In this document: positions 1 through 64,000 of the stretch, one piece after another | How the letters are laid out: each line of letters starts with the position of its first letter | Position numbering within the stretch: the first letter of the stretch is position 1 | Sequence record: MT833283.1 | Strand: one strand, 5' to 3' | Source: Escherichia coli phage vB_EcoS_Ace | Length of the DNA stretch: 64,000 bases | Notes under the pieces: generated by a model | Seen by the model: only the letters and a program-made list of their open reading frames with translations | Told to the model about the DNA's origin: nothing | Databases searched by the model: none | Program-made: the position numbers and the translations under genes

Positions 1-68
1 CCTGGGATTCGAACCCAGAACTGACGGATTAAAGGTCCGCTACTCTTATCCAGTTGAGCTAGCAATCC
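1..68 (-). tRNA. tRNA, 3' acceptor end cut by window edge; anticodon loop read as CCTTTAA (possibly UUU, Lys)
   Basis: Minus-strand hand fold: D-arm GCTC/GAGT, anticodon stem GCGGA/TCCGT, T-arm CTGGG-TTCGAAT-CCCAG; the 3' acceptor strand lies outside the window. C at position 33 is atypical. Confidence 0.55.
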
Positions 69-700
69 AATTTTTCTACTAATAATTTAAAAGCATCTAG
101 TACAGGTACTTCAAACCACTCTCCAGATACTCTATAATCTTTAAGAAGATTATGTAATTCTTTCTCTGTACGTCTTTTATCCGACGAAAATCTGAAATGG
201 TATAGCTTGTAGTCTCTATTAGGTGAATAAGTTTGATAACTTGCTAACCTCTCATTCACATCTATAGTCATACCTATTTTATACATGCCTGGCCATGCTG
301 GATTACCAATTACATATATAAAACCTTCCGTTATAGGTATTTTATGCTCCCTTTTATACTTTAAGAGATTTAAGGCTGCCATTCGATAACAGAATCTAAA
401 CTCTGAAGTTTTTAACTTACCTTCTTTACCCGAAATTTCGTTATATTTGCTCATATAAGCTCTTATGAGCTTATCATCTATAATGAAGTTATCAGGAAGG
501 TTTAAGGCAGCTAAAACTTTATTAATTAGCATAGACTTCCTTAATAGAGTATCCTTAATAGAGTAGACTTTCAAGTAAGGATGATTGATTCCTAATTCCG
601 CCATCACTTCGTTTTTATCTTTACCGTAATGGGCTAGTGGATACTTCTTACGATCTTTGCTAGATCGTAGATCACTTACCTTTAAACGAAATAATTTCAT
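59..700 (-). CDS. GIY-YIG-like (T5orf172/MUG113-type) domain protein, homing-endonuclease-like
   Basis: 213 aa ORF; core FIYVIGNPAWPGMYKIGMT...NERLASYQTYSP resembles the GIY-(10 aa)-YIG motif; paralog of the 3847-4377 ORF; sits between tRNA genes. Confidence 0.7.
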   Translation of the reverse strand: MKLFRLKVSDLRSSKDRKKYPLAHYGKDKNEVMAELGINHPYLKVYSIKDTLLRKSMLINKVLAALNLPDNFIIDDKLIRAYMSKYNEISGKEGKLKTSEFRFCYRMAALNLLKYKREHKIPITEGFIYVIGNPAWPGMYKIGMTIDVNERLASYQTYSPNRDYKLYHFRFSSDKRRTEKELHNLLKDYRVSGEWFEVPVLDAFKLLVEKLDC

Positions 701-721
701 TTCGAAATCCTTCTATTAAAT

Positions 722-799
722 TGGAAGCGGGTGTAGGAATCGAACCTACCTCTTTCTAGCTTATGAGACTAGCGATCTCTACCAAAGATCTAACCCGCA
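722..799 (-). tRNA. tRNA with CAT anticodon (Met or lysidine-modified Ile2)
   Basis: Hand fold: anticodon stem CTAGT/GCTAG, loop CTCATAA, T-arm GTAGG-TTCGATT-CCTAC; CCA encoded (plus 722-724 tgg). Confidence 0.7.
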
Positions 800-805
800 A
801 TTGTT

Positions 806-882
806 TGGTCTCCAATGAAGGACTCGAACCTTCAACCCCACCGCCCCAAACGGTGTACTCTAGCCAATTGAGCTAATCGGAG
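806..882 (-). tRNA. tRNA-Pro (TGG)
   Basis: Acceptor CTCCGAT/ATTGGAG, D-arm GCTC/GAGT, anticodon stem CACCG/CGGTG with loop TTTGGGG, T-arm GAAGG-TTCGAGT-CCTTC, CCA encoded. Confidence 0.8.
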
Positions 883-891
883 AATATTATT

Positions 892-1089
892 TTATTGTGG
901 TGGAATATTAATATTCCGTCCATCTATGCAGTAAATGGTACTAGGAATTGTAGAGTGTATACTGAAGTTTTGTATTTTACTCTCTCCACCACAGAAATTT
1001 TTTGCAAATTCATACTCCTTGTTAATGGTTGAATCAAATTTAAAGCAACCAGTGAGTAAGAATACAGATAGTAACATAACTTTTTTCAT
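892..1089 (-). CDS. small lipoprotein (lipobox LLTGC), function unknown
   Basis: 65 aa ORF starting MKKVMLLSVFLLTGC (signal peptide plus lipobox Cys); a T5-type promoter lies directly upstream on the minus strand (about 1110-1165). Confidence 0.6.
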   Translation of the reverse strand: MKKVMLLSVFLLTGCFKFDSTINKEYEFAKNFCGGESKIQNFSIHSTIPSTIYCIDGRNINIPPQ

Positions 1090-1139
1090 TTTGCTTTCCT
1101 TCTCAACACTTTATAAGATATATTATACAGAGAATTAAG

Positions 1140-1408
1140 CAAAATAGCAAATGAATTTTTAATAAATTTACTTATTGCGTAGGCCACCTGGAGGGTTCAA
1201 GCCCCACGTCTGACAAAGAAGTTTGCGAGACTTCTCTTAAACGCCAGAATAGACCCGCCGATCTATCGGAACCTACTCAATAAGTAAACTTTCGTTTACC
1301 TACACCTACCTGGTCGGGAGGATTTTCAGCTACTAGAACCGGCCGGAAACTCATCGCCTTGTTTACCTTGTAGTCCCACTATAAGTGACGCGACCTACAA
1401 AGATTTTG
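1140..1408 (-). other. ORF-free GC-elevated segment with tRNA-like stem-loops that I could not fold into a canonical tRNA
   Basis: No ORF of 60 aa or more; hairpin GAAGT-CTCGCAA-ACTTC (minus strand, 1218-1234) looks like an anticodon arm; neighbouring TTCAAGC T-loop-like element has a poor stem. Confidence 0.3.
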
Positions 1409-1479
1409 TGCGGTCGGAGGGAATCGAACCCTCAACTTCTGGTTGGCAACCAAAAATTATACCTTTTAACTACGAACGC
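1409..1479 (-). tRNA. tRNA-Gly (GCC)
   Basis: Acceptor GCGTTCG/CGACCGC (one mismatch), anticodon stem TTTGG/CCAGA with loop TTGCCAA, T-arm GAGGG-TTCGATT-CCCTC; CCA not encoded. Confidence 0.7.
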
Positions 1480-1489
1480 ATAATGAGTC

Positions 1490-1690
1490 AATCTAGGTAG
1501 GACTTGAACCTACTATCACTTGTGCGGATTTACGAGAACCATTCTTTCACTCGAATCGAACGAGCTTCTACCCTCGGCAAGCTGGTGTCCCCTCTCCACC
1601 ACGCTAGAATGATAATTAATGCCTGCTCCTTTGAATCAAGAAGTCCACCCCGGACTTTGGGTCTTTGCAGTACATCACGCTGCTCTGATG
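1490..1690 (-). other. tRNA-like region with two T-arm-like elements, unresolved (tRNA pseudogenes or an atypical long tRNA-like RNA)
   Basis: T-arm-like GTAGG-TTCAAGT-CCTAC (plus 1497-1513) and GCTCG-TTCGATT-CGAGT (plus 1549-1565); candidate acceptor pairing 1490-1496 with 1604-1610 would give about 120 nt, too long for a standard tRNA. Confidence 0.3.
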
Positions 1691-1692
1691 TT

Positions 1693-1769
1693 TGGTACAC
1701 CCACTAGGACTTGAACCTAGAACCTACCGCTTAAGAGGCGGTAGCTCTAACCAATTGAGCTATGGATGT
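1693..1769 (-). tRNA. tRNA-Lys (CTT)
   Basis: Acceptor ACATCCA/TGGGTGT, D-arm GCTC/GAGC, anticodon stem ACCGC/GCGGT with loop CTCTTAA, T-arm CTAGG-TTCAAGT-CCTAG, CCA encoded. Confidence 0.8.
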
Positions 1770-1775
1770 ATAATT

Positions 1776-1850
1776 TGGCGGTACTAAGGGTAATCGAAAC
1801 CCTACCTCTCCCGTGACAGGGGAGTATCCTAACCGTTAGACTATAGTACC
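1776..1850 (-). tRNA. tRNA-Asp (GTC)
   Basis: Acceptor GGTACTA/TAGTACC perfect, anticodon stem CTCCC/GGGAG with loop CTGTCAC, T-arm AGGGT-TTCGATT-ACCCT, discriminator G then CCA encoded. Confidence 0.85.
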
Positions 1851-2371
1851 TTTAACTTTTTAAGTTCTTTAGGATTGCCTCCTAAAGAAGTGTATCTTTT
1901 ACGCAACCCATTATCTGAATAACTTAACTTTCTCCCTGCACCTGACCAGCCTAGCTCTCTTACTGTAACCTCGATTATTTCTTTAGTTATAGAGATATCT
2001 TTTGGTTTATGTGAAGAGCACTCCTGACATTTTTCAGCTTTTAAAGAAATAGCTTTACCACAATCCTTACAACAATTATCATGGTTTAGTTTACTAAATC
2101 CTTTATCTTTTAAAGTCTTTTCTAGATGCTGCTCTTTTGTGAGCACTTGTAAGTTATTAAGACCCCAATAAGTAATGTCTGTGTTAATATGGTCAACTTC
2201 TAGTTCAGAGTCTAGACTTGGTAATTTCTTAAATGCACATGCTAAAATCCTATGTACACCAGTATTTCTCTGTTGACCATTTTTATGGAGACGTATAGAT
2301 AAGTATCCGTAATTACTGGTTATTGGGGTTAGTATTTTGTTTGATTTGATACTAAATACTAACCCATCCAA
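1841..2371 (-). CDS. HNH homing endonuclease
   Basis: 176 aa; HNH core VHRILACAF...EVDHINTD...NNLQVL; C-terminal Cys-rich region; located within the tRNA island. Confidence 0.75.
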   Translation of the reverse strand: MDGLVFSIKSNKILTPITSNYGYLSIRLHKNGQQRNTGVHRILACAFKKLPSLDSELEVDHINTDITYWGLNNLQVLTKEQHLEKTLKDKGFSKLNHDNCCKDCGKAISLKAEKCQECSSHKPKDISITKEIIEVTVRELGWSGAGRKLSYSDNGLRKRYTSLGGNPKELKKLKVL

Positions 2372-2425
2372 ACTTACTAAGTACTTCTCAAACCCTGGAA
2401 TGGGTAAGGATATTCAGTGCATAAT

Positions 2426-2611
2426 TTACTCAGTTTTGAGTTTTTCGATAGCTTCCTCAACCTCTTTTAGAGCTTCACGACGCTCTACTTGACCTTGAAG
2501 TTCTTCAAGAAGTTCAGCTTTCAGAGCCTTAATAATATTACCACGAACCTTAATATTATTAATCAGATTATCACGATCAGCTTCTAGTCGAGCAATTGCA
2601 CGAGTTGTCAT
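2426..2611 (-). CDS. hypothetical small coiled-coil protein
   Basis: 61 aa ORF with RBS GAGGAAA upstream of the ATG on the minus strand. Confidence 0.5.
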   Translation of the reverse strand: MTTRAIARLEADRDNLINNIKVRGNIIKALKAELLEELQGQVERREALKEVEEAIEKLKTE

Positions 2612-2714
2612 ATCTATTTCCTCAGTTGTTAATGAAAAATGGTATCTGTGACTGAATTCGATATCAGCAATGATAGCTGGTTGGCTACCGGTTTACTTAA
2701 CTCTACACAGAATA

Positions 2715-2797
2715 TGGCGGGCCGTGTAGGATTCGAACCTACGTTGTCTTTCGACATGGATTAACAGTCCACCGCCAAACCGCTTGGCTAACGACCC
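2715..2797 (-). tRNA. tRNA, anticodon read as GTT (Asn) with an unusual 13-nt extra arm
   Basis: Acceptor GGGTCGT/ACGGCCC, D-arm GCCA/TGGC, anticodon stem GTGGA/TCCAT with loop CTGTTAA, extra arm GTC-GAAA-GAC, T-arm GTAGG-TTCGAAT-CCTAC, CCA encoded. Confidence 0.6.
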
Positions 2798-2804
2798 TAA
2801 AATT

Positions 2805-2880
2805 TGGACGACCGCATGAGATTCGAACTCACATAAGGAGGTTTTGCAGGCCTCCGCCTAAGCCATTCAGCCAACGGTCG
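2805..2880 (-). tRNA. tRNA, anticodon uncertain (apparent 9-nt anticodon loop CCTGCAAAA; GCA/Cys or TGC/Ala)
   Basis: Acceptor CGACCGT/GCGGTCG, T-arm GTGAG-TTCGAAT-CTCAT, CCA encoded; anticodon stem GGAGG/CCTCC encloses 9 nt. Confidence 0.55.
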
Positions 2881-3058
2881 ATTTATCTTGCTTTTCGAGA
2901 TTAGTAAACTCTAGATCTATAGAATGTCCTATAGATCTAGCATAATAGCCATCTCCAGCATCATAGCCTGACTTACCACACTCACACATCTTAAACTCTC
3001 TATAACGAGTGAAAATATGTTCAGAACCACAACACTTAAATTTAACTAACATTTTCAT
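2867..3058 (-). CDS. hypothetical small Cys-rich (zinc-ribbon-like) protein
   Basis: 63 aa ORF with CC...C.C pattern (KFKCCGSEH...CECGKSG); 3' end overlaps the tRNA 5' end by about 14 nt. Confidence 0.45.
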   Translation of the reverse strand: MKMLVKFKCCGSEHIFTRYREFKMCECGKSGYDAGDGYYARSIGHSIDLEFTNLEKQDKSTVG

Positions 3059-3297
3059 TTAACACGCTCCGGTAAATCTTCGAGTTTATATTGAGTAGCC
3101 ACATTAGCAGCATCTAGTAACAAACCCATATGTTTAAGAATCCTAGTGATAGCCTCGCCTTCTGCTTCTTCTACAAAAGTGCGTAGTTGAATGAAGTCAA
3201 TACCACCATCCATACCAGAGAAAATGTTAAGTAAGCGAAGCATTACCAGCTTACGTTCTTTCAGTTCTTGTTCTATCATGTTGCTTCTCCAGTTCAA
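3055..3297 (-). CDS. hypothetical protein
   Basis: 80 aa ORF, stop/start overlap with the downstream ORF; minus-strand promoter at about 3305-3350. Confidence 0.5.
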   Translation of the reverse strand: MNWRSNMIEQELKERKLVMLRLLNIFSGMDGGIDFIQLRTFVEEAEGEAITRILKHMGLLLDAANVATQYKLEDLPERVK

Positions 3298-3329
3298 TTT
3301 ATGTAATAATTATACAGAACTTTAAGGAT

Positions 3330-3668
3330 TTAAGCAACTACATTTTTCAGAAATTTGATGCCTTTCTTACACTTCTTATACCACCACGTCTTAGAGTTTT
3401 GTCGATTATGAACGCTTGAGATCTTCGCCTCATTAAAGTGCTTCAAAAGCATATAATCAGCCCCTAATTGCTCAAGTGGAATGTGATCTCCACTAGAATC
3501 ATAAACATAAGGCCGTTGATTAGCTCTGTAGTGATATACCTTATTAATCCGGCGTTTAAGCAAAGGACTAGTACAGTATATAAAGAAGTTTTTAGGATGC
3601 ATCAGCATCTCCTTCAAAATTGGTGCACCCCGTTGGTAACGATCCAACCTCTCAAGCTCTTCAGGCAA
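3330..3668 (-). CDS. hypothetical protein
   Basis: 112 aa ORF on the coding strand of this block. Confidence 0.5.
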   Translation of the reverse strand: MPEELERLDRYQRGAPILKEMLMHPKNFFIYCTSPLLKRRINKVYHYRANQRPYVYDSSGDHIPLEQLGADYMLLKHFNEAKISSVHNRQNSKTWWYKKCKKGIKFLKNVVA

Positions 3669-3701
3669 GCGCTAATCCATCTCAGCTAAAGGTGCAAATA
3701 T

Positions 3702-3777
3702 TGGCAAACCTACTAGGACTCGAACCTAGACCGTACGGTTTTGGAGACCGACATGCTGTCCAGTAACACTCTAGGAA
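3702..3777 (-). tRNA. tRNA-like, low confidence (anticodon read as CCA, Trp); acceptor pairing poor
   Basis: Good T-arm CTAGG-TTCGAGT-CCTAG and CCA encoded (plus 3702-3704), anticodon arm CGGT-CTCCAAA-ACCG; the 5' acceptor strand has two mismatches in my fold. Confidence 0.45.
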
Positions 3778-3786
3778 TGCAGAAAT

Positions 3787-3860
3787 TGGTATTCTCACAC
3801 GGATTCGAACCGAGATTTCTGGAGTGAAGTTCCAGTGACCTAACCATTAGTCGATGAGAA
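3787..3860 (-). tRNA. tRNA, anticodon read as TTC (Glu)
   Basis: Acceptor GTTCTCA/TGAGAAT, anticodon stem CTGGA/TCCAG perfect with loop ACTTCAC, T-arm CTCGG-TTCGAAT-CCGTG, CCA encoded. Confidence 0.6.
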
Positions 3861-4377
3861 CATTATATTCTTTTGCTTTCTCTAATTTTAGAAAAGACTT
3901 TAATTCTTCTAAGTTAATTATATTAAACCATTCACCTTCTAGTGCAAAAGGTTTAAGAAACTTATGTATTTTTGATTCTACCGCACGTCTATCGGAGTAG
4001 AATTGATAGTGCTCCAGAGTAAAATCTCTGTAAGGACTATATGTTTGATATGACCTCAGTCTTTCATGGACATTTACTGTCATACCTATTTTGTAACAAT
4101 TAGGCCATGCTTTATTGCCAATAACATATACCATACCTTCATACACAGGTAATTTATGCGCTTGTTTATACTGAATAAGATTTAAAGCAGAAATTCTATC
4201 ATACTGCATTATTCTTTTAGTATTCTTCTTTTCAGTACAAGTACCTTTTATCTCATTATAGATTTCTCGATATTTAGCAAGTAAATCTACATCAATAACA
4301 AAAGGTATAGTAGGAGAGATAATATCTCTTTCCTCCATAGCGCTAATTACTATTTTTGGTATATCTGGTATTGCCAT
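3847..4377 (-). CDS. GIY-YIG-like (T5orf172/MUG113-type) domain protein, paralog of 59-700
   Basis: 176 aa; shared core GMVYVIGNKAWPNCYKIGMTVNVHERLRSYQTYSPYRD with the 59-700 ORF. Confidence 0.7.
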   Translation of the reverse strand: MAIPDIPKIVISAMEERDIISPTIPFVIDVDLLAKYREIYNEIKGTCTEKKNTKRIMQYDRISALNLIQYKQAHKLPVYEGMVYVIGNKAWPNCYKIGMTVNVHERLRSYQTYSPYRDFTLEHYQFYSDRRAVESKIHKFLKPFALEGEWFNIINLEELKSFLKLEKAKEYNVLID

Positions 4378-4397
4378 TTTTAGACCTTAGTTAAATT

Positions 4398-4485
4398 TGG
4401 TGGGCGTTAATGGAGTCGAACCACTCGAGTCGCAATGACCAGGGATTTACAATCCCCTCCGCTACCACTTACGGAATAAACGCCC
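4398..4485 (-). tRNA. tRNA-Tyr (GTA), type II with long variable arm
   Basis: Acceptor GGGCGTT/AACGCCC, D-arm TCCG/CGGA, anticodon stem GGGGA/TCCCT with loop TTGTAAA, about 15-nt variable arm, T-arm AGTGG-TTCGACT-CCATT, CCA encoded; 88 nt. Confidence 0.75.
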
Positions 4486-4616
4486 ATATTTAGAAGTATT
4501 CAAAAAATTCTCATTTAAACACTTTTAAATATGTTTCCAAATTAGATAACTATTATATCAAGTTTTATGGCACTGAGCAAGTCAGATTTTAAAGAACTTG
4601 CTCAGTGCTGTATTAG

Positions 4617-4892
4617 TTAGTCGAACTTAGGAGTGACAGTTAAGGAGAACGGAAGTTCAAAAACTTCTTCACCCTCATCACTAACAGTGATTACCCGACC
4701 CTCTAACTTATTCATGCTAATCTCAACATCAGCCGTAGCATCTGGAGCCATGCCAGCTTCAACACATTTAGCTTTAATTTCCGGCAGAAGTTCTACATCA
4801 TAGAAATAAAGCCATTCAATCTCACCTTCCCAGCCTTCCCAGGATTTACAGATTGCACTTTCAATACCAGTTGTTATAACACGATTTTGCAT
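4617..4892 (-). CDS. hypothetical protein
   Basis: 91 aa ORF; strong hairpin (4570-4610) just downstream on the minus strand. Confidence 0.5.
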   Translation of the reverse strand: MQNRVITTGIESAICKSWEGWEGEIEWLYFYDVELLPEIKAKCVEAGMAPDATADVEISMNKLEGRVITVSDEGEEVFELPFSLTVTPKFD

Positions 4893-4982
4893 TCGTTAAC
4901 TCCTTCATCAATTTATATAACTATTATAACAGAAATCTTAAGTAAAAAGCAAGTACATTTTTAAAATTTCTGCTTGGAGGAG

Positions 4983-5255
4983 TTAAACTCCTGATTCTTC
5001 AGCCAGATCAAGCCCAACCAACGTGATTGCCATAATAGCCGCGCCATGTTCCTTCTCTCCTAGCTCTTTAGCTTGAGTGAGAATATTGAGGAATTGCTTT
5101 TGAAAATCTGTAACTTCTTCTGTCATGCCTGCTTCAGCAATAATTCCTTTCAGCATAAAGCGTTGTGCCGTAATTTCAGGATTAGCCATTTGTTTTCTCC
5201 AGTTATTTAGAATGTAAGCCAAACTTAGGATCATAGCGATCATAAGTCGTACCAT
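4983..5255 (-). CDS. hypothetical protein
   Basis: 90 aa ORF. Confidence 0.5.
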   Translation of the reverse strand: MVRLMIAMILSLAYILNNWRKQMANPEITAQRFMLKGIIAEAGMTEEVTDFQKQFLNILTQAKELGEKEHGAAIMAITLVGLDLAEESGV

Positions 5256-5341
5256 TAGTTGAAGCCTTGATGCTATGAAAACGACAGTACATAAATTTAC
5301 GTAGTGCTTTATTAATAGCTTTCATTTTATTTCCTTTTATT

Positions 5342-5418
5342 TGGTAGGGGTGGTGGGATTCGAACCCACAAAACCTGAATTTTAAGTCCAGTACCTATGC
5401 CAATTCGATTACACCCCC
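5342..5418 (-). tRNA. tRNA, anticodon read as TAA (Leu) with short variable arm
   Basis: Acceptor GGGGGTG/CACCCCT, anticodon stem CTGGA/TTCAG with loop CTTAAAA, T-arm GTGGG-TTCGAAT-CCCAC, CCA encoded. Confidence 0.6.
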
Positions 5419-5426
5419 ATGTAATC

Positions 5427-5765
5427 TTAGCGAATCTCTAAACCCTGGAAATATCGAGGGAATGGAGAGCCAACTTCAAAATTAATACCCCAATTAAGTT
5501 CAACGAGTTCAGATTTATTAAGATCCAGACCATTACCTTCAAAGATATAGCCGTAAACCGCAGGGAACATAGCTGCTAGATCTTCCATATCGGAATGAGC
5601 ATTGTGTTCTTCACGAAACTGCTCAAACTCTTCAAAGAACTTTTCTAGGAAGAACTCTGGTACAATGAACGTTACTACATCTGTGGTATCATCAATACGA
5701 TAGATGGTAGCTTGGAATAGACCTACACCTAAAAGGTTGACTGCCGGAGTTGTAAAAATATCCAT
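5427..5765 (-). CDS. hypothetical protein (start moved to internal ATG)
   Basis: The ORF track starts at 5876, but the ATG at 5765 has RBS GAGG and follows the stop of the upstream ORF (TAA-A-ATG), avoiding a 110-nt overlap. Confidence 0.5.
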   Translation of the reverse strand: MDIFTTPAVNLLGVGLFQATIYRIDDTTDVVTFIVPEFFLEKFFEEFEQFREEHNAHSDMEDLAAMFPAVYGYIFEGNGLDLNKSELVELNWGINFEVGSPFPRYFQGLEIR

Positions 5766-5766
5766 T

Positions 5767-5952
5767 TTAGCCTCGCTCAATATCAAAAGAAATTGCATAA
5801 TTAGGGTTAATGCCAGAACCTTTACAGGTAGGACATTCCCATTCGTTATAGAAAATGTCCCCAGGTTCAGCATCATTTTGAGTGCCAGAACCCCAACATT
5901 CAGTACACATACATTCTTCTAGCTCTTGAGCAATTTCTCGAAAGCGTGACAT
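5767..5952 (-). CDS. small zinc-finger-like protein
   Basis: 61 aa with CxxCxGSG...CPTCKGSG motifs; RBS AGGAGA upstream. Confidence 0.55.
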   Translation of the reverse strand: MSRFREIAQELEECMCTECWGSGTQNDAEPGDIFYNEWECPTCKGSGINPNYAISFDIERG

Positions 5953-5969
5953 ATAGTCTCCTAATTAAT

Positions 5970-6047
5970 TGGTGGCTCCCGGAGGATTCGAACCTACCTA
6001 CCTTTCGCTTATGAGGCGACGGCTCATACCAAATGAGCTTGAGAACC
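5970..6047 (-). tRNA. tRNA with CAT anticodon (second copy; Met or Ile2)
   Basis: Acceptor GGTTCTC/GGGAGCC, D-arm GCTC/GAGC, anticodon loop CTCATAA, T-loop TTCGAAT, CCA encoded. Confidence 0.7.
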
Positions 6048-6052
6048 AAATC

Positions 6053-6146
6053 TGGAGGAAGATGCCAGATTCGAACTGGCACACCGTGTTTCCACAGCTA
6101 CTGGCTGTTTAGCAAACAGCTCCCTTACCATTAGGGTTAATCTTCC
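6053..6146 (-). tRNA. tRNA-Ser (GCT), type II
   Basis: Acceptor GGAAGAT/ATCTTCC perfect, anticodon stem GCTGT/ACAGC with loop TTGCTAA, long variable arm, T-arm GCCAG-TTCGAAT-CTGGC, CCA encoded; 94 nt. Confidence 0.8.
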
Positions 6147-6197
6147 GAATTTATGAATATATTATACAGAAAATTTCGACATTAAGCAAGTGAAATT

Positions 6198-6494
6198 TTA
6201 CTGAACCTTGCACTGATATACTTGTTTGATACGTGTCACTGACTTCTTAGTTGGATTGATAGAAGAACCCTGCCACCAACGTGATTCTGAGCTGAGAACA
6301 GTACCAGGAACAGCTTGTTCTTTTGGCAGAACAATATCAAAACACTGTTCACCCATATTATCTTTAATGTGCGACCAAATGTCTAGAGTAAATCGTTCTA
6401 GCTTATTACAAACTTGAACTTGACAAAGTTCCTGTTGTGGAGCAGCAAATACAGAAGTAGATACTAGAGTCAATGCAAGTACAATGCGTTTCAT
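6198..6494 (-). CDS. secreted protein with signal peptide
   Basis: Start at ATG 6494 (MKRIVLALTLVSTSVFA) preceded by the T5-type leader TTTGAGAGAGGAATCAAAT and a promoter at about 6515-6570. Confidence 0.65.
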   Translation of the reverse strand: MKRIVLALTLVSTSVFAAPQQELCQVQVCNKLERFTLDIWSHIKDNMGEQCFDIVLPKEQAVPGTVLSSESRWWQGSSINPTKKSVTRIKQVYQCKVQ

Positions 6495-6600
6495 ATTTGA
6501 TTCCTCTCTCAAATTTATAAATATATTATACAGAAATTTTCTATATTAAGCAAGTGAAAATTTCTGTATAATAGCCCTCGCTTAGAGGGCTATAGCTACT

Positions 6601-7293
6601 TTATTTGTTAACGCGTACAAAGTATCCTTTATATGCCCCAAGAATAGAGTTACCTAAAAATACTAGCCACATTGCTAGGATTGCATAAGATGCACCTGTA
6701 GATTGAGCAGTTACAAGCCAAATGTATACAGTACCAATGTTAATAGCAATCCAGATCAGCCACTGCTCGGCATACTGCTTAACCATAAGCCACATAGCGA
6801 TCACACTACCTACCGCAGTAAATGCATCCAACATTGGGAATGGATCAGCCGTAGTAGTTAAGAAACTACCATACCCTAACGTGGCTACTGCTAGAATCCC
6901 TAGAGTCAGCAGAGCTTGGACTTTAGTCAGAATCTTAGTTGGAACATCTGGCAGATTACTTGGCTTATTTTTATGCCATAAGTACATTCCATAAAACTGC
7001 ATAGGAACGTAGTATAGCAGGTTTAGTGCAGCGTTACCATAAAGATCTTCGTTTAAAGCTGTAATACCATAGGTAAGAACACCAACTAAGCCCCAAATAT
7101 AGTTAGAAACACGTCCTTTAGCAACCAAAATAACACAAACTACGTTGGTTATCGCAGTAGCCCAATCTAGAGGTGTACCATTATAGTTAGCTAAACTAAT
7201 GAAGGCAACCGCTATGAACAGCCACAGATATTCCAGAGGTTTCCAGTTTTTAAAGTCATTTACGAGATAGTTAGTCATATTAAAACTCTCCAA
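6601..7293 (-). CDS. pnuC: nicotinamide riboside transporter PnuC
   Basis: 230 aa multi-pass membrane protein; segments PMLDAF and VIAMWLMVKQYAEQWLIWIAINI match PnuC family signatures as I recall them from E. coli PnuC. Confidence 0.8.
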   Translation of the reverse strand: MESFNMTNYLVNDFKNWKPLEYLWLFIAVAFISLANYNGTPLDWATAITNVVCVILVAKGRVSNYIWGLVGVLTYGITALNEDLYGNAALNLLYYVPMQFYGMYLWHKNKPSNLPDVPTKILTKVQALLTLGILAVATLGYGSFLTTTADPFPMLDAFTAVGSVIAMWLMVKQYAEQWLIWIAINIGTVYIWLVTAQSTGASYAILAMWLVFLGNSILGAYKGYFVRVNK

Positions 7294-7903
7294 CGTTAAA
7301 GTGATGAATCAGCCAGTCTACTGCGTTTACTGCTTCGTCCATACGAACTTTGTAGTCCGGGGAGTCGATGTACACAGTACGCCCTTCAGGGAACTGATTT
7401 GGAAATTCTTTCTTCATCTGCTCGAACAGTTCAGAAGTAATTGAACGATCGGAGTTAATACGTAAACCATCATCTACCCACTTGACAGTGGGCGCTAGAA
7501 CAATTACTAAATCGTAATGTTCTTCTTTTGCAATTGCTGTAACCACAGGGTTCTTACGATGTTCATAAAGTCTGTGGTAGAACTCAGTAATAAAAGCATT
7601 TGTATCCACAAACATGATCTTATTTGCAGTACGTTCTGCCTCAAACTCTAGCTCTTTGTGTCTGAACGCAATTTTACTATAATCTTCGCTGGTAAGCAGA
7701 TTTTCGTTACCAACTAGATCAACTTCACAATACGTTCGACCATATTCTTCTACCCACGAAGTGTTGTATAGCTTCGCAAGGTATTTTGTTAAAGTAGTCT
7801 TTCCTGAGCTTTCAGTCCCAATGATTACAACCCTACGCACGTAATCTTTACGAACTACGCTAGGAAGAAACTCCCAATACTTCATAAGATCATTACGAAT
7901 CAT
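7280..7903 (-). CDS. nadR: NadR-like ribosylnicotinamide kinase domain (downstream part of a nadR-like gene interrupted by an in-frame TAG)
   Basis: Walker A IIGTESSGKTTL; translation of the same frame upstream back to the TAG at 8114-8116 gives ...RVPISATMIRNDL (nucleotidyltransferase ISxTxIR motif) with no further stop. Confidence 0.75.
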   Translation of the reverse strand: MIRNDLMKYWEFLPSVVRKDYVRRVVIIGTESSGKTTLTKYLAKLYNTSWVEEYGRTYCEVDLVGNENLLTSEDYSKIAFRHKELEFEAERTANKIMFVDTNAFITEFYHRLYEHRKNPVVTAIAKEEHYDLVIVLAPTVKWVDDGLRINSDRSITSELFEQMKKEFPNQFPEGRTVYIDSPDYKVRMDEAVNAVDWLIHHFNVGEF

Positions 7904-8113
7904 TGTAGCTGAGATTGGAACACGAGTCCGATCAGAATCTACAATATAATGACCAAACTTCGGCAGATATTTCTTATATTCTGCATCATAGTCTAGTTCG
8001 CTAGAGAAAATGGTGATCTCAGGTAAATGTCCGTAATTTTCATTAAGGATTCTAGCATATTCCGGCCAACCATTCGGATATTCAGGAATATCATCTTCAA
8101 TAATATACTCTAC

Positions 8114-8335
8114 CTAAACGTGCTCAATATCCGCGTAAGTTTGTTCTAACCAACGAAGACGATTCTTTAACTGTAATACTTCCTGATCACGTGTGTTCTG
8201 CTTATCCAGCCAACGATTATCATGACTAACTACAATAATAACTCGTTCACACATAGTTGCTGCTGTATTTATTAGGTTAATATGGCCACGCGTTAAGGGT
8301 GCGAACTTACCAATTACTAGACCAGTCTTAATCAT
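8114..8335 (-). CDS. nadR: NadR-like NMN adenylyltransferase N-terminal fragment, ending at in-frame TAG
   Basis: MIKTGLVIGKFAPLTRGHINL carries the (H/T)xGH nucleotidyltransferase motif; same frame as 7280-7903; start ATG 8335 has RBS AGAGAGG and a T5-type promoter. Confidence 0.7.
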   Translation of the reverse strand: MIKTGLVIGKFAPLTRGHINLINTAATMCERVIIVVSHDNRWLDKQNTRDQEVLQLKNRLRWLEQTYADIEHV

Positions 8336-8365
8336 GTTTGATTCCTCTCTCAAATTTATAAATAT

Positions 8366-8394
8366 ATTATACAGAGAATTTAGCATTCAAGCAA
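8366..8394 (-). promoter_or_regulatory. sigma70-type T5 early promoter (-35 TTGCTT, 17-nt spacer, -10 TATAAT) for nadR
   Basis: rc of 8366-8394 gives TTGCTT-N17-TATAAT followed by leader AAATTTGAGAGAGG. Confidence 0.7.
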
Positions 8395-8547
8395 ACGAAT
8401 TTTTAAACTTTTTAGTGGAAAAATCTCAGGGCATTTAATGGTAGCACGTTGTTGCAGCAACAATAGTATGCGATTCTAAAGAATTAAATACTAAAGACCT
8501 TAGTTGAATAACTTATGGGCTTTTCTTTTGCCTTAAATACAGAAAAG

Positions 8548-8578
8548 CCCGCGCTCTCGGAGGGAACGCGGGCTTGGT
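8548..8578 (-). terminator. rho-independent terminator downstream of the SPFH gene
   Basis: Inverted repeat GCCCGCG...CGCGGGC followed by a T-run on the minus strand. Confidence 0.6.
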
Positions 8579-8598
8579 TCGAAGATTACGTGTAACTA

Positions 8599-9543
8599 TT
8601 ACTTGTTACGCATATCCATGATCATTTGACCATCGTAGCCAGTACCAACAACAGTCTGCGGTACACCACCTTGGTATTTTTCAGCACGAAGCATTTCAAC
8701 TTCCAGCTGCTTCCAACGAATCATTTCAGGAGTAATGGTACGTTGCAGCGCGGCGTTAGCTTCAGCTTCTTTCTTAGCTGCGTACAGTTTAGCATCTGCG
8801 TCACGTTCGTTAGCTACTGCCATGTTTTCACGAGCAGAACGATCAGCTTCAGCTTGCTTAACTTTCTGCTGTGCTTCTTGTTCAACACGAGCCAATTCAG
8901 CTTTTGCAGCGTTAACTTGTTCTTCACGAACTTTAGTGTTCTGTACCTGTTCCATGATTACCGGTGGCAGAGTAATATCCTGAAGGAATACTTGCTTAAC
9001 CGTGTAACCATAAGGACGCGCGTACTCTTCTACCTCTTGCTGAATAGCAGTTTGCAGTTGAGCCTGAATCTTAGCGTCGAACAGATCTTGTGCTTTTGGT
9101 ACGGACTTACCAAACTCACGAATCGTAGACAGCATCTTCTCTTCAACGTACTTGTTCAGAGCTTGATCCTGAGTACCTGCGTTAACACGGTTCATAGGAG
9201 CTTTAGCACCATCAAACTGCAACATAACGGTAATGTCAACAGTAGACTTAAACTTATCCTGGCTAGGAACCTGAAGTTTATCCAGTTTCATGGAAATATC
9301 TTTCGTACTAAAAGTATCAAAAGAAGCAAATGGGTTAACAATATGGAAGCCTGGCAGTACAGGGTTCGGGCTAACTTTACCCAGGAAGGTCTGAGTCTTT
9401 ACAGTACCATCCTGAACAACTGTGTAGGAATTGAGAGCCAGAATAAGAGCACCAAGACCAACTACAGCACCAACACCCCAACGTTTAATAGTACGAATTA
9501 CTTTTTGCTCAGAAGTCAGTTCTTTAGTGTTTTTAGTAAACAT
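8599..9543 (-). CDS. SPFH/band-7 (stomatin/prohibitin/HflK-like) membrane protein
   Basis: 314 aa; N-terminal TM helix (WGVGAVVGLGALILAL), SPFH-like core, long charged coiled-coil C-terminus (EQVNAAKAELARVEQEAQQK...). Confidence 0.65.
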   Translation of the reverse strand: MFTKNTKELTSEQKVIRTIKRWGVGAVVGLGALILALNSYTVVQDGTVKTQTFLGKVSPNPVLPGFHIVNPFASFDTFSTKDISMKLDKLQVPSQDKFKSTVDITVMLQFDGAKAPMNRVNAGTQDQALNKYVEEKMLSTIREFGKSVPKAQDLFDAKIQAQLQTAIQQEVEEYARPYGYTVKQVFLQDITLPPVIMEQVQNTKVREEQVNAAKAELARVEQEAQQKVKQAEADRSARENMAVANERDADAKLYAAKKEAEANAALQRTITPEMIRWKQLEVEMLRAEKYQGGVPQTVVGTGYDGQMIMDMRNK

Positions 9544-9554
9544 ATATTTCCTTA

Positions 9555-9755
9555 TTATTTAGAAGAGTTAGCTACTACAGTTACTTTAGTTGCAGAAATA
9601 AACAGGCCAGCATCCACAGCAAATTCAGGAGCTTTGATATCTCCATTATGAAATATGACTATACCGGAGATTACCTCAAATGCTAGTGCTGTAACATCGG
9701 TGGTATTTACTTGTGAATGTTCACCTACTACTTTTACTATATATCGTGTTTTCAT
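9555..9755 (-). CDS. hypothetical protein
   Basis: 66 aa ORF immediately downstream of the SPFH gene. Confidence 0.45.
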   Translation of the reverse strand: MKTRYIVKVVGEHSQVNTTDVTALAFEVISGIVIFHNGDIKAPEFAVDAGLFISATKVTVVANSSK

Positions 9756-9781
9756 TTTATTTTCCTAACAGTTAATAAAAT

Positions 9782-9856
9782 TGGCCGAGGTGACAGGATT
9801 TGAACCTGCATAAAGGAATTTAGAAGACTCCTGCCTATCCCTTAGACTACACCCCG
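9782..9856 (-). tRNA. tRNA-Arg (TCT)
   Basis: Acceptor CGGGGTG/CACCTCG, anticodon stem GGAGT/ATTCC with loop CTTCTAA, T-arm GCAGG-TTCAAAT-CCTGT, CCA encoded. Confidence 0.75.
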
Positions 9857-9864
9857 AAAGTTAA

Positions 9865-10374
9865 TCATTTAATGACTTTATTCAATTTAGTTTGACTTTC
9901 AACAGCTTCTTTAGCAGATTTCTCAGCATTTTTAGCTGCACGTTGTGCTTTAGAGTCAATCAATAGCTTGTCATACTTGATATTAACGAACTCTTTAATA
10001 TCGTGGTAGAAACGTTGATGTGCCATGTATTCTTGTGCATCTGCGTCATAACAGCGCATATAGAAGTAATCACTAGGCTCTCCGCGAAGTGTACTCTCTA
10101 GAATCTGCGGGCGATAACGACGTAATGTATCTTTCGCCATTTTTACTTCATCAGTTTCTTCACCAAGCTGAACTAGGTGATAAAGACGAGTATTGTCGAT
10201 GTAATCCAAAGCTACGCTAAAGTATTCACCTTCTCGAAGATTATATCCTGTAATCTCACTCATTTTCTCGCGAGCTTGATCAAGTGTCAATCGTTCAGAG
10301 AAATGTGCTATATGCAGAATACGAGGGCAACACATTTCTTGAAGATCAAAGATACAAGTTGTTCCTAGATTCAT
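9865..10374 (-). CDS. hypothetical protein
   Basis: 169 aa ORF; RBS AAGGA upstream; lies at the 3' end of the ORF-free transcribed block. Confidence 0.55.
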   Translation of the reverse strand: MNLGTTCIFDLQEMCCPRILHIAHFSERLTLDQAREKMSEITGYNLREGEYFSVALDYIDNTRLYHLVQLGEETDEVKMAKDTLRRYRPQILESTLRGEPSDYFYMRCYDADAQEYMAHQRFYHDIKEFVNIKYDKLLIDSKAQRAAKNAEKSAKEAVESQTKLNKVIK

Positions 10375-11247
10375 ATTGATTCCTTTTGTTAGGTATTTTT
10401 AAGAACTCTCGAAAAAGCTCTTAAAGATACCCGGCGGTAGGTAGGGTCAGCCCCCTCAGATTAAGCTCTGCAGCCCTTCCGTCAGACAATATCCTCCAGT
10501 TTAAGTCAGGGTGACTTTGTGGTTATGTTCTCCGTATGTGAAGAACTCGGTTAGGCTTAGGTCATGACTCCCAGCCTACTGCTGCCACTCAACAGGAATT
10601 ATCGCGAATTACCTGTACTATTGGGCACCATTAGTGACATCTCTCATGCCAGCATTTCCCACTCTCATATTCACGCGGTCTGGTAGAATCACACCTCCGA
10701 TTTTCGATGCGAAGCTGGATGCCTAGTCTCTATGTTAAACGGGGCACACACTAGGCAGTGATCCCGAGTTCCGAGTTTGGTTGAGGCCGTCAGGTTTCCT
10801 CGTGGTTTAGCTGTTTCGATTCTAACCTAATACTGATCAGGCGGCGTACCTCCTGAACCGTCATAGTATGTACTCCAGCAGCGAATGCTTATCCGGTATA
10901 AGCCCGAGTTATCCGATTCTTTCCGACCGCAGGATTCGAACCTGCATCTTCCACCAGTTACGGTTTAATATTACCGTTTATACTAGGACGGCAGTGTTAT
11001 CACATAAGTCAGTTCGACACCCCACTAACATAAACTAGAGAAGAGTTTACGAGATTTCGGGACAGCTCCCGTGTTTTCCGCAGATTTTCAGTTCCCTATC
11101 AATAGCAATAAGCGTTAGCTCGTAGCCTCTCTCAGAGTACTTACTAGTCTCCAACTCACCGACTCTATTCAGTGGAATAGCTATCCTAGTAGGAATCACT
11201 AAACTCACTCAGCGTAATCGGCTCGCTGTTCTCTACTTTATGAATTT
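10375..11247 (-). ncRNA. candidate long structured non-coding RNA or very long leader (ORF-free, GC-elevated, promoter-driven)
   Basis: About 870 nt with no ORF of 60 aa or more in the track; visibly more GC-rich than flanking DNA; strong T5-type promoter at 11248-11276 reads into it; contains canonical T-arm GCAGG-TTCGAAT-CCTGC (plus 10928-10944) without a foldable tRNA body. Confidence 0.4.
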
Positions 11248-11276
11248 ATTATACAGAATTTTGAAGCGTTTAGCAA
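11248..11276 (-). promoter_or_regulatory. sigma70-type T5 early promoter (-35 TTGCTA, 17 nt, -10 TATAAT) firing into the ORF-free block
   Basis: rc of 11248-11276 gives TTGCTA-N17-TATAAT, then TAAATTCATAAAGTAGAGAACAG resembling the conserved leader but without an ATG. Confidence 0.65.
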
Positions 11277-11284
11277 ACCAATTT

Positions 11285-11728
11285 TTAATTAAATTCGCCA
11301 GCAACCTGAGCAGCAATGCCACCGTCGTAACGACCAGGAAACTCTTCCTTAATCGCTTTCATCAGCATACCCTTTGTAATCCCAGGATTCAGCTTAACTA
11401 ATTCTGCGAAGTATTTGCGAATCTCAGTAGGAGATAACTGAGGCGGCAGATACTGCTGTAGCCATTTGTTCAGTATATACTCATACTGAGCAGACTGCAA
11501 GCTATAATTATCGAGGTCTTGACCGTGAAGTTTAGCTTTCGTATGATTAATGCTTTTCAGTTGAGCTTTTAGATAAGATACAAACTGTTCAGAAGTTATG
11601 AAGTCTTTATCAATACGCTGAAGATCTCCGATTATGGTCTGGTAGCTTTTAGCTACTTCTTTATCAGAACCATCAACCTTAGATTCCTGCAAAACTCTAC
11701 GCAAAACAGATAGAATATTCTCTTCCAT
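11285..11728 (-). CDS. GatB/YqeY-like domain protein
   Basis: 147 aa; C-terminal region (GITKGMLMKAIKEEFPGRYDGGIAAQVAGEF) resembles the YqeY/GatB C-terminal domain; assignment by motif memory only. Confidence 0.5.
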   Translation of the reverse strand: MEENILSVLRRVLQESKVDGSDKEVAKSYQTIIGDLQRIDKDFITSEQFVSYLKAQLKSINHTKAKLHGQDLDNYSLQSAQYEYILNKWLQQYLPPQLSPTEIRKYFAELVKLNPGITKGMLMKAIKEEFPGRYDGGIAAQVAGEFN

Positions 11729-11898
11729 TATTTAATTTCCAGTGCTTGGTTAAAAGATTGTTCTGTCATAACTGCTGAGACTTTGGCGAAATCAAACTTC
11801 TTAGGGTTTGTAGTAATTTCAGCAACGTTAGTAGTTTTAACTGTTTTCGTAGTACGGATACCACGAGTATTAACACCAATAATTACAACTGATTTCAT
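11728..11898 (-). CDS. small hypothetical protein (56 aa), absent from the ORF track
   Basis: ATG at 11898 preceded by RBS GAGAGGAAG and a T5-type promoter (11920-11980); stop TAA overlaps the ATG of the GatB/YqeY-like gene (TAATG). Confidence 0.55.
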   Translation of the reverse strand: MKSVVIIGVNTRGIRTTKTVKTTNVAEITTNPKKFDFAKVSAVMTEQSFNQALEIK

Positions 11899-11966
11899 AT
11901 TTCGCTTCCTCTCATTAATTTATGAAAGTATTATACAGAAATTTAAGGCTTTAAGCAATCGAATTT

Positions 11967-12419
11967 TTAAGTTTTCTTAACCACAGGCTTGTAGAACGTA
12001 TGGCCTTGAATCTTCGTTGTTTTCTTAAACTTCTTTGTCCAGTACGGTTTATCTTTACCACTATGGAAGTATAACGCTCCATGTGTTGGATCTTGTGGTA
12101 AATCAACGTAGTATATCACTCTAGCTAAATTCTTAGCAACTTGCCAAGCCTCATCGGTTTTATCAACTTTTGGTCTCTTGGCCACCCAAGAGAACTGGTT
12201 AGACTGATATACTACTTTACAGTAAGAATCAGGAAAAGTACCAGAGTTAACACGATTTTTAGTAACCTGTGCAACTGCGATCATTCCTTTAGTGCCCTCA
12301 CCACGACTCTCAAAATAGATGTTTTTTGCAATACAGTCTATCTCTTTAGCATCATGTGTGGCATAAGCAGGTAAGCTACTTATAGTAGTGGCCAGCAGGA
12401 GTAATACTTTCAACATAGT
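11967..12419 (-). CDS. secreted SleB/CwlJ-like cell-wall hydrolase
   Basis: Start moved to internal ATG (MLKVLLLLATTISSLPAYA signal peptide), just downstream of the HNH gene stop; hydrolase core NIYFESRGEGTKGMIAVAQVTKNRV...QSNQFSW. Confidence 0.7.
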   Translation of the reverse strand, partial: TMLKVLLLLATTISSLPAYATHDAKEIDCIAKNIYFESRGEGTKGMIAVAQVTKNRVNSGTFPDSYCKVVYQSNQFSWVAKRPKVDKTDEAWQVAKNLARVIYYVDLPQDPTHGALYFHSGKDKPYWTKKFKKTTKIQGHTFYKPVVKKT

Positions 12420-12420
12420 A

Positions 12421-12945
12421 TCACTCCTTATACGGCTGGTATAGGGCAAATTCACCGAATAGGTCAAACCTTAAATCATTTGCTACATCTACCGCTTCTT
12501 TTAGACTAAGAAAGGTTCCGCCCTCTATAGGCTTTTTATCTTTCTTTACAATAACCCTCCACCCTTGAGGTGTTTTATACACATTTTTATAGCCAGAAGT
12601 ATTGGCCTTCCCAATATCTTTATTAGCATTATTTTGTGAATGAGTGGCGTCTCTGAGATTTTCTATTTTATCGCAGAAAGGATTAGTGTCATGCCTAGTC
12701 CTATCTTTATGATCAACTTGTACTGGTAAGTATCCTTTATGATATAAAAATACTAATCTATGGTGTCTGTATGATTTATTATCAATGGACACTACTATTG
12801 ATTTCCCATCTTTAGCCCCAGCAGGCTTATCCGCCCATTTGGCATTCCATGCAGGGGCTTTATTGGGATTAGCTTTCCAGTACAATCTACCTTCCTCACT
12901 ATTGTAGTGAAATAAGGATAATAGGTTTTCCTGGGTTATTTCCAT
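12421..12945 (-). CDS. HNH endonuclease with AP2-like DNA-binding domain
   Basis: 174 aa; HNH region HHRLVFLYHKGYLPVQVDHKDRTRHDTN...ENLRDATHSQN; AP2-like SGYKNVYKTPQGWRV. Confidence 0.7.
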   Translation of the reverse strand: MEITQENLLSLFHYNSEEGRLYWKANPNKAPAWNAKWADKPAGAKDGKSIVVSIDNKSYRHHRLVFLYHKGYLPVQVDHKDRTRHDTNPFCDKIENLRDATHSQNNANKDIGKANTSGYKNVYKTPQGWRVIVKKDKKPIEGGTFLSLKEAVDVANDLRFDLFGEFALYQPYKE

Positions 12946-12949
12946 TTAT

Positions 12950-13267
12950 TTACTCCTGCCAATCGTACTCAATACGATTGGGGTTTTCTTGATAACCAGC
13001 TGTTTTTAACTGTTGGCGCATATTTTCTGCAGCAACAGAATTGCTGGTGACTAAAACCACCTTTTTAGGGTACAAATCTTTATCTTCTAGGATACGACTT
13101 AACAAATGGTGGCCTTCTACTTTACTACCCATGTCATTATCTAAATAAAGATAATTACCCTGGAGTTGTAACTGATAGAGCATTTCGTACGCTACATCAG
13201 GGTTTCTGATGATGATATCCATTCCATTTAAGTCACGTACATCATCAAACAAAATATGTAAAGTCAT
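12950..13267 (-). CDS. hypothetical protein
   Basis: 105 aa ORF; minus-strand promoter TTGCAA-N17-TATAAT at about 13285-13320. Confidence 0.5.
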   Translation of the reverse strand: MTLHILFDDVRDLNGMDIIIRNPDVAYEMLYQLQLQGNYLYLDNDMGSKVEGHHLLSRILEDKDLYPKKVVLVTSNSVAAENMRQQLKTAGYQENPNRIEYDWQE

Positions 13268-13711
13268 AGGAGCCTCGTCTCATCAATTTAAAAATATATT
13301 ATACAGATAATTAAACTGTTTTGCAAATACATTTTTAGATTGAGAGAACTAGTAAACCGATAAACAGCCTAGAGGCGCCACAGGCCATATCTTATGAGCC
13401 ATGTACCTTTGATCTAGGGTTTGAATCATCAACGAATACTTTGCATCTTTTAGCTTTAGAAGGTTAGAAGTTTGAGTGCTTTTAACTTTTCAGCTTTCAT
13501 ACTTGAGCGTTGATCTTTGAAGTTGTGTTGGTACTACCAACGACCTTTTGTTTTTACGTGTCAGATTAAATGTCTGATGTAATAAACATAATCTCCAATA
13601 GATTATACTTTATAGTATGGTCAGCGGTCTTATTTAACCTCGTATTTCAACCGCTGCTGCGAGGTAAGATGCTTGGGCTTTCGTCTACCGATTTACTAGT
13701 CTTTTAAATTA

Positions 13712-14350
13712 TTACTCTACTTCGATAAAAGTAGAGGCGTTGGACTCAGACAGAACAAAGTCAACGTTAGTTGCAAAGTCCTGGTACTCTTCGTCGTGTT
13801 GCTTGATCAGCTTTTCCAGCTCCAGCGGATCGATCAGGAACGGAGTGTTCTTGAGTTCCAGCAGGTTAAGCTGCATCTTAACTTCATCCTCGGAAGTCTT
13901 CTTGTCGCGGGTAGCCATGGTATCCTGCAAACGCTCATACTTAGCATCAAACTGAGCTTTCTGAGTGTTAAACTTAACAGTAGCAGCATGGAACTGCTTA
14001 CGCATGTTAGCCAGCAACTGAGCTTTGAGTTCCATAGAACGCTTAGCTTCGATTGCTTCCGCAACAGTCATAGAGCGAGAACCGATCTCTACAACAGTTT
14101 CAGCATTGCTCTTGATCAGCGCAGCTTTCAGACTATCACGCTGGGACATCATATCCAACAGAGACTGGAAATCAGTCTTAATACGAGTAGACAGAGCATC
14201 TACTTCGATTGCAGCGCCAACTACAACTTGGTTCTTATCCTTACCTTCACCAACAGCAATCAAAAGCTGTTGTTCAGTAGCTTTACGGATTTTAGCTTCT
14301 AGAGACTTGATAGTTGCCAGAGCACGAGTTTTAGAGATACGAGTAGTCAT
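13712..14350 (-). CDS. hypothetical coiled-coil protein
   Basis: 212 aa, predicted coiled-coil throughout. Confidence 0.55.
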   Translation of the reverse strand: MTTRISKTRALATIKSLEAKIRKATEQQLLIAVGEGKDKNQVVVGAAIEVDALSTRIKTDFQSLLDMMSQRDSLKAALIKSNAETVVEIGSRSMTVAEAIEAKRSMELKAQLLANMRKQFHAATVKFNTQKAQFDAKYERLQDTMATRDKKTSEDEVKMQLNLLELKNTPFLIDPLELEKLIKQHDEEYQDFATNVDFVLSESNASTFIEVE

Positions 14351-14403
14351 TATTTCTTCCTTATATGAAGTTTGAGATTTGAATTTGTTTTAAAAATGGT
14401 CTA

Positions 14404-14586
14404 TTACAGACCGATTGCCAGCAGAGTGCGCAGAACAGTATCAGAACTGTTATCAATATTCGGGTTGGCGCGATTCAGCACATTAAAGATTTTCTGGATG
14501 CCGGACTGACGCTCAGCCATACGACGCAGACCCAGGTTACGTTTTGCTACTTTACCATTTTTACGGACGTTTTTAGATACTGGCAT
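14404..14586 (-). CDS. small basic protein
   Basis: 60 aa Lys/Arg-rich ORF directly downstream of a T5-type promoter/leader (14600-14656). Confidence 0.5.
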   Translation of the reverse strand: MPVSKNVRKNGKVAKRNLGLRRMAERQSGIQKIFNVLNRANPNIDNSSDTVLRTLLAIGL

Positions 14587-14656
14587 AATTATTTTCCTTT
14601 TGTTGTTCTCTCAAATTTATGAATATATTATACAGAATTTTGGAGCTGAAAGCAAA

Positions 14657-15358
14657 TCAAATTTTGATTTTTTTGATCATGACGGCTACACAATAACTTT
14701 CAACTAAAGCATCAAATGCTGGATCATGCTTCACAGGATAGATTCCATAACGAATGGTGTCCATCTTTTCCATTTTAGCTTTTGCCCAGCTAGCACCTTC
14801 GGCTTCTAGATCTTTATAGCTATAACCAGCTTGCATCCACTGATTACGGAAAGATCGAACGTTACCTAAGTTCCAGAATTTCCACGGAACTATTTCTTCA
14901 TGGGTTCCGGCATGGAACGTATTTGCAGAGTAGATTGTCATATCAAACTCTGGGCCATTGCCGTAATACAGAGCATTATCTCCTAGAGACAATTCCATAA
15001 TGTTCTGAGCCATAGAGAAGGCAGCATAATTAGAGCCTACGTCATTAGTGCAGTGATGCTTACCATCACGGAAGGCAATTAGTTTAGGATTACGACCATT
15101 TAGAGCCTCCATAATATGGAGCGCAGATGGACTGTTTTTAGCTTGATCCATCCAGAATGCAATAGTAGAGGCAGTTACCTTAGCACCCGCATTAAGCTGA
15201 TCTTGAACGTCTAGAGTAACGAATACCAGATCAGGATCTTTATCAATTCCGTGCATCGCTACAAAAGCGAAAGAAGGCATTGCAATATGAGTAGTACCGC
15301 AATTTCCTGGAGTACCTAGAGATTCAATGTCCAGCATACCAAAGGGCTTGAATTTCAT
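14657..15358 (-). CDS. DEDDh-type 3'-5' exonuclease (DnaQ/oligoribonuclease-like)
   Basis: 233 aa; Exo I-like GMLDIESLG and Exo III-like YPVKHDPAFDA motifs. Confidence 0.6.
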   Translation of the reverse strand: MKFKPFGMLDIESLGTPGNCGTTHIAMPSFAFVAMHGIDKDPDLVFVTLDVQDQLNAGAKVTASTIAFWMDQAKNSPSALHIMEALNGRNPKLIAFRDGKHHCTNDVGSNYAAFSMAQNIMELSLGDNALYYGNGPEFDMTIYSANTFHAGTHEEIVPWKFWNLGNVRSFRNQWMQAGYSYKDLEAEGASWAKAKMEKMDTIRYGIYPVKHDPAFDALVESYCVAVMIKKIKI

Positions 15359-15388
15359 AATTATGTCCTTTATTGTTGTAGAAAACTA

Positions 15389-15601
15389 TTAAAGAGCTGT
15401 CTCTTTAATAGACTCCCACTGTTTGGGGTCTTTCAGAGGAAGTTCCTCTTCTTCAAACAGGTCTGTTCCATTTTCACTAACATCCCAGTTTTCTTCCATG
15501 ATTTCTTCTAGAAGCTCATGTTTAGAAAGACGAGTGTAGTCTCTAGCAGACTTGTGAGTGCTAGCACGGTTAAAATCATTCTTTGCAACGAAGTTACGCA
15601 T
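15389..15601 (-). CDS. hypothetical acidic protein
   Basis: 70 aa ORF. Confidence 0.45.
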   Translation of the reverse strand: MRNFVAKNDFNRASTHKSARDYTRLSKHELLEEIMEENWDVSENGTDLFEEEELPLKDPKQWESIKETAL

Positions 15602-15611
15602 AGTTTCTCCA

Positions 15612-15634
15612 AATAAGAGGGGCTTTCGCCCCCT
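15612..15634 (-). terminator. hairpin terminator (GGGGCTTTCGCCCC family)
   Basis: GC hairpin then T-run on the minus strand; a near-identical hairpin occurs at 15896-15918. Confidence 0.5.
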
Positions 15635-15642
15635 GATTTAAA

Positions 15643-15858
15643 TTACTTGCCCAGCAGTTTAAGGATATTTTCCTTAATAGTTTGAGCAGATTTTTCACTC
15701 TTATTGGTTTCAGCCAGTTTCAGAGCGAGTTCTTCCTGCTGTTTCTGAATATCAGCAGCAGTTTTCTGGTCAGCTTCAATACGAGCTTGAAGTTCATCAG
15801 TAATAGTGGTAAAGGAAGCAACGATTTCAGTAACGGAACGTGGTTTCTTAGAGAACAT
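15643..15858 (-). CDS. hypothetical coiled-coil protein
   Basis: 71 aa ORF. Confidence 0.45.
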   Translation of the reverse strand: MFSKKPRSVTEIVASFTTITDELQARIEADQKTAADIQKQQEELALKLAETNKSEKSAQTIKENILKLLGK

Positions 15859-15919
15859 AAAAATATCCTTGATTAGTCAGAGAAAGAGTTAGTATATGGG
15901 GCTTTCGCCCCCTCAATCA

Positions 15920-16435
15920 TTACTTCGCTTTACGCTTACGAGTAGGTTTAGCGGATTTACGATCAGAAGCACCAGTAAACTTAATACCGATACCGTAGCA
16001 CAGAGCGCGAACGTTGTCACGGCTATACTCTACACCTAAAATATTCGGTTTAACGGAGCCAAACTGTCCACGGGATTCACGCATTACGTCAGCCATTGGC
16101 TTACGCTTCTGATTGACTGCTTTTTCGTAGTCTTTCAGAGCCATACCGTTGCGGGCGAACATCTCAGCACCGCCGTTAAAGCTCAGAGTTACAGGTACAG
16201 ACTTATGACCTTCACCCTTGATGAACACAACCTGCTTAGCAGTTGCGCGAGTAGAGTTCTTGGCCTTCGGCTTCTGGCGAACCGGAGCCGCAGACTTCAG
16301 GGCAGTCTGAGCCTGAGCATCAGTAGGATGCTTACGCAGATGACGTTCCAGACGAGCCTTACGATTGGCCTCGGTCTGAGCGAAAGTTTTAACTGCCGGA
16401 GCTGCCTGAGTTTTTGCGTTTTTCTGCTTAGCCAT
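15920..16435 (-). CDS. Lys/Ala-rich basic protein (possible nucleic-acid-binding)
   Basis: 171 aa; basic low-complexity N-terminus; host-like high-expression codon choices; T5-type promoter upstream (16440-16518). Confidence 0.55.
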   Translation of the reverse strand: MAKQKNAKTQAAPAVKTFAQTEANRKARLERHLRKHPTDAQAQTALKSAAPVRQKPKAKNSTRATAKQVVFIKGEGHKSVPVTLSFNGGAEMFARNGMALKDYEKAVNQKRKPMADVMRESRGQFGSVKPNILGVEYSRDNVRALCYGIGIKFTGASDRKSAKPTRKRKAK

Positions 16436-16518
16436 TATTTGTTTTCCTTTTTGTTGATCAATTTATGAGATATATTATACGAAATTTTGAAGCGTTTAGC
16501 AAATGAATTTTTTAAAAA

Positions 16519-16797
16519 TTATCTGCCGATCATCTTAGCTTGTTCCTCACTGGAAACGTACTGATAACCACCCTTGTTATATGCAGGAGCAGTACACAGT
16601 TTCTTGCGCTCAATTTCTTCTTGAGCTTTGCGTTCCCTTTCGGCTAATTCTTCATCTAGATAAACTAGACGCTGCTCCGGAGGTGGTGGAAGCCTAGTTT
16701 CTGGCTCACCAATATTTGCCTTTCTGATCTGACGCGGAGATTGTGCGCGTTTTCTCAAAGGTTTAAATCCTAATGAATTTGAGTTGTAAATTCGCAT
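16519..16797 (-). CDS. hypothetical protein
   Basis: 92 aa ORF with promoter at about 16800-16870. Confidence 0.5.
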   Translation of the reverse strand: MRIYNSNSLGFKPLRKRAQSPRQIRKANIGEPETRLPPPPEQRLVYLDEELAERERKAQEEIERKKLCTAPAYNKGGYQYVSSEEQAKMIGR

Positions 16798-16873
16798 AAA
16801 GCCCTCCTCACTTTCAATACGAATATTATACTAAATTCGAGGGCTTTAAGCAAGTGAATTTTTAAATTATTTA

Positions 16874-17362
16874 TTACATCTCAGCAAGTTCTTGCTCAGT
16901 AATTACAGTATTGCATAGAGCATCAACTTCTTCATTACCACGAATACCTGAGTGACCTTTAACCTTAACAAAGGTTGGATTGGTATCATGGAAGTTAATA
17001 TACTGTTGAGTTAGTTTAAATGCTTCTTGCCAGAGTTCTAGATTAAGAGGAGTTTCACCATCTCCCTTCTTCCAGCCTTTCTTCTGCCAAGACCACATCC
17101 AGCTTTCCATACCATTTTTGCAGTAAGCAGAATCAGTGTAGATAATTACTGGACGATTATCTTTCTTAGTAGACCAACGAAGAACTTCTACAATTGCAGT
17201 AAGTTCCATTTCGTTATTAGTAGTTTTAGGGCTGAAGCCAGATTTAGAGCCAATACGATCATCATTATCATTATAGACAACGAATCCCCACGCACCTAAA
17301 CCAGGATTGCCTTTACATGCACCATCTGTATATATGTGGAAAACCGACATTATTTGCTCCAA
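16874..17362 (-). CDS. rnhA: ribonuclease H
   Basis: 162 aa; RNase HI motifs YTDGACKGNPG...ELTAI...YTDSAY...GH. Confidence 0.85.
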   Translation of the reverse strand: MEQIMSVFHIYTDGACKGNPGLGAWGFVVYNDNDDRIGSKSGFSPKTTNNEMELTAIVEVLRWSTKKDNRPVIIYTDSAYCKNGMESWMWSWQKKGWKKGDGETPLNLELWQEAFKLTQQYINFHDTNPTFVKVKGHSGIRGNEEVDALCNTVITEQELAEM

Positions 17363-17619
17363 TCAATTTCAAGCCAAAAACCTTCACGTTGCTCATACTT
17401 AGCTTCCACAACATAACCTAGTTTGCTAAGTTTTTGCATGACGCTATTTCTAGCGTTTTCTGAGTATTCAGTTAATCCCTGGATGTGACAATTAAATTCT
17501 TTATCTTTAATAGCTTTGTCAATCTCTACGGCAATAAGTGATTCTAGGTCAATTACTTCCTTTTTAATGCTAGCAATAGTATTTTGTTTTGCTTCTAGAG
17601 CAGATAAAAGAATAGACAT
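17350..17619 (-). CDS. hypothetical protein
   Basis: 89 aa ORF overlapping the RNase H start by 13 nt. Confidence 0.5.
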   Translation of the reverse strand: MSILLSALEAKQNTIASIKKEVIDLESLIAVEIDKAIKDKEFNCHIQGLTEYSENARNSVMQKLSKLGYVVEAKYEQREGFWLEIDWSK

Positions 17620-17621
17620 AT

Positions 17622-18200
17622 TTATTCTCCAATTACTAAAACATCATGTTGAGAAGATACACCACACATATAATCTGCACAATGCGTAAAAGCCAGATCA
17701 ATGATTTCAAATATATCATCTACATCTAAATCTGTGGCTCGACAATACGCAATAGCTAAACCTGTACGAATACTGGAAAGTACATCTTCTCCTCCACAGC
17801 CTACACCGGCATATTCAACTTCTAGAATAGAAGCATTAGATTGGAAAATAAAGATTCTTCCTTTGTAGAGCATAATAAATTGTCCCAGATTAGGTTCAGC
17901 ATATTTTTCATTTTTCTTTTCGCCAAAATCTTTCTGGTTAAACATATCACGTAATTTAGGTACTATTTCCGTGTATAAATATTTATCATCAGAAATATCT
18001 GCTAAACGTGGTGGTACAGTAAAGCTATGCTCTAGTAATTGTCCCATGTAGAAGGAACTAGTGTATCCGAAGTACAAATCATCAGAGATTTTGAATACTT
18101 TCGGATTTTTAACCAGCAGTTTCGTATAGCCATTAGAACCCATACGATCACCAGCTAAGTATACTTTATCTTTATATTTAAATGCTACTATGGCTGTCAT
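17622..18200 (-). CDS. Ntn-hydrolase, HslV/proteasome-beta-like
   Basis: 192 aa; Thr immediately after iMet (MTAIVAFKYKDKVYLAGD) like the HslV N-terminal nucleophile; Gly-rich AGVGCGGEDV segment. Confidence 0.55.
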   Translation of the reverse strand: MTAIVAFKYKDKVYLAGDRMGSNGYTKLLVKNPKVFKISDDLYFGYTSSFYMGQLLEHSFTVPPRLADISDDKYLYTEIVPKLRDMFNQKDFGEKKNEKYAEPNLGQFIMLYKGRIFIFQSNASILEVEYAGVGCGGEDVLSSIRTGLAIAYCRATDLDVDDIFEIIDLAFTHCADYMCGVSSQHDVLVIGE

Positions 18201-18298
18201 TATTAAATCCTTCTGTCAAATTAGAAGTATATTATATTTAAATTTCACTCAGTAAGCAAATGAAATTTAAATATAATAGCCCCGAAGGGCTATTTGAA

Positions 18299-18652
18299 TT
18301 AGATTATAATCAAGATTATTAGGGCGTATGTCAGATAATGCAGTAACTGATCAAATCCTAAAGCTATCCAAAACTTAGCATCGCTTATAGCGTATTTACA
18401 GCGTTGTGCTTTCCAATAATCTATAATAAAGTGTAGAATTAATTCCATAATAGCTAAAGCTATAGACATTCCTGGTGATGTGAATAGGATTAGAATTGCA
18501 AATGTTAATCCAGCATGTACTAGCGAATGGGTTAATAATGGAAGTTTCCACCCTATTTTATGCGTCTTTCTTAGCATATATGGTGTTTGGAGTGGATAAT
18601 CGGCCATAAAATGTTTTAGAAATAATATGACAAATAATAGTATAATTAACAT
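18299..18652 (-). CDS. small integral membrane protein
   Basis: 117 aa, strongly hydrophobic with three or four predicted TM segments. Confidence 0.55.
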   Translation of the reverse strand: MLIILLFVILFLKHFMADYPLQTPYMLRKTHKIGWKLPLLTHSLVHAGLTFAILILFTSPGMSIALAIMELILHFIIDYWKAQRCKYAISDAKFWIALGFDQLLHYLTYALIILIII

Positions 18653-18655
18653 ATG

Positions 18656-19510
18656 TTACACCGTAAATGGATATGCAATAGCAGGATGGTGTTCATAGCC
18701 ACGAACAGTAAAATCATCCTTACTTACCCACGTTAATACATCATCCAAAGTTCTAATATTTGGATTGATTTCTAAAGTAGGAGGTGCAAAAGGTTCACGA
18801 TCGAATTGCTTGTGCTCCATCAGAACATTATACTGATCTTCATAGATATGAAGATTAATAATCTTTTGACGAGCAATACCTGGCTTAAGACCTGTAATCT
18901 GTGCCATAATAGCTAGAAGTGCATAGCATTGCACCATATTAAATACTTGGCCCAGCAAGAAATCATTAGACCTCTGGAAAGAGTTTAGGTATAGTGTATC
19001 ACCTAAAATAGAGAATTGATGGGTATGCATACACGGACGTAGGCATCCTTTACGAAATTCCCCAGGGTTCCAAAAAGTTAAAATTTCTCCACGATCGTCA
19101 ATCCCTCTTTTCAAATTATGATAGACTTTGGCTAACTGATCAAATACCATACCATCAGAATTAGTCCAATGACGTCCTTGAACACCATAAACTCGTCCCA
19201 TATCATCCTCGCCTTTACGGAATGGATTACCTAGCCAGGCAATATTTTCATTTGCATTAGCATTCCATGTATTAACACCAATAGCGCGGAATTGTGCTGC
19301 TGAGTCGTACCCACGGAGATATCCGATCATTTCCATTATTGCTTGTTTAGCAAATGCTTTACGAGTAGTTACTAGCGGCAGTTCTCCTGCTCCTACGTTA
19401 AAGGTAAAGTCTGCATCAATAATGGTTAGGCAACGAACCCCTGTTCTAGGATTCGTTACCCATACACCCTCTTCAAGAATACGTTTTCCAGTTTCAATAT
19501 ATTGCTTCAT
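18656..19510 (-). CDS. thyA: thymidylate synthase
   Basis: 284 aa; ThyA-like region [43 protein letters not shown] aligns with the ThyA active-site region by eye. Confidence 0.85.
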
Positions 19511-20037
19511 TTAAATATCACCAATTCTTGTAAGAATGAAAGCGTTTTATCTGCATTCTGTCCTGCCACATAGTCCATTCTAGTTGCCATTGAATTAGTT
19601 AAAGTAATATGATGATGCAGATGTACATCAGCAGATAATGGTGTGGCTGAAGTAATAGTAGAGATATACGCCATATCTAGATGATTTTTGACATACATTT
19701 CAAGAAGCAGAGTTGCTCCCCCTAATACTACAGTTACCTCTTCCTTGAGAAAATCAGGCAGACGGTATCCAATGTTGCTTATGCGTGTAGCTGATCCTAC
19801 AGAGTTAGGTAGTGGTCTATTTGCATAAATAAATAGGTCAGAATCTCCTAGTATTCTTTTTTGCAGAGTCTCAGGGAAGGCTAACCAAGTTCCTGCTCCT
19901 ACAATAATATTATCAGGTGCTAGAGAATCCAAAGTAGCATAGAAAGTATTTAGTTCTTCTTTGAAAGAACCCCAAGGGAGTTTACCATTGAGGCCGAACT
20001 CCCCATTCGGCCCAGTTGCATAGATTGCTGCTATCAT
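19507..20037 (-). CDS. folA: dihydrofolate reductase
   Basis: 176 aa; N-terminal [21 protein letters not shown] and VLGGATL resemble DHFR signatures; stop/start overlap with thyA. Confidence 0.7.
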
Positions 20038-21182
20038 TAGAACATGCCCTCAAATTCGTTACCCAGATCTTTCAGGGTATCAGCAGAAGTTTCAGTTACC
20101 TGACCCACACGATATGCTGCACCAATCTGGATTTCTTGTGGGGCAGGCTGTAAGGAAGTAGTATCCAGCCAGTTCATAATCCACGGAATAGGGTTCTTAG
20201 TAATTACAGGTAAGTGGCTTGGCCATTCTACACCAATGTGCATAAATGCGTTACGTCCTACAAAGTAAAGGTATTCTTCAAGCAGTTCTGCGTTCAAACC
20301 AATCAGACTACGGCCTTTAAAGATAAAGTGACCCCATTCAATCTCAGTTTTCAGAGTTTTTAGGAGTTGTGTTGGTGCTTTAGCTAATGCTTCATCTACC
20401 AGATCTTTATCAAACTGCTGGAACATAATCTGGATGATAGCTTTAGACATTTGAGTATGTAGAGCTTCATCTTTAGCGATTAATTGCAGGTTCTTAGCAA
20501 TACCTTGCAGAATATCGTTCTCTGCTAGAGCAAAGGTACATGCAAAGGATGCGTAGAACTGCATTGCTTCTAGACCGTAGATTGCAAAGTAAGCGTCTAA
20601 CAGTTTAGCCTGAGTTTCACGTTTAACTTCAGGGAACTCAGTTTCTGGATAAGTATTATCACCACGATGATCACGTACTGCAAGGAAATACTGGCCTAAC
20701 AGATACAATTCATCAAACAGTTCAACAGAATCTGCGATACGTGCAAATGCTTCTTGGTTTTTAGTTACAGAATCAATAAATTCTGCTGGATCAGTCAGAA
20801 CGTTACGAATAATGTTACTATATGCACGGCTATGCAGATCTTCGAAGTAGCTCCACTGCTTGAGCATACCCTCCAATTCAGGACGGCTTACAAGCGGCAT
20901 AATAGCTGCTTCAGGAGCACGGCTAATGAAAGAATCTGTTTGGGTCTGCCATGCTAAGTTCAGGAGAGTAATTTCCTGAATATCACGCGGAAGGTTTGGC
21001 CATTGTTTCTTATCAGCTTCCAGACTGATTTCAGTTTCAGTCCAAAATTGAGAACGTTGCAGAAGTGCTAGACGCTCAAGTTCAGGATGTGCTACACGAA
21101 CGTAATCTGCGATACCAAGAGAATCGCCCAGGAAAAGGTCAGCGTTAGTATGATCCCAATTCAGGTTTAGTAAAGTAGTCAT
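20037..21182 (-). CDS. nrdB: ribonucleotide reductase class Ia small subunit
   Basis: 381 aa ferritin-like protein placed directly downstream of nrdA. Confidence 0.85.
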   Translation of the reverse strand: MTTLLNLNWDHTNADLFLGDSLGIADYVRVAHPELERLALLQRSQFWTETEISLEADKKQWPNLPRDIQEITLLNLAWQTQTDSFISRAPEAAIMPLVSRPELEGMLKQWSYFEDLHSRAYSNIIRNVLTDPAEFIDSVTKNQEAFARIADSVELFDELYLLGQYFLAVRDHRGDNTYPETEFPEVKRETQAKLLDAYFAIYGLEAMQFYASFACTFALAENDILQGIAKNLQLIAKDEALHTQMSKAIIQIMFQQFDKDLVDEALAKAPTQLLKTLKTEIEWGHFIFKGRSLIGLNAELLEEYLYFVGRNAFMHIGVEWPSHLPVITKNPIPWIMNWLDTTSLQPAPQEIQIGAAYRVGQVTETSADTLKDLGNEFEGMF

Positions 21183-21254
21183 TGATTTTCCTCTTTCTCA
21201 CTATTTCAGGAATATTATAGCAAATCTGGTAGCGATTAGCAAGTAAAATTTCAA

Positions 21255-21284
21255 AGAAAAAGGAGACCCGAAGATCTCCTTGTT
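21255..21284 (-). terminator. hairpin terminator after nrdA
   Basis: Inverted repeat GGAGATCTTCGGGTCTCC then TTTTCTTTG on the minus strand. Confidence 0.55.
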
Positions 21285-21288
21285 TTTA

Positions 21289-23724
21289 TTATAGGTTACA
21301 ACCACCGGATGCACAACCTGCTGCTTCTTCACCAGCTCCACCACCATTTTCAGTGTTGAAGTTAGCGTAGTACCAAGTTTTCCAACCGTACTTAACAGCA
21401 GTCATGAAATCACGAACTACTACTGGACCAGGAATGATTTCATTCTCAAACTTGGTGTAGTCATAGTACATATTCGTACTGATAGACTGACTGAAAAATT
21501 TCTGCATGGTTGCTACCCATTTGATCCACTCGATACGATCTACATCATAAGCCAGTTTATAGCTCATTAATATATCCCAATCGGTTGCACCTGGAGCAAT
21601 TGCAATTACTTTATTCACTGCACTACCCTTGATAGATACAATCTTACGAGGTGGTTCAATAGAGTTAGTAACACCTAGCAGTACAGAGGAACTTTCACCC
21701 GGCATCTGAGCAGTCAGAACAGAGTTACGCATACCGTATTTCAGGATATCTGCACGCAGAGATTCCCAATCCATTTCTAGACCTACGGTTACCAGTTCAT
21801 CAACAGTTTTCTTGTACGTGTCGATTACCAGAGTTCCTTTGGATGGCTTAGTACGATTAAACCAGTCACATGCACCTTGTTCTTTAGCCAGACGTACAGA
21901 TGCTTTGTGCAGGAAGTAAGACAGTTTTTCAGCTTCACGGTGAATCCAGTTACGAGCTTCAACACCTTCGTAAGCCAAACCTTCTGCTGCCATTGCACCT
22001 GCTGCGTTCATCAGGCCAATACCAACGTTTCGACGTTTCTTAGCCGTGTATTCCATAGTTGGGAATGGGTAATCCTGAATCTCGATGATTGTATCAACTA
22101 ATTTCAGAAGGATGTAGCAAGTTTTCTCCCATTCAGCCAGAGATTCCATGCGGCCTAGTACAACACCACCTAAGTTACACAGAGATACTTCACCAATATC
22201 TTCTGGACGCATATCGTCTAACTGATCTTGGGTTTTATACAGTTCCGTAATGTGATGGAATGGACGGGTTGGCTGAGTAATTTCAACACAAAGGTTGGTC
22301 ATACGAATCGGGTCAAGGAAGTTACCATGACGGTTAGATTCACCAATGTGATGAGCATACATACGCCCTGTTTCCATACGGATACGTAACCAAGTATCTA
22401 GGATTTCTTTTGCAGAGATTCTAGGAGCTGCTGGAATTGTTTTTCCTTCGTGGTCGGTCTTTGTAAGAGATGCCACACGTTTCTCCGCTGCCACGTAGAT
22501 TTCTTCAAACTTAGCCTCATCTTCACCATAAAACGCTTCATGAACTTCTGGTGCGTAGAAGTAGGACATTAGCGTAATATCTTCGTTTTTCAGGTAACGT
22601 TTTAACAGAAGGTTGTTAAAGCTCAGAGAATAATCCATCTTATCGATTTTATTCTCGTCTGTAGCACGTTGCTGCTTAACCTGCATCAACTGAATGATTT
22701 CAGGATCGAAGTATGGATAAGACACAGTAGCAGAACCGCCACGGGTTTGCTGAGTGTTAGCTTTTACTGAACGGTCAATGTGTCTATAATATGGCAGTTT
22801 TCCGGAATGCGGGAATGCCCCATTTCGCACCGGATCAGCAATTGATCGGCTTTCAAGATGATACCCGATTCCCGCTCTGGCTGCGACCATTTTGAAGACG
22901 ATATGCTCGGCTGTGTCGATTGAATCGAGGGTATCAGTACTATCAACAAGACAACAAGAAGCAAAACCGCGGTCGCTGCTCCTAAGACCCACGAGAGGTG
23001 GAGTAGGAACGTTGATTTTGTGGAGCGACATTGCATTGTAGAGGTCGATTGCATCTAGAATTGTCCAGTTAGGTTGAGATAACATCGCCATTGCCATACC
23101 CATGTAAGCAAACTGCGGGGTTTCATAAATTTCACCAGTTGCAATATTACGACGGGAATACTTGTCGAAGAACTGTTTCAGCCCACCACTGGTGAATAAA
23201 CGATCGCGATCATGATCAATAACTTGATTCAGAGCATCAAACTGATCATCGCTAATCCATGCACTCATGTCTTCCCAAGCTCCAACACTAACCATATGAT
23301 CGTGGAAGAAACGCAGAGAAGGAGGCTCGAAGGAGTCATATAGACGTTTACGCATCTGCGCAAGACGTAATTCCTTAGCTGGCACATCATATGCTGGGTT
23401 ATCTTTGATAAGACCTTCAGCGGCTTTAATTAACGCATCCATTAGGGTGTCGGAGTCTACAACACCTTTAGGTAGAGTTTTTTGAGCAGCCATAGTGATG
23501 GATGACCAGCTTACATCAACTGTTTTGCAGCCATACACTGCCCAACCATTGAGTTTTTCAGGAGCAAAGTCTTCTACAGTACCGTCACGTTTGATTACTT
23601 TTTCTATGCGATGGCTCATTTGGCTTTCCTTTTTGTAGTTATCAGGATTTAGGAAATAGTTTACTTTATTCTCAGTCATTTGGCAAATAAAATTTTCTGA
23701 TAGAAAAGGCCCGAGTATTTTCAT
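21289..23724 (-). CDS. nrdA: ribonucleotide reductase class Ia large subunit
   Basis: 811 aa; active-site NLCVEI, C-terminal Cys pair GCASGGCNL; an alternative start at ATG 23619 (MSHRIEK, RBS AAAGGAAAG) would give 776 aa. Confidence 0.9.
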   Translation of the reverse strand: MKILGPFLSENFICQMTENKVNYFLNPDNYKKESQMSHRIEKVIKRDGTVEDFAPEKLNGWAVYGCKTVDVSWSSITMAAQKTLPKGVVDSDTLMDALIKAAEGLIKDNPAYDVPAKELRLAQMRKRLYDSFEPPSLRFFHDHMVSVGAWEDMSAWISDDQFDALNQVIDHDRDRLFTSGGLKQFFDKYSRRNIATGEIYETPQFAYMGMAMAMLSQPNWTILDAIDLYNAMSLHKINVPTPPLVGLRSSDRGFASCCLVDSTDTLDSIDTAEHIVFKMVAARAGIGYHLESRSIADPVRNGAFPHSGKLPYYRHIDRSVKANTQQTRGGSATVSYPYFDPEIIQLMQVKQQRATDENKIDKMDYSLSFNNLLLKRYLKNEDITLMSYFYAPEVHEAFYGEDEAKFEEIYVAAEKRVASLTKTDHEGKTIPAAPRISAKEILDTWLRIRMETGRMYAHHIGESNRHGNFLDPIRMTNLCVEITQPTRPFHHITELYKTQDQLDDMRPEDIGEVSLCNLGGVVLGRMESLAEWEKTCYILLKLVDTIIEIQDYPFPTMEYTAKKRRNVGIGLMNAAGAMAAEGLAYEGVEARNWIHREAEKLSYFLHKASVRLAKEQGACDWFNRTKPSKGTLVIDTYKKTVDELVTVGLEMDWESLRADILKYGMRNSVLTAQMPGESSSVLLGVTNSIEPPRKIVSIKGSAVNKVIAIAPGATDWDILMSYKLAYDVDRIEWIKWVATMQKFFSQSISTNMYYDYTKFENEIIPGPVVVRDFMTAVKYGWKTWYYANFNTENGGGAGEEAAGCASGGCNL

Positions 23725-23740
23725 ACCCAGGCCTTCTATA

Positions 23741-23983
23741 TTACCAGTCTAGTTTTTCGGCTTGATTAATTACTTTTGCTTTCGCATTCGCCCTCAGAAG
23801 AATATCTACTGATGTTGAAAGTTCATTATAATTAAAAGGCCGATTTGGATTAGAGGCTACAATTTTCCACGCTAGGGTAGTCTTAGGACTTTCTTCCCCT
23901 TCCTTACGTGTAATCATATTAGCAGCACTCAGTGAAGTACGGTGGATCTTAGTTTTGCGGTGCAGATGTACGACGTTTCCCAT
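23741..23983 (-). CDS. hypothetical protein
   Basis: 80 aa ORF between phoH and nrdA. Confidence 0.5.
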   Translation of the reverse strand: MGNVVHLHRKTKIHRTSLSAANMITRKEGEESPKTTLAWKIVASNPNRPFNYNELSTSVDILLRANAKAKVINQAEKLDW

Positions 23984-23984
23984 A

Positions 23985-24746
23985 TTACACCTTCCCCATA
24001 TCCTTAAAGATATCGTAGAATGCTTTAGACTCTGGTGAGCGAACGTTGTCGATCAGTTCGATCATAGAGAAAGGAGAGTTTTCATACTTCTCATAGACTT
24101 CCATAAGAAGTGCTAGACCTGAATCACCCTTGATGTCTTTCTGAGCTATATCTCCACAGATAATTAAACGACAATCTTGTCCTACACGAGTCAAAAGACA
24201 GATCATTGCTTCAACGGAGATATTCTGAGCTTCATCGACAATTACATAGGAGTTGTTGAAAGTTCGGCCACGGGCATGTTCGATAGCCAGGAATTTGATT
24301 TTCTGACGTTCGACATATCCTTTGTAGGCATGATCACCGATTGCCCATTTCATACCATCGGCTATTGGTTCCAACCAAGGCTCTAGCTTTTCTGCTAGAT
24401 CACCTGGGAGCATACCAAGAGATTTACCTAGAGGTTCGTTCGGACGCACGAGGATCACTTGCTCAATATCTGAGTGAATGTCTACGAGTTCCTGAGCTGC
24501 AAGAACGGATGGAATAAAGGTTTTACCAGTACCTGGTTCACCTATACCCACAGTCACTGTGTTGTTCTTGATCATATTGATATATGATTTTTGCTCACGG
24601 TTTTTACCAACTAGGGATTTAGCAACTGGATTGGCGTAATCACCAGAGAAATCTGCTTGAATTACGTTACTCTCGTACTTGTTGCCACGCTTTCTTGAAC
24701 CATTGCGGTTCTCTCTTTTTTGACGTGCTTTTCCCATAAATAACAC
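23985..24746 (-). CDS. phoH: PhoH-like ATPase
   Basis: 253 aa; Walker A GEPGTGKTF, Walker B VIVDEAQN. Confidence 0.85.
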   Translation of the reverse strand: MLFMGKARQKRENRNGSRKRGNKYESNVIQADFSGDYANPVAKSLVGKNREQKSYINMIKNNTVTVGIGEPGTGKTFIPSVLAAQELVDIHSDIEQVILVRPNEPLGKSLGMLPGDLAEKLEPWLEPIADGMKWAIGDHAYKGYVERQKIKFLAIEHARGRTFNNSYVIVDEAQNISVEAMICLLTRVGQDCRLIICGDIAQKDIKGDSGLALLMEVYEKYENSPFSMIELIDNVRSPESKAFYDIFKDMGKV

Positions 24747-25031
24747 TCCTATAGTGTACTTCGCTAACAGAGGATCAACAAAAAGATCTTGTTTATCAAC
24801 TTACAAATATATTATACCAATATATACGGGAGAAAGCAACTACAATTTTAAATAAGCCTATGATATTGCATTTAAATAAAAAATTTGCTTGCTTTTATTG
24901 GGAAATGTATGGTACTAGATAATCATTTTATATCGCGTACACGGGTGCGTGATTATACTATTTTTAGTAGAGGTTGGCAAATAAAATTTTTTGACTCAGA
25001 TCAATTTACAGAATGTTATAGTAAAATATTG

Positions 25032-25060
25032 TTGACATCCGCCTTCGAATGAGTTATAAT
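25032..25060 (+). promoter_or_regulatory. consensus sigma70 promoter (TTGACA-17-TATAAT) upstream of nrdD
   Basis: ttgaca 25032-25037, tataat 25055-25060, then RBS GAGAAGGAGAG before the ATG at 25090. Confidence 0.7.
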
Positions 25061-25089
25061 AGTAGTCTTAGTTAGAGAAGGAGAGTATA

Positions 25090-26964
25090 ATGAATCGCAA
25101 TGAAGAACTAAAGTATAAAGGAATGCAGTCCTTGATTCGAAACTGCAAAGAAATTATCGAAGGTTCAGCAGATGAAGAGCTGCTGTTTAATAATGCCAAT
25201 AAGCCCTCAGAACGTTTCCCTACACAAAGGGATATGCTTGCAGGGGAATTGAGTAAATATCTGATTCTGGAAGAAATGCCAATCCAGATTCGAAATGCTC
25301 ACATGATTGGTGATATTCACTTCCATGATGCTGATTACGCTGCATTAGGTATGACTAACTGTTGCCTGGTTGCTTTGGAAGATATGTTGAAAAACGGTAT
25401 GAAGGTTGGTAATGCTGAAATCAGTACGCCAAACTCCATTACTACTGCGGCTGCTATTACAGCTCAGATTATTACTCAGGTTAGCTCCCATCAATATGGT
25501 GGTACTTCTGTAGACCGATTAGATGAAGTACTGGCTCCTTATGTTCGTAAGTCTTATGATAAGAATCATGCGTTTGCAAAACGTTGGACTAAGGATGAAG
25601 CCAAAGCATCTGTAATGGCTACGGAAATGACTGAGAAAGAAGTTTACGATGCCTGTCAGGGCCTGGAGTATGAAATCAATACGATGTTCAACTCTAATGG
25701 TCAAAGTCCGTTTATTACCTTTGGGTTTGGTCTAGGAACTTCTTGGGAAGCACGTCTTGTACAGAAAGCAATCCTAGAAGTGCGTATGGATGGTTTGGGT
25801 ATCAATAAACGTACAGCTATCTTCCCTAAACTGGTATTTGTTTTGCGTGATGGCGTAAACATGAAACCTGGTGATGTTAACTATGATATCAAGAAGTTAG
25901 CTATGAAATGTACTGCTGAACGTATGTATCCTGACTACATCAGTTATGATAAGGTTGTAGAAGTTACGGGAGACTACAAAGTCTCTATGGGCTGTCGTTC
26001 ATTCCTGGCTGCTGCGGAAGATGGTGAAACTTCTGGTCGTAACAACTTAGGCGTTGTTTCCGTAAACCTTCCTCGAATCGCTATCGAAGCGGAAGGAAAT
26101 ATTGATCTATTCTTCGATCTACTTGAGCTGCGTGTGGATACCGCGTTAAAAGCATTGGAGTGGAGGGTTGATCGCTTAAAATACATTCAAGCTAAAGCTG
26201 CGCCCATCCTCTATATGTCAGGAGCCTTTGGATTACGTCTGGGGCCAGATGAATATGTATTTGATCATTTCTACAAGCGTGCTTCCGTATCTCTAGGATA
26301 TATTGGTTGCCACGAAATGTTGCAGCTCATGTTTGGTAAAGATGTAGATACAATGTCTGAGTCTTGTATCAAGTTCGTTCAACGTGTGCTACAATATATG
26401 CGTGATCGTGCTGATCAGAAGAAGGAAGAGACTCAGTTAGGTTATAGTCTGTATGCTACACCATCTGAATCTCTGTGTGATCGCTTCTGTCGTCTAGACC
26501 GTGAGTACTTCCCAGAGCATGAGGATATTCTGGCTAAAGGATATTACACTAACTCCCATCACCTTGATGTAGAACGTAAGGTTGCTCCAAATGTGAAATT
26601 TGATTATGAGTCTAACTTTACTCCTATTGCTTCTGGTGGGTGCATTTCCTACGTGGAATTACCTGACATGAAGAAATTCCCAGATGCCCTAGAATGGGTA
26701 ATTAACTATGCTGCAAGTAAAGTTCACTACTTTGGTATTAATACTCCAGTTGATTCTTGTGGTGAGTGTGGATTCTTAGGCGAAACAATTGCTTCTGAAG
26801 ATGGATTTAAATGCCCAATTTGTGGCAACCATGATCCTGAGACTCTTGAGGTAACACGTCGTGTTTGTGGGTACCTTGGTAATCCAGGTGCACGCCCATT
26901 TAACCCAGGTAAACAGCATGAGGTTATGGGACGAATCAAGCATGCAGATGTAAGAGCTAAATAA
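25090..26964 (+). CDS. nrdD: anaerobic ribonucleoside-triphosphate reductase (class III)
   Basis: 624 aa; glycyl-radical motif RVCGYLG near the C-terminus; Zn-ribbon CGECG...CPICG. Confidence 0.9.
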   Translation: MNRNEELKYKGMQSLIRNCKEIIEGSADEELLFNNANKPSERFPTQRDMLAGELSKYLILEEMPIQIRNAHMIGDIHFHDADYAALGMTNCCLVALEDMLKNGMKVGNAEISTPNSITTAAAITAQIITQVSSHQYGGTSVDRLDEVLAPYVRKSYDKNHAFAKRWTKDEAKASVMATEMTEKEVYDACQGLEYEINTMFNSNGQSPFITFGFGLGTSWEARLVQKAILEVRMDGLGINKRTAIFPKLVFVLRDGVNMKPGDVNYDIKKLAMKCTAERMYPDYISYDKVVEVTGDYKVSMGCRSFLAAAEDGETSGRNNLGVVSVNLPRIAIEAEGNIDLFFDLLELRVDTALKALEWRVDRLKYIQAKAAPILYMSGAFGLRLGPDEYVFDHFYKRASVSLGYIGCHEMLQLMFGKDVDTMSESCIKFVQRVLQYMRDRADQKKEETQLGYSLYATPSESLCDRFCRLDREYFPEHEDILAKGYYTNSHHLDVERKVAPNVKFDYESNFTPIASGGCISYVELPDMKKFPDALEWVINYAASKVHYFGINTPVDSCGECGFLGETIASEDGFKCPICGNHDPETLEVTRRVCGYLGNPGARPFNPGKQHEVMGRIKHADVRAK

Positions 26965-26969
26965 TGAAT

Positions 26970-27003
26970 CAGCCAGGTCGCTAGTCGATCTGGCTTTTAT
27001 TTT
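26970..27003 (+). terminator. rho-independent terminator after nrdD
   Basis: Hairpin AGCCAG...CTGGCT followed by TTTTATTTTAC. Confidence 0.55.
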
Positions 27004-27005
27004 AC

Positions 27006-27034
27006 TTGCTTTCTAGCTAAAACTTATGTATAAT
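27006..27034 (+). promoter_or_regulatory. T5-type early promoter (TTGCTT-17-TATAAT) with conserved leader
   Basis: ttgctt 27006-27011, tataat 27029-27034, leader ATAAATTTGAGAGGAG. Confidence 0.7.
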
Positions 27035-27063
27035 TGATTTATAAATTTGAGAGGAGAAAACGA

Positions 27064-27282
27064 ATGGCAAAAGTACCACAAGAATTTACGGATGGAATTA
27101 AGGCAGATCTAGATGTAATGCTAATGGCCCAATGGGAGTCTGGCTTCCGAGATGGAATTGATTGTTGTGTGGCCGTGCTCGATACTATTAGTTGGCAGCT
27201 TATTCAATCTGGAAATGATGCAGAAGGCAACCTTCTAGCTAACCTTTCTAAACAAATTAGGGAAATGAAATGCGCAGATTAA
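27064..27282 (+). CDS. hypothetical protein
   Basis: Start at ATG 27064 (MAKVPQEF) with RBS GAGAGGAGAAAA; the upstream ATG at 27034 lies inside the promoter. Confidence 0.5.
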   Translation: MAKVPQEFTDGIKADLDVMLMAQWESGFRDGIDCCVAVLDTISWQLIQSGNDAEGNLLANLSKQIREMKCAD

Positions 27283-28112
27283 TTATTGTTAGTGGTGCAG
27301 GTTTGAGTGTAGATAGTGGTGTTCGTGCTTTCCGTACTGATACTGCTAGTGGGAAATCCTTGTGGGATGAGTACGATCTAGAGGAAGTATGTAGCTTGCC
27401 TAACTTTGAAGCTGGCTTCCGTCGCTTCTGTGGTGAAGATGATCCTAACTACTTCAGTGCTCGTTTCCCTGGCATTGATGAAGATGGTAACGATCTGTAT
27501 CTCAAGACTCATGAGTTCTACAACATGCGTCGTCAGGAATTACAGACTGTTGAGCCTAACATTGCCCATCTGCGAATTGCAGAATGGTTCCAGCGTTATG
27601 ATGCGGATAGCGTGAAGAACTTCACTACTAACGTTGATGACCTTCTGGAACGTGCTGGTATCCCTCGTGATGAAATCATTCACGCTCACGGGTACTTGAA
27701 AGAGGTGATCTATCGTCAGGGTCGCAATCAAATCATCGAAGATGTTGGGTATACTGCGATTGCCCCTGAAGATTACGAATGGGTAAAACCAAACGTAACA
27801 TTCTTTGGTGAGACGGCTCCGTGGTATATGGGTCAGATTAACCTGTTTGATACGCTTACTAGCAATGATATGGTTATTGTGGTAGGTTGTAGCAACCAAG
27901 TGATTGACTTCAACTGGGAACTATTCCCTGCTGTATGTCGTGGAACTAAGATGATGGTTGTTAACCCTCAAGTTCGCTATGATGAACAGCTTGAATATGA
28001 GAAACGTGGTGTTACTGTATGGCGGGCTGGAGCTGCCGAAGTTTTTGGTAACAAGCATTTCATTGGTCAAGTAGAAGCCTTTATGGAAGGAACTATTTAT
28101 GTCGCATCCTAA
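27270..28112 (+). CDS. Sir2-family (sirtuin-like) NAD-dependent protein, no obvious Zn-ribbon
   Basis: 280 aa; Sir2 motifs GAGLSVDSGVRAFR, TTNVDDLLERAG, HAHG, PNVTFFGE, IVVGCS. Confidence 0.7.
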   Translation: MRRLIIVSGAGLSVDSGVRAFRTDTASGKSLWDEYDLEEVCSLPNFEAGFRRFCGEDDPNYFSARFPGIDEDGNDLYLKTHEFYNMRRQELQTVEPNIAHLRIAEWFQRYDADSVKNFTTNVDDLLERAGIPRDEIIHAHGYLKEVIYRQGRNQIIEDVGYTAIAPEDYEWVKPNVTFFGETAPWYMGQINLFDTLTSNDMVIVVGCSNQVIDFNWELFPAVCRGTKMMVVNPQVRYDEQLEYEKRGVTVWRAGAAEVFGNKHFIGQVEAFMEGTIYVAS

Positions 28113-28314
28113 TAAGGGTAAAATGGGAGATATGGGATCAGACCCCCGATTTTACAAATCGCCTAAAAGACACCCTGATGATATAATTGTATGGCCAGAT
28201 AAAACATGGTGCTATCGTGAAGAGTTGTGGGAAATGGATTATATGTCAGATGATTTCTGTGTAATCTATATCGACACACCGGAACATAAAGCGTTCCTAG
28301 AGGAGAACGAATGA
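28099..28314 (+). CDS. hypothetical protein
   Basis: 71 aa ORF overlapping neighbours. Confidence 0.45.
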   Translation: MSHPNKGKMGDMGSDPRFYKSPKRHPDDIIVWPDKTWCYREELWEMDYMSDDFCVIYIDTPEHKAFLEENE

Positions 28315-28496
28315 TAAAGAAGATTTTTAAGGGTATCTGGAAAGGTCTAGTATGGTTTGTCAACCTAATCGGTATGATTACCATTTATTCTCTGTTCCTA
28401 TCTGTTATGTGGGGTAAAGGTGAATTGAAGGTTCCGGTTCCTTTTACTGAGGAAGTTAAAGTCTGGACGTGGGATGCTACTGGTGGAAATAAGTAA
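28311..28496 (+). CDS. small membrane protein
   Basis: 61 aa with one hydrophobic helix (GLVWFVNLIGMITIYSLFLSVMW). Confidence 0.45.
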   Translation: MIKKIFKGIWKGLVWFVNLIGMITIYSLFLSVMWGKGELKVPVPFTEEVKVWTWDATGGNK

Positions 28497-28989
28497 TACT
28501 CCTGTGATTTTCCTGGATATTGATGGGGTGCTCAATTCGAGCATCTCTCACCATCATGCTCCAGACAGTGAAAAGCTGTTCTTTGGCAGTGATTGGGTTT
28601 ATAAGCCATTACTCCAGGCTTTTCAGAACTTTCTTAAACCCTCCCCAATAATGATTGTTGGGGTCTCTTCATGGTTTTCTGTACGAAATGAAATGGAGAA
28701 CGTTCAGATTATGACCGGACTCGGTTTGATCGATCGTTTCCTTGGTACAACAGATTTTACTGGAGGTGGTTTATCTCGGGGTAATTCTGTTTTACGTTTC
28801 GTCGAAAAATATAAGCTCAAGCATTGGTGTGTCCTAGATGATGCTGGTGCTATGATGTACCAATTCCCTACTGTTATTGTAAATGGCAGGACTGGAATAA
28901 ACCTTCAAGATTTAAATGCTATCAGCTATATGCTGGAGTTTAGTCCAGATCTTGAAATGTGTAAGGCTCTTCAGAAACTTAAGGTGTAA
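28474..28989 (+). CDS. HAD-like phosphatase (putative)
   Basis: 171 aa; N-terminal VIFLDIDGVLNSS resembles HAD motif I; weak assignment. Confidence 0.45.
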   Translation: MLLVEISNTPVIFLDIDGVLNSSISHHHAPDSEKLFFGSDWVYKPLLQAFQNFLKPSPIMIVGVSSWFSVRNEMENVQIMTGLGLIDRFLGTTDFTGGGLSRGNSVLRFVEKYKLKHWCVLDDAGAMMYQFPTVIVNGRTGINLQDLNAISYMLEFSPDLEMCKALQKLKV

Positions 28990-28991
28990 AT

Positions 28992-29420
28992 ATGTTCGAT
29001 AATCTTTTCATGAAAGAGGTAAACCCTATGCTCCTCAACTTCTGGCGTTCTCTCCCTAATGGTATGTATAATGAAACCATCAATCTGCTTAAGATTTGGT
29101 GTGAGAATAACGATATCTTCCTATCCTTTAAAGGCCCACTAGAGGAAGCTCCATGTATTGGAGTTAGCGTGGATTTAGGTGAGGGAGTAGAAGAAATTGT
29201 AGACTGGAAAGAACTCGATGAAATGGGTCTGGTTTTTGCCTTGAACCATAAGCTGTTTATGCCTGCAAATCACCGTCTTATTGTAAACTATCGCACTGGT
29301 GAAGCTCCTGCTTTCCAGGTAAATGAACGTGAGGGCTGGTCATATTCGCCCAAAGAAGTAAATGAGGGGATTCAGAAACTTCGTCGTTTCGGGTATATGA
29401 TCCCAGGTTTAACTGCTTAA
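28992..29420 (+). CDS. hypothetical protein, tandem paralog A
   Basis: 142 aa; shares ELDEMGLVFALN...YRTGEAP...RRFGYMIPGL pattern with the next ORF. Confidence 0.5.
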   Translation: MFDNLFMKEVNPMLLNFWRSLPNGMYNETINLLKIWCENNDIFLSFKGPLEEAPCIGVSVDLGEGVEEIVDWKELDEMGLVFALNHKLFMPANHRLIVNYRTGEAPAFQVNEREGWSYSPKEVNEGIQKLRRFGYMIPGLTA

Positions 29421-29429
29421 GGAGGCAGA

Positions 29430-29825
29430 ATGGAACAAGTATTTTGGCGTCAGATAGATCCTAGTTTGGTAGAGCGTGCTGAAGGGCTCCTTGCACGTTG
29501 GTTGGGGGTTGACAAGGTTAGTGTAACATTTCCGTTTACTTCTGTAACAGACCCTAGTGTAGGTGTCTTTGTGGACGAAGATGAAGATGATGGTTGGGAA
29601 GCTGACTGGAATGAATTGTCCAGTATGGGCTTGATTGTTGCCCTCAACTTCTCTATATTCCATCCACGTGGCTTAGCCATTACACGTGACCCCGAAACTG
29701 GTGAATCCCCTTATCTTTTGCAAGTAGAAGATGATATTTGGGAGTACACCGAAGATATTCTCGAAGAAGCTAAAGGTCAATTAAATCGCATTGGGATCTA
29801 TGTTCCAGGCCTAAATGATGATTGA
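29430..29825 (+). CDS. hypothetical protein, tandem paralog B
   Basis: 131 aa; ELSSMGLIVALN...PETGESP...NRIGIYVPGL parallels the previous ORF. Confidence 0.5.
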   Translation: MEQVFWRQIDPSLVERAEGLLARWLGVDKVSVTFPFTSVTDPSVGVFVDEDEDDGWEADWNELSSMGLIVALNFSIFHPRGLAITRDPETGESPYLLQVEDDIWEYTEDILEEAKGQLNRIGIYVPGLNDD

Positions 29826-30438
29826 TTTTCATTAGTCCAATCCTGATTACCGAGTCATTTTGGCTCGGTTTTCTCTGTGCTCAAAGACACTGATAGCACC
29901 TTCGGAAAAATTTTACTTGCAGGATGCTCAAAATCTTGATATAATATTTATATTGAATTGAGAGACATTAGTAAAAATTGATTTTGCTAATTTTTCTTGT
30001 TTACAATCCGCAATACGGAACAGTTAGGCTGCCCCATTAAGGGTTGTTTTAACTATTACTAGTGTTTATACTGCATTAGTTAATTATCAATTAAGTGATC
30101 TGCGTACCCTGAATTCGGAAAGGTAAATCCAAACCGTGCATATTTAGCTCGTTATATAGGCAGAGCTTTATATGGGGGTGCGAACGAAAAGAGCAGCGAA
30201 TGGTGACACGTCCAGTAGCCACCTACCAATAGGATAGTGAGGGCAATCAGAATAGGCTTAGCGGCCAATGACCTAGGTTCTGATCTGGATAAGAGTTAAG
30301 AGAGCGCAGCACTGAGGTATGATAACTTATTCATACTGCTTGATGATTAATGTTTGTGTAAATGGTAGTAATAGTTGTTCTATTCTTTTGAATAGTCCTA
30401 AAGAAAGATATCCGAATAACCAACATAGGAGTATTGTT

Positions 30439-33228
30439 GTGTTCTCAATCCTACAAGGTCACGCAGGATTTTCCAGAGATAAAGCCACTGGCATCTGGAA
30501 AGAGATCAAAGTGGAAGATTACACCTTTGCAAAGCGATTCTCTAAAGAGCATCCAGAAGGTAAACCAGCTTCCATGCCCTTCAAATTTGATGTACTTGAA
30601 GAACTTGACCCGCAAAACCTTGCTGAAATGTTACCTATCATGCGTCGTCTTACCAAAGACCCGCATATTGTAGCTATTCGTGGTAAATGTCTAGCTCCAA
30701 AAGATAATGTGCGTCGTACCAGAGGAAACTTTAACGTATCCAATCCTAGTCATATTATCGCTATGGACGTGGATGGTATTGTAGATACTGGTGGCTATGA
30801 CAAGTTTAATCTTGTTGGCATGGCACGTCATATTATTAAGATGTTGAATAGTATTAGTGAGGATATGTTTCCTCTTGATGCAGGGTTTATTGCTCATGCA
30901 TCGTCTTCGGCTGGATTAAAACCAGGTATCCGAATGCACTTAATGCTAGAATCTAATGTCAAGGTAACGCAGGGGCAATTAAAATTCTTATTTACATCCA
31001 TCAATGACAGTAGTAAGCAAAAGTATGGCTTTGATATTGCTGACTTAGCTTATTATTCTTCTGTTCAGCTTCACTATTTCGCAGATCCCTTATTTGATGA
31101 TGGTATAGTCGATCCGTTTAAAGCGGAGAATAAACCACGTCTTGTGTATGTTAAGGGTTCGAAAGTGAATCTACCCAATAACCTAGTTGACTTTGAAACA
31201 ACTAGAGGTGAGTTTAAAGAAGAATTCTACTCCTTACTTGACCAAATTAAAGGCAAGAAGGCTGCATCTGATAAAGTGGAAGAAACCATCAGCGAACTAG
31301 AAGAAGCTGAGGATGGGGTGTACCTGCGTATTATCCCAAAACTTTATCACAGAGCGTTAGAAGATGGTGTTGACTTTACGTGGTTAGAACGTGAGATTAA
31401 ACCAGCTTTATCTGAATATATTGCAACTAAAGATAATAGTCGTAATATTCAAGATTACTTTAATAACGGTCGTAAGCAGGCTCTAAAAGCCTTTGTGAAT
31501 AACTCCAAACGTGAGATTCCACCCAACTTAAAAGGTGTACCACTAAAGCGTCTGGACACAGATTCACCGCCAGAAGTTCCATACTTGAAGATTAACATTG
31601 TACCCCCAAAAGGACATTTAACATTTGTTAAGGCAAGTCTTGGTACAGGTAAAACCACAGCAGTAACTAAGTGGCTAGATGCAGGTGTTCTTCCAGGAAA
31701 CTTTATTGCAATCACGAATACTAGGGCACTTGTATCTTCAAACGCGAAGAAATTCGGTGCTGGTCAGTATGATAAGTCAGTTGATATGCTGAACTTCAAA
31801 CGTGGTGCTATTGATCGTATGTCTTCAACTATTCACTCTATCCATAAGTTCAAGAGCTTTGTGGGTCAGATTGATACGATCTTTATTGATGAATGTGACG
31901 CAGTAATGAATGATCTGTTATTCGCCCCGGTTGTTAAAAACCGTCGTGAATGTATTCAGGTTCTTCGCGATATTCTTATTACTGCAAAAACGGTTATCTT
32001 ATCTGATGGTGATATCAGTGCAGAAACGATTGAAGCCTATGGTTCTTTGATTGATTTTGATAAACCGGTCGCGTTCTATAATCATCACCGTAAAATGCTG
32101 GCAAAAGCTCATGCATATGAGTTCCCTGATGAATCCAGTATTTGGGTCGCACTCCAGACTTCACTAGAGATGGGGGAGAAATCAATCCTAGTATCTGACT
32201 GTGGGCCAGATGAACTGAATGAAAAGGGGATGGCGTTACGTCGTAACACTGGTGCGTTAGTTAAAGAAATTCACTCAAACTCTACGTCTGATGTAGATAT
32301 CCGACGTATTCTGGATTACACTACTAATGAGCTAATTGATCAACAGATTGATTGTTTGTTATGTAGTCCATCTGTAACGAGTGGCGTTGACTTTAACTAT
32401 TTTGATAACGTATTTGTTATCACTAGAACCTCAAACCAAGCGCCAAACATGCGTTTTCAAGCAATCAGGCGCGACCGTGGTGCTCAGAACATTTATTATT
32501 TTATTGATAAATCTACGAGTGGATTTTCTGCGGGTTCCGAGCAATATAATATTGACGAAGGTTGGATTGAGTTAGCCCAACAACTGTACGCACGTCGTCG
32601 TGAGCTGGAATCTAGAAACTATACTAGTACTTTGCGTTATTATCTGCTTGATCAGGGTGCAACTATCGATATTTTCAGCGAAAGCTGGGGAACTATCGAA
32701 GGTGCAGGAAAAGAGTATACAGAAGAGCGAATCAAAGCTATTTTGCACTCAACTCCTGAATATTGTGCACCACGTCATGCAGATGCCTATGAAGCCAAGT
32801 TACTTCTGGTTCGCTATTATCATCTGGATTCTATTAAAGATGTAACAGTGGAACACGTTGAACAGTATATCAAGGATAAACCAAACGATAGAGCTGCATT
32901 CTTCCATAAGATGCACGACATGTTCTGGGAAGATATTAAAAAGTGTTCAAACGTAACAATCAAACCGTTTATCGAAGCTCTTAAGAATAAGAAGAAGGAT
33001 TTCTTCCTTAAGACAGGTCAGAGCGCTAACCCAAAATATGCTCGTATGTATCTTGGCATGATGGGTATCGGTAAAGATCTGGATACGGAAAAGATTGTGG
33101 ACTGGTACAGAACTTACTGTAAGATCGAATGTATGCCGATTCCAGTTAAGTTTATGACAGATGAAGAACGTCAGATGCATGAGGAAGCTCTTGCTGAATT
33201 GGGGGCTAGAAATGACAGCGAAGAATAA
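30439..33228 (+). CDS. origin-binding-type SF2 ATPase/helicase (replication initiator candidate)
   Basis: Walker A SLGTGKTTAVT and DExD-like IFIDECD; start reassigned to GTG 30439 with RBS AGGAG 7 nt upstream; the track's ATG at 30319 has no RBS. Confidence 0.6.
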   Translation: MFSILQGHAGFSRDKATGIWKEIKVEDYTFAKRFSKEHPEGKPASMPFKFDVLEELDPQNLAEMLPIMRRLTKDPHIVAIRGKCLAPKDNVRRTRGNFNVSNPSHIIAMDVDGIVDTGGYDKFNLVGMARHIIKMLNSISEDMFPLDAGFIAHASSSAGLKPGIRMHLMLESNVKVTQGQLKFLFTSINDSSKQKYGFDIADLAYYSSVQLHYFADPLFDDGIVDPFKAENKPRLVYVKGSKVNLPNNLVDFETTRGEFKEEFYSLLDQIKGKKAASDKVEETISELEEAEDGVYLRIIPKLYHRALEDGVDFTWLEREIKPALSEYIATKDNSRNIQDYFNNGRKQALKAFVNNSKREIPPNLKGVPLKRLDTDSPPEVPYLKINIVPPKGHLTFVKASLGTGKTTAVTKWLDAGVLPGNFIAITNTRALVSSNAKKFGAGQYDKSVDMLNFKRGAIDRMSSTIHSIHKFKSFVGQIDTIFIDECDAVMNDLLFAPVVKNRRECIQVLRDILITAKTVILSDGDISAETIEAYGSLIDFDKPVAFYNHHRKMLAKAHAYEFPDESSIWVALQTSLEMGEKSILVSDCGPDELNEKGMALRRNTGALVKEIHSNSTSDVDIRRILDYTTNELIDQQIDCLLCSPSVTSGVDFNYFDNVFVITRTSNQAPNMRFQAIRRDRGAQNIYYFIDKSTSGFSAGSEQYNIDEGWIELAQQLYARRRELESRNYTSTLRYYLLDQGATIDIFSESWGTIEGAGKEYTEERIKAILHSTPEYCAPRHADAYEAKLLLVRYYHLDSIKDVTVEHVEQYIKDKPNDRAAFFHKMHDMFWEDIKKCSNVTIKPFIEALKNKKKDFFLKTGQSANPKYARMYLGMMGIGKDLDTEKIVDWYRTYCKIECMPIPVKFMTDEERQMHEEALAELGARNDSEE

Positions 33229-33445
33229 AAAGTGGGAAACAAGGAAGTTTCCCGTAAAAGAACGTAAAACTTCTGTTTACGATACTGCGGAGAAACTATG
33301 TAGGGTTGTACCACCTCGTCTCGCTGGCATCCCTAACGTCTCCATATGGTTACTTAAACAACGGAAGACTCGTGTGTCTCTTCGTATTGGCTTTGAGTTA
33401 GATAAAGTCTATGCTGAACTTGCTTCTTTGCTCAAAGAATCGTAA
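33212..33445 (+). CDS. hypothetical basic protein
   Basis: Start moved to ATG 33212 (MTAKNKKW), overlapping the stop of the upstream gene. Confidence 0.45.
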   Translation: MTAKNKKWETRKFPVKERKTSVYDTAEKLCRVVPPRLAGIPNVSIWLLKQRKTRVSLRIGFELDKVYAELASLLKES

Positions 33446-33454
33446 AAATTTATT

Positions 33455-33482
33455 TGCTTTTAGGAAAATTTTTCTGTATAAT
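33455..33482 (+). promoter_or_regulatory. T5 P-N25-like early promoter with conserved leader and RBS
   Basis: TTATTTGCTTTTAGGAAAATTTTTCTGTATAATAGATTCATAAATTTGAGAGAGGAG matches the classic T5 N25 promoter-leader from memory. Confidence 0.8.
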
Positions 33483-33513
33483 AGATTCATAAATTTGAGA
33501 GAGGAGTTTAAAT

Positions 33514-34218
33514 ATGGCTGGTTCTCGTAGAAAGAAACTTATCCATGAAATCCCTGATGAAACCTTTAAAAAGGTTATTGAACATCTGGAGAATGGTGGT
33601 ACTAAGAAAGCAGCATGTGAAATGCTCGGCGTTTCTTCTAACCCAACTATGGAACGAATGATCGAGGAATGGAGAGATCGTCAGGTTCAAGTTGCGGAAA
33701 TGAAAAAGAAGAAGCGCGGAACACTGATTGAGGGGGTTGAGCTTGCAAACGTAATTGAACAGTATCTTTCTGGTGATTCTTTTGAAGAAATTGCTGATCG
33801 TAACTATCGTTCTGTAGCGATGATTAAATCTGTTCTGGAACGTTATGGTGCTCTGCTTCGTTTAAACGATATTGTTGATCCATTGAATCCTCCGTTGATT
33901 CCTGATGATGCAATGGCAGAAGAATTTGAAGTTGGTGAACTTGTTTGGGTTCCTGGCTATCAGTGTATTGGTGAAATCAAGAAAGCAATGACTAACCCAG
34001 TTGGCTGCTACCGTGTTTGGTTGTTATCAGAAGGTAAACAACAGAACGTTCACTATATGCACTACGAATTAGCTTCTGTTAAACATCTGGAAAAGCTGGG
34101 AGTTGATGTTAAGGCTCTGGGCTTTAAATGGAGTCGTGAAGAAGTTATCACGTTGGTTAATGAAGCTGTTAAAGCTGCCTTGAAACTCGATAAAGAGAAA
34201 GGAAAACGCCGTGAGTAA
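33514..34218 (+). CDS. putative HTH DNA-binding protein
   Basis: 234 aa; N-terminal HTH-like GGTKKAACEMLGVSSNPTMERMIEEWR. Confidence 0.5.
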   Translation: MAGSRRKKLIHEIPDETFKKVIEHLENGGTKKAACEMLGVSSNPTMERMIEEWRDRQVQVAEMKKKKRGTLIEGVELANVIEQYLSGDSFEEIADRNYRSVAMIKSVLERYGALLRLNDIVDPLNPPLIPDDAMAEEFEVGELVWVPGYQCIGEIKKAMTNPVGCYRVWLLSEGKQQNVHYMHYELASVKHLEKLGVDVKALGFKWSREEVITLVNEAVKAALKLDKEKGKRRE

Positions 34219-34474
34219 ACTAACTGATCTGTTAAAAGCTGGAGACGTAAAATATCTCCAGCGAGATAGTTGGGTTAACTGGGATGTTCGTAGCTGCTAC
34301 TCTACCATTATAAAGGTAGATGTTGATAATAATGATATTATCGAATTTACTTGGTGGCCTGATGTAGGTGGGTATACTAATCTCTCTTTTGAGAAAGCAT
34401 CGTGGAAAACCACTGAGCTGACTCTAGAAGAAGCTCTGGCCGACGATTGGGAGATCGTTGAACTAGATATGTAG
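34211..34474 (+). CDS. hypothetical protein
   Basis: 87 aa ORF overlapping the upstream stop. Confidence 0.45.
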   Translation: MSKLTDLLKAGDVKYLQRDSWVNWDVRSCYSTIIKVDVDNNDIIEFTWWPDVGGYTNLSFEKASWKTTELTLEEALADDWEIVELDM

Positions 34475-34581
34475 CAGTTACTGAAAAATTTCAGTTGCTT
34501 AATCCTGTAATTCTTGATATAATATTCTCATAGTTTGAAAAAACTATTCTGTTTAATTCTTAATTAAGGAAATCGAAAAAT

Positions 34582-34992
34582 ATGACTACTCCAACTCAGT
34601 GGACTGATGAACTGTTCGAAAAAATGTCTTCCGACTACGTTGCTCGTATGGAGCAAATCCCAGAAGATGAGCGTCCGGGCGTTAGCATGGAAATTGTTAG
34701 CGAAATTGCTCAGGAAAATGGTGTAACTCCGAACGGTTTTCGTATGAAGCTGACCAAAGCAGGTCTGTATATCAAGAAAGCTGCTGGCTCTACTTCTAAA
34801 TCAAGCGCATCTACTGGAGAAAAAGCTTCTGGTGGTTCTCGTACTTCCAAAGCTCAGGCTCACTCCGATCTTCGCTCTGCATTCTCTGATGCTGGCTTAG
34901 CACCGGACTTCCTGGACGACGCAATCATCGACAAGCTGACCGGTAAAGCAGCTGCTCATCTAGCAGAAGCTATCCGAGCTATCACTAAGTAA
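34582..34992 (+). CDS. hypothetical protein with host-like high-expression codon usage
   Basis: 136 aa; shares an AEIA...G-type motif with the 37909-38676 protein. Confidence 0.5.
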   Translation: MTTPTQWTDELFEKMSSDYVARMEQIPEDERPGVSMEIVSEIAQENGVTPNGFRMKLTKAGLYIKKAAGSTSKSSASTGEKASGGSRTSKAQAHSDLRSAFSDAGLAPDFLDDAIIDKLTGKAAAHLAEAIRAITK

Positions 34993-35028
34993 TTCTTAGA
35001 TAAATCCACCAACACAAGGAATACAGTT

Positions 35029-35325
35029 ATGAATAAAGCTGAAATTATTGCTCAATGCGAAAAATTTGGTGAGTTTTATCTTCATTACGAAAAACTTCGT
35101 CAGAAAGGAACCACGTACCTTCAGGGTACGATGGGATTTGATCCAGCTCAGGATAAATACCTGGCTGAGCGTATTAAACGTGAGCGCATCCGTAAGCCGA
35201 AAGAAGATGAAATCCTCGTTTTCTCTCGTACTAACGATAGCTTCCGTTTCATTCCTGTTGCGAAAGTTCGCCGTGTGACGAGCCTCCAGTCAGAGTTAGA
35301 TCGTGCTTCTCCAGTAGGCCGATAA
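35029..35325 (+). CDS. hypothetical protein
   Basis: 98 aa ORF with RBS AAGGAATACAGTT upstream. Confidence 0.5.
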   Translation: MNKAEIIAQCEKFGEFYLHYEKLRQKGTTYLQGTMGFDPAQDKYLAERIKRERIRKPKEDEILVFSRTNDSFRFIPVAKVRRVTSLQSELDRASPVGR

Positions 35326-35375
35326 GAAACCAATTAGCCCCTATATGGGGCTTTTTGTGTATTTGGGATATGTAA

Positions 35376-35684
35376 ATGAGCGATCAGGTAAATCAAAACT
35401 ATGAAGGACACGTTGACGACCAGTCCATCATGCTTTGGGAGAAGGAGGGAGAACAAGTAAGACTAACCGTATCTGAATTTCGTGGGAATCTATACATGGG
35501 AATTCGTTACTGGCTCCAAGATATTACTGGAGAGTGGTTTCCAACGAAATCCGGCTTCTCTTTTCCTTATACCCTAGAAACTACGTCACAGCTATTCTAC
35601 GCTTTTACGCAAATCCTCAGTGAATCCGAGGTCTTGCATGAAGTACAGAAACGAGCTGAAGAACTCAAAGCCAAGAATGCCTAG
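35376..35684 (+). CDS. hypothetical protein
   Basis: 102 aa ORF. Confidence 0.5.
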   Translation: MSDQVNQNYEGHVDDQSIMLWEKEGEQVRLTVSEFRGNLYMGIRYWLQDITGEWFPTKSGFSFPYTLETTSQLFYAFTQILSESEVLHEVQKRAEELKAKNA

Positions 35685-35751
35685 TTCTTGGCTTTTTCTT
35701 TATAAATGTACTTGCTTTCGACTCAGTTTTCATATATAATATTTATATAAA

Positions 35752-35970
35752 TTGATGAGAGGATCAATTATGGCAATGACAATAACACTTCCAAAGATTC
35801 AAGCAAAACTTAATTTGCTTTCCATAGCAAAGATCAATTATCAGGACAATATTGGCACTCCAAACCAGAAAGCGTACAAAGATGCGTGGTTAAAAGAAGC
35901 TGCTGATTTAGCTGGTATGGCTGCTCAGTATAATAAAGAACTCAAAATGGAAATCGCAGACGATGAATAA
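35752..35970 (+). CDS. hypothetical protein
   Basis: 72 aa ORF after a T5-type promoter/leader (35710-35765). Confidence 0.45.
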   Translation: MMRGSIMAMTITLPKIQAKLNLLSIAKINYQDNIGTPNQKAYKDAWLKEAADLAGMAAQYNKELKMEIADDE

Positions 35971-36934
35971 TGTAAAAGACTTTATCAAACGTTGTCAAGA
36001 AGCGTACTACCAGGGAATGAGTCTTATTTCCGATGAAGAATATGATCGTCTGATTAAAAGATTCCCACTAGAGGAAGAAATCGGACCGAAAGGTGATATT
36101 CCTCACTTGTATCGTATGTATTCTTTGCAGAAAGTCTATTACGGTCGTGGTGATAAAGCTCCATTCAATCCATTAGGTCAGGTTGAAACTGATAAGTTAG
36201 ATGGCTGTGCAATTTCTCTGTTATATATTAATGGTGAATTTGTTCAAGCGTTAACTCGTGGTAACGGTATTCTAGGGAATGATGTAACGCATAATGTTAA
36301 AATGCTAAACATCCCCAAAACTATTTCCCAAAAAGTACCAACTCAAATCACTGGTGAAGTTCTCATTACTAAAGAAGTAGAGAACAAACGTAACTACGCT
36401 TCGGGTGCTATTAACCTGAAAGACAGCGATGATTTCATGCAACGTATTGGTGAAGGTGGTTTAATCTTCGTTGCATATGGTATCCAGTGTTCAGCGGAAA
36501 CAGTCGGTATTACAGAAGCCTATTTAAAAGATATGCTTTGGCTAGAGAATGAGAACTTCTTGACAGTTGTTAATGTTCGTTCCTTCTTTAAGTGGATTCC
36601 GACGGATGGTAAAGTTGTTCGTATTAATGATAACAACAAATTCTTCCGTGAAGGTTGGACTAATAAATTTCCTCGCGGTGCATTTGCTATTAAAGAGGAT
36701 GAAGAAGGCGAAATTACCACACTTGTTAAAGTTGAATGGCAAGTAGGGGCTTCTGGTAAAGTAACTCCAGTTGGTTATTTCGAGCCGGTGATTATTGATG
36801 ATGCCACAATCGTTAAAGCAACTCTTAATAACGTTGATTATATTAACGCTCTCGATTTAGAGATCGGTTGCCAGATTCGAGTGATTCGTGCTGGTGGTGT
36901 AATCCCTTGTATAGTAGAGCGAGTATACGACTAA
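35963..36934 (+). CDS. ligA: NAD-dependent DNA ligase, adenylation/OB part (subunit A of a split ligase)
   Basis: 323 aa; KxDG adenylation motif (TDKLDGCAISLLY), TRGNG motif. Confidence 0.8.
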   Translation: MNNVKDFIKRCQEAYYQGMSLISDEEYDRLIKRFPLEEEIGPKGDIPHLYRMYSLQKVYYGRGDKAPFNPLGQVETDKLDGCAISLLYINGEFVQALTRGNGILGNDVTHNVKMLNIPKTISQKVPTQITGEVLITKEVENKRNYASGAINLKDSDDFMQRIGEGGLIFVAYGIQCSAETVGITEAYLKDMLWLENENFLTVVNVRSFFKWIPTDGKVVRINDNNKFFREGWTNKFPRGAFAIKEDEEGEITTLVKVEWQVGASGKVTPVGYFEPVIIDDATIVKATLNNVDYINALDLEIGCQIRVIRAGGVIPCIVERVYD

Positions 36935-37136
36935 TTCGTAACCCTTTGCTACCCGTTTACCATGTCGGAATTATAAAGTGGTTATTGACATTTTCGCCGC
37001 TTAGGTATATACTATTATCATTCAGTTGAGGGATAGAAAGTTATGGCGAGGGTAAGCAAAGTTAGTTAAAATTGTAGTTGCTAAATGCTTAAATACTTGC
37101 TATAATATTTATATAAATTGATAAGGAAGAAATTTG

Positions 37137-37916
37137 ATGAAAATCGAAATTCCAACACAATGTCCCTCTTGTGGTTCTAAGCTAGATCTTGTCAACGGGC
37201 AATTATTCTGTAGGAATAAGTCCAACTGTCCAGCGCAATCAAGTAAGTTAATCGAGAACTTCTGCACAAAAATGAAGTTAAAGGGCTTTGGCCCGAAAAC
37301 TATTGAGAAGCTGGAGCTGACTAAGATCTCAGAACTGTTTTACCTGACCGAAGAAGATTTGGTAGGAGCTGTGGGTAGCAAGGTTGCCGCTAAGTTGATT
37401 AGCGAGTTAAATACTAAGGTTCGCGGAGACATTGACTTTGGTTCAGTTCTCGGTTCTTTAGGAATTCCTCTTATTGGAGAGGTTGCAGCAAAGAAACTGT
37501 CCCAAAATTGCACTAGCTTCCACGATGTGAAGGCTGACGGCAAGGCTGGAGAAAATTACAAAACCTGGCTAAATTCCCCACAAGGCAAGGATGTTATTGA
37601 ACTACCGTGGAAATTCTCAACTGGTATTCGAGGTGCTAAAGCTGATATCATCATTACAGATGATTTAGTTGCCCAGCCAAATGGAATCACGGTCTGTATT
37701 ACCGGATCTTTGCAAGACTTTGCAAATCGAACGGATGCAACAAACTATTTAGAAAGTCTAGGATATACGGTCAAGAAGTCCGTTACCAAAGACGTCAAAT
37801 ACCTAATCTGTGAGGATGAATCAAAACGTTCTTCCTCATCTTATAAGAAAGCCGAAACGAATGGGATAGAAATCCTGTCGATTAAAGAACTATTGGAGAA
37901 AAATAATAATGTCTAA
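37137..37916 (+). CDS. ligB: NAD-dependent DNA ligase, Zn-finger/HhH/BRCT part (subunit B)
   Basis: CPSCGSKLD...CRNKSNCPAQ zinc finger, HhH-like GFGPKTIEKL, C-terminal BRCT-like region; ATG 37137 with RBS AAGGAAG. Confidence 0.75.
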   Translation: MKIEIPTQCPSCGSKLDLVNGQLFCRNKSNCPAQSSKLIENFCTKMKLKGFGPKTIEKLELTKISELFYLTEEDLVGAVGSKVAAKLISELNTKVRGDIDFGSVLGSLGIPLIGEVAAKKLSQNCTSFHDVKADGKAGENYKTWLNSPQGKDVIELPWKFSTGIRGAKADIIITDDLVAQPNGITVCITGSLQDFANRTDATNYLESLGYTVKKSVTKDVKYLICEDESKRSSSSYKKAETNGIEILSIKELLEKNNNV

Positions 37917-38676
37917 ACTGAACTGGAACGTAGAAGGTGTAACCGAGTCTCTGAAAGCAAAAGCCACTGCTCTGGGTGTTGCTGTAATCTCTCAAGAACA
38001 AGTAGCTGCTATCGCTGCTGAACTGGCTACCGAGACTGGCAAAGACGTTACCGCTCGCTCTGTTGGCTCTAAGCTGCGTAAAGAAGGTTTCGAAGTACAG
38101 AAAGCTAACGAAGTACAGAAATCCCCGTGGACTCCTGAGCAGGAAGCTGAACTAGTTGATTTCCTGAACGCTCATGCTGGTCAGTATACTTACGCTGAAA
38201 TCGCTGCTGCTGTAGCTGGTGGTCAGTTCGGTGCTAAGCAGGTACAGGGTAAGATCCTGAGTCTGGAAATGACCGCTTCTGTTAAGCCAACTGAAAAAGC
38301 TGCTGCTGTTCGTTCCTTCACTCCTGACGAAGAAACTGATTTCGTTAATCAGGTTGTTGCTGGTGCTACTATTGAAGCTATCGCTGCTCACTTCGGTCGC
38401 AATATTAAGCAGATTCGTGGTAAAGCTCTGAGCCTGCTTCGTGAAGGTCGTATCGCTGCTATGCCGGTACAGGAAACTTCAAGTGCTAAAACTCGTGAAG
38501 ATCTGTTAGAAGGTCTGGATCTGGCTAACATGACTGTTGCTGAGATCGCTGAGAAAACTGGTAAGTCTGAGCGCGGTGTTAAATCTATGCTGTCTCGTCG
38601 TGGTCTGGTTGCTAAGGACTATGATGGTGCCGCTAAGCGTGCTAAACTGGATGCAAAAGCTGCGGCTGCTGAATAA
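37909..38676 (+). CDS. Ala-rich protein with repeated HTH-like motifs (abundant early protein candidate)
   Basis: 255 aa; three or four repeats of the pattern AEIAxxxGxxxxxVxxKxLSL; codon usage enriched in ctg/ggt/cgt/gct unlike neighbours. Confidence 0.55.
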   Translation: MSKLNWNVEGVTESLKAKATALGVAVISQEQVAAIAAELATETGKDVTARSVGSKLRKEGFEVQKANEVQKSPWTPEQEAELVDFLNAHAGQYTYAEIAAAVAGGQFGAKQVQGKILSLEMTASVKPTEKAAAVRSFTPDEETDFVNQVVAGATIEAIAAHFGRNIKQIRGKALSLLREGRIAAMPVQETSSAKTREDLLEGLDLANMTVAEIAEKTGKSERGVKSMLSRRGLVAKDYDGAAKRAKLDAKAAAAE

Positions 38677-38692
38677 TCTGGTAAATTAAACC

Positions 38693-38728
38693 TAAGGGGA
38701 GGGGGCTATGCTCCTTCCCCTTTTTGCA
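38693..38728 (+). terminator. rho-independent terminator
   Basis: Hairpin AAGGGGAGG...CCTTCCCCTT followed by TTTTTG. Confidence 0.6.
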
Positions 38729-38758
38729 TTTAGAAGGCACGAAAGCGTGCAAAGGAGA

Positions 38759-40231
38759 ATGACCTTGTTTAACGTGCAAGCTGTAGTGTTGAAGATGCTT
38801 CTCGCTTCTGAACAGAAGCAAGTAGCATTGGAAACATTCTCAAAACTGCATAAAGATCATTTTAATGACGCTTTCTCCTCAATTTACCAAGCCGTCCAGA
38901 ATTATTATAAGAAATATAACGCAATGCCGTCCATTGACGCACTGATGCTTGAGGCCAATAGGAACGCCCGCCTTTCTCAAGCTCTTGTCGTCTTAGCTAA
39001 CACTCAAATTCCAGAAGTGAGCATGGAACAGGCACTTGAAGTCCTAGAAGCTGAATATACGCAGGATCTATTCCTGAAACTTCTAGAAACAGACGTGCTT
39101 CAAGATTTAACAATGCTGGATCAGGGAGAAATTCTCAACCGAGTTGCCTCCCTTCACTTAAAATTAGAAGAGAAAGTAACGAATACTGGAAAGGTATTCA
39201 ACGCAGACACAATGCGTATTTTCCAGAGAGAAGAAGATACCAAACTGAACTTGATCGCTCTTGGTATTTGTAATGAGTTCGACGCTCAAATTGGTTTAGC
39301 TCGCACAGAAACGTTACTGCTTGGTGGTTGGCGTGGTACTGGTAAATCCATTATCTGTTCAAACATACAGGTTCAGCAATATTTGAATGGAGACATTGCT
39401 CCATATTTCTCAATTGAGATGAAAGAGCACGAAGTGTTTAGACGTAATCTGGCTATGTTAGCTGGAGTATCTGCATTAGCAATGCGTAATAACACTCTTG
39501 AAGGTGCTGCTCTGTTGAGATTAGCCAGAACTAGGGCTAGGATGTTTAATGGTGGTGAAGAGCTTTTCGATAACTTCGTTAAGCAATACACTATGGCTAA
39601 AATGAGTGACTTCTATGATATGGAAAGTAAACTCCTTGAAGGCTATGAGCTTCACACTCCTATGATCATCGTTTACGATCCTGAACTGTCTATTACGACG
39701 GTTGATGTAGAATTAAATAAACTAGTTGCTAAGTATGGTGATAAGGTTACTGTAGCTCTTCTAGACTATATTAACCAAACAAGACTTCCAGATTCAAAGA
39801 CCATTGATATGTATGACTGGAAAGAACAGATGGTTGTTAGTTCATCTTTCAAATCTATCTGCCAGAAACATAACGTGGCTGGTGTTGCCCCTTACCAGAT
39901 TGACCAAGATGGTAGAACGCGTATGTCTAAAGGGATTCTTGATTCCGCAGATATGGCTGCTAATCTTAATGCTGCAAAAGCTGATAACGGTCAAGGTGCT
40001 ATTATGTTTGACTTCGTTAAGACTCGTTCCTCTGATAGTGTGAAGTTTATGCCTAAGATGAACTGGGAAACTCTGCGAATGGATAACACTACCAACCTAG
40101 CAATGGAAGATATTGCGCAAATGGAAGCTGAGTTCGTTATTCCTATTGAAAAGGATAAACCAGCTCAACCTAAACGTGCTAAGAAAGACAAAGCTGAAAA
40201 TTCAACAGGTGAACAGGCCAGCGATATATGA
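38759..40231 (+). CDS. DnaB-like replicative helicase
   Basis: Walker A GGWRGTGKSI; start moved to ATG 38759 (RBS AAAGGAGA) because the track's ATG at 38708 lies inside the terminator hairpin. Confidence 0.7.
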   Translation: MTLFNVQAVVLKMLLASEQKQVALETFSKLHKDHFNDAFSSIYQAVQNYYKKYNAMPSIDALMLEANRNARLSQALVVLANTQIPEVSMEQALEVLEAEYTQDLFLKLLETDVLQDLTMLDQGEILNRVASLHLKLEEKVTNTGKVFNADTMRIFQREEDTKLNLIALGICNEFDAQIGLARTETLLLGGWRGTGKSIICSNIQVQQYLNGDIAPYFSIEMKEHEVFRRNLAMLAGVSALAMRNNTLEGAALLRLARTRARMFNGGEELFDNFVKQYTMAKMSDFYDMESKLLEGYELHTPMIIVYDPELSITTVDVELNKLVAKYGDKVTVALLDYINQTRLPDSKTIDMYDWKEQMVVSSSFKSICQKHNVAGVAPYQIDQDGRTRMSKGILDSADMAANLNAAKADNGQGAIMFDFVKTRSSDSVKFMPKMNWETLRMDNTTNLAMEDIAQMEAEFVIPIEKDKPAQPKRAKKDKAENSTGEQASDI

Positions 40232-41118
40232 GTAGAATAACAGAACTACTTGATCTGAAAGGCATTGAATACAAAGACACAGGTGGGGATATCCTCATCT
40301 GTTGTCTCAATCCAGATCATGATGATAAACACCCAAGTTTGCGTATTGATCCTGAATCAGGAATTATGCATTGCTTGAGTTGTGGCTTCGGTAGAGGAAT
40401 ACCGAGCATTTACCATTATTTTAATGAGACTCAGTACAGACAGTCACCAAGATTGTCACAAGTACGTAAAAAGATTTCAGAGATTAGGAATGGATCTACG
40501 AATCTTGCAATTCCTGAATCTGCTTACCTTTTCGAAGGTGATTTCCGAGGTATCAGTTCTAAGACCTTGAAGAAATATTTTGCTTTCCAACATCAAGCAG
40601 ACTGGGAAGGCAGAATTGTATTCCCAATAACAGATGCTGTTGGACGCAATATCCTATTCCTGGGACGTTCTATAAACAGTTCTGCCCCTCCTAAATACTT
40701 AGTAAAACCAAAACAAGTTTCACCACCGATTTTCCCCGTACGATATAATACACCAGTTCTTGTTCTAGTTGAAGGTATCTTTGATATGTTAAATCTAGAA
40801 GATAACGGTGTGGATTATGCTTCTTGCTGCTTTGGTACACATCAGTTTACATCTGATAACATTGCTGATAAGTTCAGTCCTTACATTATTGCTGGAGTAA
40901 GAGTAGTTGTTATCTTGCTAGATAATGATGCCTCTGGTAATAAAGCTGCTCAAGCACTAGCGAAGCTAATTCGTACAAAAACACGTTTAACACCTGTAGT
41001 TGGTAACTTCCTTCTTCCAGAAGGTAAAGACCCAGGTGATTTAAATAAAGAAGAGATCGATATGTTGGCTCAACGTATTGAAATTTTAGTTGCCGAATCG
41101 CTCAAAGATTTGGTATAA
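40228..41118 (+). CDS. DNA primase (DnaG-like: zinc-binding plus TOPRIM)
   Basis: CLNPDHDDKHPSLRID...CLSCG zinc-binding motif, TOPRIM-like VLVEGIFD; ATGA overlap with the helicase stop. Confidence 0.75.
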   Translation: MSRITELLDLKGIEYKDTGGDILICCLNPDHDDKHPSLRIDPESGIMHCLSCGFGRGIPSIYHYFNETQYRQSPRLSQVRKKISEIRNGSTNLAIPESAYLFEGDFRGISSKTLKKYFAFQHQADWEGRIVFPITDAVGRNILFLGRSINSSAPPKYLVKPKQVSPPIFPVRYNTPVLVLVEGIFDMLNLEDNGVDYASCCFGTHQFTSDNIADKFSPYIIAGVRVVVILLDNDASGNKAAQALAKLIRTKTRLTPVVGNFLLPEGKDPGDLNKEEIDMLAQRIEILVAESLKDLV

Positions 41119-41180
41119 TATATTGGTAAGTTAGAGAAGAAACACTGAAGTTATACTTACTTACCAAAAGGAGACTAAAT

Positions 41181-43748
41181 TTGAAAATTGCAGTAGTTGA
41201 TAAAGCTCTAAATAACACTCGTTATGATAAACACTTCCAGCTTTATGGTGAGGAAGTTGATGTATTCCATATGTGTAACGAGAAGTTATCTGGTCGTTTG
41301 CTGAAAAAGCATATTACAATCGGAACTCCAGATAACCCGTTCGATCCGAACGATTACGATTTTGTTGTGCTAGTCGGTGCTGAACCTTTCCTGTATTTCG
41401 CAGGTAAGAAAGGTATCGGTGATTATACTGGTAAACGTGTAGAGCATGGTGGCTATGCCAACTGGATTGCAAGTATTAGTCCAGCTCAGCTACACTTTAA
41501 ACCTGAAATGAAACCAGTTTTCGATGCTACTGTTGAAAGTATTCACGACATTATTAATGGTCGTGAGAAGATTGCAAAAGCTGGTGATTATCGTCCTATT
41601 ACTGATCCAGACGAAGCTGAAGAATACATCAAGATGGTGTATAACATGGTTATCGGACCTATCGCATTCGACTCCGAAACCTCAGCTCTGTATGCTCGTG
41701 ATGGTTATCTTCTTGGTGTTTCTATGTCTCACCAAGAGTATCAGGGTGTCTATATTGACTCTGACAGCATCACCGAAGTAGCTGTACATTATCTCCAGAA
41801 AATTCTGGATAGCAAGAATCATCAGATCGTTTTTCATAACTTGAAGTTCGATATGCACTTTTATTCCTATCATCTAGGACTTTCCTTTGAGAAAGCGCAT
41901 AAAGAGCGTAGACTTCACGATACCATGTTACAACACTATGTTCTCGATGAACGTCGTGGTACTCACGGCTTGAAATCTCTGGCTATGAAGTACACTGACA
42001 TGGGTGACTATGACTTTGAACTGGATAAGTTCAAGGATGATTATTGCAAGGCACATAAGATCAAAAAAGAGGATTTCAGCTATGATCTGATTCCTTTTGA
42101 TATTATGTGGCCATATGCTGCAAAAGATACCGATGCTACTCTGCGTCTGCATAACTTCTTCTTACCAAAAATTGAGAAGAACGAAAAGCTTTGCAGTCTA
42201 TACTACGAAGTTCTGATGCCTGGTTGTGTATTCCTGCAACGTGTTGAAGATCGTGGTGTACCGATTTCCGTTGATCGCTTGAAAGAAGCTCAGTATCAGT
42301 TGACACATCGATTAAATATGGCTCGTGAGAAGCTGTATACTTATCCAGAAGTCGTTCAGCTGGAGAAGGATCAGAACGAAGCGTTTAACCCGAACTCTGT
42401 TAAGCAACTCCGTGTTCTTCTGTTTGATTATGTTGGTTTGACTCCAACTGGTAAACTGACGGATACAGGTGCAGATTCTACAAATGCAGAAGCTCTGAAT
42501 GAACTGGCTACTCAGCACCCGATTGCTAAAACTCTGCTAGAGATTCGTAAGCTGACTAAGCTGATTTCTACTTATGTTGAGAAGATTCTTCTGAGCATCG
42601 ATGCAGATGGTTGCATTCGTACAGGTTTCCACGAACACATGACTACTTCTGGTCGTCTGAGTTCTTCTGGTAAGCTGAACCTGCAACAGTTACCACGTGA
42701 TGAATCTATTATCAAGGGTTGTGTAGTAGCTCCTCCTGGATATCGTGTAATCGCATGGGACTTAACAACTGCGGAAGTTTACTATGCTGCTGTTCTATCT
42801 GGTGACAGAAATATGCAACAAGTATTTATCAACATGAAGAATGAGCCTGATAAATACCCTGACTTCCACTCAAACATCGCACACATGGTATTTAAACTGA
42901 CTTGTGAACCACGTGATGTTAAGAAGCTGTTCCCAGCTCTGCGTCAGGCTGCTAAGGCAATTACCTTCGGTATTCTGTATGGTTCTGGCCCAGCGAAAGT
43001 AGCTCATTCTGTTAACGAAGCTCTTCTGGAACAGGCTGCTAAGACAGGCGAACCGTTTGTTGAATGTACCGTTGCAGATGCGAAGGACTATATCGAAACT
43101 TACTTCGGTCAGTTCCCTCAGCTTAAGCGTTGGATTGATAAGTGCCACGATCAGATCAAGAACTTTGGATTCATCTATAGTCACTTTGGTCGTAAGCGTC
43201 GTCTGCACAATATCCACTCCGAAGATCGTGGTGTTCAGGGTGAAGAAATCCGTTCTGGATTTAACGCAATCATTCAGTCTGCATCTTCTGATAGCCTGTT
43301 GTTAGGTGCTATTGATGCTGATGAAGAAATCCTGTCCCTGGGTCTAGGAAAAGAGATGAAGATTGTCATGTTGGTTCACGACTCCGTGGTTGCTATTGTA
43401 CGTGAAGATCTGATTGATCAGTATAACGAGATTCTGATTCGTAACATCCAGAAGGATCGTGGTATTAGTATCCCTGGCTGCCCAATCGGTATTGATTCTG
43501 ATTCTGAGAAAGGTGGTTCTCGTGACTACTCTTGTGGTAAGATGAAGAAACAGCACCCATCAATCGCTTGTATTGATGATGATGAATATACTCGTTATGT
43601 TAAGGGTGTATTACTCGATGCAGATTTCGAGTATAAGAAGTTAGCTGCAATGGATAAAGAGCATCCAGACCACAGCAAGTACAAGGATGATAAGTTTATT
43701 GCTGTATGTAAAGATCTGGATAATGTGAAAAGGATTTTAGGTGCTTGA
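41181..43748 (+). CDS. DNA polymerase (family A, with 3'-5' exonuclease domain)
   Basis: 855 aa; exonuclease motif IAFDSETSAL; palm-like KAITFGILYG and HDSVV motifs; TTG start with RBS AAGGAG. Confidence 0.85.
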   Translation: MKIAVVDKALNNTRYDKHFQLYGEEVDVFHMCNEKLSGRLLKKHITIGTPDNPFDPNDYDFVVLVGAEPFLYFAGKKGIGDYTGKRVEHGGYANWIASISPAQLHFKPEMKPVFDATVESIHDIINGREKIAKAGDYRPITDPDEAEEYIKMVYNMVIGPIAFDSETSALYARDGYLLGVSMSHQEYQGVYIDSDSITEVAVHYLQKILDSKNHQIVFHNLKFDMHFYSYHLGLSFEKAHKERRLHDTMLQHYVLDERRGTHGLKSLAMKYTDMGDYDFELDKFKDDYCKAHKIKKEDFSYDLIPFDIMWPYAAKDTDATLRLHNFFLPKIEKNEKLCSLYYEVLMPGCVFLQRVEDRGVPISVDRLKEAQYQLTHRLNMAREKLYTYPEVVQLEKDQNEAFNPNSVKQLRVLLFDYVGLTPTGKLTDTGADSTNAEALNELATQHPIAKTLLEIRKLTKLISTYVEKILLSIDADGCIRTGFHEHMTTSGRLSSSGKLNLQQLPRDESIIKGCVVAPPGYRVIAWDLTTAEVYYAAVLSGDRNMQQVFINMKNEPDKYPDFHSNIAHMVFKLTCEPRDVKKLFPALRQAAKAITFGILYGSGPAKVAHSVNEALLEQAAKTGEPFVECTVADAKDYIETYFGQFPQLKRWIDKCHDQIKNFGFIYSHFGRKRRLHNIHSEDRGVQGEEIRSGFNAIIQSASSDSLLLGAIDADEEILSLGLGKEMKIVMLVHDSVVAIVREDLIDQYNEILIRNIQKDRGISIPGCPIGIDSDSEKGGSRDYSCGKMKKQHPSIACIDDDEYTRYVKGVLLDADFEYKKLAAMDKEHPDHSKYKDDKFIAVCKDLDNVKRILGA

Positions 43749-44238
43749 TTTCAAATTGCCCGTATATGCTTTACGGGCATTTGTATCAATTGAGCAGGAA
43801 GGTGATTATTCCGTAATTACAACAAGATATAATAAATATGTGCTAGATAACAGGGAGTTGCCTGGCACATTCTCTCAACGTAGGTTAGCCTTATTTGAGA
43901 AGCGGAAAGAATTACCTTATAAGCTCTATCCTATTCGTGGTAGAATATCAATGTTGTCCCAATTAGTTGGGTCAAAGCGTAGCCAGTTCATAGATTCTGA
44001 TGGAAATCTCATTAACTGGAAGAAAACTACGTTCTACGATGTTATCACGTCTAAAGTTCTGCATTCTGCAAGAATTTATAATGGAAAGTATCAATGCTAT
44101 GTGGCTAAAGTCCCATATCCATTCGTGCTATCCTATGTTCCAGCTTATATAAGCTATATTCTGGTAAATAATAGCCCTGTTATTTATCAAGTCCATCAAG
44201 AGGAGCCTGAAATTCCTAGACTTAGAATAAAATTATGA
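43741..44238 (+). CDS. hypothetical protein
   Basis: 165 aa ORF between the polymerase and helicase genes. Confidence 0.5.
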   Translation: MLDFKLPVYALRAFVSIEQEGDYSVITTRYNKYVLDNRELPGTFSQRRLALFEKRKELPYKLYPIRGRISMLSQLVGSKRSQFIDSDGNLINWKKTTFYDVITSKVLHSARIYNGKYQCYVAKVPYPFVLSYVPAYISYILVNNSPVIYQVHQEEPEIPRLRIKL

Positions 44239-45587
44239 AGGTTGTTATATCTAATAAAGCCTATTTCAAGCCCGATGATGAACTCTGGGATTATTGTAGT
44301 AAACAAACCACTTACCACATCGAGACAATGACTAGTAAATACCCTATTATGTATAAGAATAGTGGTGTTGTTGCTAAAGAGATTAAGTGGATTCCCATTA
44401 CGCGTCTGGATTTGCTAGATGCTAAGGGAGTAAAATACGAATTAGTTGATAAACGCACGTTAGCTCCGGTAAAAATACCAGAACCTCAGTTCAAGCTGCG
44501 TGAAGAAGATCAACTCCCTATATATGAAGAGTGTGATGATACTTGTATTATCAATGGTAAGCCCGGATTTGGTAAAACTATCCTAGCTTTAGCTCTTGCA
44601 TATAAGTTTGGCCAGAAAACTCTGGTAATCTGCACCAACACATCCATACGGGAAATGTGGGCTGCAGAAGTTCGTAAATGGTTTGGATTCGAGCCTGGTA
44701 TTATAGGTTCTGGAAAGTATAATATTGATCCACCAATCGTGGTCAGTAATATACAAACCGTGAATAAACATGCGAATAATCTTTCTAAGGTGTTCGGTAC
44801 TGTTATAGTTGATGAAGTTCACCACTGTGTGGCTACAACTTTCACTAATTTCTTAGAGATCTCGTGTGCTCGCTACAAGATTGGTTTATCGGGTACGTTA
44901 AAACGTAAAGATGGCCTACAAGTTATGTTCAAAGATTTCTTTGGATATAAGATCTTTAGTCCGCCTGTCAATAACACTGTTCCACCCACAATCCATAGGT
45001 ACTCCGTGCCTGTTGAGTTATCAGGAAACCAGAACGTACCGTGGGCATTACGTGCTAACGATGTGTATAACCATCCTGAATATCGAGAGACTATTATAAA
45101 TCTAGCTCATTTATATGTGTCTATGGGGCATAAGGTTCTCTTTGTAAGTGATAGAACAGAACTAATTCAAACAATACTAGAAGCTCTCGCACAACGTGGT
45201 GTTACAACCTATGAGATTATAGGTGCAACTCCTTTGGATGATCGATTGAGAATCCAGAAAGATGTAGCGGAGGGCGGACCTTGTGTACTTGCAGCAGCTC
45301 AGAGTATCTTCTCAGAAGGTATTTCTCTTAACGAGCTATCTTGTTTAATAATGGGGAGTCTCATTAATAATGAATCTCTCATAGAACAGTTAGCAGGCCG
45401 CGTTCAACGTATTGTTGACGGAAAGCTAGATCCGATTGTTGTAGATTTAATTATGAAAGGAGGTACTGGTTTAAGACAGGCTTCTGGACGTATGGCCGTG
45501 TATCGCAATAATGCGTGGAAAACTATTACTATGACTCCGGAGAAAGCAGTACAATTAGCTAAAATTGCATTTGGCAACTGCTCATAA
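44235..45587 (+). CDS. SF2 helicase (DExH-type)
   Basis: 450 aa; Walker A GKPGFGKT, Walker B VDEVHH. Confidence 0.75.
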   Translation: MKVVISNKAYFKPDDELWDYCSKQTTYHIETMTSKYPIMYKNSGVVAKEIKWIPITRLDLLDAKGVKYELVDKRTLAPVKIPEPQFKLREEDQLPIYEECDDTCIINGKPGFGKTILALALAYKFGQKTLVICTNTSIREMWAAEVRKWFGFEPGIIGSGKYNIDPPIVVSNIQTVNKHANNLSKVFGTVIVDEVHHCVATTFTNFLEISCARYKIGLSGTLKRKDGLQVMFKDFFGYKIFSPPVNNTVPPTIHRYSVPVELSGNQNVPWALRANDVYNHPEYRETIINLAHLYVSMGHKVLFVSDRTELIQTILEALAQRGVTTYEIIGATPLDDRLRIQKDVAEGGPCVLAAAQSIFSEGISLNELSCLIMGSLINNESLIEQLAGRVQRIVDGKLDPIVVDLIMKGGTGLRQASGRMAVYRNNAWKTITMTPEKAVQLAKIAFGNCS

Positions 45588-45727
45588 TTATTGTATAATA
45601 TACACATAAATTTGAGAGAGAAAGTTTCGGATTGATAAGAAAGTCCGAAGCAGAAAAATAAAAATTGTACTTGTCAAATCCTCCCGATTTAATGTATAAT
45701 ATATACATAAATTGATGAGAGACAAAA

Positions 45728-46090
45728 ATGAAATTCTTTGATTACGAGAGAATTTACCTCTTAGCTAGAGGAAACTCCGACCTGATTGTCAAGCTATTTA
45801 ATAGAATGCTTGCAGAGCCTGATGCTCACCAGTTACTGGTCGGTTCTTCATTCATCTTGAATGAATCAACTATTGTTGATAACCCTTACAAATTGTCTAA
45901 TAGACAACTGGCAGAATATCTAGGAATTCTAAGTCTACGAAATTATGCCGAATATAAGTTTACAAACGATCCGAGTTTGGACATGCAATATGTCCCCATA
46001 TGGATACCACGTTCTGTAATCGACACTAACCCACTAATTGCAATCAATAAATCGAAGATAATCTTTAAAGAGGAAATAAAATATGGCTAA
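45728..46090 (+). CDS. hypothetical protein
   Basis: 120 aa ORF downstream of T5-type promoters at 45590-45720. Confidence 0.5.
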   Translation: MKFFDYERIYLLARGNSDLIVKLFNRMLAEPDAHQLLVGSSFILNESTIVDNPYKLSNRQLAEYLGILSLRNYAEYKFTNDPSLDMQYVPIWIPRSVIDTNPLIAINKSKIIFKEEIKYG

Positions 46091-46856
46091 GTCTTGGGGC
46101 GAAACTACTGGCGGTTCTAACGATAAAATCGACTTCCTGAAATTCAACAACGGTGTAACTCGTGTTCGTATCGTTTCTGGTGTTCTTCCACGTTATGTCT
46201 ACTGGCTGACTAACAAAGATGGTAATGCAGCTCCGTTTGAGTGCCTGCGTTTCAACCGTACTAAAGAGAGCTTCGTTCGCGGTAAAGCTGACCCGATTCA
46301 CGAAATGGGCTTCTTCGAGAAAGAGCTGGACAAAGATGGTAATCGTGTTCCGCTGAAACCGAAGAAAAACTACATCGCTTTCGTTATCGACCGTTCTGAT
46401 AACAAACTGAAAGTTATGGAAGTTAAAGCTACGATCCTGAAAGGCATCCAGTCTATCATGAAGCAGCTGAAACTGTCCGACCCGTTCGATATCGATATTT
46501 CTATCGAGAAGAAAGGTAAAGGCTTCGATACTGAGTACGATGTACAGCAGATCGCAGCAATGCAGTTCCAGATGGCTCTGAAAGATCCTACTAGCGCAGA
46601 AGCTAAACTGCACGCCGCAGATGCCGATATCCTCGGTGAAGCTATGTGTGATGATACTGGTGAGTTCATCAAGTTTGAAAAAGTTCCTTCTCTGGAAGAA
46701 ACCTACCCGGTTCCGTCCTACGAAGAGCAGAAAGAAGCTATTCTCGCCTTCATGGAAGGTCGTGAGAAGCAAGACGGCGGTGACGCTAAGTCTGGTGGTG
46801 ATGCTGGTTCTCAGAAAGGCATCGACGCTGAAGCTGCTAGCGATCTGGACGACTAA
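46083..46856 (+). CDS. single-stranded DNA-binding protein-like (acidic C-terminal tail)
   Basis: 257 aa; acidic C-terminus ...EAASDLDD typical of SSB tails; high-expression codon usage; inference only. Confidence 0.5.
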   Translation: MAKSWGETTGGSNDKIDFLKFNNGVTRVRIVSGVLPRYVYWLTNKDGNAAPFECLRFNRTKESFVRGKADPIHEMGFFEKELDKDGNRVPLKPKKNYIAFVIDRSDNKLKVMEVKATILKGIQSIMKQLKLSDPFDIDISIEKKGKGFDTEYDVQQIAAMQFQMALKDPTSAEAKLHAADADILGEAMCDDTGEFIKFEKVPSLEETYPVPSYEEQKEAILAFMEGREKQDGGDAKSGGDAGSQKGIDAEAASDLDD

Positions 46857-46895
46857 TAAACCAAGTGGAGCTACGGCTCCCTTTCTTTTTAACTT

Positions 46896-47873
46896 ATGAG
46901 AATACTATTTAGTGCTGATCATCATATCAAATTAGGACAAGATAAAGTTCCAAAGGAATGGCAGAAGCGTCGCTTCCTGATGCTAGGAGAACGGTTAAAT
47001 GACATATTCCATAATCATAACTGTGATCTGCATATTGCTGGTGGTGATATTCTTGATGTTGCCGACCCATCGTCGGAAGAAATAGAACTTCTTGAACAGT
47101 TCATGTCAAGACTTGACCATTCAGGCAAGATCTTCACTGGGAACCATGAAATGTTAACTAAAACTATTTCATGTCTGTATCATTATGCAGGAGTTATTAA
47201 TAAAGTAACAAACGGAAATTGGGAAGTCATTACTAAACCATATCGTTCTCCTGAATTTGATATTATCCCTTATGATGAAATCCACAAACCAAAGTGGAAA
47301 CCATCTGAGTCAAAACTATGTTTCACGCATGTTCGTGGTGAAATCCCTCCACATGTAAAACCAGAGATTGATCTAACGAGGTATAACTGTTATGACACTG
47401 TAATTGCTGGCGATTTACATTCTTATACTAATAGTCAAACTGTTGGTTCTACTAGACTTCTTTATCCAGGATCTCCATTAACTACATCGTTCCATAGAGA
47501 ACGAACAAAAGGTACAAATGGTTGTTTTATCATTGATACCGACACATTAAAAGTAGAATGGATTGAACTTGGTGACTTACCACAACTGATTCGTAAAACA
47601 ATCGGAGTTGGTGAGGAAATGGAGCCTAGTGACTATGACCGTGTAATTTATGAAGTCACTGGTGACGTCGTTCAGTTAAAGTCTATTAAAGATTCTGATC
47701 TCTTAGATAAAAAGATTAACCATCGAGTTACTAAAGATGCTAAGTTAAATCTTGTTGATCTTGATATGTTAGGCGAGCTTGAGCTTTACTTCCGTGAAGT
47801 TGAAAAGCTGCCTCAAGACGACATTGATAGAATCTTGGCTAGAGCTGCTAAATATGTCAAAGATTATAATTAA
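46896..47873 (+). CDS. SbcD/Mre11-like metallophosphoesterase nuclease subunit
   Basis: 325 aa; phosphoesterase motifs ILFSADHH, GGD, GNHE. Confidence 0.8.
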   Translation: MRILFSADHHIKLGQDKVPKEWQKRRFLMLGERLNDIFHNHNCDLHIAGGDILDVADPSSEEIELLEQFMSRLDHSGKIFTGNHEMLTKTISCLYHYAGVINKVTNGNWEVITKPYRSPEFDIIPYDEIHKPKWKPSESKLCFTHVRGEIPPHVKPEIDLTRYNCYDTVIAGDLHSYTNSQTVGSTRLLYPGSPLTTSFHRERTKGTNGCFIIDTDTLKVEWIELGDLPQLIRKTIGVGEEMEPSDYDRVIYEVTGDVVQLKSIKDSDLLDKKINHRVTKDAKLNLVDLDMLGELELYFREVEKLPQDDIDRILARAAKYVKDYN

Positions 47874-49692
47874 GACACTAAAATTCAGCAACGTTATGTC
47901 TTACGGTAAGGATATCGTAATTCATTTCGATAAGAATCCAGTTACTCAGTTAATCGGAGGAAACGGTCTAGGGAAGTCCACTATTGCTACTGTTATTGAG
48001 GAATTGTTTTATAACAAGAACTCACGTGGTATCAAGAAGGACGCCCTATTCTCTTGGGGTTCTCCGAAGAAAGAGTATGATATGCATGCTTACTTCTCGA
48101 AAGATGAAGATGAGTATGAATTGCATAAAGTAGTTAAATCAACTGCTAAGGTTACACTGATTAAGAATGGAGAAGATATCAGTGGACACACAGCAACTCA
48201 AACGTACAAGATGATTGAAGAGATTATGGGTGGTGACTTCCAAACATTCACTAAACTAATCTATCAATCTGTTGGTTCCAATCTAGACTTCCTCAAAGCA
48301 ACTGATGCAACACGTAAAGCTTTTCTTGTTAATCTGTTCAATCAGGAACAGTATAAAGAGATGTCAGAAACTATTAAGGCTGATCGTAAAGAAGTGGCAA
48401 GTACGTTAAGTAACTTGCAAGGCCAGATGGCCGTAATTACGAAGATCCTCAATGGAAAAGGTAATCTCGGAAGTTTACAGGAGCCAGTTGAAGTTCCAGA
48501 ATTTGATGAAGAACCGTTAGCACAAGAACTTACTGAATCGAAAATTAAGGCGGCATTAGCCAAGTCACAAGAGGCTAATATTACTAAACTCCGTAATTTG
48601 GACAAAGCTGTACAAGTTGCCGAACAATCTTTCGAGCCTTTCAAAAATTTCCCTGCGCCCACTGACCAATCTGAAGAGATCTCAAGTGTTACGCGTGACT
48701 TAACGATTGTTACCTCACGTGCGGGAGAAGTCAAGAAACGTTATCAGAAGTTTAAGCAAGAGGCTTCAAATACTGAATGTCCTACTTGTGGCACTCACCT
48801 TGATACAACTGCTGCTCAAAAAGCAATGGATATGGCTAGAACAGAATATGATCCTCTGTTTAAAGAGAAACAATCTCTTGAAGCTACATTGGAGCAGTTG
48901 AAGAAAGAACAAGTCGAGTACACTGCGTATACTAGAGCTAAGGATGCTTTGGATAAGGCAATAGCAGCTAGGGGCGAGTTCAAAAATTCAATGAGTGATG
49001 CTTCTTTTGAAGAACTCAATGTGCAAATCCTACAGGTGCAAATCCGACAATTAGAACAGGAAATCGCAGATGGACGTTCTAAAGTTGCAATTGCCAAAGA
49101 GCATAATGCAAATGTCGAGTTAGCCAATGCAAAGTATAAAGTGAAACTAGAACAGATTGAGAAAGCTGAGGCAGAAATGTCTGAGATAACGTCCAAACTG
49201 GATGGAGTATCAGAAGCTGTCGCTGATCTTGATATTCTGATAGCTGCATTGAAAAATCTGGTAGGATATAAACTAGAGCATAGTGTGAAAGTATTTGAGG
49301 AATTGATTAATAAATATCTTTCTATTATGACTGGTGGTAAGTTCGCACTTGGATTTGAGCTTGATGAAACTAAATTACAAGTAGTAATCTTCAATGATGG
49401 AAACCGTACCAGTATGGAGAACTGCTCTACTGGTCAGCAGAGTAGAATTAACCTAGCAACTCTGTTGGCAATTCGAATGCTGTTAACATCTATCAGCAAA
49501 GTTAATATTAATCTTCTATTCCTTGACGAAGTTATTAGCTTTATTGATACGAAAGGACTTGATACTCTTGTTGAACTATTAAATGAGGAAGATAGTCTGA
49601 ACTCTATCATTGTTTCTCATGGGCATACGCATCCATTAGCCCATAAGATTACTGTCAAAAAAGATGCAGAAGGATTTTCCTACTTAGAATAA
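47854..49692 (+). CDS. SbcC/Rad50-like ATPase
   Basis: Walker A GGNGLGKST, long coiled coil with CPTCG zinc-hook-like motif, C-terminal LLFLDE; start at ATG 47854 (MSKIIIKTLKF). Confidence 0.8.
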   Translation: MSKIIIKTLKFSNVMSYGKDIVIHFDKNPVTQLIGGNGLGKSTIATVIEELFYNKNSRGIKKDALFSWGSPKKEYDMHAYFSKDEDEYELHKVVKSTAKVTLIKNGEDISGHTATQTYKMIEEIMGGDFQTFTKLIYQSVGSNLDFLKATDATRKAFLVNLFNQEQYKEMSETIKADRKEVASTLSNLQGQMAVITKILNGKGNLGSLQEPVEVPEFDEEPLAQELTESKIKAALAKSQEANITKLRNLDKAVQVAEQSFEPFKNFPAPTDQSEEISSVTRDLTIVTSRAGEVKKRYQKFKQEASNTECPTCGTHLDTTAAQKAMDMARTEYDPLFKEKQSLEATLEQLKKEQVEYTAYTRAKDALDKAIAARGEFKNSMSDASFEELNVQILQVQIRQLEQEIADGRSKVAIAKEHNANVELANAKYKVKLEQIEKAEAEMSEITSKLDGVSEAVADLDILIAALKNLVGYKLEHSVKVFEELINKYLSIMTGGKFALGFELDETKLQVVIFNDGNRTSMENCSTGQQSRINLATLLAIRMLLTSISKVNINLLFLDEVISFIDTKGLDTLVELLNEEDSLNSIIVSHGHTHPLAHKITVKKDAEGFSYLE

Positions 49693-49695
49693 AAC

Positions 49696-50178
49696 ATGGC
49701 CGTAGATAGTAGAGAGAAAGGTAAACGTGGTGAATATCAGGTAAGAGATATACTGCGTGAACGTACAGGTCTTGAGTGGGAACGTGTTCCAGGCTCTGGT
49801 GCTTTTGGCCAGAGCCATGGACTGAAGGGTGACATCTACCTTCCACCACAAAGCGGACACATTAGTAAATACTGCTTCGAAGTTAAGTGGTATAAAGATG
49901 ATAACATATCAAGTAATTTATTTAACGTTGGTGAATCCACTCTAGAGAAGTGGTGGCAGCAGTGTTCCCGTGAAGGTGAACAGATGAACTCCAAACCAGC
50001 CTTAATATTCAAGAAAGACAGAGGACAGTGGTTAATTGCTTTGGATAGCTCAGACCCGATGGTTGACAACTTAATGAGTCGCACCCATATGGTGTTAAAT
50101 AAGAAAGACATGGAAATCGTAATCGGGTTATTCGAACCGTGGTTACATCACGCATCTGTTGAGGACTTAATTAAATAA
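49696..50178 (+). CDS. putative PD-(D/E)xK nuclease (Holliday-junction-resolvase-like)
   Basis: 160 aa; E...GDIY...FEVKWYK consistent with a PD-(D/E)xK core; tentative. Confidence 0.5.
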   Translation: MAVDSREKGKRGEYQVRDILRERTGLEWERVPGSGAFGQSHGLKGDIYLPPQSGHISKYCFEVKWYKDDNISSNLFNVGESTLEKWWQQCSREGEQMNSKPALIFKKDRGQWLIALDSSDPMVDNLMSRTHMVLNKKDMEIVIGLFEPWLHHASVEDLIK

Positions 50179-51053
50179 TGAGTAAATCCTGGGGAAAATT
50201 TATTGAAGAGGAAGAAGCTGAGCTGGCTTCTCGTCGCAACCTAATGATTGTTGATGGAACTAACTTGGGCTTCCGCTTCAAACATAATAATAGTAAGAAA
50301 CCATTCGCATCAAGTTATGTTTCTACAATTCAATCTCTCGCAAAATCCTATTCAGCTAGAACCACAATCGTTCTCGGTGATAAAGGAAAGTCTGTATTCC
50401 GTTTAGAGCATCTTCCTGATTACAAAGGGAACCGTGATGAAAAGTATGCTCAACGTACAGAAGAAGAGAAAGCACTAGATGAACAGTTCTTCGAGTATCT
50501 TCGTGATGCTTTCGAGTTGTGTGAAACCACATTCCCAACTTTCACTATTCGTGGTGTAGAAGCAGACGATATGGCAGCTTATATTGTTAAGCTCATTGGT
50601 CATTTATATGATCACGTTTGGCTGATCTCTACTGATGGTGACTGGGATACTCTATTAACTGATCGAGTTTCTCGCTTCTCCTTCACCACACGTCGTGAGT
50701 ACCATCTTCGTGATATGTATGAACACCATAACGTTGATGATGTTGACCAATTTATCTCTCTGAAAGCAATTATGGGAGATCTCGGTGATAACATCCGTGG
50801 TGTTGAGGGCATTGGTGCAAAACGTGGTTATAACATTATCCGTGAATTTGGTAATGTTCTGGATATTATTGATCAACTCCCTCTGCCTGGAAAACAGAAG
50901 TATATACAGAATCTGAACGCATCGGAGGAGTTGCTTTTCCGAAACTTGATTCTGGTTGATTTGCCGACCTATTGTGTAGATGCTATTGCTGCTGTGGGTC
51001 AAGACGTATTAGATAAGTTTACGAAAGATATTTTGGAGATCGCAGGACAATGA
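50178..51053 (+). CDS. flap endonuclease / 5'-3' exonuclease (T5 D15-like)
   Basis: 291 aa; FEN N-terminal motif LMIVDGTNLGFRF, acidic active-site residues, HhH-like GIGAKRG. Confidence 0.85.
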   Translation: MSKSWGKFIEEEEAELASRRNLMIVDGTNLGFRFKHNNSKKPFASSYVSTIQSLAKSYSARTTIVLGDKGKSVFRLEHLPDYKGNRDEKYAQRTEEEKALDEQFFEYLRDAFELCETTFPTFTIRGVEADDMAAYIVKLIGHLYDHVWLISTDGDWDTLLTDRVSRFSFTTRREYHLRDMYEHHNVDDVDQFISLKAIMGDLGDNIRGVEGIGAKRGYNIIREFGNVLDIIDQLPLPGKQKYIQNLNASEELLFRNLILVDLPTYCVDAIAAVGQDVLDKFTKDILEIAGQ

Positions 51054-51496
51054 TTAAAATTAAACTAACTCATCCAGATTGCATGCCGAAGATTGGTTCT
51101 GATGATGCCGCAGGTATGGATCTGCGTGCATTCTTTGGTACTAACCTTGCAGCAGATTTACGTGCTATTGCACCAGGCAAATCCCTTATGATCGACACCG
51201 GTGTCGCGGTGGAAATTCCGCGAGGTTGGTTTGGTCTGGTAGTTCCTCGCAGCTCTTTAGGTAAGCGTAAACTAATGATCGCAAATACCGCAGGAGTGAT
51301 CGACTCAGACTACCGTGGTACTATTAAGATGAACCTGTTTAACTACGGTTCTGAAATGCAAACTCTGGAGAATTTCGAGAGACTTTGTCAGCTAGTAGTA
51401 CTACCACACTACTCAACTCATCATTTTGAAATCGTTGACGAACTAGAGGAGACTGATCGTGGAGAAGGCGGCTTTGGAAGCTCAGGAAGTAAATAA
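51050..51496 (+). CDS. dut: dUTPase
   Basis: 148 aa; dUTPase motifs AGMDLRA, GVIDSDYRG, C-terminal RGEGGFGSSG. Confidence 0.85.
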   Translation: MIKIKLTHPDCMPKIGSDDAAGMDLRAFFGTNLAADLRAIAPGKSLMIDTGVAVEIPRGWFGLVVPRSSLGKRKLMIANTAGVIDSDYRGTIKMNLFNYGSEMQTLENFERLCQLVVLPHYSTHHFEIVDELEETDRGEGGFGSSGSK

Positions 51497-51722
51497 TTAT
51501 TCAGATCTTAATATGGTAGGTAATTTTGAGCAGTCAAATACTTATCATGTAGCAGTTGCTGAACCTAATCTGAATAACGTGGTTCTTAAAGTAGACCGTG
51601 AAGGTAATGTAATCCATTGGGATGAAGACGCTTTTGTCGAATTGTGTAGTAAGTCTGAAGATCCTACACTCAGAGCTATGTTAGCAGTATTTAATTTAGG
51701 TGTTATTGCCGGAAGTAGATAA
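51459..51722 (+). CDS. hypothetical protein (start uncertain)
   Basis: 87 aa ORF overlapping the dut 3' end; last plus-strand ORF before the terminator. Confidence 0.4.
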   Translation: MEKAALEAQEVNNYSDLNMVGNFEQSNTYHVAVAEPNLNNVVLKVDREGNVIHWDEDAFVELCSKSEDPTLRAMLAVFNLGVIAGSR

Positions 51723-51726
51723 TAAT

Positions 51727-51757
51727 AAACCCCAGTGGACAATCCACTGGGGTTTTC
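51727..51757. terminator. bidirectional rho-independent terminator at the early/late strand switch
   Basis: Perfect hairpin AAACCCCAGTGG-ACAA-TCCACTGGGGTTTT with T/A runs on both sides, between convergent gene blocks. Confidence 0.7.
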
Positions 51758-51759
51758 TT

Positions 51760-53526
51760 TTACTTAGTGAGTAGTTGTTTTACTAATTCCTTGAGTTCAT
51801 CAATTTCTTGCCTCTGTTGCTCAACAATCCCATTAAGTTCGTTAACAGCGCTAACTAGAAGAGCAGAAACACCACCATAACTAACACCAAGATAACCGTC
51901 TTGGCTTACTTGGTATACAGCTTCAGGTAATACTTTCTGGAGATCCTGAGCAATAATACCTGCTTCCATAGAATAATCTTTGCTTTCAGGGTCATCAATA
52001 TTAGTTCGTTTCTGGTAAGTATAGCCGCATAACAGCTTAACCTTACTTAGAGAATCTTCGATCTTAGTAAGATTAGACTTAGTTCTAATATCAGAAACGT
52101 TAATCCAGTTAGATGCTCTAGCTCCCCCATCACTATGGAAATAGAATCTGGAAGCACCTGTCATTATATCCAGTTCAGAAGTGCCATCCCCCCATAGGAT
52201 ACCATCAACGTTACAAGCGTATCCCTTTCCAGGAATAGTTACTTTGGCAATACCTACAGCTACATCAGTAGTGTTACCATCTACGCTAACAGCTACAGGC
52301 CTATAAGACCAACTAGATAGAGCACCCCCATTAATTTTACAACCATAACCATACGACCAATCCCCTCCTTTATAGTCAGGCAGGTATACTGAGTCGAAAA
52401 TTACTTGCTGACGTGTGCCAAGAGATAAGTTATTACGGGCAGTATTAACATCTGTACCTCCTGTACCTCCCGAAGCAATAGGTAGAGGTTTTCTAATAGC
52501 AGCAGACTTATCGTAGACACCCCAATCTCCTGCAGCATATACAAAGAAATAGGTATCTTTATCCGGAGCCCAAAGCATTGATTGTTCCCCCGCTCTATCT
52601 ACCTGGTCTACTAAGAGATTCTCTCTTGCCTTAGCCACTGTAGTAGCTCCTGTCCCTCCATTTGTAATAGGAACGGTAGACTGACCGTTAAATTGTTTTT
52701 GCCACGGCAACCAGTTACCAGTACCGTTTAGTATAGTAAGCCATGAGCTTCCAGATTTTCCTACCGCCTTCAATATACCGTATTGGGCGAAGCCATCAAT
52801 ATCTGTACTATGACAGTGAAAATTAAAAGTCCACCAATCCTCGTCTACTGGAGGACCAAAGGTAATTAGGTTACCTGAAGAGTAGTAACCACTTTGCCCG
52901 GTAGCACCAATAAAACCAAGAACATTACTGTTAGGAGGAATAGGTACAGCAGTAGCCCCTACAGGAACATCTAGATTTTTTCTTGCTGTTTTAGCATCAG
53001 AAGCCCCTGTTCCACCGAACTGCACTTTCATGGCCTGGACGGCAGCGGTAGAACTATTGATTAATCCAAAGTCTCCGCTATTATAAACGAATAAAGAATA
53101 TTTTCCATCAGGAGACGTAATAAAGGTACCATTATCCTGCTGTCTTAAACGATCTATTTGTAAAGCTGTTTTTGCCTCTAATAAGGTGCTAGCACCTGTA
53201 CCACCCTGAGCAATAGTAATAGCCTTAGTCAGTGCGTTTAATTCTGTAATATCGTTATTAGCACCTTTTGCCGCCTTCGTACCTAGGTTAGTGTTAATAC
53301 CGCCAATAGCAGTATTGATATTACCTATTGATTCGTTAATACTATTAATATATGCGTCAGTAGCAGTCTTATCAGTAGTATATTTTGTAAGCTGTAGATA
53401 TTTAGAGGTTAGTACAACAGCACCAGCCTCCCCATCAACAGAGAAAACACCAGCAACCGCCGCATCTCTGTTAACAACAACATAGGGGGCCATAGCCCCA
53501 CTTTTTGGCATTAATTGTCTAGACAT
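51760..53526 (-). CDS. tail fibre protein with C-terminal intramolecular chaperone (S74-type) domain, LtfB-like
   Basis: 588 aa; repeated GGTGAS/GGTGAT motifs; C-terminal SDIRTKSN...GIIAQDLQKVLPEAV plus terminal coiled coil. Confidence 0.7.
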   Translation of the reverse strand: MSRQLMPKSGAMAPYVVVNRDAAVAGVFSVDGEAGAVVLTSKYLQLTKYTTDKTATDAYINSINESIGNINTAIGGINTNLGTKAAKGANNDITELNALTKAITIAQGGTGASTLLEAKTALQIDRLRQQDNGTFITSPDGKYSLFVYNSGDFGLINSSTAAVQAMKVQFGGTGASDAKTARKNLDVPVGATAVPIPPNSNVLGFIGATGQSGYYSSGNLITFGPPVDEDWWTFNFHCHSTDIDGFAQYGILKAVGKSGSSWLTILNGTGNWLPWQKQFNGQSTVPITNGGTGATTVAKARENLLVDQVDRAGEQSMLWAPDKDTYFFVYAAGDWGVYDKSAAIRKPLPIASGGTGGTDVNTARNNLSLGTRQQVIFDSVYLPDYKGGDWSYGYGCKINGGALSSWSYRPVAVSVDGNTTDVAVGIAKVTIPGKGYACNVDGILWGDGTSELDIMTGASRFYFHSDGGARASNWINVSDIRTKSNLTKIEDSLSKVKLLCGYTYQKRTNIDDPESKDYSMEAGIIAQDLQKVLPEAVYQVSQDGYLGVSYGGVSALLVSAVNELNGIVEQQRQEIDELKELVKQLLTK

Positions 53527-53573
53527 TTTATTACCTTTATAGGGGCTTTCATAAGCCCCCTATTATACTTTTT

Positions 53574-56500
53574 TTATACTGGAGTTAAGGCAGCTACAAC
53601 TTGTTTGAGTTGTTCTAACTCTTGTTCTAAAGTATTCATTTTATTACCCATGTACACCATAGCACAAGCCATATCCGTTAGAATAACGTTACTATCAAGA
53701 GCAAGTGTGTCATCAGCTCTATCGGTTTCAATTTGACGATCCACATATTCGTTACCATCCGTGTCAACTCCAATTACGTCTTCAAAAACTGGAGAGCCAG
53801 GTACGATTTTTACATATTGAAGATCTATTTTTGCAAGATCCTGGGCTATAAGACCATAACGTTGAGTATCGCCCCACTTATATTTAAACATAGTAGGCAA
53901 CCACTGCATAACACGGTCATAACTTTCCTTTCCATCTGTGTAAATAATTTCTTTCTTTAAGTCACGGTCTGAAGTTGGGTTTTTTGCAAAATCATAACCA
54001 ACTCCCCACATATCCCCGGGCGCGTTTGCCCATGTTCCTAAACTACCATCTACGTTAAATTCAAATCCTCTATGTTTATCGTTATCACCTAGCAGCTTGA
54101 GTATTGTCCTGGACCATCCAGCGGCGCCCGGGGACAACATACCAATTGCGAAACGTATGTTATAACCGTTTGGAGTTGAAGTGCCTCCCGCGACTACCGG
54201 ACTGAATGATGCGTTATTGTTAGTTGTACTCACTGAATTGAATGGAATTCCATTACCACTATCGTACTGCTCAATACCCCAACCATGAATGTTACCCACA
54301 GTGCCAGCATTAAATGCACGCGCTTTATGGTAGCCTGTTGGATAGAAATCAAAGTCCGCCACATCAATACTAGGACTATAAACTCTTAAACGATGACATT
54401 TAATCTTGTCTGAACCAGATCTAACAGCACCGGATATTGACATATCATTATACCAGTTATACCTAGTAAAGTTAGCCCAATCATCCAAAGGAACACTAGC
54501 CCCGGCATAAAGCTCAAGATTGTTTCGCTCACCTCCTTCCATTGTAAAAGCGTAGTTAGCACCAATTTTTATTTTCTGAGCACTAAATTGACCATTTTCG
54601 TCAAACTGGTAGAAGGCTGTTTTATCGGTGGTTGAGTTTGTAGTCCTTATTGTTGTTTTCGCTACACCAGATTGAAGTTCGTTGTAAATAGAGGAATAAG
54701 AAATTAAGTTTCTAGAAGCATCGTGATTCCTCATATATAACAGACCAGAATTGAATCCATTATATAAGCTAGCAGCAACTTCGGCAAAGCTAGGTGTATT
54801 AGTTTCTCCTAATTCTATGTTAGCCCTTGCACCTGCTGCATTCGTCGCCCCTGTACCTCCATTATTAATAGCTAGAATTCCCTGGGTATCATTATTTAAA
54901 TCAGGCTTATTTGCTGAACCGTATAGAATATTAGTATGGATAGTAGGATTTTCACTATCTAATTGATTATCATTTATAGTCCCGACAAAAACAATACCAC
55001 TAGAGTATTGGGGGCAAATAAATGAGTGAGTATCTGCAGTTTTAGAGTAAAATCCTGCAGAATACGCCGGTAGCCCACCTATTCCTATGTCGTTTCTATA
55101 GTAGCCAGAACCAAAAGCTCTCATAGCTTTAAAAAGAGATACTAAATCAGGCTCGTTTAAAGTGAGTCCTGCACCACCTAAGCCAAAAGCACCACGAAGT
55201 AAAACCTCACCATTAATGCCATCCCAAACATTCTTAGTAACAACGTTACCTAGAGAAATATTACCACTCTCGTCTGGGCGAATAGTTCCGTTAACCATTG
55301 CTACATAAGGAAGTTTAATAGCTCCGGTATCATCAGCAGGACCAATTCCATTCACAGTAGTGATATAAGGAATCTGTTCCTTAATAGCACCGCCGTCTTC
55401 TTCTCCCTTAGTAGGTGCACGAAAAGCCTGCCCTTGCATCATATCTGGTAGGCGGAATGTGGTAGAACCGTCACCAGTGGAGAAGTAGAGAGTTGCACCG
55501 GCTTGCCATTCAGCTTCTGAAACAGAAGGAATTAGACCAGCTTCGATGGCTTCCCAAGTATCAGGATAGTCAACACGAAGTACTTCACGGCCATCAGCAG
55601 GTAGAACACCAGGGTAACCAACACCTGAATCCTTGTTATAAGGGAACCAAGTAACTTCACCCAACCATAGAGAAGGGTTACCACCCGGAAGTGTAATCTG
55701 TACGTTACCTGCATCATCTGCATGAACGTTGTTGATTGATACGAGTTTTTGCTCGGTTTCTACTAACTCTAGGACAGGAGCTTCAGCAGTACCAGCAACT
55801 TTATACCAACCGTACTTTGAATCAGTTTGATTCCAGACTAGAACCTTTTCGTCTAGAACACGGTTTGCAACATCAGCATCAGCTTCTGCTTTCGTCTTAT
55901 AAACTTTGATAAAACCAGAAATATCTACTTTATCAAGTTTACCATCAACAACCTGAGTAGCACGATCTGCCTCAGCTTTAGCACGATCTGCCTCAGTAGT
56001 AGCATCGATAGCTTTATCGCCAGCTTCAGTAGCAGAACCAGCAGCATTAGTTTCAGAAATCTTAGCGTTTAGTTCTGATTGCTTAGCAGCAGCAGCATGC
56101 TCACCAGCAGTTGTTGCAGCAGCATCGGCTCCTTCTTTAGCAGTTTCTGCACCAGTTTGTGCAGTTTCAGCGGCTACTTGAGCTTGTTGAGCAGCAGTTT
56201 TAGCTTGTTCGGCTAGTTCTCTACTTCTTTCAGCATTTTGAGCAGCTAACTGAGCCGCATCTTTGTGTGTGCCGGCTTCTGTAGCAGATGCAGCGGATTC
56301 TTCAGCGCTAGCCTTAGATAATCCAGCTTGTCTCTCAGATTCCGTAGCAGAAGTAGCTGCTTGAGTAGCAGAAGCTTCAGAAGAATCAGCGTAAATAGCA
56401 GCTCTATTTTCTGAGTCTCTAGCGTTAGTTTCAGATAATTTTGCTGCAATTTCAGAATCTTTTGCTGCCGCAGCAGAAGCAGCAGAGGCTTCTACAGCAG

Positions 56501-56636
56501 CAGTTAATTCACCAGCAGTAATAGAACTAATAGAATTACCTAAAACTACTGTATATTTAGGATACTTACTAGCAGTAGTTGTAGTGTCATCTATGTTCAG
56601 AATCTGCTGTACAATAATTTTAGTTTTAAGTGCCAT
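53574..56636 (-). CDS. ltf: L-shaped tail fibre protein (pb1/LtfA-like) with C-terminal intramolecular chaperone domain
   Basis: 1020 aa; Ala-rich coiled-coil N-region, C-terminal SDRDLKKEI...GLIAQDLAKIDLQYV plus terminal coiled coil. Confidence 0.7.
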   Translation of the reverse strand: MALKTKIIVQQILNIDDTTTTASKYPKYTVVLGNSISSITAGELTAAVEASAASAAAAKDSEIAAKLSETNARDSENRAAIYADSSEASATQAATSATESERQAGLSKASAEESAASATEAGTHKDAAQLAAQNAERSRELAEQAKTAAQQAQVAAETAQTGAETAKEGADAAATTAGEHAAAAKQSELNAKISETNAAGSATEAGDKAIDATTEADRAKAEADRATQVVDGKLDKVDISGFIKVYKTKAEADADVANRVLDEKVLVWNQTDSKYGWYKVAGTAEAPVLELVETEQKLVSINNVHADDAGNVQITLPGGNPSLWLGEVTWFPYNKDSGVGYPGVLPADGREVLRVDYPDTWEAIEAGLIPSVSEAEWQAGATLYFSTGDGSTTFRLPDMMQGQAFRAPTKGEEDGGAIKEQIPYITTVNGIGPADDTGAIKLPYVAMVNGTIRPDESGNISLGNVVTKNVWDGINGEVLLRGAFGLGGAGLTLNEPDLVSLFKAMRAFGSGYYRNDIGIGGLPAYSAGFYSKTADTHSFICPQYSSGIVFVGTINDNQLDSENPTIHTNILYGSANKPDLNNDTQGILAINNGGTGATNAAGARANIELGETNTPSFAEVAASLYNGFNSGLLYMRNHDASRNLISYSSIYNELQSGVAKTTIRTTNSTTDKTAFYQFDENGQFSAQKIKIGANYAFTMEGGERNNLELYAGASVPLDDWANFTRYNWYNDMSISGAVRSGSDKIKCHRLRVYSPSIDVADFDFYPTGYHKARAFNAGTVGNIHGWGIEQYDSGNGIPFNSVSTTNNNASFSPVVAGGTSTPNGYNIRFAIGMLSPGAAGWSRTILKLLGDNDKHRGFEFNVDGSLGTWANAPGDMWGVGYDFAKNPTSDRDLKKEIIYTDGKESYDRVMQWLPTMFKYKWGDTQRYGLIAQDLAKIDLQYVKIVPGSPVFEDVIGVDTDGNEYVDRQIETDRADDTLALDSNVILTDMACAMVYMGNKMNTLEQELEQLKQVVAALTPV

Positions 56637-57058
56637 TATTGAGTTACTCCATCGCTGATGTATACTTTACCTTCCATAATACGGAAAGAACTGACTTCAG
56701 AGCCAATTACATCACGAGTCATTAGGATATCATAATAACCAGCAAAACGTTGTCTTGGGTTATACTTATCACGTTCTTTAGATGCTTTTTCACCAATATT
56801 AGTAACGTCTGCAACGGAAAGACTAATTGCAGCAGCACCTTGAGCAGCATCAATAACACGAGTTTTAAAGTTAGCTAGAACCTCGGCGTTCTCATCTAAA
56901 CTAGATTTAATAGTTCCTCGGAGTGAATACCCCGTCAAGTTAACAGGAACTTCTGTTGGTGGATATACACTATCATCAACATCCATAAATTGCATGATAA
57001 GACCATAAGGTACTTTTTCATCAACAACAATATCAATAACTCGGTTTTCTGTACTCAT
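56636..57058 (-). CDS. tail collar protein (T5 p132-like), tentative
   Basis: 140 aa ORF between the pb4-like and fibre genes; assignment by size and synteny with T5 only. Confidence 0.45.
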
Positions 57059-57063
57059 TATAA

Positions 57064-59121
57064 TTACCTTATATGGATATACCCACTATTTAGGTCTATC
57101 TTCATCTTGTAGTATGCTTCAGGGTTCCCTGATAATGCAGCATTTCTATCGTAGATTATATTAACACCGATTTGCGATAAGAAGGCATTTCCTGCCACAA
57201 TCTTATCCGCAGTAACAGTCCCATTAACAATCATATTGCCATGAAGAACCATTGCAGGGTTAATCCATCCAGCTCCGTTCCATTGACGGGTAAATGCTGT
57301 TTGCGGAGCATTACTGTTAAATTGTGTTAGAACATCATACTTAACCGGAGGTTTTCCAAAGTTATTTTGGAAGAATGCGTTAGCTTGTCCATCATCCCAA
57401 CCACCTAGTCCAGGAATACCCATGGAGTACATCCCAGGACCACGCTGTCCATCATGTCCTATAGTACCTTCAGTACCACTCCACTGAACTACATCAGACC
57501 AGCTAGTACCTTCAAGAAGTTTGTTAGTAACTGGATCAAGTGTACCTGTAGTCGCATAGATATTTTGTGTCATATCTGTACGGTTAGGTGGAGTTTTTGC
57601 CCAACCAGGAGGCGGATAATCTTGTTCTAGCGGTTTGGCCGGTAAAGATGTTGCTAACTTATAAACAAATACTGTTTGCTTACCTTGTAAACCAGTTCCA
57701 ATATCTACGTCACCATTTGGCGTTCCAATTACTACACCACTAGAGATGCGCAGAGTAGTACCATCATAACGTATCCATTGTGTAGCATTACCAATGTCTA
57801 GTTTCGCTTTGGCAGAGGTATTATCCATACCCATCCAAATACCAGAATTATTATCTCCCCAAGATTTACCTTGAGTGTAAATTGCTGGATTATCTTTACC
57901 AGACAAGTTAGTCATGATAAAGTTCGCAGCATTAATATCTCTAGTAATTACTTTACCATCAACGTTAACAACACGATTTATAGGGTCGAAAGAAATAGGT
58001 GCTTTTCCTTCTTCATCGAGCAGACCAATGTTAATAGCACCAGTAGCTGCATCAATTAAGAATGTCTGTCTCCAGATTTCCCCATCTTTCATACTACCCT
58101 TAATAAAGGCATAGTTAACATCAATACCCGTCTCATTGACAAAACTGTTATCTAGAGGAGTATCCTCATTCAGAATAAATGTTACAGGAGCTGATTCTGT
58201 TATATCTTGCTTATTTGGTCCCCAGGCAATTGATGAAACCTTAAAGGTATGTTCAACTTTCCATGGGAATGATATAATCGTTGCAGCTCTAGCAGCCCCC
58301 ACGTTTATCTTTTGAGCTTTAGCCCAGCCAGTCTTAGCGTATTCTTCGGAGTTTATATAAGTAACCAAGAACTCACGAACATTAGCACCAGCACCGCGTT
58401 CCCAATCCCACTCAATTCTAACATCATATCGTTCTTTACCATCAGCAATTCGTGCAGCTTTAAAAACAATATCGATAGGTGCAGTAGGAGGAACAAAATT
58501 ATAAGCTACAGTTAGAATACTAGGGAACTCATAGTAACCAGAAGAATCAACTGTAACACCATCAGGCATAGTTACTTGACCAGATATTCTGATCTTATAA
58601 TCTCCGATAGGAACTCCACCAAATTTAATAGTAGAACCTAAAGCCCCAATGTAATACTTAGTCCAAGGACTATCTTCCGTGGCTGTACTTTTTAACTCAA
58701 TAGTACAGTAACTTGCTTCACCAGTAGTTTCCACAACAACTATCGGTGCGCCCACCCCAACATCCACTGGTTCTGACTCAGACCTTGCTGTAACAATTAT
58801 TGGCTTCTCTTTTGTTTTAAAGTTAGTTTCATTAGAGAGGTTAATACCAATTTTTGCATTTAAAAGTTCTGAGTCAATAATTGAGTCATAAAAAGCTCCC
58901 TGAACCTGATAGGTAGTTGAGGGAGTTAAGTTATTGATCATAACAAAGAAAGTGTCGATTCCAGTGAAATCTCTTCTATCCACTTCTTCGCCAAGTTTAA
59001 GCCAGAATGATCTACCGATAACATCGTAGTCGGTATAGATAGAATGCTGGATATACGCCATAGTATATCCAGTCATAATACTATTTAAGACCATCTTGGC
59101 TGGTGCATTATTCGAAATCAT
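57064..59121 (-). CDS. baseplate/tail-tip protein (T5 pb4-like)
   Basis: 685 aa; position downstream of the hub gene and size match T5 pb4; beta-rich repeats. Confidence 0.55.
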
Positions 59122-61971
59122 TTAAATAGATGCCCAATCCACAGATTGCTCGCCATTATCACCTTCTGCTCTTATACGGAAGCGTAACTTCCTATTAATA
59201 CCTAGAGCATCCTCGTTATGAAGAGCATAGTCTGCCTTATTGTATATCAGTAGATAATCGTAGACATACTGATCTTCAATTCGTACACTTCTTAATAAAC
59301 GATCTAGGTTATCGTAGATTTCGAGAGTGTAGAAGATTCCATCAATGATATCTTCTTCTGGAATTCTATCCCAGGCCAACTTAACGTCTGGTCCTACAAA
59401 CTCCGATGCATCTCCTGAAGCTGTATTAGTAACCCTGAAATTACTAACGACGCTTAAGTTTTTAGCAGAGTTAAGTTCTACCGATAGTGTTACAGGAGAA
59501 CTTCGTCTACCATTAATATCTACAGCTCTAATCTCAAAGACTGCTAAACCAGCAGGTTCTCCAATAATTTCTTGGATCATTCGTAGATTTGGATTAGTTT
59601 CTAATTGCTGTACGATGTAAGGATCAGCATGTCCAGAATGAACAATGGAGTAGTAAACAACGTTATTAGTTAAGCTAGGAAGCCAAGATAACTCACCATT
59701 CTTACCAATAGATCCTACTTGTCCACCCGGTGTTGGTGTATACATAAAGTCTCTAGGAGGCAGTACATTATTACTAACATCAGGGATATCGTTACCACTA
59801 TTATCAACCTGCTCGGAGTTAATGAATACATCCTCACCATACTCTTGCAGTGTAATATTAATCTTACCTTCTCTAGAGTTTTCAACCTCATCAACTAGGA
59901 AGTATTTCTTATTCCAACCATAACGACCATATGTAAAAGCAATCGGATCGTTAGGCTCAATGCCTATGAAATGATATGGTAATGAGAATGTGAGAGTTCG
60001 TGAGTAACGAGACTTTTTCAGTTCTCTATCTGCAAAGCTACGTGCAGTATAGTAGTTAGTGATATTTGCAAAAGAAAGCTGAAGTTTTTTATCTAATCCT
60101 TTATCTTGTTCCTTAAATATAGAGTTAAAGAATGTAATGGAGTTAGTCTTCCAGCTTAATGCAGGATCTAATATGGAGGCTTGTACTGAGTTGAACTTAT
60201 TTCTACCTGTGGTATCTGATAGCTCCAAATCACCGTAGGTATCTAAGAAGTCAATCTCTAATGGGGTGTTTGAGAACTTCTCAACAGTTATTCTATATTG
60301 ACCAGATAAGTTGTTGATAGCACCACCATAAGACTCTATTAATCCCTGCACGTTTTTAAATACTGACTCAGAGGTATCGAGAATAGTGTTCATTTGAACT
60401 ATTTGTCTATTCTCTCCTACAGCATCAGTCCATCCAACGTATCTCCAATAGGGTTGCCAAGAAACCTGGTAGGATTCATCAATGATATCCAAAATAGCTG
60501 CTTCTTGAATAAGTTGCTGGAGTGGGAACTGATCGATAGTGATATTAGCACCGTAGCGATCAGAGGTTAGGTAGTCCAGAGTTTGCCATATACCATTTAA
60601 GCTGGTCTTATCAGCAGTTACTCTACCATCTGAATGATAGATCTTAATCTTCTTACCTTGAACTTCAGCACTAACTTCTGGAATTTCTGTTCTGTTTTCA
60701 TTAATAGTAAAGCGAACGATAGCATAAGCAGTATCTAACAGTTTATAACGAGAGTCCCAGTATTCCGGTCCATTCTCATTCATGTTCTGTAGATAGAAAC
60801 CTTTCTCTTTTGCAATGTTAACTAGAACATCAGCAGCAGATTGATCAGCCTTACCATGATAAGTCCAGATACGGATATCGCCATTACCATCATTATACTT
60901 ATATTCCTGTCCATGAATAGAAGGTTCAGAGCTTGGTTGACCAGAAGCAATACGTTGCATGGTATCACCAGCTACTTTCTTAGTACCAAAACAAGTACGA
61001 GACTTACTATCATTAGGATCAATACAGATCATTGGTACATCACCAAAGTAGAAATCTAGAAATCCATCAATCTCACCCTCACAGAAAGCGTATACTACAT
61101 ATACGATATTAGGGTTATGCAGTTCAGTATCTGCAAATACTGGGATTCCAGGAATTTTCTGAACTCCGTATACTACTGGAAGGAATTTAGCTGCTAAGTT
61201 AAAATCAAGATCTACTTCCTTAGTTACAGTCTCATAGTATTTCTTTAGGCTATAGCTTCTAGAAAGACCAAATAACTTTTTCTTAGATTGTAACTTATAA
61301 CGTTCTTCCTGAACCTGATACTTAGCAAGAATAGAAATACTCTTGTTAGCGTGGAAGAATCCGTAGTCCTCTTGATATTCAGGTCGTTTAGCACCATTAG
61401 ATGGAACTAATTGGCCAGCAACAATCTCAAGTCCCCTATGGTCAGCATCATCTGTGAAACGTCCGTTTACTCTATCAAAGTCATAGAATTGGTTTGAACA
61501 GTTCCATGTAATAACAGATGTACTAACTCCAGAAGTACCAATGTTATCCTTAATACCACCACCAGTGATTTTACCACGGAAGTAAAGTAAAGGACCATTA
61601 GTGTCTGGATCTACAGGAAGAATGTTACCTTCTTCATCAATAACCGCTTGATGGATTGAGATGGATCTATCTAGGAAGGATACACCATTTTGGACTAGTT
61701 TTAATACTTCATCTTCAGCAGTACCTGTGATAGTAAAAGAAAGGCTACCAATGGAAAGTTTTCTATTTTGTTTATGTGTTGTTATAGACTTAACTTTACC
61801 AGATGTGTAAAGAATACCATTATAAATTACATCCCTAAAATAGTCTGTAAGATAAATGTACGCAGAACTTGATCCGGTAGAGCTTGGCAATTCAAGAGTA
61901 ATAAGGCATGCAGTTTTTATTTTATTATTGGTTCTTAAATACTCTCTTGCACTGTCAAGAATTTTCTTCAT
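59122..61971 (-). CDS. baseplate hub protein (T5 pb3-like)
   Basis: 949 aa, the same length I recall for T5 pb3, following the Dit gene in conserved order. Confidence 0.65.
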   Translation of the reverse strand: MKKILDSAREYLRTNNKIKTACLITLELPSSTGSSSAYIYLTDYFRDVIYNGILYTSGKVKSITTHKQNRKLSIGSLSFTITGTAEDEVLKLVQNGVSFLDRSISIHQAVIDEEGNILPVDPDTNGPLLYFRGKITGGGIKDNIGTSGVSTSVITWNCSNQFYDFDRVNGRFTDDADHRGLEIVAGQLVPSNGAKRPEYQEDYGFFHANKSISILAKYQVQEERYKLQSKKKLFGLSRSYSLKKYYETVTKEVDLDFNLAAKFLPVVYGVQKIPGIPVFADTELHNPNIVYVVYAFCEGEIDGFLDFYFGDVPMICIDPNDSKSRTCFGTKKVAGDTMQRIASGQPSSEPSIHGQEYKYNDGNGDIRIWTYHGKADQSAADVLVNIAKEKGFYLQNMNENGPEYWDSRYKLLDTAYAIVRFTINENRTEIPEVSAEVQGKKIKIYHSDGRVTADKTSLNGIWQTLDYLTSDRYGANITIDQFPLQQLIQEAAILDIIDESYQVSWQPYWRYVGWTDAVGENRQIVQMNTILDTSESVFKNVQGLIESYGGAINNLSGQYRITVEKFSNTPLEIDFLDTYGDLELSDTTGRNKFNSVQASILDPALSWKTNSITFFNSIFKEQDKGLDKKLQLSFANITNYYTARSFADRELKKSRYSRTLTFSLPYHFIGIEPNDPIAFTYGRYGWNKKYFLVDEVENSREGKINITLQEYGEDVFINSEQVDNSGNDIPDVSNNVLPPRDFMYTPTPGGQVGSIGKNGELSWLPSLTNNVVYYSIVHSGHADPYIVQQLETNPNLRMIQEIIGEPAGLAVFEIRAVDINGRRSSPVTLSVELNSAKNLSVVSNFRVTNTASGDASEFVGPDVKLAWDRIPEEDIIDGIFYTLEIYDNLDRLLRSVRIEDQYVYDYLLIYNKADYALHNEDALGINRKLRFRIRAEGDNGEQSVDWASI

Positions 61972-62582
61972 AGACTTTCCCTCAAGGAAAGTGAAATACC
62001 AGTATATGTACCATTACTATTTAACGTAGAGCCAAAACTGTCTCCGTTCATTAATTTAGTTCTAAACAGAATACCATTAAATACCGGTTTCTCACTACCC
62101 GTAGTAGTAATGAATAGATCAGGATAAACACTTATATTCCAAGTATTTCCTGCTGTGTTGATAGAAGTGATTTTATACACTTTTGGATGGTTGGACAATT
62201 TAAATAAATCGCCTGGTTTAGGCAGTCCACGAAGTGTACCTTTAGTGTCCATAATAACTGTTGAACCTTTTTGTCCAGCAGGAATATTTACAGCACTAGT
62301 ATCACCACGAACTCGGAAAGCTTCATATTGTGGTAATAACACATCAATATAGCTACCTGTTCTTTTATAATCTAGAATGAATGAGTCTAATTTAGCAAAT
62401 TCATCTGGGAATAATTCTGGATAAGAGATATTAATACCCCAATATTGAGCAGACACCTTAACCTCCCTAACTTTACCATTAGGTAATTCATCACGAATCA
62501 TAGGGTCATTGTCTACTAAGTTAACGCTTTCAAAACCTAACCCTGATAGCTCTGGGTTCGTGTATGGGTCTGGTAGTCTCAT
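61968..62582 (-). CDS. distal tail protein Dit (T5 pb9-like)
   Basis: 204 aa, directly downstream of the tape measure gene; size and synteny match; promoter-like TTGATA-17-TATAAT upstream. Confidence 0.6.
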   Translation of the reverse strand: MRLPDPYTNPELSGLGFESVNLVDNDPMIRDELPNGKVREVKVSAQYWGINISYPELFPDEFAKLDSFILDYKRTGSYIDVLLPQYEAFRVRGDTSAVNIPAGQKGSTVIMDTKGTLRGLPKPGDLFKLSNHPKVYKITSINTAGNTWNISVYPDLFITTTGSEKPVFNGILFRTKLMNGDSFGSTLNSNGTYTGISLSLRESL

Positions 62583-62661
62583 AGTTAATTTCTCCTCTTA
62601 ATAACAATATTATAATAGGATTGGAAAATTTTATCAAGAAATTTTTATTTTTCCATAAAGA

Positions 62662-62686
62662 AAAGGAGGACTTTATGTCCTCCTCC
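62662..62686 (-). terminator. hairpin terminator after the tape measure gene
   Basis: rc gives GGAGGAC-ATAAA-GTCCTCC followed by TTTTCTTTATGG. Confidence 0.55.
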
Positions 62687-62690
62687 AGTA

Positions 62691-64000
62691 TTAAGAATTA
62701 CCAAGTGATTTCAGGGTGGTTCCATTCTCATTAAGAGCCTGTTCCACGGCATCCCTGAAAGCAGCACTGTTGCTCGAAGCAAAGTCTCGGAAGCTAGCCG
62801 CATCCATCGTACTGATGTTCAGCACAATAGGTCTACCCGATGTACCCTTTGAAGATCCTTTGAGTTCATCAGTAGGAGTAGCCTTCATCGGAACCATAGG
62901 AGTGATTACTTCGGTACCATGCTCACCCATCTGGTAACTAACTCCAGGATACATATTACCACCTTCTGCACGAGGTACGAAAGAGTTAGCATTACCAATC
63001 CCTTGATCACCTCGAATATAAGAAAGTTCTCCTGCGTTAGCCGACATAGAAACGTCTACGTTCTTCTGGCGCTCTCCAAGAGTTAAGTAACCAGCTGTCT
63101 CAGCACCAGAGTCCCCAATAGAAGACATACCAGATGCAGAGGATGCTTGAGCAAGAGCCATAGCACCTGCTAAACCAGCCGCAACCATCAGAGGAATAGA
63201 GAATGGATACGGAACAGCTGTTGCTGCCTGCATCACCGCTACTGCCGTCTGGATAATGATTTGCTTCTTAGCCGCATCTTGCTGGATCTTGAGCTTTTCA
63301 GCCTCTAACTTCTTGATCTTAGCTTTGGATTGCTCAGATTTACCATCACGTTTCTGTTCTGCTGCAATAGCTGCATCAATAGCACTTACCTGTTGACCAA
63401 CACTATACTGAATCATTGAAGATACAGTTTGCATACCCGCCGCTACTAGAGAAGTGGTATCCAGAGATCCTTGAGAGAACTGGATCATAGCGTTAGTTAG
63501 GTTACCCATGCTTTGTGCTACAGCAGTTGCTTCGGAGTTCAGCTCAGACAGCTTAGAAATAGCCTGGTCGTAAGATGCCATTCTATTCTGCATATCTGCG
63601 AAGTTTTTATCTTCTCCAGTTAATCCAGTAGTAGGAGTATACGTAGCCCCTACAGCTGCACCTACAGAAGACTGCATTTCTGCATCACGCTGTACTCTTA
63701 GAGCCGCAAGCTGGGCTCTAGTTTCTGCTAGCTTTTTGTTATATTCTAGCTGAGCAGCAGCATTCCCTAAAGTTTTTTGCTTAAGGTCTTCGAATAACTG
63801 GATTTGCTCCTTGATACGTTCCGCAGCTCCCATTAAAGGATTTGCAGTAAATTTTCTTTGTTGCTCCTCCTCCCTGCCAGCAGCCATTTCCCTTTGCTGA
63901 TCCTGACGGAATTTCCATATTTCACGTTCAATTTGTGCCTGAGCACGTCTTGATTGTTCAGCTTCCTTATGCTTATCAACCTGTTTGGAGTACCATTCAT
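62691..64000 (-). CDS. tail tape measure protein (pb2-like), C-terminal part; 5' end beyond window
   Basis: Reading frame stays open upstream of the track's ATG at 63887 to the window end; coiled-coil and Ala/Gly-rich segments typical of tape measure proteins; the tentative pb2 identification rests on synteny with the adjacent Dit-like gene. Confidence 0.6.
   Translation of the reverse strand, partial: EWYSKQVDKHKEAEQSRRAQAQIEREIWKFRQDQQREMAAGREEEQQRKFTANPLMGAAERIKEQIQLFEDLKQKTLGNAAAQLEYNKKLAETRAQLAALRVQRDAEMQSSVGAAVGATYTPTTGLTGEDKNFADMQNRMASYDQAISKLSELNSEATAVAQSMGNLTNAMIQFSQGSLDTTSLVAAGMQTVSSMIQYSVGQQVSAIDAAIAAEQKRDGKSEQSKAKIKKLEAEKLKIQQDAAKKQIIIQTAVAVMQAATAVPYPFSIPLMVAAGLAGAMALAQASSASGMSSIGDSGAETAGYLTLGERQKNVDVSMSANAGELSYIRGDQGIGNANSFVPRAEGGNMYPGVSYQMGEHGTEVITPMVPMKATPTDELKGSSKGTSGRPIVLNISTMDAASFRDFASSNSAAFRDAVEQALNENGTTLKSLGNS

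What the first reader, a model, noticed from the sequence alone, without database searches (positions are those of the whole stretch)
59..4377. Paralogous T5orf172/GIY-YIG-like genes and an HNH endonuclease interleaved with tRNA genes
Two ORFs (59-700 and 3847-4377) share a GIY-YIG-like core (IYVIG...YKIGMT...ER..SYQTYSP), and an HNH endonuclease (1841-2371) abuts tRNA-Asp. Free-standing homing-endonuclease-like genes inside a tRNA island suggest this arm is a hotspot for selfish-element insertion and may differ between related phages.
Basis: partly seen in the sequence, partly recalled or inferred. Interest (0 to 1): 0.45.

Follow-up and report, generated by a model that had tools for sequence, protein, structure and literature searches.

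The report
Homing endonuclease genes among phage tRNAs
Three small selfish nuclease genes (two GIY-YIG/T5orf172 type, one HNH type that carries a stop at codon 3 here) sit directly upstream of tRNA genes in a T5-like phage and are present or absent among close relatives; this arrangement is already described for T5 and T4 phages.

Summary
The window is a T5-like phage of the genus Epseptimavirus.

- **GIY-YIG genes.** ORFs 59-700 and 3847-4377 both pass the Pfam cut-offs for T5orf172 and MUG113. They are 50% identical, and the predicted fold of the one modelled (3847-4377) matches GIY-YIG nucleases (SLX1, I-TevI).
- **HNH gene.** ORF 1841-2371 is an I-HmuI-like HNH gene.
- **Corrections.**
  - The first gene is really 59-532 (157 aa). 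A private 14-nt tandem duplication (538-565) fuses it to the conserved upstream 54-aa gene.
  - The HNH gene is really 1841-2422 (193 aa in relatives) and here has a private nonsense codon at codon 3 (TGA, 2414-2416), so it is probably inactive.
- **Occupancy.** Each insert is found in only part of the related GenBank phage records: 85/374, 55/300 and 8/433. T5 is empty at all three sites.
- **Recent spread.** Carriers share the inserts at 94-100% identity (99-100% in all but one comparison) while most flanking segments are about 85-92% identical.
- **Junctions.** Each ORF ends 10-15 nt inside the next tRNA gene. Two inserts travel with distinct tRNA alleles. Hybrid, unfoldable tRNA-Asp genes in two relatives mark recombination inside that tRNA.

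All of this mirrors T4 SegB, the T5 F-Tfl enzymes and published T5orf172 surveys. It is already known and of low interest.

The parts
1..68 (-). tRNA-Lys(UUU), 3' end cut by the window start. Its first 10 nt supply the last codons and the stop (..D C *) of the first endonuclease gene.
   Evidence: Rfam tRNA 42.2 bits, truncated at its 3' end. Annotated tRNA-Lys in IrmaTschudi, Wa28 and rokbiter. Junction alignment.
59..532 (-). T5orf172/GIY-YIG free-standing homing endonuclease gene no. 1 (157 aa from its own ATG at 532).
   Evidence: Pfam MUG113 67.8 bits and T5orf172 56.2 bits. phrog_5032. Start defined by alignment with relatives. Present in 85 of 374 related records. 94.1-99.6% identical in carriers (99.2-99.6% in three of the four, 94.1% in Wa28).
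538..565 (.). Private 14-nt tandem duplication (TACTCTATTAAGGA x2). It shifts the frame of the upstream 54-aa gene into the endonuclease frame and creates the 213-aa ORF 59-700.
   Evidence: Alignment with IrmaTschudi, Wa28 and EPS7. None of 88 matching phage records carries it.
533..700 (-). Conserved small phage gene (phrog_6221; counterpart of T5.065), normally 54-55 aa, here fused to the endonuclease ORF. In relatives the endonuclease ATG overlaps its stop (ATGCTAATTAA).
   Evidence: phrog_6221 E=2.4e-31 on residues 1-50. Annotated as a separate CDS in relatives.
1776..1850 (-). tRNA-Asp(GTC), 'type A' allele. It shares only the 21-nt anticodon stem-loop with the 'type B' allele of T5, EPS7 and SuperGirl, and it is the only allele found next to the HNH gene.
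   Evidence: ARAGORN. Rfam 63.1 bits. Alignments. Full-length in 65 records.
1841..2422 (-). I-HmuI-like HNH homing endonuclease gene (NUMOD4 + HNH_3 + CxxC..CxxC + C-terminal region). It is 193 aa in relatives and interrupted here at codon 3. The last codons (K V L *) lie in tRNA-Asp.
   Evidence: PHROG HNH families: 8.8e-17 for this ORF, 6.4e-22 for the full-length orthologue. NUMOD4 24.2 bits (cut-off 23.4) in the orthologue. PDB 1U3E, E=2e-4. Present in 55 of 300 records.
2414..2416 (-). Nonsense codon TGA, where IrmaTschudi, Wa28 and falkor have GGA, at codon 3 of the HNH gene.
   Evidence: A 45-nt query across it found no 28-nt exact word in any phage record.
3787..3861 (-). tRNA-Glu(TTC) allele strictly linked to the second T5orf172 gene. 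Its first 15 nt encode ..V L I D * of that gene.
   Evidence: ARAGORN. Rfam 52.1 bits. This allele occurs in exactly 8 records, the same number as carry the insert; every listed carrier of either is rokbiter. Alignment.
3847..4377 (-). T5orf172/GIY-YIG free-standing homing endonuclease gene no. 2 (176 aa, intact), inserted between tRNA-Tyr and tRNA-Glu.
4398..4485 (-). tRNA-Tyr, the upstream flank of insert no. 2. In empty alleles it lies 6-8 nt from tRNA-Glu.
   Evidence: Empty sites in T5, IrmaTschudi and SuperGirl.

Best explanation
These are three free-standing homing endonuclease genes lodged in the tRNA cluster of a T5-like (Epseptimavirus) phage. Two are paralogous GIY-YIG-superfamily genes of the T5orf172 type, with a roughly 70-residue helical N-terminal part and a C-terminal nuclease domain. 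The third is an I-HmuI-like HNH gene.

Inferred mechanism: during co-infection with a relative that lacks the gene, the enzyme cuts or nicks the empty allele in or near the adjacent tRNA gene. Repair from the carrier genome then copies in the endonuclease gene together with neighbouring sequence, including the linked tRNA allele.

Each gene is packed so that its last 3-5 codons and its stop codon lie inside the 5' end of the next tRNA. It is therefore co-transcribed with the tRNAs. Maturation of the tRNA 5' end should sever the message before the stop codon and keep enzyme levels low, as proposed for T4 SegB.

In this particular genome the HNH copy has a stop at codon 3 and is probably decaying. 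The first T5orf172 gene is intact, but a 14-nt duplication has fused the upstream gene to it. The second T5orf172 gene is intact.

Shown here: family membership, exact insertion sites, presence/absence among relatives, near-identity of the inserts against diverged flanks, tRNA allele linkage, and hybrid tRNAs. Inferred only: cleavage activity, target sites, and control of expression by tRNA processing.

For: HNH: PHROG HNH families, NUMOD4, I-HmuI (1U3E), and a D-H..N-N..E-Q-H motif.

Mobility: occupancy is 85/374, 55/300 and 8/433 records. Precise empty sites exist in T5, S116, SuperGirl, falkor, Kenya-K36 and IrmaTschudi. The inserts are 94-100% identical between carriers (99-100% in all but Wa28's copy of HEG1) while most flanking segments are about 85-92% identical. 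Insert GC is 30-34% against 40% for the window. A different T5orf172 gene (163 aa) occupies the same tRNA-Tyr/tRNA-Glu junction in Wa28 and S116. Decay is seen elsewhere too: EPS7 has a frameshift in its copy of gene 1.

Recombination at the site: smaug and Kenya-K44 carry reciprocal hybrid tRNA-Asp genes, crossed over in the shared 21-nt anticodon stem-loop, that ARAGORN no longer recognises.

Precedent: SegB in the T4 tRNA cluster cleaves tRNA genes of relatives, and its ORF end coincides with a tRNA processing site. T5 F-TflI/II/IV lie in the tRNA cluster (PMC2330249). T5orf172 genes are abundant in T5-like phages (PMC10448857). Homing endonuclease genes are the main difference between T5-like genomes (PMC10644984).
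Confidence: 0.8

Rival explanations
1. The genes are passive cargo. The tRNA cluster is a general recombination hotspot, with many short conserved tRNA segments serving as crossover points. Cassettes, endonuclease-like or not, are shuffled by ordinary phage recombination, and the encoded proteins no longer drive (or never drove) their own spread.
For: Non-nuclease segments are also polymorphic: the 65-aa ORF at 892-1106, tRNA-Trp, and the ORFs between tRNA-Val and tRNA-Lys in falkor and SuperGirl that match no nuclease family. The hybrid tRNA-Asp genes in smaug and Kenya-K44 lack the HNH gene altogether. The HNH copy here and the EPS7 copy of gene 1 are broken yet retained.
Against: Three of three large inserts in this stretch belong to nuclease families typical of homing endonucleases, with catalytic residues conserved. 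The inserts are 94-100% identical against mostly 85-92% flanks, and different T5orf172 genes compete for the same junction. That is the classic signature of self-promoted spread. The T5 and T4 counterparts have demonstrated site-specific activity (PMC2330249).
Confidence: 0.1
2. The T5orf172 proteins are domesticated. They serve the phage as DNA-binding regulators or as weapons against competing phages, satellites or host DNA, as described for T5orf172-derived proteins in the ICP1/PLE system, rather than as homing enzymes.
For: T5orf172 domains have been co-opted in the ICP1/PLE conflict (PMC10448857; titles). The two paralogues keep intact ORFs and conserved catalytic residues. The N-terminal domain is not one of the zinc-finger DNA-binding domains common in ICP1-type T5orf172 genes; no cysteine motif is visible in the alignment.
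Against: Sporadic distribution (8 of 433 records for gene 2) and precise presence/absence at intergenic junctions argue against a function the phage depends on. No satellite or defence context is visible.
Confidence: 0.07
3. The proteins act on the adjacent tRNAs or their precursors (processing, repair or modification) rather than on DNA.
For: The only support is the consistent position immediately 5' of tRNA genes.
Against: Both families are DNA endonuclease families. Relatives lacking the genes keep functional-looking tRNAs. The same families occur outside tRNA clusters in other phages.
Confidence: 0.02

Closest known systems
T4 SegB (GIY-YIG free-standing homing endonuclease in the T4 tRNA gene cluster; PMC2330249)
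   Same: It is a GIY-YIG-superfamily gene sitting between tRNA genes and absent from close relatives. The end of its ORF coincides with the 5' processing site of the next tRNA. It is inherited together with neighbouring tRNA genes. SegB's targets lie inside tRNA genes.
   Different: SegB has a classical GIY-YIG domain, whereas these are the T5orf172/MUG113 branch with a different, short helical N-terminal part. The nuclease domain is C-terminal here. No activity or target has been determined for the present proteins.
T5 F-TflI, F-TflII, F-TflIV (hegC, hegD, hegA; Akulenko et al. 2004, cited in PMC2330249 and PMC10644984)
   Same: They are HNH endonuclease genes inside the tRNA cluster of a T5-like phage. 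T5 hegC also ends 14 nt inside a tRNA gene (tRNA-Ser2). They are named as the main source of differences between T5-like genomes.
   Different: They sit at different insertion sites; T5 is empty at all three sites occupied here. The HNH gene here has NUMOD4 + HNH_3 plus a CxxC..CxxC segment, while hegA has an N-terminal GerE-type helix-turn-helix. The copy here has a nonsense codon.
T5.069 of phage T5 and the T5orf172 homing endonuclease genes surveyed in ICP1 and T5-like phages (PMC10448857)
   Same: Same Pfam families (T5orf172 + MUG113). T5.069 is 172 aa, lies in the T5 tRNA cluster and ends 24 nt inside tRNA-Asn. The family is reported as abundant, variable and prone to frameshifts in these lineages.
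   Different: Many ICP1-type members carry CapR/DUF723-like zinc-finger DNA-binding repeats and sit next to essential protein genes. The present ones are minimal (157-176 aa), show no cysteine motif, and sit next to tRNA genes.
I-HmuI (PDB 1U3E), HNH nicking homing endonuclease of Bacillus phage SPO1
   Same: It is the best solved relative of the HNH gene (E=2e-4 over residues 8-102 of the full-length orthologue). Both belong to the HNH_3 group of the His-Me finger superfamily (PMC5714182).
   Different: I-HmuI is intron-encoded, whereas this gene is free-standing. Sequence similarity is weak, and the copy here is interrupted.

Membership tests
T5orf172 / GIY-YIG nuclease superfamily | Match to the curated family profile above its cut-off | tested here: met
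   PF10544 T5orf172: 55.3/56.2 and 43.7 bits against a cut-off of 20. PF13455 MUG113: 67.1/67.8 and 59.2 bits against 22.3.
T5orf172 / GIY-YIG nuclease superfamily | Conserved catalytic motif: Tyr of 'GIY', Tyr of 'YIG', Arg, and the metal-binding Glu | tested here: met
   Y84 (V-Y-V), Y95-K-I-G, R106 and E149 (G-E-W-F) are invariant in both paralogues and three database homologues. Dependence on the Glu is reported for a T5orf172 nuclease in PMC10448857.
T5orf172 / GIY-YIG nuclease superfamily | GIY-YIG fold: three-stranded sheet with beta-beta-alpha-beta-alpha order | tested here: met
T5orf172 / GIY-YIG nuclease superfamily | DNA endonuclease activity | not testable with these tools
   Needs purified protein and substrate DNA.
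HNH (His-Me finger, HNH_3 / I-HmuI group) | Match to the curated HNH_3 profile above its cut-off | tested here: not met
   18.8 bits (window ORF) and 18.5 bits (full-length IrmaTschudi orthologue) against a cut-off of 24.8.
HNH (His-Me finger, HNH_3 / I-HmuI group) | Other homology evidence: phage HNH families, the NUMOD4 module, and a solved relative | tested here: met
   phrog_59 at 8.8e-17 and 6.4e-22, plus nine further HNH PHROGs. NUMOD4 24.2 bits against 23.4. 1U3E I-HmuI, E=2e-4.
HNH (His-Me finger, HNH_3 / I-HmuI group) | H-N-H motif residues present | tested here: met
   ..LEVDHINTDITYWGLNNLQVLTKEQHLEK.. read directly from the translation; aligned to the I-HmuI active-site region.
HNH (His-Me finger, HNH_3 / I-HmuI group) | Intact reading frame in this genome | tested here: not met
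   ATG CAC TGA at 2422-2414, where relatives have GGA. Restart at the TTG at 2371 would lose the first 17 residues, including the start of the NUMOD4 match.
Free-standing homing endonuclease gene (functional class) | Present/absent at a precise site among otherwise collinear relatives | tested here: met
   85/374, 55/300 and 8/433 records. Base-level empty sites.
Free-standing homing endonuclease gene (functional class) | Insert more similar between carriers than the flanking genome (recent horizontal spread, co-conversion) | tested here: met
   Inserts are 94-100% identical (99-100% except Wa28's HEG1 at 94.1%) while most flanking segments are about 85-92%. In rokbiter the 100% tract covers tRNA-Trp, tRNA-Glu, the gene and tRNA-Tyr.
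Free-standing homing endonuclease gene (functional class) | Enzyme cleaves the insert-less allele, and the gene is preferentially inherited in mixed infection | not testable with these tools
   Requires biochemistry and phage crosses.

The most novel reading that the evidence does not exclude
The endonuclease genes and the tRNA genes they overlap may move as units, so that homing drives replacement of whole tRNA alleles between T5-like phages. Examples here are tRNA-Asp type A against type B, which share only the anticodon stem-loop, and the tRNA-Glu allele found only with gene 2. Such replacement could carry tRNA variants that differ in sensitivity to host tRNA-targeting defences. Its cost would be occasional hybrid, dead tRNA genes such as those in smaug and Kenya-K44. 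The stop-codon-inside-tRNA design would then couple endonuclease dosage to tRNA maturation.
Probability: 0.3. Interest if true: 0.45.

Novelty: already known. Interest (0 to 1): 0.2.

Why it matters
It matters little beyond correct annotation. The result confirms that the tRNA cluster of T5-like phages is a landing zone for selfish nuclease genes, which explains much of the mosaic difference between otherwise collinear genomes. For anyone annotating this phage, the practical points are these. The 213-aa ORF is a fusion caused by a 14-nt duplication. The HNH gene is a probable pseudogene. The tRNA-Asp and tRNA-Glu alleles are linked to the inserts. The hybrid tRNA-Asp genes in two relatives are a small but concrete lead for studying how homing reshapes phage tRNA sets.

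Tried and rejected
- **PDB sequence search for T5orf172:** the search with the T5orf172 protein gave only noise (E>1), so fold comparison was used instead.
- **Large protein database:** it returned only 3 homologues. The structure model therefore rests on a five-sequence alignment; it still reached pLDDT 80.
- **Promoter/terminator scan of 1-6500:** no more sites than in shuffled sequence (14 against 18.5 promoters, 5 against 3.8 terminators). Nothing is claimed about dedicated promoters.
- **Is the carrier's tRNA-Lys allele a cut-resistant variant?** The empty alleles of falkor and SuperGirl differ strongly from it, but the empty T5 allele has a similar acceptor stem. No consistent pattern emerged, so the idea was left open.
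- **Do HEG1-less phages carry a competing nuclease on the other side of tRNA-Lys?** The ORFs there (falkor 1332-1792) match only unknown-function PHROGs and no Pfam family, so the idea was rejected.
- **Is stop-inside-tRNA unique to endonuclease genes?** No. The DUF7695 ORF 2867-3058 does the same with tRNA-Cys.
- **Other paralogues in the window:** tblastn of the three proteins against the whole 64-kb window found none.
- **Are the two lesions shared with relatives?** Neither lesion was found in any record of the phage collection. For the nonsense codon this rests on the absence of a 28-nt exact word, which is indirect evidence.

Full report
**Observation.** All ORFs named in the finding exist on the minus strand at the stated coordinates. 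They are interleaved with tRNA genes. ARAGORN finds 13 tRNAs in 1-6200. Rfam adds a tRNA cut by the window start (1-68) and a weak tRNA, tRNA-Phe by homology, at 3624-3695. The two GIY-YIG-like ORFs are real paralogues: 50% identity over 135 aa, E=2e-47.

**Origin.** Megablast of 1-6200 against GenBank phages finds 566 records of T5-like phages (Demerecviridae, mostly Epseptimavirus and Tequintavirus). The best are IrmaTschudi, Wa28, SUT_E1620, PMBT22 and EPS7. No record covers more than 87% of the stretch, which already points to insertions and deletions.

**Family membership, T5orf172 genes.**
- Both ORFs pass the curated Pfam cut-offs for T5orf172 (55 and 44 bits against 20) and MUG113 (67 and 59 bits against 22.3), and both fall in phrog_5032.
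- In an alignment of the two paralogues with three database homologues, the GIY-YIG catalytic positions are invariant: Y84, Y95-K-I-G, R106 and E149.
- An AlphaFold2 model of the 176-aa protein (pLDDT 80.3, pTM 0.74) has three N-terminal helices followed by a beta-beta-alpha-beta-alpha core.
- A sequence-only PDB search found nothing.

**Family membership, HNH gene.** The HNH ORF is below the Pfam HNH_3 cut-off (18.8 against 24.8). It does match ten PHROG HNH families (best 8.8e-17). Its full-length orthologue in IrmaTschudi adds a NUMOD4 match above cut-off and hits the solved HNH homing enzyme I-HmuI (1U3E, E=2e-4). The D-H..N-N..E-Q-H motif is visible in the translation.

**Corrections to the gene models.**
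- *First gene.* In IrmaTschudi, Wa28, rokbiter and EPS7, ORF 59-700 corresponds to two genes. One is a conserved 54-aa gene (phrog_6221, the counterpart of T5.065). The other is a 157-aa endonuclease gene whose ATG overlaps the upstream stop. The window carries a 14-nt tandem duplication (TACTCTATTAAGGA twice, 538-565) that shifts the small gene into the endonuclease frame. The endonuclease gene proper is 59-532. None of 88 matching records has the duplication.
- *HNH gene.* It starts at ATG 2422 in relatives (193 aa). The window reads ATG CAC TGA where IrmaTschudi, Wa28 and falkor read ATG CAC GGA. A 45-nt query across this position found no exact 28-mer in the phage collection, so the nonsense codon appears private. 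The HNH copy here is therefore probably inactive.
- *Decay elsewhere.* EPS7's copy of the first gene has a 1-nt insertion just after its ATG and is annotated as a shorter ORF.

**Presence and absence among relatives.** Each site was queried together with its flanks.

| Site | Window query | Records with insert / records matched |
|---|---|---|
| T5orf172 no. 1 | 1-890 | 85 / 374 |
| HNH | 1693-2611 | 55 / 300 |
| T5orf172 no. 2 | 3602-4600 | 8 / 433 |

Counts are records, and they include GenBank/RefSeq duplicates. Base-level alignments show clean empty sites:
- At site 1, the small gene's stop is followed directly by tRNA-Lys(UUU) in T5, S116, falkor and SuperGirl.
- At site 2, the DUF7337 gene's stop is followed after 9-11 nt by tRNA-Asp in T5, S116, SuperGirl and Kenya-K36.
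- At site 3, tRNA-Tyr is followed after 6-8 nt by tRNA-Glu in T5, IrmaTschudi and SuperGirl.

T5 is empty at all three sites. It carries other endonuclease genes elsewhere in the same cluster: hegC/TflI, T5.069 (a 172-aa T5orf172 protein) and hegA/TflIV. falkor has an HNH_3+AP2 gene next to tRNA-Ser(GCU), where the window has none. Wa28 and S116 carry a different T5orf172 gene (163 aa) at the same tRNA-Tyr/tRNA-Glu junction.

**Signs of recent spread.** Per-segment identities show that the inserts are nearly identical between carriers:
- gene 1 is 99.2-99.6% in IrmaTschudi, EPS7 and rokbiter, and 94.1% in Wa28;
- the HNH gene is 99.3-99.5%;
- gene 2 is 100% in rokbiter.

Most flanking segments are about 85-92% identical. 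In rokbiter the 100% tract runs from tRNA-Trp through tRNA-Glu and gene 2 to tRNA-Tyr. The inserts are also AT-richer than the window (30-34% against 40% GC).

**Junction anatomy.**
- *ORF ends.* Every one of the three ORFs ends inside the 5' end of the next tRNA. The endings are ..D C * in tRNA-Lys (10 nt overlap)..K V L * in tRNA-Asp (10 nt) and ..V L I D * in tRNA-Glu (15 nt). T5 hegC (14 nt into tRNA-Ser2), T5.069 (24 nt into tRNA-Asn) and the Wa28/S116 gene (10 nt into tRNA-Glu) do the same. The arrangement is not exclusive to endonuclease genes, because the DUF7695 ORF 2867-3058 ends 14 nt inside tRNA-Cys.
- *tRNA-Asp alleles.* The HNH gene is found only next to a 'type A' tRNA-Asp. Type A shares just the 21-nt anticodon stem-loop with the 'type B' allele of T5, EPS7 and SuperGirl. 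Type A is full-length in 65 records, and it also exists without the gene (Kenya-K36).
- *tRNA-Glu allele.* The tRNA-Glu allele next to gene 2 occurs in exactly 8 records, the same number as carry gene 2.
- *Hybrid tRNA-Asp genes.* smaug carries a tRNA-Asp with a type B 5' half and a type A 3' half, and Kenya-K44 carries the reciprocal hybrid. Both are crossed over in the shared stem-loop, have mismatched acceptor strands, and are not recognised by ARAGORN. This is direct evidence of recombination inside that tRNA gene.

**Mechanism.** The best reading is classical intronless homing. The enzyme cuts or nicks the insert-less allele in or near the neighbouring tRNA gene during co-infection. Repair then copies the gene and the adjacent tRNA allele. 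Expression would come from read-through transcription of the tRNA operon. It would be coupled to the upstream gene, since the start overlaps or lies 3 nt after the upstream stop for gene 1 and the HNH gene. tRNA 5' maturation would cut the message before the stop codon and so limit expression. That last step is inferred by analogy with SegB (PMC2330249). Cleavage, targets and biased inheritance were not and could not be tested here.

**Comparison with what is known.**
- T4 SegB is a GIY-YIG homing endonuclease in the T4 tRNA cluster. It cleaves tRNA genes of relatives, and its ORF end coincides with a tRNA processing site. The same paper notes that T5 F-TflI, II and IV lie in the tRNA cluster.
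- The BF23 genome paper states that homing endonuclease genes such as the F-Tfl HNH enzymes are the main source of differences among T5-like genomes.
- Barth et al. 2023 describe T5orf172 as a GIY-YIG subfamily that is abundant in T5-like phages, variably present and frequently frameshifted.
- tblastn finds the family at 531 places in 449 phage records.
- The very genes in this window have 99-100% identical copies in GenBank, some already labelled 'putative homing endonuclease'.

The finding is therefore correct but already known. The private nonsense codon, the private duplication, and the tRNA allele linkage with hybrid tRNAs are refinements, not a new kind of system.

**Dead ends.** These are listed under 'tried and rejected'. 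The main ones are the uninformative promoter scan, the thin homologue search, and the lack of a consistent difference between carrier and empty tRNA-Lys alleles.

Noticed in passing
window 892-1106: A 65-aa lipoprotein-like ORF (892-1089; phrog_6073 'Rz-like spanin', E=1.5e-24) lies in a 215-nt segment that is itself an indel. It is 100% identical in IrmaTschudi but absent from Wa28, EPS7, rokbiter, S116 and SuperGirl. T5 and falkor carry a different small membrane ORF at that position.
   Followed up: partly
window 3624-3695: A tRNA (tRNA-Phe by homology with rokbiter, Wa28 and T5) is detected by Rfam at only 33.4 bits and is missed by ARAGORN. It may be a weakened or unusual tRNA.
   Followed up: partly
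window 3702-3778: tRNA-Trp is 100% identical in Wa28, EPS7, rokbiter and S116 while the neighbouring sequence is about 91% identical. It is missing from IrmaTschudi, falkor and SuperGirl. It behaves like a mobile or co-converted segment.
   Followed up: partly
L011 (smaug) about 1201-1277; L012 (Kenya-K44) about 1170-1243: Reciprocal hybrid tRNA-Asp genes (5' half of one allele, 3' half of the other), crossed over in the shared 21-nt anticodon stem-loop. Their acceptor strands no longer pair, and ARAGORN does not call them.
   Followed up: partly
L003 (EPS7) 1559-2032: The EPS7 copy of the first T5orf172 gene has a 1-nt insertion just after the start codon and is annotated as a shorter ORF (131 aa). 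This is another decaying copy.
   Followed up: partly
L007 (falkor) 6352-6861; L004 (rokbiter) 6376-6894; L005 (T5) 6780-7298: Next to tRNA-Ser(GCU), where the window has a signal-peptide ORF (6198-6512), relatives carry either an HNH_3+AP2 endonuclease gene (falkor) or a 172-aa Toprim-like gene (rokbiter, T5.076).
   Followed up: partly
window 2867-3058 and tRNA-Cys 2805-2880: A non-nuclease ORF (DUF7695, phrog_7042) also ends 14 nt inside the next tRNA gene. Stop-inside-tRNA is therefore a general packing feature of this cluster, not a mark of endonuclease genes alone.
   Followed up: no
L007 (falkor) 1332-1792; L008 (SuperGirl) 1499-1959: Phages that lack the first T5orf172 gene carry two unknown-function ORFs (47 and 105 aa; phrog_13931 and phrog_6053) between tRNA-Val and tRNA-Lys(UUU), together with a very different tRNA-Lys allele. 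Carriers of the gene have tRNA-Val and tRNA-Lys adjacent. The two arrangements look mutually exclusive in the eight loci compared.
   Followed up: partly

What the first reader, a model, noticed from the sequence alone, without database searches (positions are those of the whole stretch)
892..1165. Promoter-driven small lipoprotein gene inside the tRNA island
A 65-aa ORF with a textbook lipoprotein signal (MKKVMLLSVFLLTGC) has its own strong T5-type promoter. Small early phage lipoproteins in T5 (Llp) block the phage receptor to prevent superinfection and protect progeny. This could be an analogous receptor-masking or exclusion factor.
Basis: partly seen in the sequence, partly recalled or inferred. 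Interest (0 to 1): 0.45.

Follow-up and report, generated by a model that had tools for sequence, protein, structure and literature searches.

The report
Orphan early lipoprotein gene, T5-like phage
A T5-like phage carries a real, strongly promoted gene for a tiny membrane-anchored periplasmic protein that databases mislabel as a lysis "spanin"; it is unrelated to the T5 receptor-blocking lipoprotein Llp, and its function is still unknown.

Summary
Window 892-1089 (-) encodes a 65-aa prolipoprotein (lipobox LLTG|C15) under purifying selection (dN/dS 0.03-0.11). It lies behind a 10/12 sigma-70 promoter that matches the annotated T5 promoter P13a, and 9 nt upstream of tRNA-Pro/tRNA-Met.

The window is about 99% identical to Escherichia phage IrmaTschudi (Bas28), where the gene is bas28_0115, "hypothetical protein".

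The Llp-analogue interpretation is only partly supported:
- The mature domain (one helix plus three strands, invariant Cys33/Cys54, pLDDT >90) shows no sequence or fold similarity to T5 Llp, Cor or o-spanins.
- The phage already has a Cor/Llp-type lipoprotein next to its BtuB-binding receptor protein, and a canonical i/o-spanin pair.
- Phages with a 95-100% identical receptor-binding protein lack the gene.

The gene is one of three interchangeable cassettes in a slot whose flanks are 92-99% conserved. Homologues occur in about 70 T5-like phage records, in Erwinia phage KEY at the same position, and in rV5-like Seunavirus phages, always without a conserved partner gene. About a third of lineages have Asp at +2 and two have uncleaved TM anchors, so outer-membrane residence is not conserved.

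Best reading: a dispensable, early, membrane-tethered periplasmic binder, probably for exclusion or envelope modification. The PHROG label "Rz-like spanin" is unsupported. Interest is modest.

The parts
892..1089 (-). Complete ORF for the 65-aa prolipoprotein, including the stop codon TAA at 892-894. It corresponds to bas28_0115 of phage IrmaTschudi.
   Evidence: dN/dS 0.03-0.11; homologues
1048..1089 (-). Signal peptide, residues 1-14 (MKKVMLLSVFLLTG), ending in the lipobox L-T-G before Cys15
   Evidence: read directly
1045..1047 (-). Codon for Cys15, the predicted lipid-modified first residue of the mature protein. The +2 residue is Phe and +3 is Lys.
   Evidence: Cys15 conserved in at least 90% of 34 sequences
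895..1044 (-). Mature periplasmic domain, residues 16-65. It has a helix (17-33), three strands (39-43, 50-54, 59-62) and invariant Cys33 (991-993) and Cys54 (928-930), inferred to form a disulfide.
   Evidence: AF2 model with mean pLDDT 83 and blocks 21-60 at 92-98; invariant columns
1097..1101 (-). Shine-Dalgarno sequence AAGGA, 7 nt upstream of the ATG
   Evidence: conserved in six phages
1122..1150 (-). Sigma-70 promoter: -35 TTGCTA (1145-1150), 17-nt spacer, -10 TATAAT (1122-1127). Equivalent to the annotated T5 promoter P13a.
1151..1175 (-). A/T-rich stretch upstream of the -35 hexamer (AATAAGTAAATTTATTAAAAATTCA), resembling an UP element. No function has been tested.
722..882 (-). tRNA-Pro(UGG) at 806-882 and tRNA-Met(CAU) at 722-799. 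tRNA-Pro starts 9 nt after the stop codon, with no terminator between them, so co-transcription from the same promoter is inferred.
   Evidence: same arrangement in FFH1, EH3, Lindwurm, T5 and Erwinia phage KEY

Best explanation
What it is. This is a genuine accessory gene of a T5-like phage (Markadamsvirinae) for a small membrane-anchored periplasmic protein.

How it is made.
- Shown: a strong sigma-70 promoter, the counterpart of T5 P13a, and a good ribosome-binding site sit in front of the ORF.
- Shown: the ORF is followed 9 nt later by tRNA-Pro and tRNA-Met.
- Inferred: host RNA polymerase transcribes all three early in infection, and RNase P cutting at tRNA-Pro releases the short mRNA.
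- Inferred from the lipobox: the 65-aa precursor is exported and lipidated at Cys15, and its 14-residue signal peptide is removed.
- Predicted: the resulting 51-aa lipoprotein folds as one helix packed on a three-stranded sheet, clamped by the invariant Cys33-Cys54 pair. It is held about six residues from the membrane surface.

What it most likely does (inference). It acts alone as a binder of a conserved host envelope or periplasmic component. The likely effect is to exclude or blunt competitors, or otherwise condition the envelope. This is superinfection exclusion in the broad sense.

What it is not. It is not the blocker of the phage's own receptor. That job belongs to the Cor/Llp-type lipoprotein next to the receptor-binding protein. 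It is not a spanin either.

Which membrane. The textbook +2 rule sends Phe(+2) to the outer membrane. However, relatives carry Asp(+2) or uncleaved TM anchors. The common site of action is therefore more likely the periplasmic face of the inner membrane, or a soluble periplasmic or cell-wall target, than an outer-membrane receptor.

Likelihoods. I put a real lipoprotein gene of an orphan family at about 0.9. I put the exclusion or envelope-conditioning role at about 0.4-0.45.
For: Real gene. ORF, lipobox and ribosome-binding site are present. dN/dS is 0.03-0.11. The family has 26 clusters and invariant Cys33/Cys54. The AF2 model is confident.

Promoter. The 10/12 match is invariant in six phages and coincides with T5 'promoter P13a'.

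Accessory cassette.
- The upstream 203 nt are 92-99% identical to T5 and oselot, and the downstream tRNAs are 97-99% identical. The ORF body cannot be aligned.
- The same slot holds a 2-TM 52-aa protein in T5 and oselot, or a 79-aa Zn-ribbon protein in SE18, bombadil and faergetype.
- Only about 70 of more than 415 T5-like records carry the lipoprotein.

Old association. Erwinia phage KEY has a 50%-identical homologue, also directly before tRNA-Pro.

Stand-alone. No conserved neighbour was found in the seven non-E. coli/Salmonella-T5-like contexts examined. Neighbours are small early-type ORFs, an anti-sigma factor and a MazG-like protein.

Not the own-receptor blocker and not a spanin. IrmaTschudi has bas28_0209 (phrog_1119 Cor, E 1e-23) next to its receptor-binding protein. 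It also has i-/o-spanins bas28_0153/0154 (phrog_739/812), a T-type holin and an endolysin. Phages with the same receptor-binding protein lack the gene.

Location not conserved. The +2 residues are F 12, D 9, Y 5, others 8, and two members have TM anchors. Seunavirus orthologues that are 70% identical, all from Salmonella phages, switch between Y and D at +2.
Against: No experiment or interaction prediction links the protein to any target. 'Exclusion' rests on analogy with other small early phage envelope proteins.

The fold has no informative structural neighbour.

One alternative occupant of the slot is a cytoplasmic Zn-ribbon protein. The slot is therefore not dedicated to envelope functions.

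For this particular protein the standard +2 rule predicts an outer-membrane location, which would keep an Llp-like mode possible.

SignalP and LipoP were not run. Lipidation is inferred from the sequence pattern only.
Confidence: 0.5

Rival explanations
1. Llp-like receptor jamming. [quoted passage not shown] The target could be BtuB, as a second blocker, or a different transporter used by competing phages or colicins. Binding would allosterically close the extracellular phage-binding site.
For: It is a small early lipoprotein with a lipid Cys plus one Cys pair, as in T5 Llp, which has a Cys11-Cys58 disulfide (PMC9586334). Phe at +2 is outer-membrane-directed by the textbook rule. Every carrier whose receptor-binding protein I could see belongs to the same BtuB-type family, at 63-100% identity. 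That family makes up about 75% of all T5-like records, so this is weak evidence.
Against: The mature domain has no sequence or fold similarity to Llp or Cor. A dedicated Cor-type lipoprotein already sits beside the receptor-binding protein. Phages with an identical receptor-binding protein lack the gene. Homologues occur in Seunavirus and Erwinia phages, never next to a receptor-binding protein gene. Nine lineages have Asp at +2 and two have TM anchors, with a tether too short to reach the outer membrane.
Confidence: 0.17
2. Lysis-timing regulator (antiholin-like). The membrane-tethered periplasmic domain binds the large periplasmic domain of the phage's T4-T-type holin and delays or tunes lysis, as T4 RI does.
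For: The T5-like holin is a clear Phage_holin_T member (PF11031, E 1e-114). Its periplasmic domain is the known target of the T4 antiholin RI (my own knowledge of the T4 system). An inner-membrane-proximal periplasmic location would fit this model.
Against: All T5-like phages have this holin, but only about 17% have the lipoprotein. No Seunavirus-sized genome appeared in a 60-row spread sample of 1,984 T-holin hits, although Seunavirus carries the lipoprotein. I saw no resemblance to RI, which I recall as helical with a releasable signal anchor (own knowledge). RI was never compared with this protein here. The gene is not in the lysis cassette, which lies about 10 kb away in IrmaTschudi.
Confidence: 0.07
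3. Outer-membrane spanin subunit (o-spanin, Rz1-like), as the PHROG, pharokka and RefSeq label 'Rz-like spanin' implies. It would bridge to an inner-membrane spanin and fuse the membranes at lysis.
For: The protein matches phrog_6073, annotated 'Rz-like spanin', at E 1.5e-24. Many public records copy that name.
Against: The phage has a canonical overlapping i-/o-spanin pair near its holin and endolysin. There is no i-spanin-like neighbour here or in any other context. The domain is a confidently folded alpha/beta unit with only 3 Pro in 51 residues, not an extended Pro-rich chain. Asp(+2) and TM-anchored members cannot be outer-membrane subunits. No member hit a Pfam Rz1 model; LPAM_1 was the top family, matched by 9 of 34 members. 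phrog_6073 also lumps in a second lipoprotein type (bas28_0165) whose mature domain is unrelated. The grouping looks driven by the signal peptide.
Confidence: 0.03
4. A non-functional or decaying ORF that merely sits in the leader of a tRNA transcript.
For: It lies in a region that I recall as deletable in T5 laboratory deletion mutants (own knowledge, not checked here). Most relatives carry something else in the slot. KPP2018 and KKP_3831 appear as two-piece, possibly frameshifted, copies.
Against: Purifying selection is strong. Cysteines and motifs are invariant across about 30%-identical relatives in different phage families. The promoter and ribosome-binding site are intact and conserved.
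Confidence: 0.02

Closest known systems
T5 Llp (lytic conversion lipoprotein) and the Cor family of receptor-blocking exclusion lipoproteins (phrog_1119; NCBIfam NF047972)
   Same: Both are small phage lipoproteins of 60-90 aa encoded in the early region of T5-like phages. Each has a short signal peptide, a lipid-modified Cys and one further Cys pair. Each works without a phage partner gene.
   Different: The mature domains are unrelated by hhalign. Neither fold search returned Llp among its top matches, although Llp is in the PDB. Llp and Cor genes sit next to the receptor-binding protein gene and co-vary with it; this gene does neither. Llp has Ser at +2, which directs it to the outer membrane. 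This family is rich in Asp and aromatic residues at +2.
o-spanins (lambda Rz1; T5-like phrog_812)
   Same: Both are small lipoproteins with an N-terminal lipobox. The database label 'Rz-like spanin' comes through phrog_6073.
   Different: There is no i-spanin partner. The gene is not in the lysis cassette. The domain is folded and not Pro-rich. Some members carry inner-membrane retention signals. The phage has its own spanin pair.
T4 Sp (spackle) and Imm: small early envelope proteins that exclude superinfecting phages at the periplasm or inner membrane
   Same: This is a functional analogy only, drawn from my own knowledge of T4. Both are small, early, membrane-tethered periplasmic proteins of a virulent phage, dispensable in the laboratory and acting alone. 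One alternative occupant of the slot (T5.066 type) is a 2-TM protein, as I recall Imm to be (own knowledge; Imm was not examined here).
   Different: I saw no resemblance to Sp or Imm, but no direct comparison was run. Anchoring is by lipid rather than by a signal anchor. No exclusion phenotype is known for this family.
T5.066-type (phrog_18174) and Zn-ribbon ORFs that occupy the same slot in other T5-like phages
   Same: They have the same promoter, the same ribosome-binding site, even the same first codons (ATG AAR), and the same downstream tRNA-Pro.
   Different: The proteins are unrelated: a 52-aa two-TM membrane protein and a 79-aa cytoplasmic Zn-ribbon protein.

Membership tests
Bacterial-type lipoprotein (Lgt/LspA substrate; PROSITE PS51257 rule) | Positively charged n-region, uncharged hydrophobic h-region, and a lipobox [LVI][ASTVI][GAS]C with the Cys at position 15-35 | tested here: met
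   K2K3, then VMLLSVFLL, then L-T-G-C15. The protein passes the rule-based check, as do 31 of the 34 aligned family members plus the added PVP-SE1 gp211 and EH3 copies; a 32nd aligned member (P0025) has a clear LTGC box by eye. Nine members also hit Pfam LPAM_1.
Bacterial-type lipoprotein (Lgt/LspA substrate; PROSITE PS51257 rule) | Actual lipid modification and signal peptidase II cleavage | not testable with these tools
   This needs globomycin sensitivity or palmitate labelling. SignalP and LipoP were not available.
T5 Llp / Cor receptor-blocking exclusion lipoproteins | Sequence homology of the mature domain to Llp or Cor | tested here: not met
   hhalign aligns only the signal peptide. 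With signal peptides removed the probability is 0.1-0.2%. The phrog_1119 hit covers residues 1-21 only, at E 0.066.
T5 Llp / Cor receptor-blocking exclusion lipoproteins | Fold similarity to the solved Llp structures (8a60_B, 7qjf_A) | tested here: not met
T5 Llp / Cor receptor-blocking exclusion lipoproteins | Gene adjacent to, and co-varying with, the receptor-binding protein gene | tested here: not met
   The gene lies in the tRNA island, about 35 kb from the receptor-binding protein in IrmaTschudi. bas28_0209 holds the adjacent position. bombadil and faergetype have receptor-binding proteins 100% and 95% identical but lack the gene.
T5 Llp / Cor receptor-blocking exclusion lipoproteins | Blocks infection by binding an outer-membrane receptor | not testable with these tools
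   This requires expression and plating assays, or binding assays.
o-spanin (Rz1-like) | Partner i-spanin gene that is embedded, overlapping or adjacent | tested here: not met
   The flanks are a promoter plus stable-RNA homologue on one side and tRNA-Pro on the other. Neighbours in PVP-SE1 and in metagenomic loci are not type-II coiled-coil proteins.
o-spanin (Rz1-like) | Obligatory outer-membrane sorting (no Lol-avoidance signal) | tested here: inconclusive
   This protein has Phe(+2), which the standard rule sends to the outer membrane. Nine family lineages have Asp(+2) and two lack a lipobox. Salmonella-phage orthologues switch between Y and D at +2.
o-spanin (Rz1-like) | The only spanin function in the genome, or located in the lysis cassette | tested here: not met
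   IrmaTschudi has bas28_0153/0154 (phrog_739 and phrog_812) about 1.5 kb from its holin and endolysin.
phrog_6073 (PHROG family labelled 'Rz-like spanin') | Full-length HMM match | tested here: met
   E 1.5e-24 over residues 1-63 of 65. The same HMM also matches bas28_0165 at E 4.9e-27, whose mature domain is unrelated. The family is composite and its functional label is unsupported.
T4 RI-type antiholin | Co-occurrence with a T-type holin | tested here: inconclusive
   A T-type holin is present in this phage lineage. The lipoprotein is absent from most T-holin phages. It is present in Seunavirus, which did not appear among sampled T-holin hits.

The most novel reading that the evidence does not exclude
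The family could be the first example of a lipid- or TM-tethered periplasmic mini-domain that virulent phages of different families (T5-like Markadamsvirinae, rV5-like Seunavirus and others) deploy early at the periplasmic face of the inner membrane. Its target would be a conserved host envelope machine, for example a TonB/Tol-type energiser, a DNA-entry route or an envelope-associated defence sensor. That would make it an exclusion or anti-defence mechanism distinct from the outer-membrane receptor jamming of Llp and Cor.
Probability: 0.2. Interest if true: 0.55.

Novelty: new member of a known kind. Interest (0 to 1): 0.3.

Why it matters
Small phage lipoproteins such as Llp and Cor show how a roughly 60-residue protein can shut down a host envelope machine. 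An unrelated, structurally confident family shared by T5-like and rV5-like therapeutic-type phages could point to another such target.

There are two practical consequences. First, it corrects an annotation error ('Rz-like spanin') that is now spreading through pharokka and RefSeq records. Second, it shows that the slot between promoter P13a and tRNA-Pro is a swap site for accessory genes in T5-like phages, which is useful for engineering.

Without a phenotype the finding remains a well-characterised gene of unknown function.

Tried and rejected
1. Homology to Llp, Cor, the o-spanin and the second small lipoprotein bas28_0165. Full-length hhalign gave 66-93% probabilities for three of the four (8% for the o-spanin), but only over the signal peptide. 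After stripping signal peptides, nothing remained. I rejected paralogy with bas28_0165 even though both hit phrog_6073.

3. Conserved partner gene. I compared neighbours in PVP-SE1, KE22, Erwinia phage KEY and five metagenomic contigs. Only Seunavirus relatives share the downstream 2-TM protein gp210, and nothing is universal.

4. The search for related loci with two family alignments failed, because no stretch was conserved enough.

5. Antiholin idea. The T-type holin is confirmed, but its distribution does not track the lipoprotein.

6. Correlation with receptor type. All carriers I could check have BtuB-type receptor-binding proteins, but so do about 75% of T5-like records, and phages with an identical receptor-binding protein lack the gene.

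7. Literature. I found no paper on this ORF. I could not find an open-access statement of the report that aromatic +2 residues retain lipoproteins in the inner membrane (Seydel et al. 1999, as I remember it). That point is marked as my own recollection and is not used as evidence.

8. Rfam found no known RNA family overlapping the ORF or its leader.

Full report
**Source of the window.** Positions 600-1500 are 99.2% identical to Escherichia phage IrmaTschudi (BASEL Bas28; Demerecviridae, Markadamsvirinae, Epseptimavirus). The finding lies in that phage's tRNA island. The ORF is annotated there as bas28_0115, 'hypothetical protein', and UniRef names it 'Lipoprotein'.

**Observation.**
- The ORF 892..1089 (-) encodes MKKVMLLSVFLLTGCFKFDSTINKEYEFAKNFCGGESKIQNFSIHSTIPSTIYCIDGRNINIPPQ.
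- The N-terminus satisfies a PS51257-type lipoprotein rule: K2K3, an uncharged hydrophobic core, and L-T-G-C with Cys15.
- It is the only lipobox ORF found by my screen of the 64-kb window.
- AAGGA lies 7 nt before the ATG.
- TTGCTA-17-TATAAT (1150..1122, 10/12) lies upstream, preceded by an A/T-rich tract.
- This promoter, the ribosome-binding site and even the first codons are conserved in T5, FFH1, EH3, oselot and SE18.
- They coincide with the 'promoter P13a' feature of the T5 reference record.
- The gene is real. dN/dS is 0.03-0.11 against the FFH1 and Lindwurm orthologues, with dS 0.2-0.9.
- A profile search of 1.84 billion cluster representatives finds 26 clusters. In a 34-sequence alignment Cys33 and Cys54 are invariant, and Cys15, Phe32, Arg58 and Pro63 are nearly so.

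**Anatomy.**
- AlphaFold2 with the 34-sequence alignment gives mean pLDDT 83.2. The 10-residue blocks covering 21-60 score 92-98 and the last block (61-65) scores 87.
- The model has a helix at 17-33 and strands at 39-43, 50-54 and 59-62.
- The two invariant cysteines sit at the helix end and on strand 2. I infer a periplasmic disulfide.
- Only about six residues separate the lipid Cys from the helix, so the domain sits at the membrane surface.
- The stop codon is 9 nt from tRNA-Pro, which is followed by tRNA-Met. No terminator motif was found between them. I infer that the ORF is the 5' part of a tRNA precursor transcript.
- Upstream of the promoter lies a homologue of the T5 stable RNA 'RNAIV'.

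**A swap slot.**
- Against T5 and oselot, the 203 nt upstream are 91.6% and 99.0% identical and the two tRNAs are 98.8% and 97.5% identical. The ORF body cannot be aligned.
- T5 and oselot carry a 52-aa two-TM protein in the slot (T5.066, phrog_18174).
- SE18, bombadil and faergetype carry a Zn-ribbon protein, 79 aa in bombadil and faergetype.
- About 70 T5-like records carry the lipoprotein, mostly Tequintavirus of the SPC35/FFH1 type plus a few Epseptimavirus.
- More than 415 records match the region overall.
- Erwinia phage KEY has a short Zn-ribbon ORF followed by a 50%-identical lipoprotein homologue, again immediately before tRNA-Pro. The association with this site is therefore old.

**Wider family.**
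- Homologues at 30-50% identity occur in rV5-like Seunavirus phages of Salmonella and Cronobacter, such as PVP-SE1 gp211, SSE121 and GAP31.
- They also occur on metagenomic phage contigs among runs of small early-type ORFs.
- No neighbour is conserved across lineages.
- The shared motifs are [FY]xWAxxFCGG, CxDGR and DIP.
- The +2 residues are F 12, D 9 (including P0025), Y 5 and others 8. Two members replace the lipobox with an uncleaved TM anchor.
- Within Salmonella Seunavirus phages, orthologues 70% identical carry Tyr or Asp at +2.
- Asp at +2 is the established inner-membrane retention signal in Enterobacteria (reviewed in PMC4623201). Outer-membrane residence is therefore not a conserved property of the family.
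- I recall that Seydel et al. 1999 reported inner-membrane retention for aromatic +2 residues in a reporter. I could not verify this in the library and do not rely on it.

**Comparison with known systems.**
- The PHROG hit is phrog_6073, 'Rz-like spanin' (E 1.5e-24). That name has been copied into many pharokka and RefSeq records.
- The label is not supported. IrmaTschudi has a canonical overlapping i-/o-spanin pair, bas28_0153/0154. One is a TM plus coiled-coil protein and the other a 117-aa lipoprotein, matching phrog_739 and phrog_812.
- That pair lies near a T4-T-type holin (PF11031, E 1e-114) and an M15 endolysin.
- The present gene has no i-spanin partner and is not Pro-rich or unstructured.
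- phrog_6073 also matches a different 68-aa lipoprotein, bas28_0165. Its mature domain shows no similarity once signal peptides are removed. The PHROG looks like a composite driven by signal peptides.
- For Llp and Cor, hhalign against T5 Llp and against the phage's own Cor-family protein bas28_0209 aligns the signal peptide only.
- bas28_0209 sits beside the receptor-binding protein gene. The phage uses BtuB (PMC11619597).
- bombadil and faergetype have receptor-binding proteins 100% and 95% identical but lack the lipoprotein.

**Mechanism.**
- Shown: a conserved, selected ORF with a canonical lipobox, a conserved strong promoter and ribosome-binding site, a confident small alpha/beta fold with an invariant Cys pair, cassette behaviour, and no partner gene.
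- Inferred: early expression, export and lipidation, a disulfide, and action as a stand-alone binder at a membrane surface in the periplasm.
- My best guess is an accessory exclusion or envelope-conditioning factor aimed at a conserved host component, not the phage's own receptor. The inner-membrane face or the periplasm is a more likely common site than the outer membrane.
- Rivals are Llp-like jamming of an outer-membrane transporter (0.17), an antiholin-like regulator of the T-type holin (0.07), a spanin (0.03) and a functionless ORF (0.02).

**Verdict.** The gene is already annotated in public records, as hypothetical protein, lipoprotein or mislabelled spanin. It belongs to an uncharacterised orphan family. 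It is a reasonable candidate for a simple expression and plating experiment, but nothing here would strongly surprise a specialist.

Noticed in passing
window 1176-1278 (-): Homologue of the T5 stable RNA 'RNAIV' (function unknown), about 90% identical to T5. It ends about 25 nt upstream of the lipoprotein promoter. Rfam has no family for it, and it is unannotated in IrmaTschudi.
   Followed up: partly
window 1486-1611 (-): Homologue of the T5 'RNA2' tRNA-like stable RNA, about 87% identical. In IrmaTschudi this stretch is annotated as a 56-aa CDS (bas28_0113, window 1530-1700) that overlaps tRNA-Lys. That CDS is probably spurious.
   Followed up: partly
window 1293-1407 (-): A stretch of about 115 nt, relatively G+C-rich, between tRNA-Gly and the RNAIV homologue. 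It is conserved in EH3, oselot and SE18 but replaced by RNA2 in T5 and FFH1. There is no ORF, tRNA or Rfam hit, so it may be another stable RNA.
   Followed up: no
window 3624-3695 (-), 10921-10992 (-), 1-68 (-): Rfam's tRNA model finds two extra tRNA-like elements (33.4 and 29.7 bits) that ARAGORN did not call. It also finds a tRNA cut by the window start.
   Followed up: no
window 59-700 (-): A single 213-aa ORF occupies the position where IrmaTschudi annotates two genes, a 54-aa protein (bas28_0118) and a 157-aa putative homing endonuclease (bas28_0119). The difference could be a frameshift between the window and the GenBank record, or a fused reading frame. Similar homing-endonuclease-like ORFs lie at 1841-2371 (-) and 3847-4377 (-) between tRNA genes.
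   Followed up: no
IrmaTschudi MZ501076 94296-94502 (locus L011:14297-14503), outside the window: A second small lipoprotein, bas28_0165 (68 aa, lipobox LAGC, Asp or Asn at +2, two further invariant Cys). It is present in about 148 mostly Epseptimavirus records and is also labelled 'Rz-like spanin' through phrog_6073. Its mature domain is unrelated to the finding, and its function is unknown.
   Followed up: partly
locus L004 (PVP-SE1) 4225-4872 and L024 2895-3539: In Seunavirus the lipoprotein homologue is followed 12 nt later by a conserved protein of about 215 aa. It has two TM segments, an SH3-like middle part and a charged coiled-coil tail (gp210). This pairing is lineage-specific and is absent from T5-like phages.
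   Followed up: partly

What the first reader, a model, noticed from the sequence alone, without database searches (positions are those of the whole stretch)
1140..1700. Unresolved tRNA-like sequences: tandem T-arm-like elements and an anticodon-like hairpin
Between well-formed tRNAs lie GC-rich, ORF-free stretches. At 1490-1610 two T-arm-like hairpins occur in tandem, and the only acceptor-like pairing I find spans about 120 nt. At 1218-1234 a clean anticodon-arm-like hairpin (loop CTCGCAA) has no adjacent canonical T-arm. These may be tRNA pseudogenes, tRNAs with insertions, or tRNA-derived regulatory RNAs.
Basis: seen in the sequence. Interest (0 to 1): 0.5.

Follow-up and report, generated by a model that had tools for sequence, protein, structure and literature searches.

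The report
Phage T5 tRNA-like stable RNAs
The two odd stretches are this phage's copies of two small stable RNAs first annotated in phage T5 (RNA2 and RNAIV); both are real, conserved, tRNA-shaped RNAs that tRNA finders miss, and nobody yet knows what they do.

Summary
The window is a T5-like phage (99.5% identical to Escherichia phage IrmaTschudi). Its tRNA cluster is on the minus strand.

- **1489-1610(-)** is the orthologue of T5 rna2, annotated "tRNA-like stable RNA, unknown function".
- **1165-1291(-)**, which holds the 1217-1235 hairpin, is the orthologue of T5 rnaIV.
- ARAGORN and Rfam call only tRNA-Gly(GCC) at 1408-1479 between them.

RNA2 is a tRNA cloverleaf whose 7-nt anticodon loop is replaced by a 55-nt structured insert. 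The insert contains the second T-arm-like hairpin. Across 31 distinct homologues, 93% of cells pair, against 44% or less in shifted controls. An unbiased scan finds one extra covarying tertiary pair.

The insert is nearly invariant in T5-like phages, T4-like Acinetobacter phages and large metagenomic phages. It is absent from 185,579 bacterial species genomes, apart from one phage-like contig.

RNAIV is a cloverleaf-like four-way junction closed by a roughly 19-bp stem, with an invariant CUCGCAA loop.

Neither RNA is a pseudogene. Both lie inside a deletion carried by a viable T5 mutant. Function is unknown. My best guess, at about 35%, is a tRNA-mimic decoy. The elements are already known; the structure model and the wider distribution of RNA2 are new.

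The parts
1489..1610 (-). RNA2 orthologue (T5 rna2/T5s06): a 122-nt tRNA-like RNA. Layout in RNA sense: acceptor 5' strand 1610-1604; D arm 1601-1583; anticodon-stem 5' strand 1582-1578; insert 1577-1523; anticodon-stem 3' strand 1522-1518; variable loop 1517-1514; T arm 1513-1497; acceptor 3' strand 1496-1490; discriminator G at 1489. No CCA is encoded.
   Evidence: 88% identical to T5 RNA2 and syntenic with it. Covariance model R1 scores 131.7 bits, one copy per genome. Covariation.
1523..1577 (-). Conserved 55-nt insert ('cargo') replacing the anticodon loop: CCGAGGGUAGAAG, then hairpin 1 (CUCG-UUCGAUU-CGAG, 1564-1550), then UGAAAGA, then hairpin 3 (AUGG...CCGC, 1542-1524). A tertiary/pseudoknot pair joins G1568-C1534 and A1567-U1535.
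   Evidence: Core TTCNATTCNNNTGRAAGAATGGTTC is invariant across T5-like, Acinetobacter T4-like and metagenomic members. Hairpin 1 is 100% paired with CG/GC/AU/UA swaps. Columns 46-79 show AU20 UA6 CG3 GC1 and rank first in an all-pairs mutual-information scan.
1165..1291 (-). RNAIV orthologue (T5 rnaIV/T5s05), including its closing stem. The part matching the annotated mature T5 RNA is about 1176-1278. It is a four-way junction: a terminal stem of about 19 bp (AAGUUUACUUAUU..GUAGG / CCUAC..AAUAAGUAAAUU), a D-like helix, a long anticodon-like arm and a T-like hairpin whose loop is not conserved.
   Evidence: 92% identical to T5 RNAIV and sits immediately upstream of the P13a promoter homologue. 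Model R2 scores 146.7 bits. Covariation. RNAalifold gives the same fold.
1217..1235 (-). Upper part of the RNAIV anticodon-like arm: 6-bp stem AGAAGU/ACUUCU with the invariant 7-nt loop CUCGCAA.
   Evidence: The loop is invariant in all 25 distinct homologues, including the 77%-identical Eps7 lineage. The stem is 100% paired, with 3 compensatory pairs.
1408..1479 (-). Ordinary tRNA-Gly(GCC) lying between the two stable RNAs. It is present in BF23 and Epseptimavirus phages and absent at this spot in T5.
   Evidence: ARAGORN and Rfam 61.1 bits. BF23 annotation tRNAG2. Presence/absence across loci.
1287..1407 (-). Spacer X1 between tRNA-Gly and RNAIV. It has a lineage-variable hairpin (1364-1400) followed by a conserved, unassigned module of about 75 nt (1287-1363; AAACAAGGCGAUGAGUUUCCGGCCGGUUCUAGU.GCU...).
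   Evidence: Modular comparison across loci. No Rfam or ARAGORN call. Not resolved further.
1613..1692 (-). Spacer X2: a conserved element of about 80 nt with three hairpins, starting right after the CCA end of tRNA-Lys(CTT).
   Evidence: 133 phage records, most at least 94% identical, including Klebsiella Sugarlandvirus. An 80%-identical copy follows tRNA-Lys(UUU) in Klebsiella myovirus FBKp34, with compensatory changes in two hairpins.
1122..1150 (-). Sigma-70 promoter (TTGCTA, 17 nt, TATAAT), homologue of T5 promoter P13a. It starts the next transcription unit, so RNAIV is the last element of the upstream unit.
   Evidence: Scan. 91% identical to the annotated T5 P13a.

Best explanation
**What it is (shown, confidence about 0.95).**

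The interval is part of the minus-strand polycistronic tRNA operon of a T5-like phage. It carries the orthologues of two small RNAs annotated in T5 and BF23 as stable RNAs of unknown function.

RNA2 (1489-1610) is a tRNA cloverleaf with a 7-bp acceptor stem, a D arm with GG, a 5-bp anticodon stem, a 4-nt variable loop and a canonical T arm. Its anticodon loop is replaced by a 55-nt structured insert. The insert holds a G-rich D-loop-like segment, a second canonical T-loop hairpin, a third hairpin and one covarying tertiary pair.

RNAIV (1165-1291) is a cloverleaf-like four-way junction. Its ends form a long A/U-rich stem, and its long anticodon-like arm displays an invariant CUCGCAA loop.

**How it most likely works (inferred, about 0.35).**

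The tRNA-like shell lets the host tRNA-processing machinery excise and stabilise the RNA. That would mean RNase P and 3' trimming for RNA2, and a double-strand-specific cut such as RNase III in the long stem for RNAIV. In effect the shell is a natural tRNA scaffold.

The invariant insert of RNA2 and the invariant loop of RNAIV would be the working parts. They would act in trans as tRNA mimics. RNA2 would offer two elbow modules, each a T-loop plus a GG loop. These would bind or titrate a host factor that recognises tRNA. The most plausible target is a tRNA-directed defence nuclease or a tRNA-processing or tRNA-modifying enzyme.

Under this reading they are accessory counter-defence or host-takeover RNAs, not decoders.
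For: **Identity**
- BLAST to T5 places 1487-1614 on rna2 and 1085-1292 on P13a plus rnaIV.
- BF23 has the same order: RNAIV, tRNA-Gly, RNA2.

**RNA2 structure**
- A1 (MAFFT, 24 sequences): 91.2% paired against 30-44% slid, 22/32 pairs compensatory, 0/500 shuffles.
- A4 (31 sequences): 93.0% paired against 44% or less; anticodon stem and hairpin 1 are 100% paired.
- Acceptor stems differ completely yet pair: ATTCTAG/CTAGAAT, TACGGGG/TCCCGTA, GGGTACT/GGTACCC, GACTTTG/CAAAGTC, AGACAAT/ATTGTCT.
- True tRNAs match model R1 over its full length.
- The tertiary pair ranks first in the mutual-information scan and was not part of the model.

**Selection**
- RNA2 is found in about 423 phage records and RNAIV in 406, despite heavy mosaicism around them.
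- The insert is conserved in Acinetobacter T4-like phages 133, Acj9 and ZZ1, and in large metagenomic phage contigs.
- It is absent from bacterial genomes except one phage-like contig.

**Accessory role and context**
- The viable T5Mos deletion 30661-38625 removes both genes. The same region supplies the anti-PARIS tRNA-Lys (PMC11464382), the anti-retron tRNA-Tyr and ORF75 (PMC11555353).

**RNAIV**
- Searches support the fold.
- The annotated T5 ends fall opposite each other inside the long stem.
Against: - There is no direct evidence for any trans-acting function, binding partner or processing enzyme.
- "Stable RNA" rests on GenBank annotation, not on data I could read.
- The acceptor shell is degenerate in the T4-like Acinetobacter copies: no D stem, and a 4-6-bp terminal stem offset from the T stem. 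The scaffold idea therefore does not hold uniformly.
- No CCA is encoded here, and discriminators vary (G, A, U).
- The anti-PARIS and anti-retron screens of this region singled out tRNA-Lys, tRNA-Tyr and ORF75, not these RNAs. I did not map the cloned fragments onto RNA2 or RNAIV, so this is only weak evidence against.
- RNAIV covariation comes largely from one divergent lineage (Eps7, bobsandoy, STWB21), so independent events are few.
- A4 was aligned to the model and leans towards it.
Confidence: 0.45

Rival explanations
1. These are purely cis-acting processing and stability elements. Their tRNA-like shapes recruit RNase P, RNase III or RNase E to cut the polycistronic tRNA/mRNA precursor. 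RNAIV's long stem caps and protects the 3' end of the transcription unit that ends just before promoter P13a. The excised pieces are stable by-products.
For: Both lie between tRNAs in one operon. RNAIV is the last element before a promoter. Its roughly 19-bp terminal stem is invariant. The variable T-like loop of RNAIV and the degenerate shells in Acinetobacter phages show that not all of the tRNA likeness is needed. X2 similarly behaves as a tRNA 3' trailer.
Against: Punctuation needs shape, not sequence. Yet the single-stranded parts of the RNA2 insert and the RNAIV loop are invariant across phages that share almost nothing else. T5 tRNAs elsewhere are processed without such elements. No terminator-like site was found at RNAIV.
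Confidence: 0.22
2. They are antisense or base-pairing small RNAs. The exposed conserved segments (UGAAAGAAUGGUUC, CUCGCAA) pair with a host or phage RNA.
For: Both have long, invariant and probably unpaired stretches. Sponge-like roles of tRNA spacers are known in E. coli (own knowledge: 3'ETS-leuZ).
Against: Complementarity to E. coli 16S, 23S and 5S rRNA is no better than for shuffled queries (17 to 100 of 100 shuffles did as well). The target would have to be conserved from Enterobacteria to Acinetobacter and unknown environmental hosts. mRNAs and host tRNAs were not tested.
Confidence: 0.1
3. They are decaying tRNA pseudogenes, or fused relics of tRNA genes left by recombination and homing-endonuclease traffic in this mosaic region.
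For: The region is full of HNH endonuclease genes, indels and degenerate tRNA-like pieces. Parts of the insert resemble tRNA fragments: a class-II-like D loop and a T arm (and by eye). An origin from tRNA genes is likely.
Against: Helices are kept by compensatory substitutions. The insert is nearly invariant across families. There is one copy per genome, retained in more than 400 genomes.
Confidence: 0.05
4. RNA2 is a precursor of a real decoding tRNA, and the 55-nt insert is an intron that is spliced out.
For: The insert sits exactly where tRNA introns sit. The shell is a complete cloverleaf, and CCA is encoded in the Klebsiella and Pantoea copies.
Against: Bacterial tRNA introns are group I introns of 200 nt or more, and Rfam finds none. 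No conserved 7-nt anticodon loop can be reconstituted. The insert, not the shell, is the conserved part. Acceptor and discriminator vary, so there is no constant aminoacylation identity.
Confidence: 0.03
5. The stretch encodes a small protein: the 56-aa GTG ORF at 1530-1700(-), annotated as a hypothetical protein in IrmaTschudi.
For: The ORF exists and is annotated in some records.
Against: It has no PHROG family. It spans the 3' end of tRNA-Lys, X2 and half of RNA2. These modules occur independently in other phages, so the ORF is not conserved. The substitution pattern is RNA-like, with paired changes.
Confidence: 0.02

Closest known systems
Bacteriophage T5 / BF23 RNA2 (gene rna2, T5s06; 'tRNA-like stable RNA with unknown functions')
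   Same: It is the orthologue: 88-89% identity over about 125 nt, the same strand and the same neighbours.
   Different: In this window tRNA-Gly(GCC) plus about 120 nt are inserted between it and RNAIV, as in BF23. The acceptor stem carries a U.U mismatch. The database records give neither a structure nor a function.
Bacteriophage T5 / BF23 RNAIV (gene rnaIV, T5s05; 'stable RNA with unknown functions')
   Same: It is the orthologue: 92% identity, directly upstream of promoter P13a.
   Different: The T-like hairpin loop differs at most positions (CUUGAAC here, UUGGUAG in T5). That argues this loop is not functional as a T-loop.
Canonical tRNA (Rfam RF00005)
   Same: RNA2 has the acceptor stem, a D arm with GG, the anticodon stem, a variable loop and a T arm with UUCRANU. 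tRNAs align to its model end to end.
   Different: A 55-nt structured insert replaces the 7-nt anticodon loop, there is no anticodon, and RF00005 and ARAGORN do not call it. RNAIV has only the overall four-arm shape.
Bacteriophage T4 RNAC / RNAD (species 1 and 2 stable RNAs in the T4 tRNA cluster)
   Same: They are the same kind of thing: stable RNAs of about 120-140 nt, co-transcribed with phage tRNAs, with function unknown since the 1970s. RNAC also ends in a T arm plus an acceptor-like pairing.
   Different: Homology is not demonstrable: R1 gives 15.6 bits, E 0.33, on part of RNAC. A shared TCGATTCGAG...CGTAAG string sits in a different structural context.
Engineered 'tRNA scaffold' for recombinant RNA expression, and tmRNA/YrlA-type natural tRNA mimics (own knowledge)
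   Same: Both use a tRNA shell with a foreign structured RNA in place of the anticodon loop, which gives processing and stability. They are tRNA-like modules used for something other than decoding.
   Different: No tag reading frame is detected and there is no tmRNA or YrlA hit in ARAGORN or Rfam. YrlA has the opposite topology, with its ends in the 'anticodon' stem.

Membership tests
T5 RNA2 family (rna2) | Sequence homology to T5 rna2 over its full length, on the tRNA-coding strand | tested here: met
   88% over 125 nt. Model R1 scores 131.7 bits here and 140.7 bits on T5 itself.
T5 RNA2 family (rna2) | Conserved insert core TTCNATTCNNNTGRAAGAATGGTTCNCGTAA flanked by a covarying anticodon-type stem and a 3' T arm | tested here: met
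   Present at 1523-1577. The flanking stem is 100% paired in 31 sequences.
T5 RNA2 family (rna2) | Accumulates as a discrete stable RNA in infected cells | not testable with these tools
   Known only from the GenBank notes for T5 and BF23.
T5 RNAIV family (rnaIV) | Sequence homology and position immediately upstream of promoter P13a | tested here: met
   92% identity with the promoter homologue adjacent. Model R2 scores 146.7 bits.
T5 RNAIV family (rnaIV) | Four-way junction with a long terminal stem and an invariant CUCGCAA loop | tested here: met
   97.3% of cells paired, loop invariant in 25 sequences.
Canonical tRNA | 7-nt anticodon loop with U33 and an anticodon on a 5-bp stem at the standard distance from the elbow | tested here: not met
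   RNA2 has a 55-nt insert instead. RNAIV has a 7-nt loop with U at the second position, but on an arm of about 11 bp plus an internal loop.
Canonical tRNA | Detected by tRNA models (RF00005 at gathering score, ARAGORN default) | tested here: not met
   No call at 1140-1407 or 1480-1692.
Canonical tRNA | 7-bp acceptor stem, T arm with T-loop, D loop with GG | tested here: met
   Met for RNA2. Not met for RNAIV, whose T-like loop is variable.
Canonical tRNA | 3' NCCA end and aminoacylation | tested here: inconclusive
   CCA is not encoded here or in T5. It is encoded in the Klebsiella vB_Kpn_3, Pantoea AAS21 and L058 copies. Charging cannot be tested.
tRNA pseudogene | Relaxed constraint: helices decay and there are no compensatory changes | tested here: not met
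   22-24 compensatory pairs for RNA2 and 11 for RNAIV.
tmRNA | tRNA-like domain plus a tag reading frame and pseudoknots; detected by ARAGORN or Rfam | tested here: not met
   ARAGORN -m finds none. The only Rfam hit is tmRNA_permuted at 12 bits, E 3.8, lying mostly over tRNA-Gly.
Group I intron-containing tRNA | Intron of 200 nt or more with a P1-P9 core in the anticodon loop | tested here: not met
   The insert is 55 nt and no intron family hit was found.
T4 RNAC (species 1 RNA) | Detectable homology to T4 rnaC | tested here: inconclusive
   R1 gives 15.6 bits, E 0.33, on part of rnaC. A short shared string is present, but in another structural context.

The most novel reading that the evidence does not exclude
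RNA2 defines a widespread RNA class, not catalogued in Rfam, of large virulent phages. Members occur in Demerecviridae, T4-like Acinetobacter phages, 160-250-kb metagenomic phages, and a 47-gene tRNA array on a 1.46-Mb contig. In this class a tRNA shell carries an almost invariant 55-nt 'second elbow' module. The module would act in trans as a decoy or inhibitor of a universally conserved tRNA-recognising factor, for example a tRNA-cleaving defence nuclease. That would give the first function for the classic T5- and T4-type 'stable RNAs'.
Probability: 0.25. Interest if true: 0.75.

Novelty: already known. Interest (0 to 1): 0.4.

Why it matters
Phage tRNA clusters have recently been shown to be counter-defence arsenals: T5 tRNA-Lys works against PARIS, and tRNA-Tyr against retron Eco7/PtuAB. 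The non-tRNA stable RNAs that sit among them in T5, and the analogous RNAC and RNAD in T4, have had no function assigned for decades. Modern pipelines leave them unannotated or cover them with spurious ORFs.

This work does three things:
- It shows that the two odd stretches are those RNAs.
- It gives them covariation-backed structures.
- It shows that the RNA2 insert is conserved far beyond T5-like phages.

That identifies specific nucleotides and one tertiary pair to mutate, and it provides a covariance model for annotation. If the decoy idea holds, it would add RNA mimics to the phage anti-immunity repertoire.

Tried and rejected
- **Standard tRNA and RNA-family detectors.** ARAGORN with default, intron, tmRNA, mitochondrial and lowered thresholds, and Rfam at gathering score and at E<=10, gave no credible call for either element.
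- **Single-sequence MFE folding.** Uninformative.
- **RNAalifold on the MAFFT alignment of RNA2.** It recovered only the two T-arm hairpins. The 5' ends of Slocum, L031 and the T4-like copies were misaligned, so I used explicit pair counts and a model-based alignment instead.
- **Alternative CCGA/UCGG tetraloop hairpin in RNAIV.** It is slightly worse than the GAUAGA/UCUAUU helix (96% against 100% paired). RNAalifold prefers the latter, extended to 8 bp.
- **Mini-hairpin AGAA-UGG-UUCU in the RNA2 insert.** Rejected, because its variable base covaries with column 46 and not with the invariant A.
- **Small ORF in RNA2 (AUG GUU CUC ... UGA).** The stop is not conserved in the 133 and L031 copies (by eye).
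- **Antisense to rRNA.** No signal.
- **Homology of RNA2 to T4 RNAC.** Not demonstrable.
- **Bacterial genome hits.** Matches in Deefgea, Chitinibacter and a Bacteroidia MAG are chance pattern matches with no model hit. Several IMG/VR pattern hits were coding-sequence coincidences.
- **Literature.** No open-access paper discussing T5 RNA2 or RNAIV function was found.
Full report
**Where we are.** The window is a T5-like phage (Demerecviridae, Epseptimavirus). Positions 1100-1720 are 99.5% identical to Escherichia phage IrmaTschudi, and more than 500 T5-like records match. All tRNA genes here are on the minus strand. The transcription order in the finding is as follows:
- tRNA-Asp
- tRNA-Lys(CTT), 1769-1693
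- 1692-1480, unresolved
- tRNA-Gly(GCC), 1479-1408
- 1407-about 1165, unresolved
- a sigma-70 promoter, 1150-1122
- a small ORF, then tRNA-Pro and tRNA-Met

**Checking the observation.**
- Two T-arm-like hairpins lie at 1550-1564 and 1497-1513.
- An acceptor-like pairing, 1604-1610 with 1490-1496, encloses about 120 nt.
- A 6-bp hairpin with loop CUCGCAA lies at 1217-1235.

ARAGORN, in default, intron, tmRNA and relaxed modes, resolves none of them. Rfam does not either, at gathering score or at E<=10. Single-sequence folding is not significant.

**Identity.** The annotated T5 genome (NC_005859, identical to AY543070) carries two misc_RNA features between tRNA-Pro and tRNA-Asp. One is rnaIV ("stable RNA with unknown functions"). 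The other is rna2 ("tRNA-like stable RNA with unknown functions"). Promoter P13a lies just downstream of rnaIV.

BLAST puts window 1085-1292 on P13a plus rnaIV at 91% identity. It puts window 1487-1614 on rna2 at 88%. BF23 has the window's exact arrangement, RNAIV, a gap, tRNA-Gly(GCC), RNA2, and annotates both RNAs. So the finding is the pair of T5 stable-RNA orthologues. Most modern T5-like records annotate nothing here, or a spurious hypothetical protein. That ORF, 1530-1700(-), has no PHROG family and straddles three independently mobile modules.

**Anatomy of RNA2 (1489-1610, minus strand).** In RNA sense it reads:
- ATTCTAG, acceptor 5' strand
- CG
- TGGTG-GAGAGGGGA-CACCA, D arm
- GCTTG, anticodon stem 5' strand
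- a 55-nt insert
- CAAGT, anticodon stem 3' strand
- GATA
- GTAGG-TTCAAGT-CCTAC, T arm
- CTAGATT, acceptor 3' strand
- G, discriminator

The insert reads CCGAGGGTAGAAG, then CTCG-TTCGATT-CGAG, then TGAAAGA, then ATGG-TTCTCGTAAAT-CCGC, then A.

Homologues came from T5-like phages and from Klebsiella vB_Kpn_3, Serratia Slocum, Pantoea AAS21 and Erwinia KEY. Others came from a 164-kb IMG/VR contig and from T4-like Acinetobacter phages 133, Acj9, ZZ1, AB1I1M-1 and AB2I2.

On a MAFFT alignment of 24 distinct sequences, the proposed structure pairs 91.2% of cells. Slid controls pair 30-44%. Twenty-two of 32 pairs show double changes, and 0/500 shuffles reach this. Acceptor stems share no sequence yet all pair. 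The Klebsiella and Pantoea copies encode a discriminator plus CCA.

A covariance model (R1) finds exactly one copy per genome. Genuine tRNAs match it end to end at 20-33 bits, with the insert deleted. This shows the shell is a tRNA cloverleaf.

**Wider distribution.** A metagenome scan with the insert core added five more divergent lineages.
- One lies in a 247-kb contig.
- One lies inside an array of 47 tRNA genes on a 1.46-Mb contig.

Two scans of 185,579 bacterial species genomes gave only one true hit. It is a 167-kb contig with 14 tRNAs that looks like a phage. The other pattern hits have no model match.

On the 31-sequence model alignment, 93.0% of cells pair against 44% or less in controls. 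The anticodon stem and hairpin 1 are 100% paired.

An all-against-all mutual-information scan ranks a pair that was not in the model first. It joins the third base before hairpin 1 to the variable base in GGUUC-N-CG. Its states are AU 20, UA 6, CG 3 and GC 1, and it sits beside an almost invariant G-C. This implies a pseudoknot or tertiary contact inside the insert.

The Acinetobacter copies keep the insert, the anticodon stem and the 3' T arm. They have a reduced 5' shell. The conserved unit is therefore the insert plus the two T arms, each with a nearby invariant GG.

**Anatomy of RNAIV (1165-1291).** Twenty-five distinct homologues were aligned, including the Eps7, bobsandoy and STWB21 lineage at about 77% identity. 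The RNA forms a four-way junction with these arms:
- An invariant terminal stem of about 12 bp, continued by GUAGG/CCUAC. This becomes GUAAG/CUUAC in the Eps7 lineage.
- A D-like helix, GAUAGA/UCUAUU, which becomes GACACA/UGUGUU.
- A long arm, CUGGC/GUCAG plus AGAAGU/ACUUCU, capped by the invariant loop CUCGCAA.
- A T-like hairpin whose 7-nt loop is not conserved.

Of all cells, 97.3% pair, against 52.5% or less in controls, and 11 pairs show double changes. RNAalifold finds the same fold on its own.

Most of the covariation comes from one lineage, so the number of independent events is small. Model R2 finds RNAIV only in T5-like phages.

The T5-annotated ends lie opposite each other inside the long stem. 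That is what a double-strand-specific cut would give. RNase III is my inference, not a result.

**What they are not.**
- They are not pseudogenes, because the helices covary and the insert is invariant.
- They are not tmRNA, not group I intron-containing tRNAs, and not any Rfam family.
- They are not protein-coding.
- They are not antisense to rRNA.
- They are not demonstrably homologous to T4 RNAC.

**Function.** Nothing is known. The database notes say "unknown functions". The analogous T4 RNAC and RNAD were still of unknown role in 2010 and 2022. I found no open-access paper on the T5 RNAs.

Two published facts frame the question.
- The viable mutant T5Mos lacks positions 30661-38625. On the T5 map, that interval includes rnaIV (32838-32940) and rna2 (32959-33083). 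So both should be dispensable on laboratory E. coli.
- The same region supplies tRNA-Lys, which neutralises PARIS, tRNA-Tyr, which rescues infection from retron Eco7, and ORF75.

Two further points bear on it. The insert is invariant across phages of unrelated hosts. RNA2 also has a tRNA-like double-elbow design.

Together these make a trans-acting tRNA mimic or decoy my preferred mechanism, at about 35%. In this model the tRNA shell serves as a natural processing and stability scaffold. A purely cis processing or 3'-end-protection role is the main rival, at about 22%, and is stronger for RNAIV. These mechanistic statements are inferences.

**The remaining sequence in the interval.** X1 (1287-1407) consists of a lineage-variable hairpin and a conserved module of about 75 nt, which I did not resolve.

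X2 (1613-1692) is a separate three-hairpin element. It always starts right after the CCA end of a tRNA or tRNA-like gene:
- tRNA-Lys(CTT) here
- tRNA-Lys(UUU) in the Klebsiella myovirus FBKp34, at 80% identity with compensatory changes
- a degenerate tRNA-like gene in Sugarlandvirus

**Verdict.** The elements themselves are already known as T5 rna2 and rnaIV.

The new results are these:
- covariation-supported structures for both RNAs
- the tertiary pair in the RNA2 insert
- RNA2 as a family reaching T4-like Acinetobacter phages and large uncultured phages
- the absence of that family from Rfam

Interest is moderate, at 0.4.

Noticed in passing
window 1613-1692 (-); L029 1501-1583; L056 601-681: An element of about 80 nt with three hairpins (X2) begins immediately after the CCA end of a tRNA or tRNA-like gene in three phage groups. 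It follows tRNA-Lys(CTT) in Epseptimavirus and tRNA-Lys(UUU) in Klebsiella myovirus FBKp34, where it is 80% identical with compensatory changes ACCC/GGGU to ACUC/GAGU and CUUCUU/AAGGAG to CCUCUU/AAGGGG. It follows a degenerate tRNA-like gene in Sugarlandvirus. It may be a mobile tRNA 3'-trailer RNA.
   Followed up: partly
window 1287-1363 (-): A conserved module of about 75 nt (AAACAAGGCGAUGAGUUUCCGGCCGGUUCUAGU.GCUGAAAAUCCUCCCGACCAGG...) sits directly upstream of RNAIV in BF23 and Epseptimavirus phages but is absent in T5. The window carries an A where its relatives have the C that would pair in a GGCGA/UCGCU stem. No family is assigned.
   Followed up: partly
L006 (Salmonella phage S124-like), RNA-sense insert between tRNA-Gly and RNAIV: Another long tRNA-like gene of about 100 nt (GTGGAGA...GCAGGTTCGACTCCTGT-CTCTCCAC-A-CCA) has a proper acceptor stem, T arm and CCA but a large internal insert. 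This suggests that several different 'tRNA shell plus cargo' RNAs circulate in T5-like tRNA regions.
   Followed up: no
L001 4502-4645 (T5 RNA1): T5 RNA1 reads as a tRNA-Leu(UAA)-like cloverleaf with a class-II variable arm. An insertion of about 40 nt lies between the anticodon stem (ACUGC) and an intact CUUAAAA loop. It is a second example of a tRNA shell with an insert at the anticodon.
   Followed up: no
L057 1-8283 (metagenome contig Ga0308158_10000004, 1.46 Mb): An array of 47 tRNA genes in 8.3 kb contains an RNA2-family member at 6023-6138. The contig is too long for a known phage, so this may be a cellular or mobile-element tRNA array.
   Followed up: no
window 1-68, 3624-3695, 10921-10992 (-): Rfam calls three further tRNAs that ARAGORN does not list. 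The first is cut by the window edge. The other two score low (33.4 and 29.7 bits) and may correspond to T5 tRNA-Phe and the tRNA-like RNAX region.
   Followed up: no
window 892-1089 (-): The 65-aa ORF between promoter P13a and tRNA-Pro, in the position of T5.066, matches the PHROG 'Rz-like spanin' family (phrog_6073, E 1.5e-24). It lies inside the tRNA cluster, far from the lysis genes.
   Followed up: no
window 1401-1410 (-): This phage's tRNA-Gly(GCC) is followed by CACAAAAUC, whereas relatives have CACCAAAU. The encoded CCA end has therefore been lost here and in IrmaTschudi.
   Followed up: no
window 1490-1496 / 1604-1610: The Epseptimavirus RNA2 acceptor stem has a U.U mismatch at the second pair (CTAGATT here, CTAGAAT in Tequintavirus). 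T5 itself has a U.G at the third pair.
   Followed up: yes
L031 8968-9094 (+): The RNA2 model gives a weak full-length hit (20.6 bits, 127 nt) at a second site in the 164-kb IMG/VR contig. ARAGORN finds no tRNA anywhere in this locus. It may be another long tRNA-like RNA.
   Followed up: no
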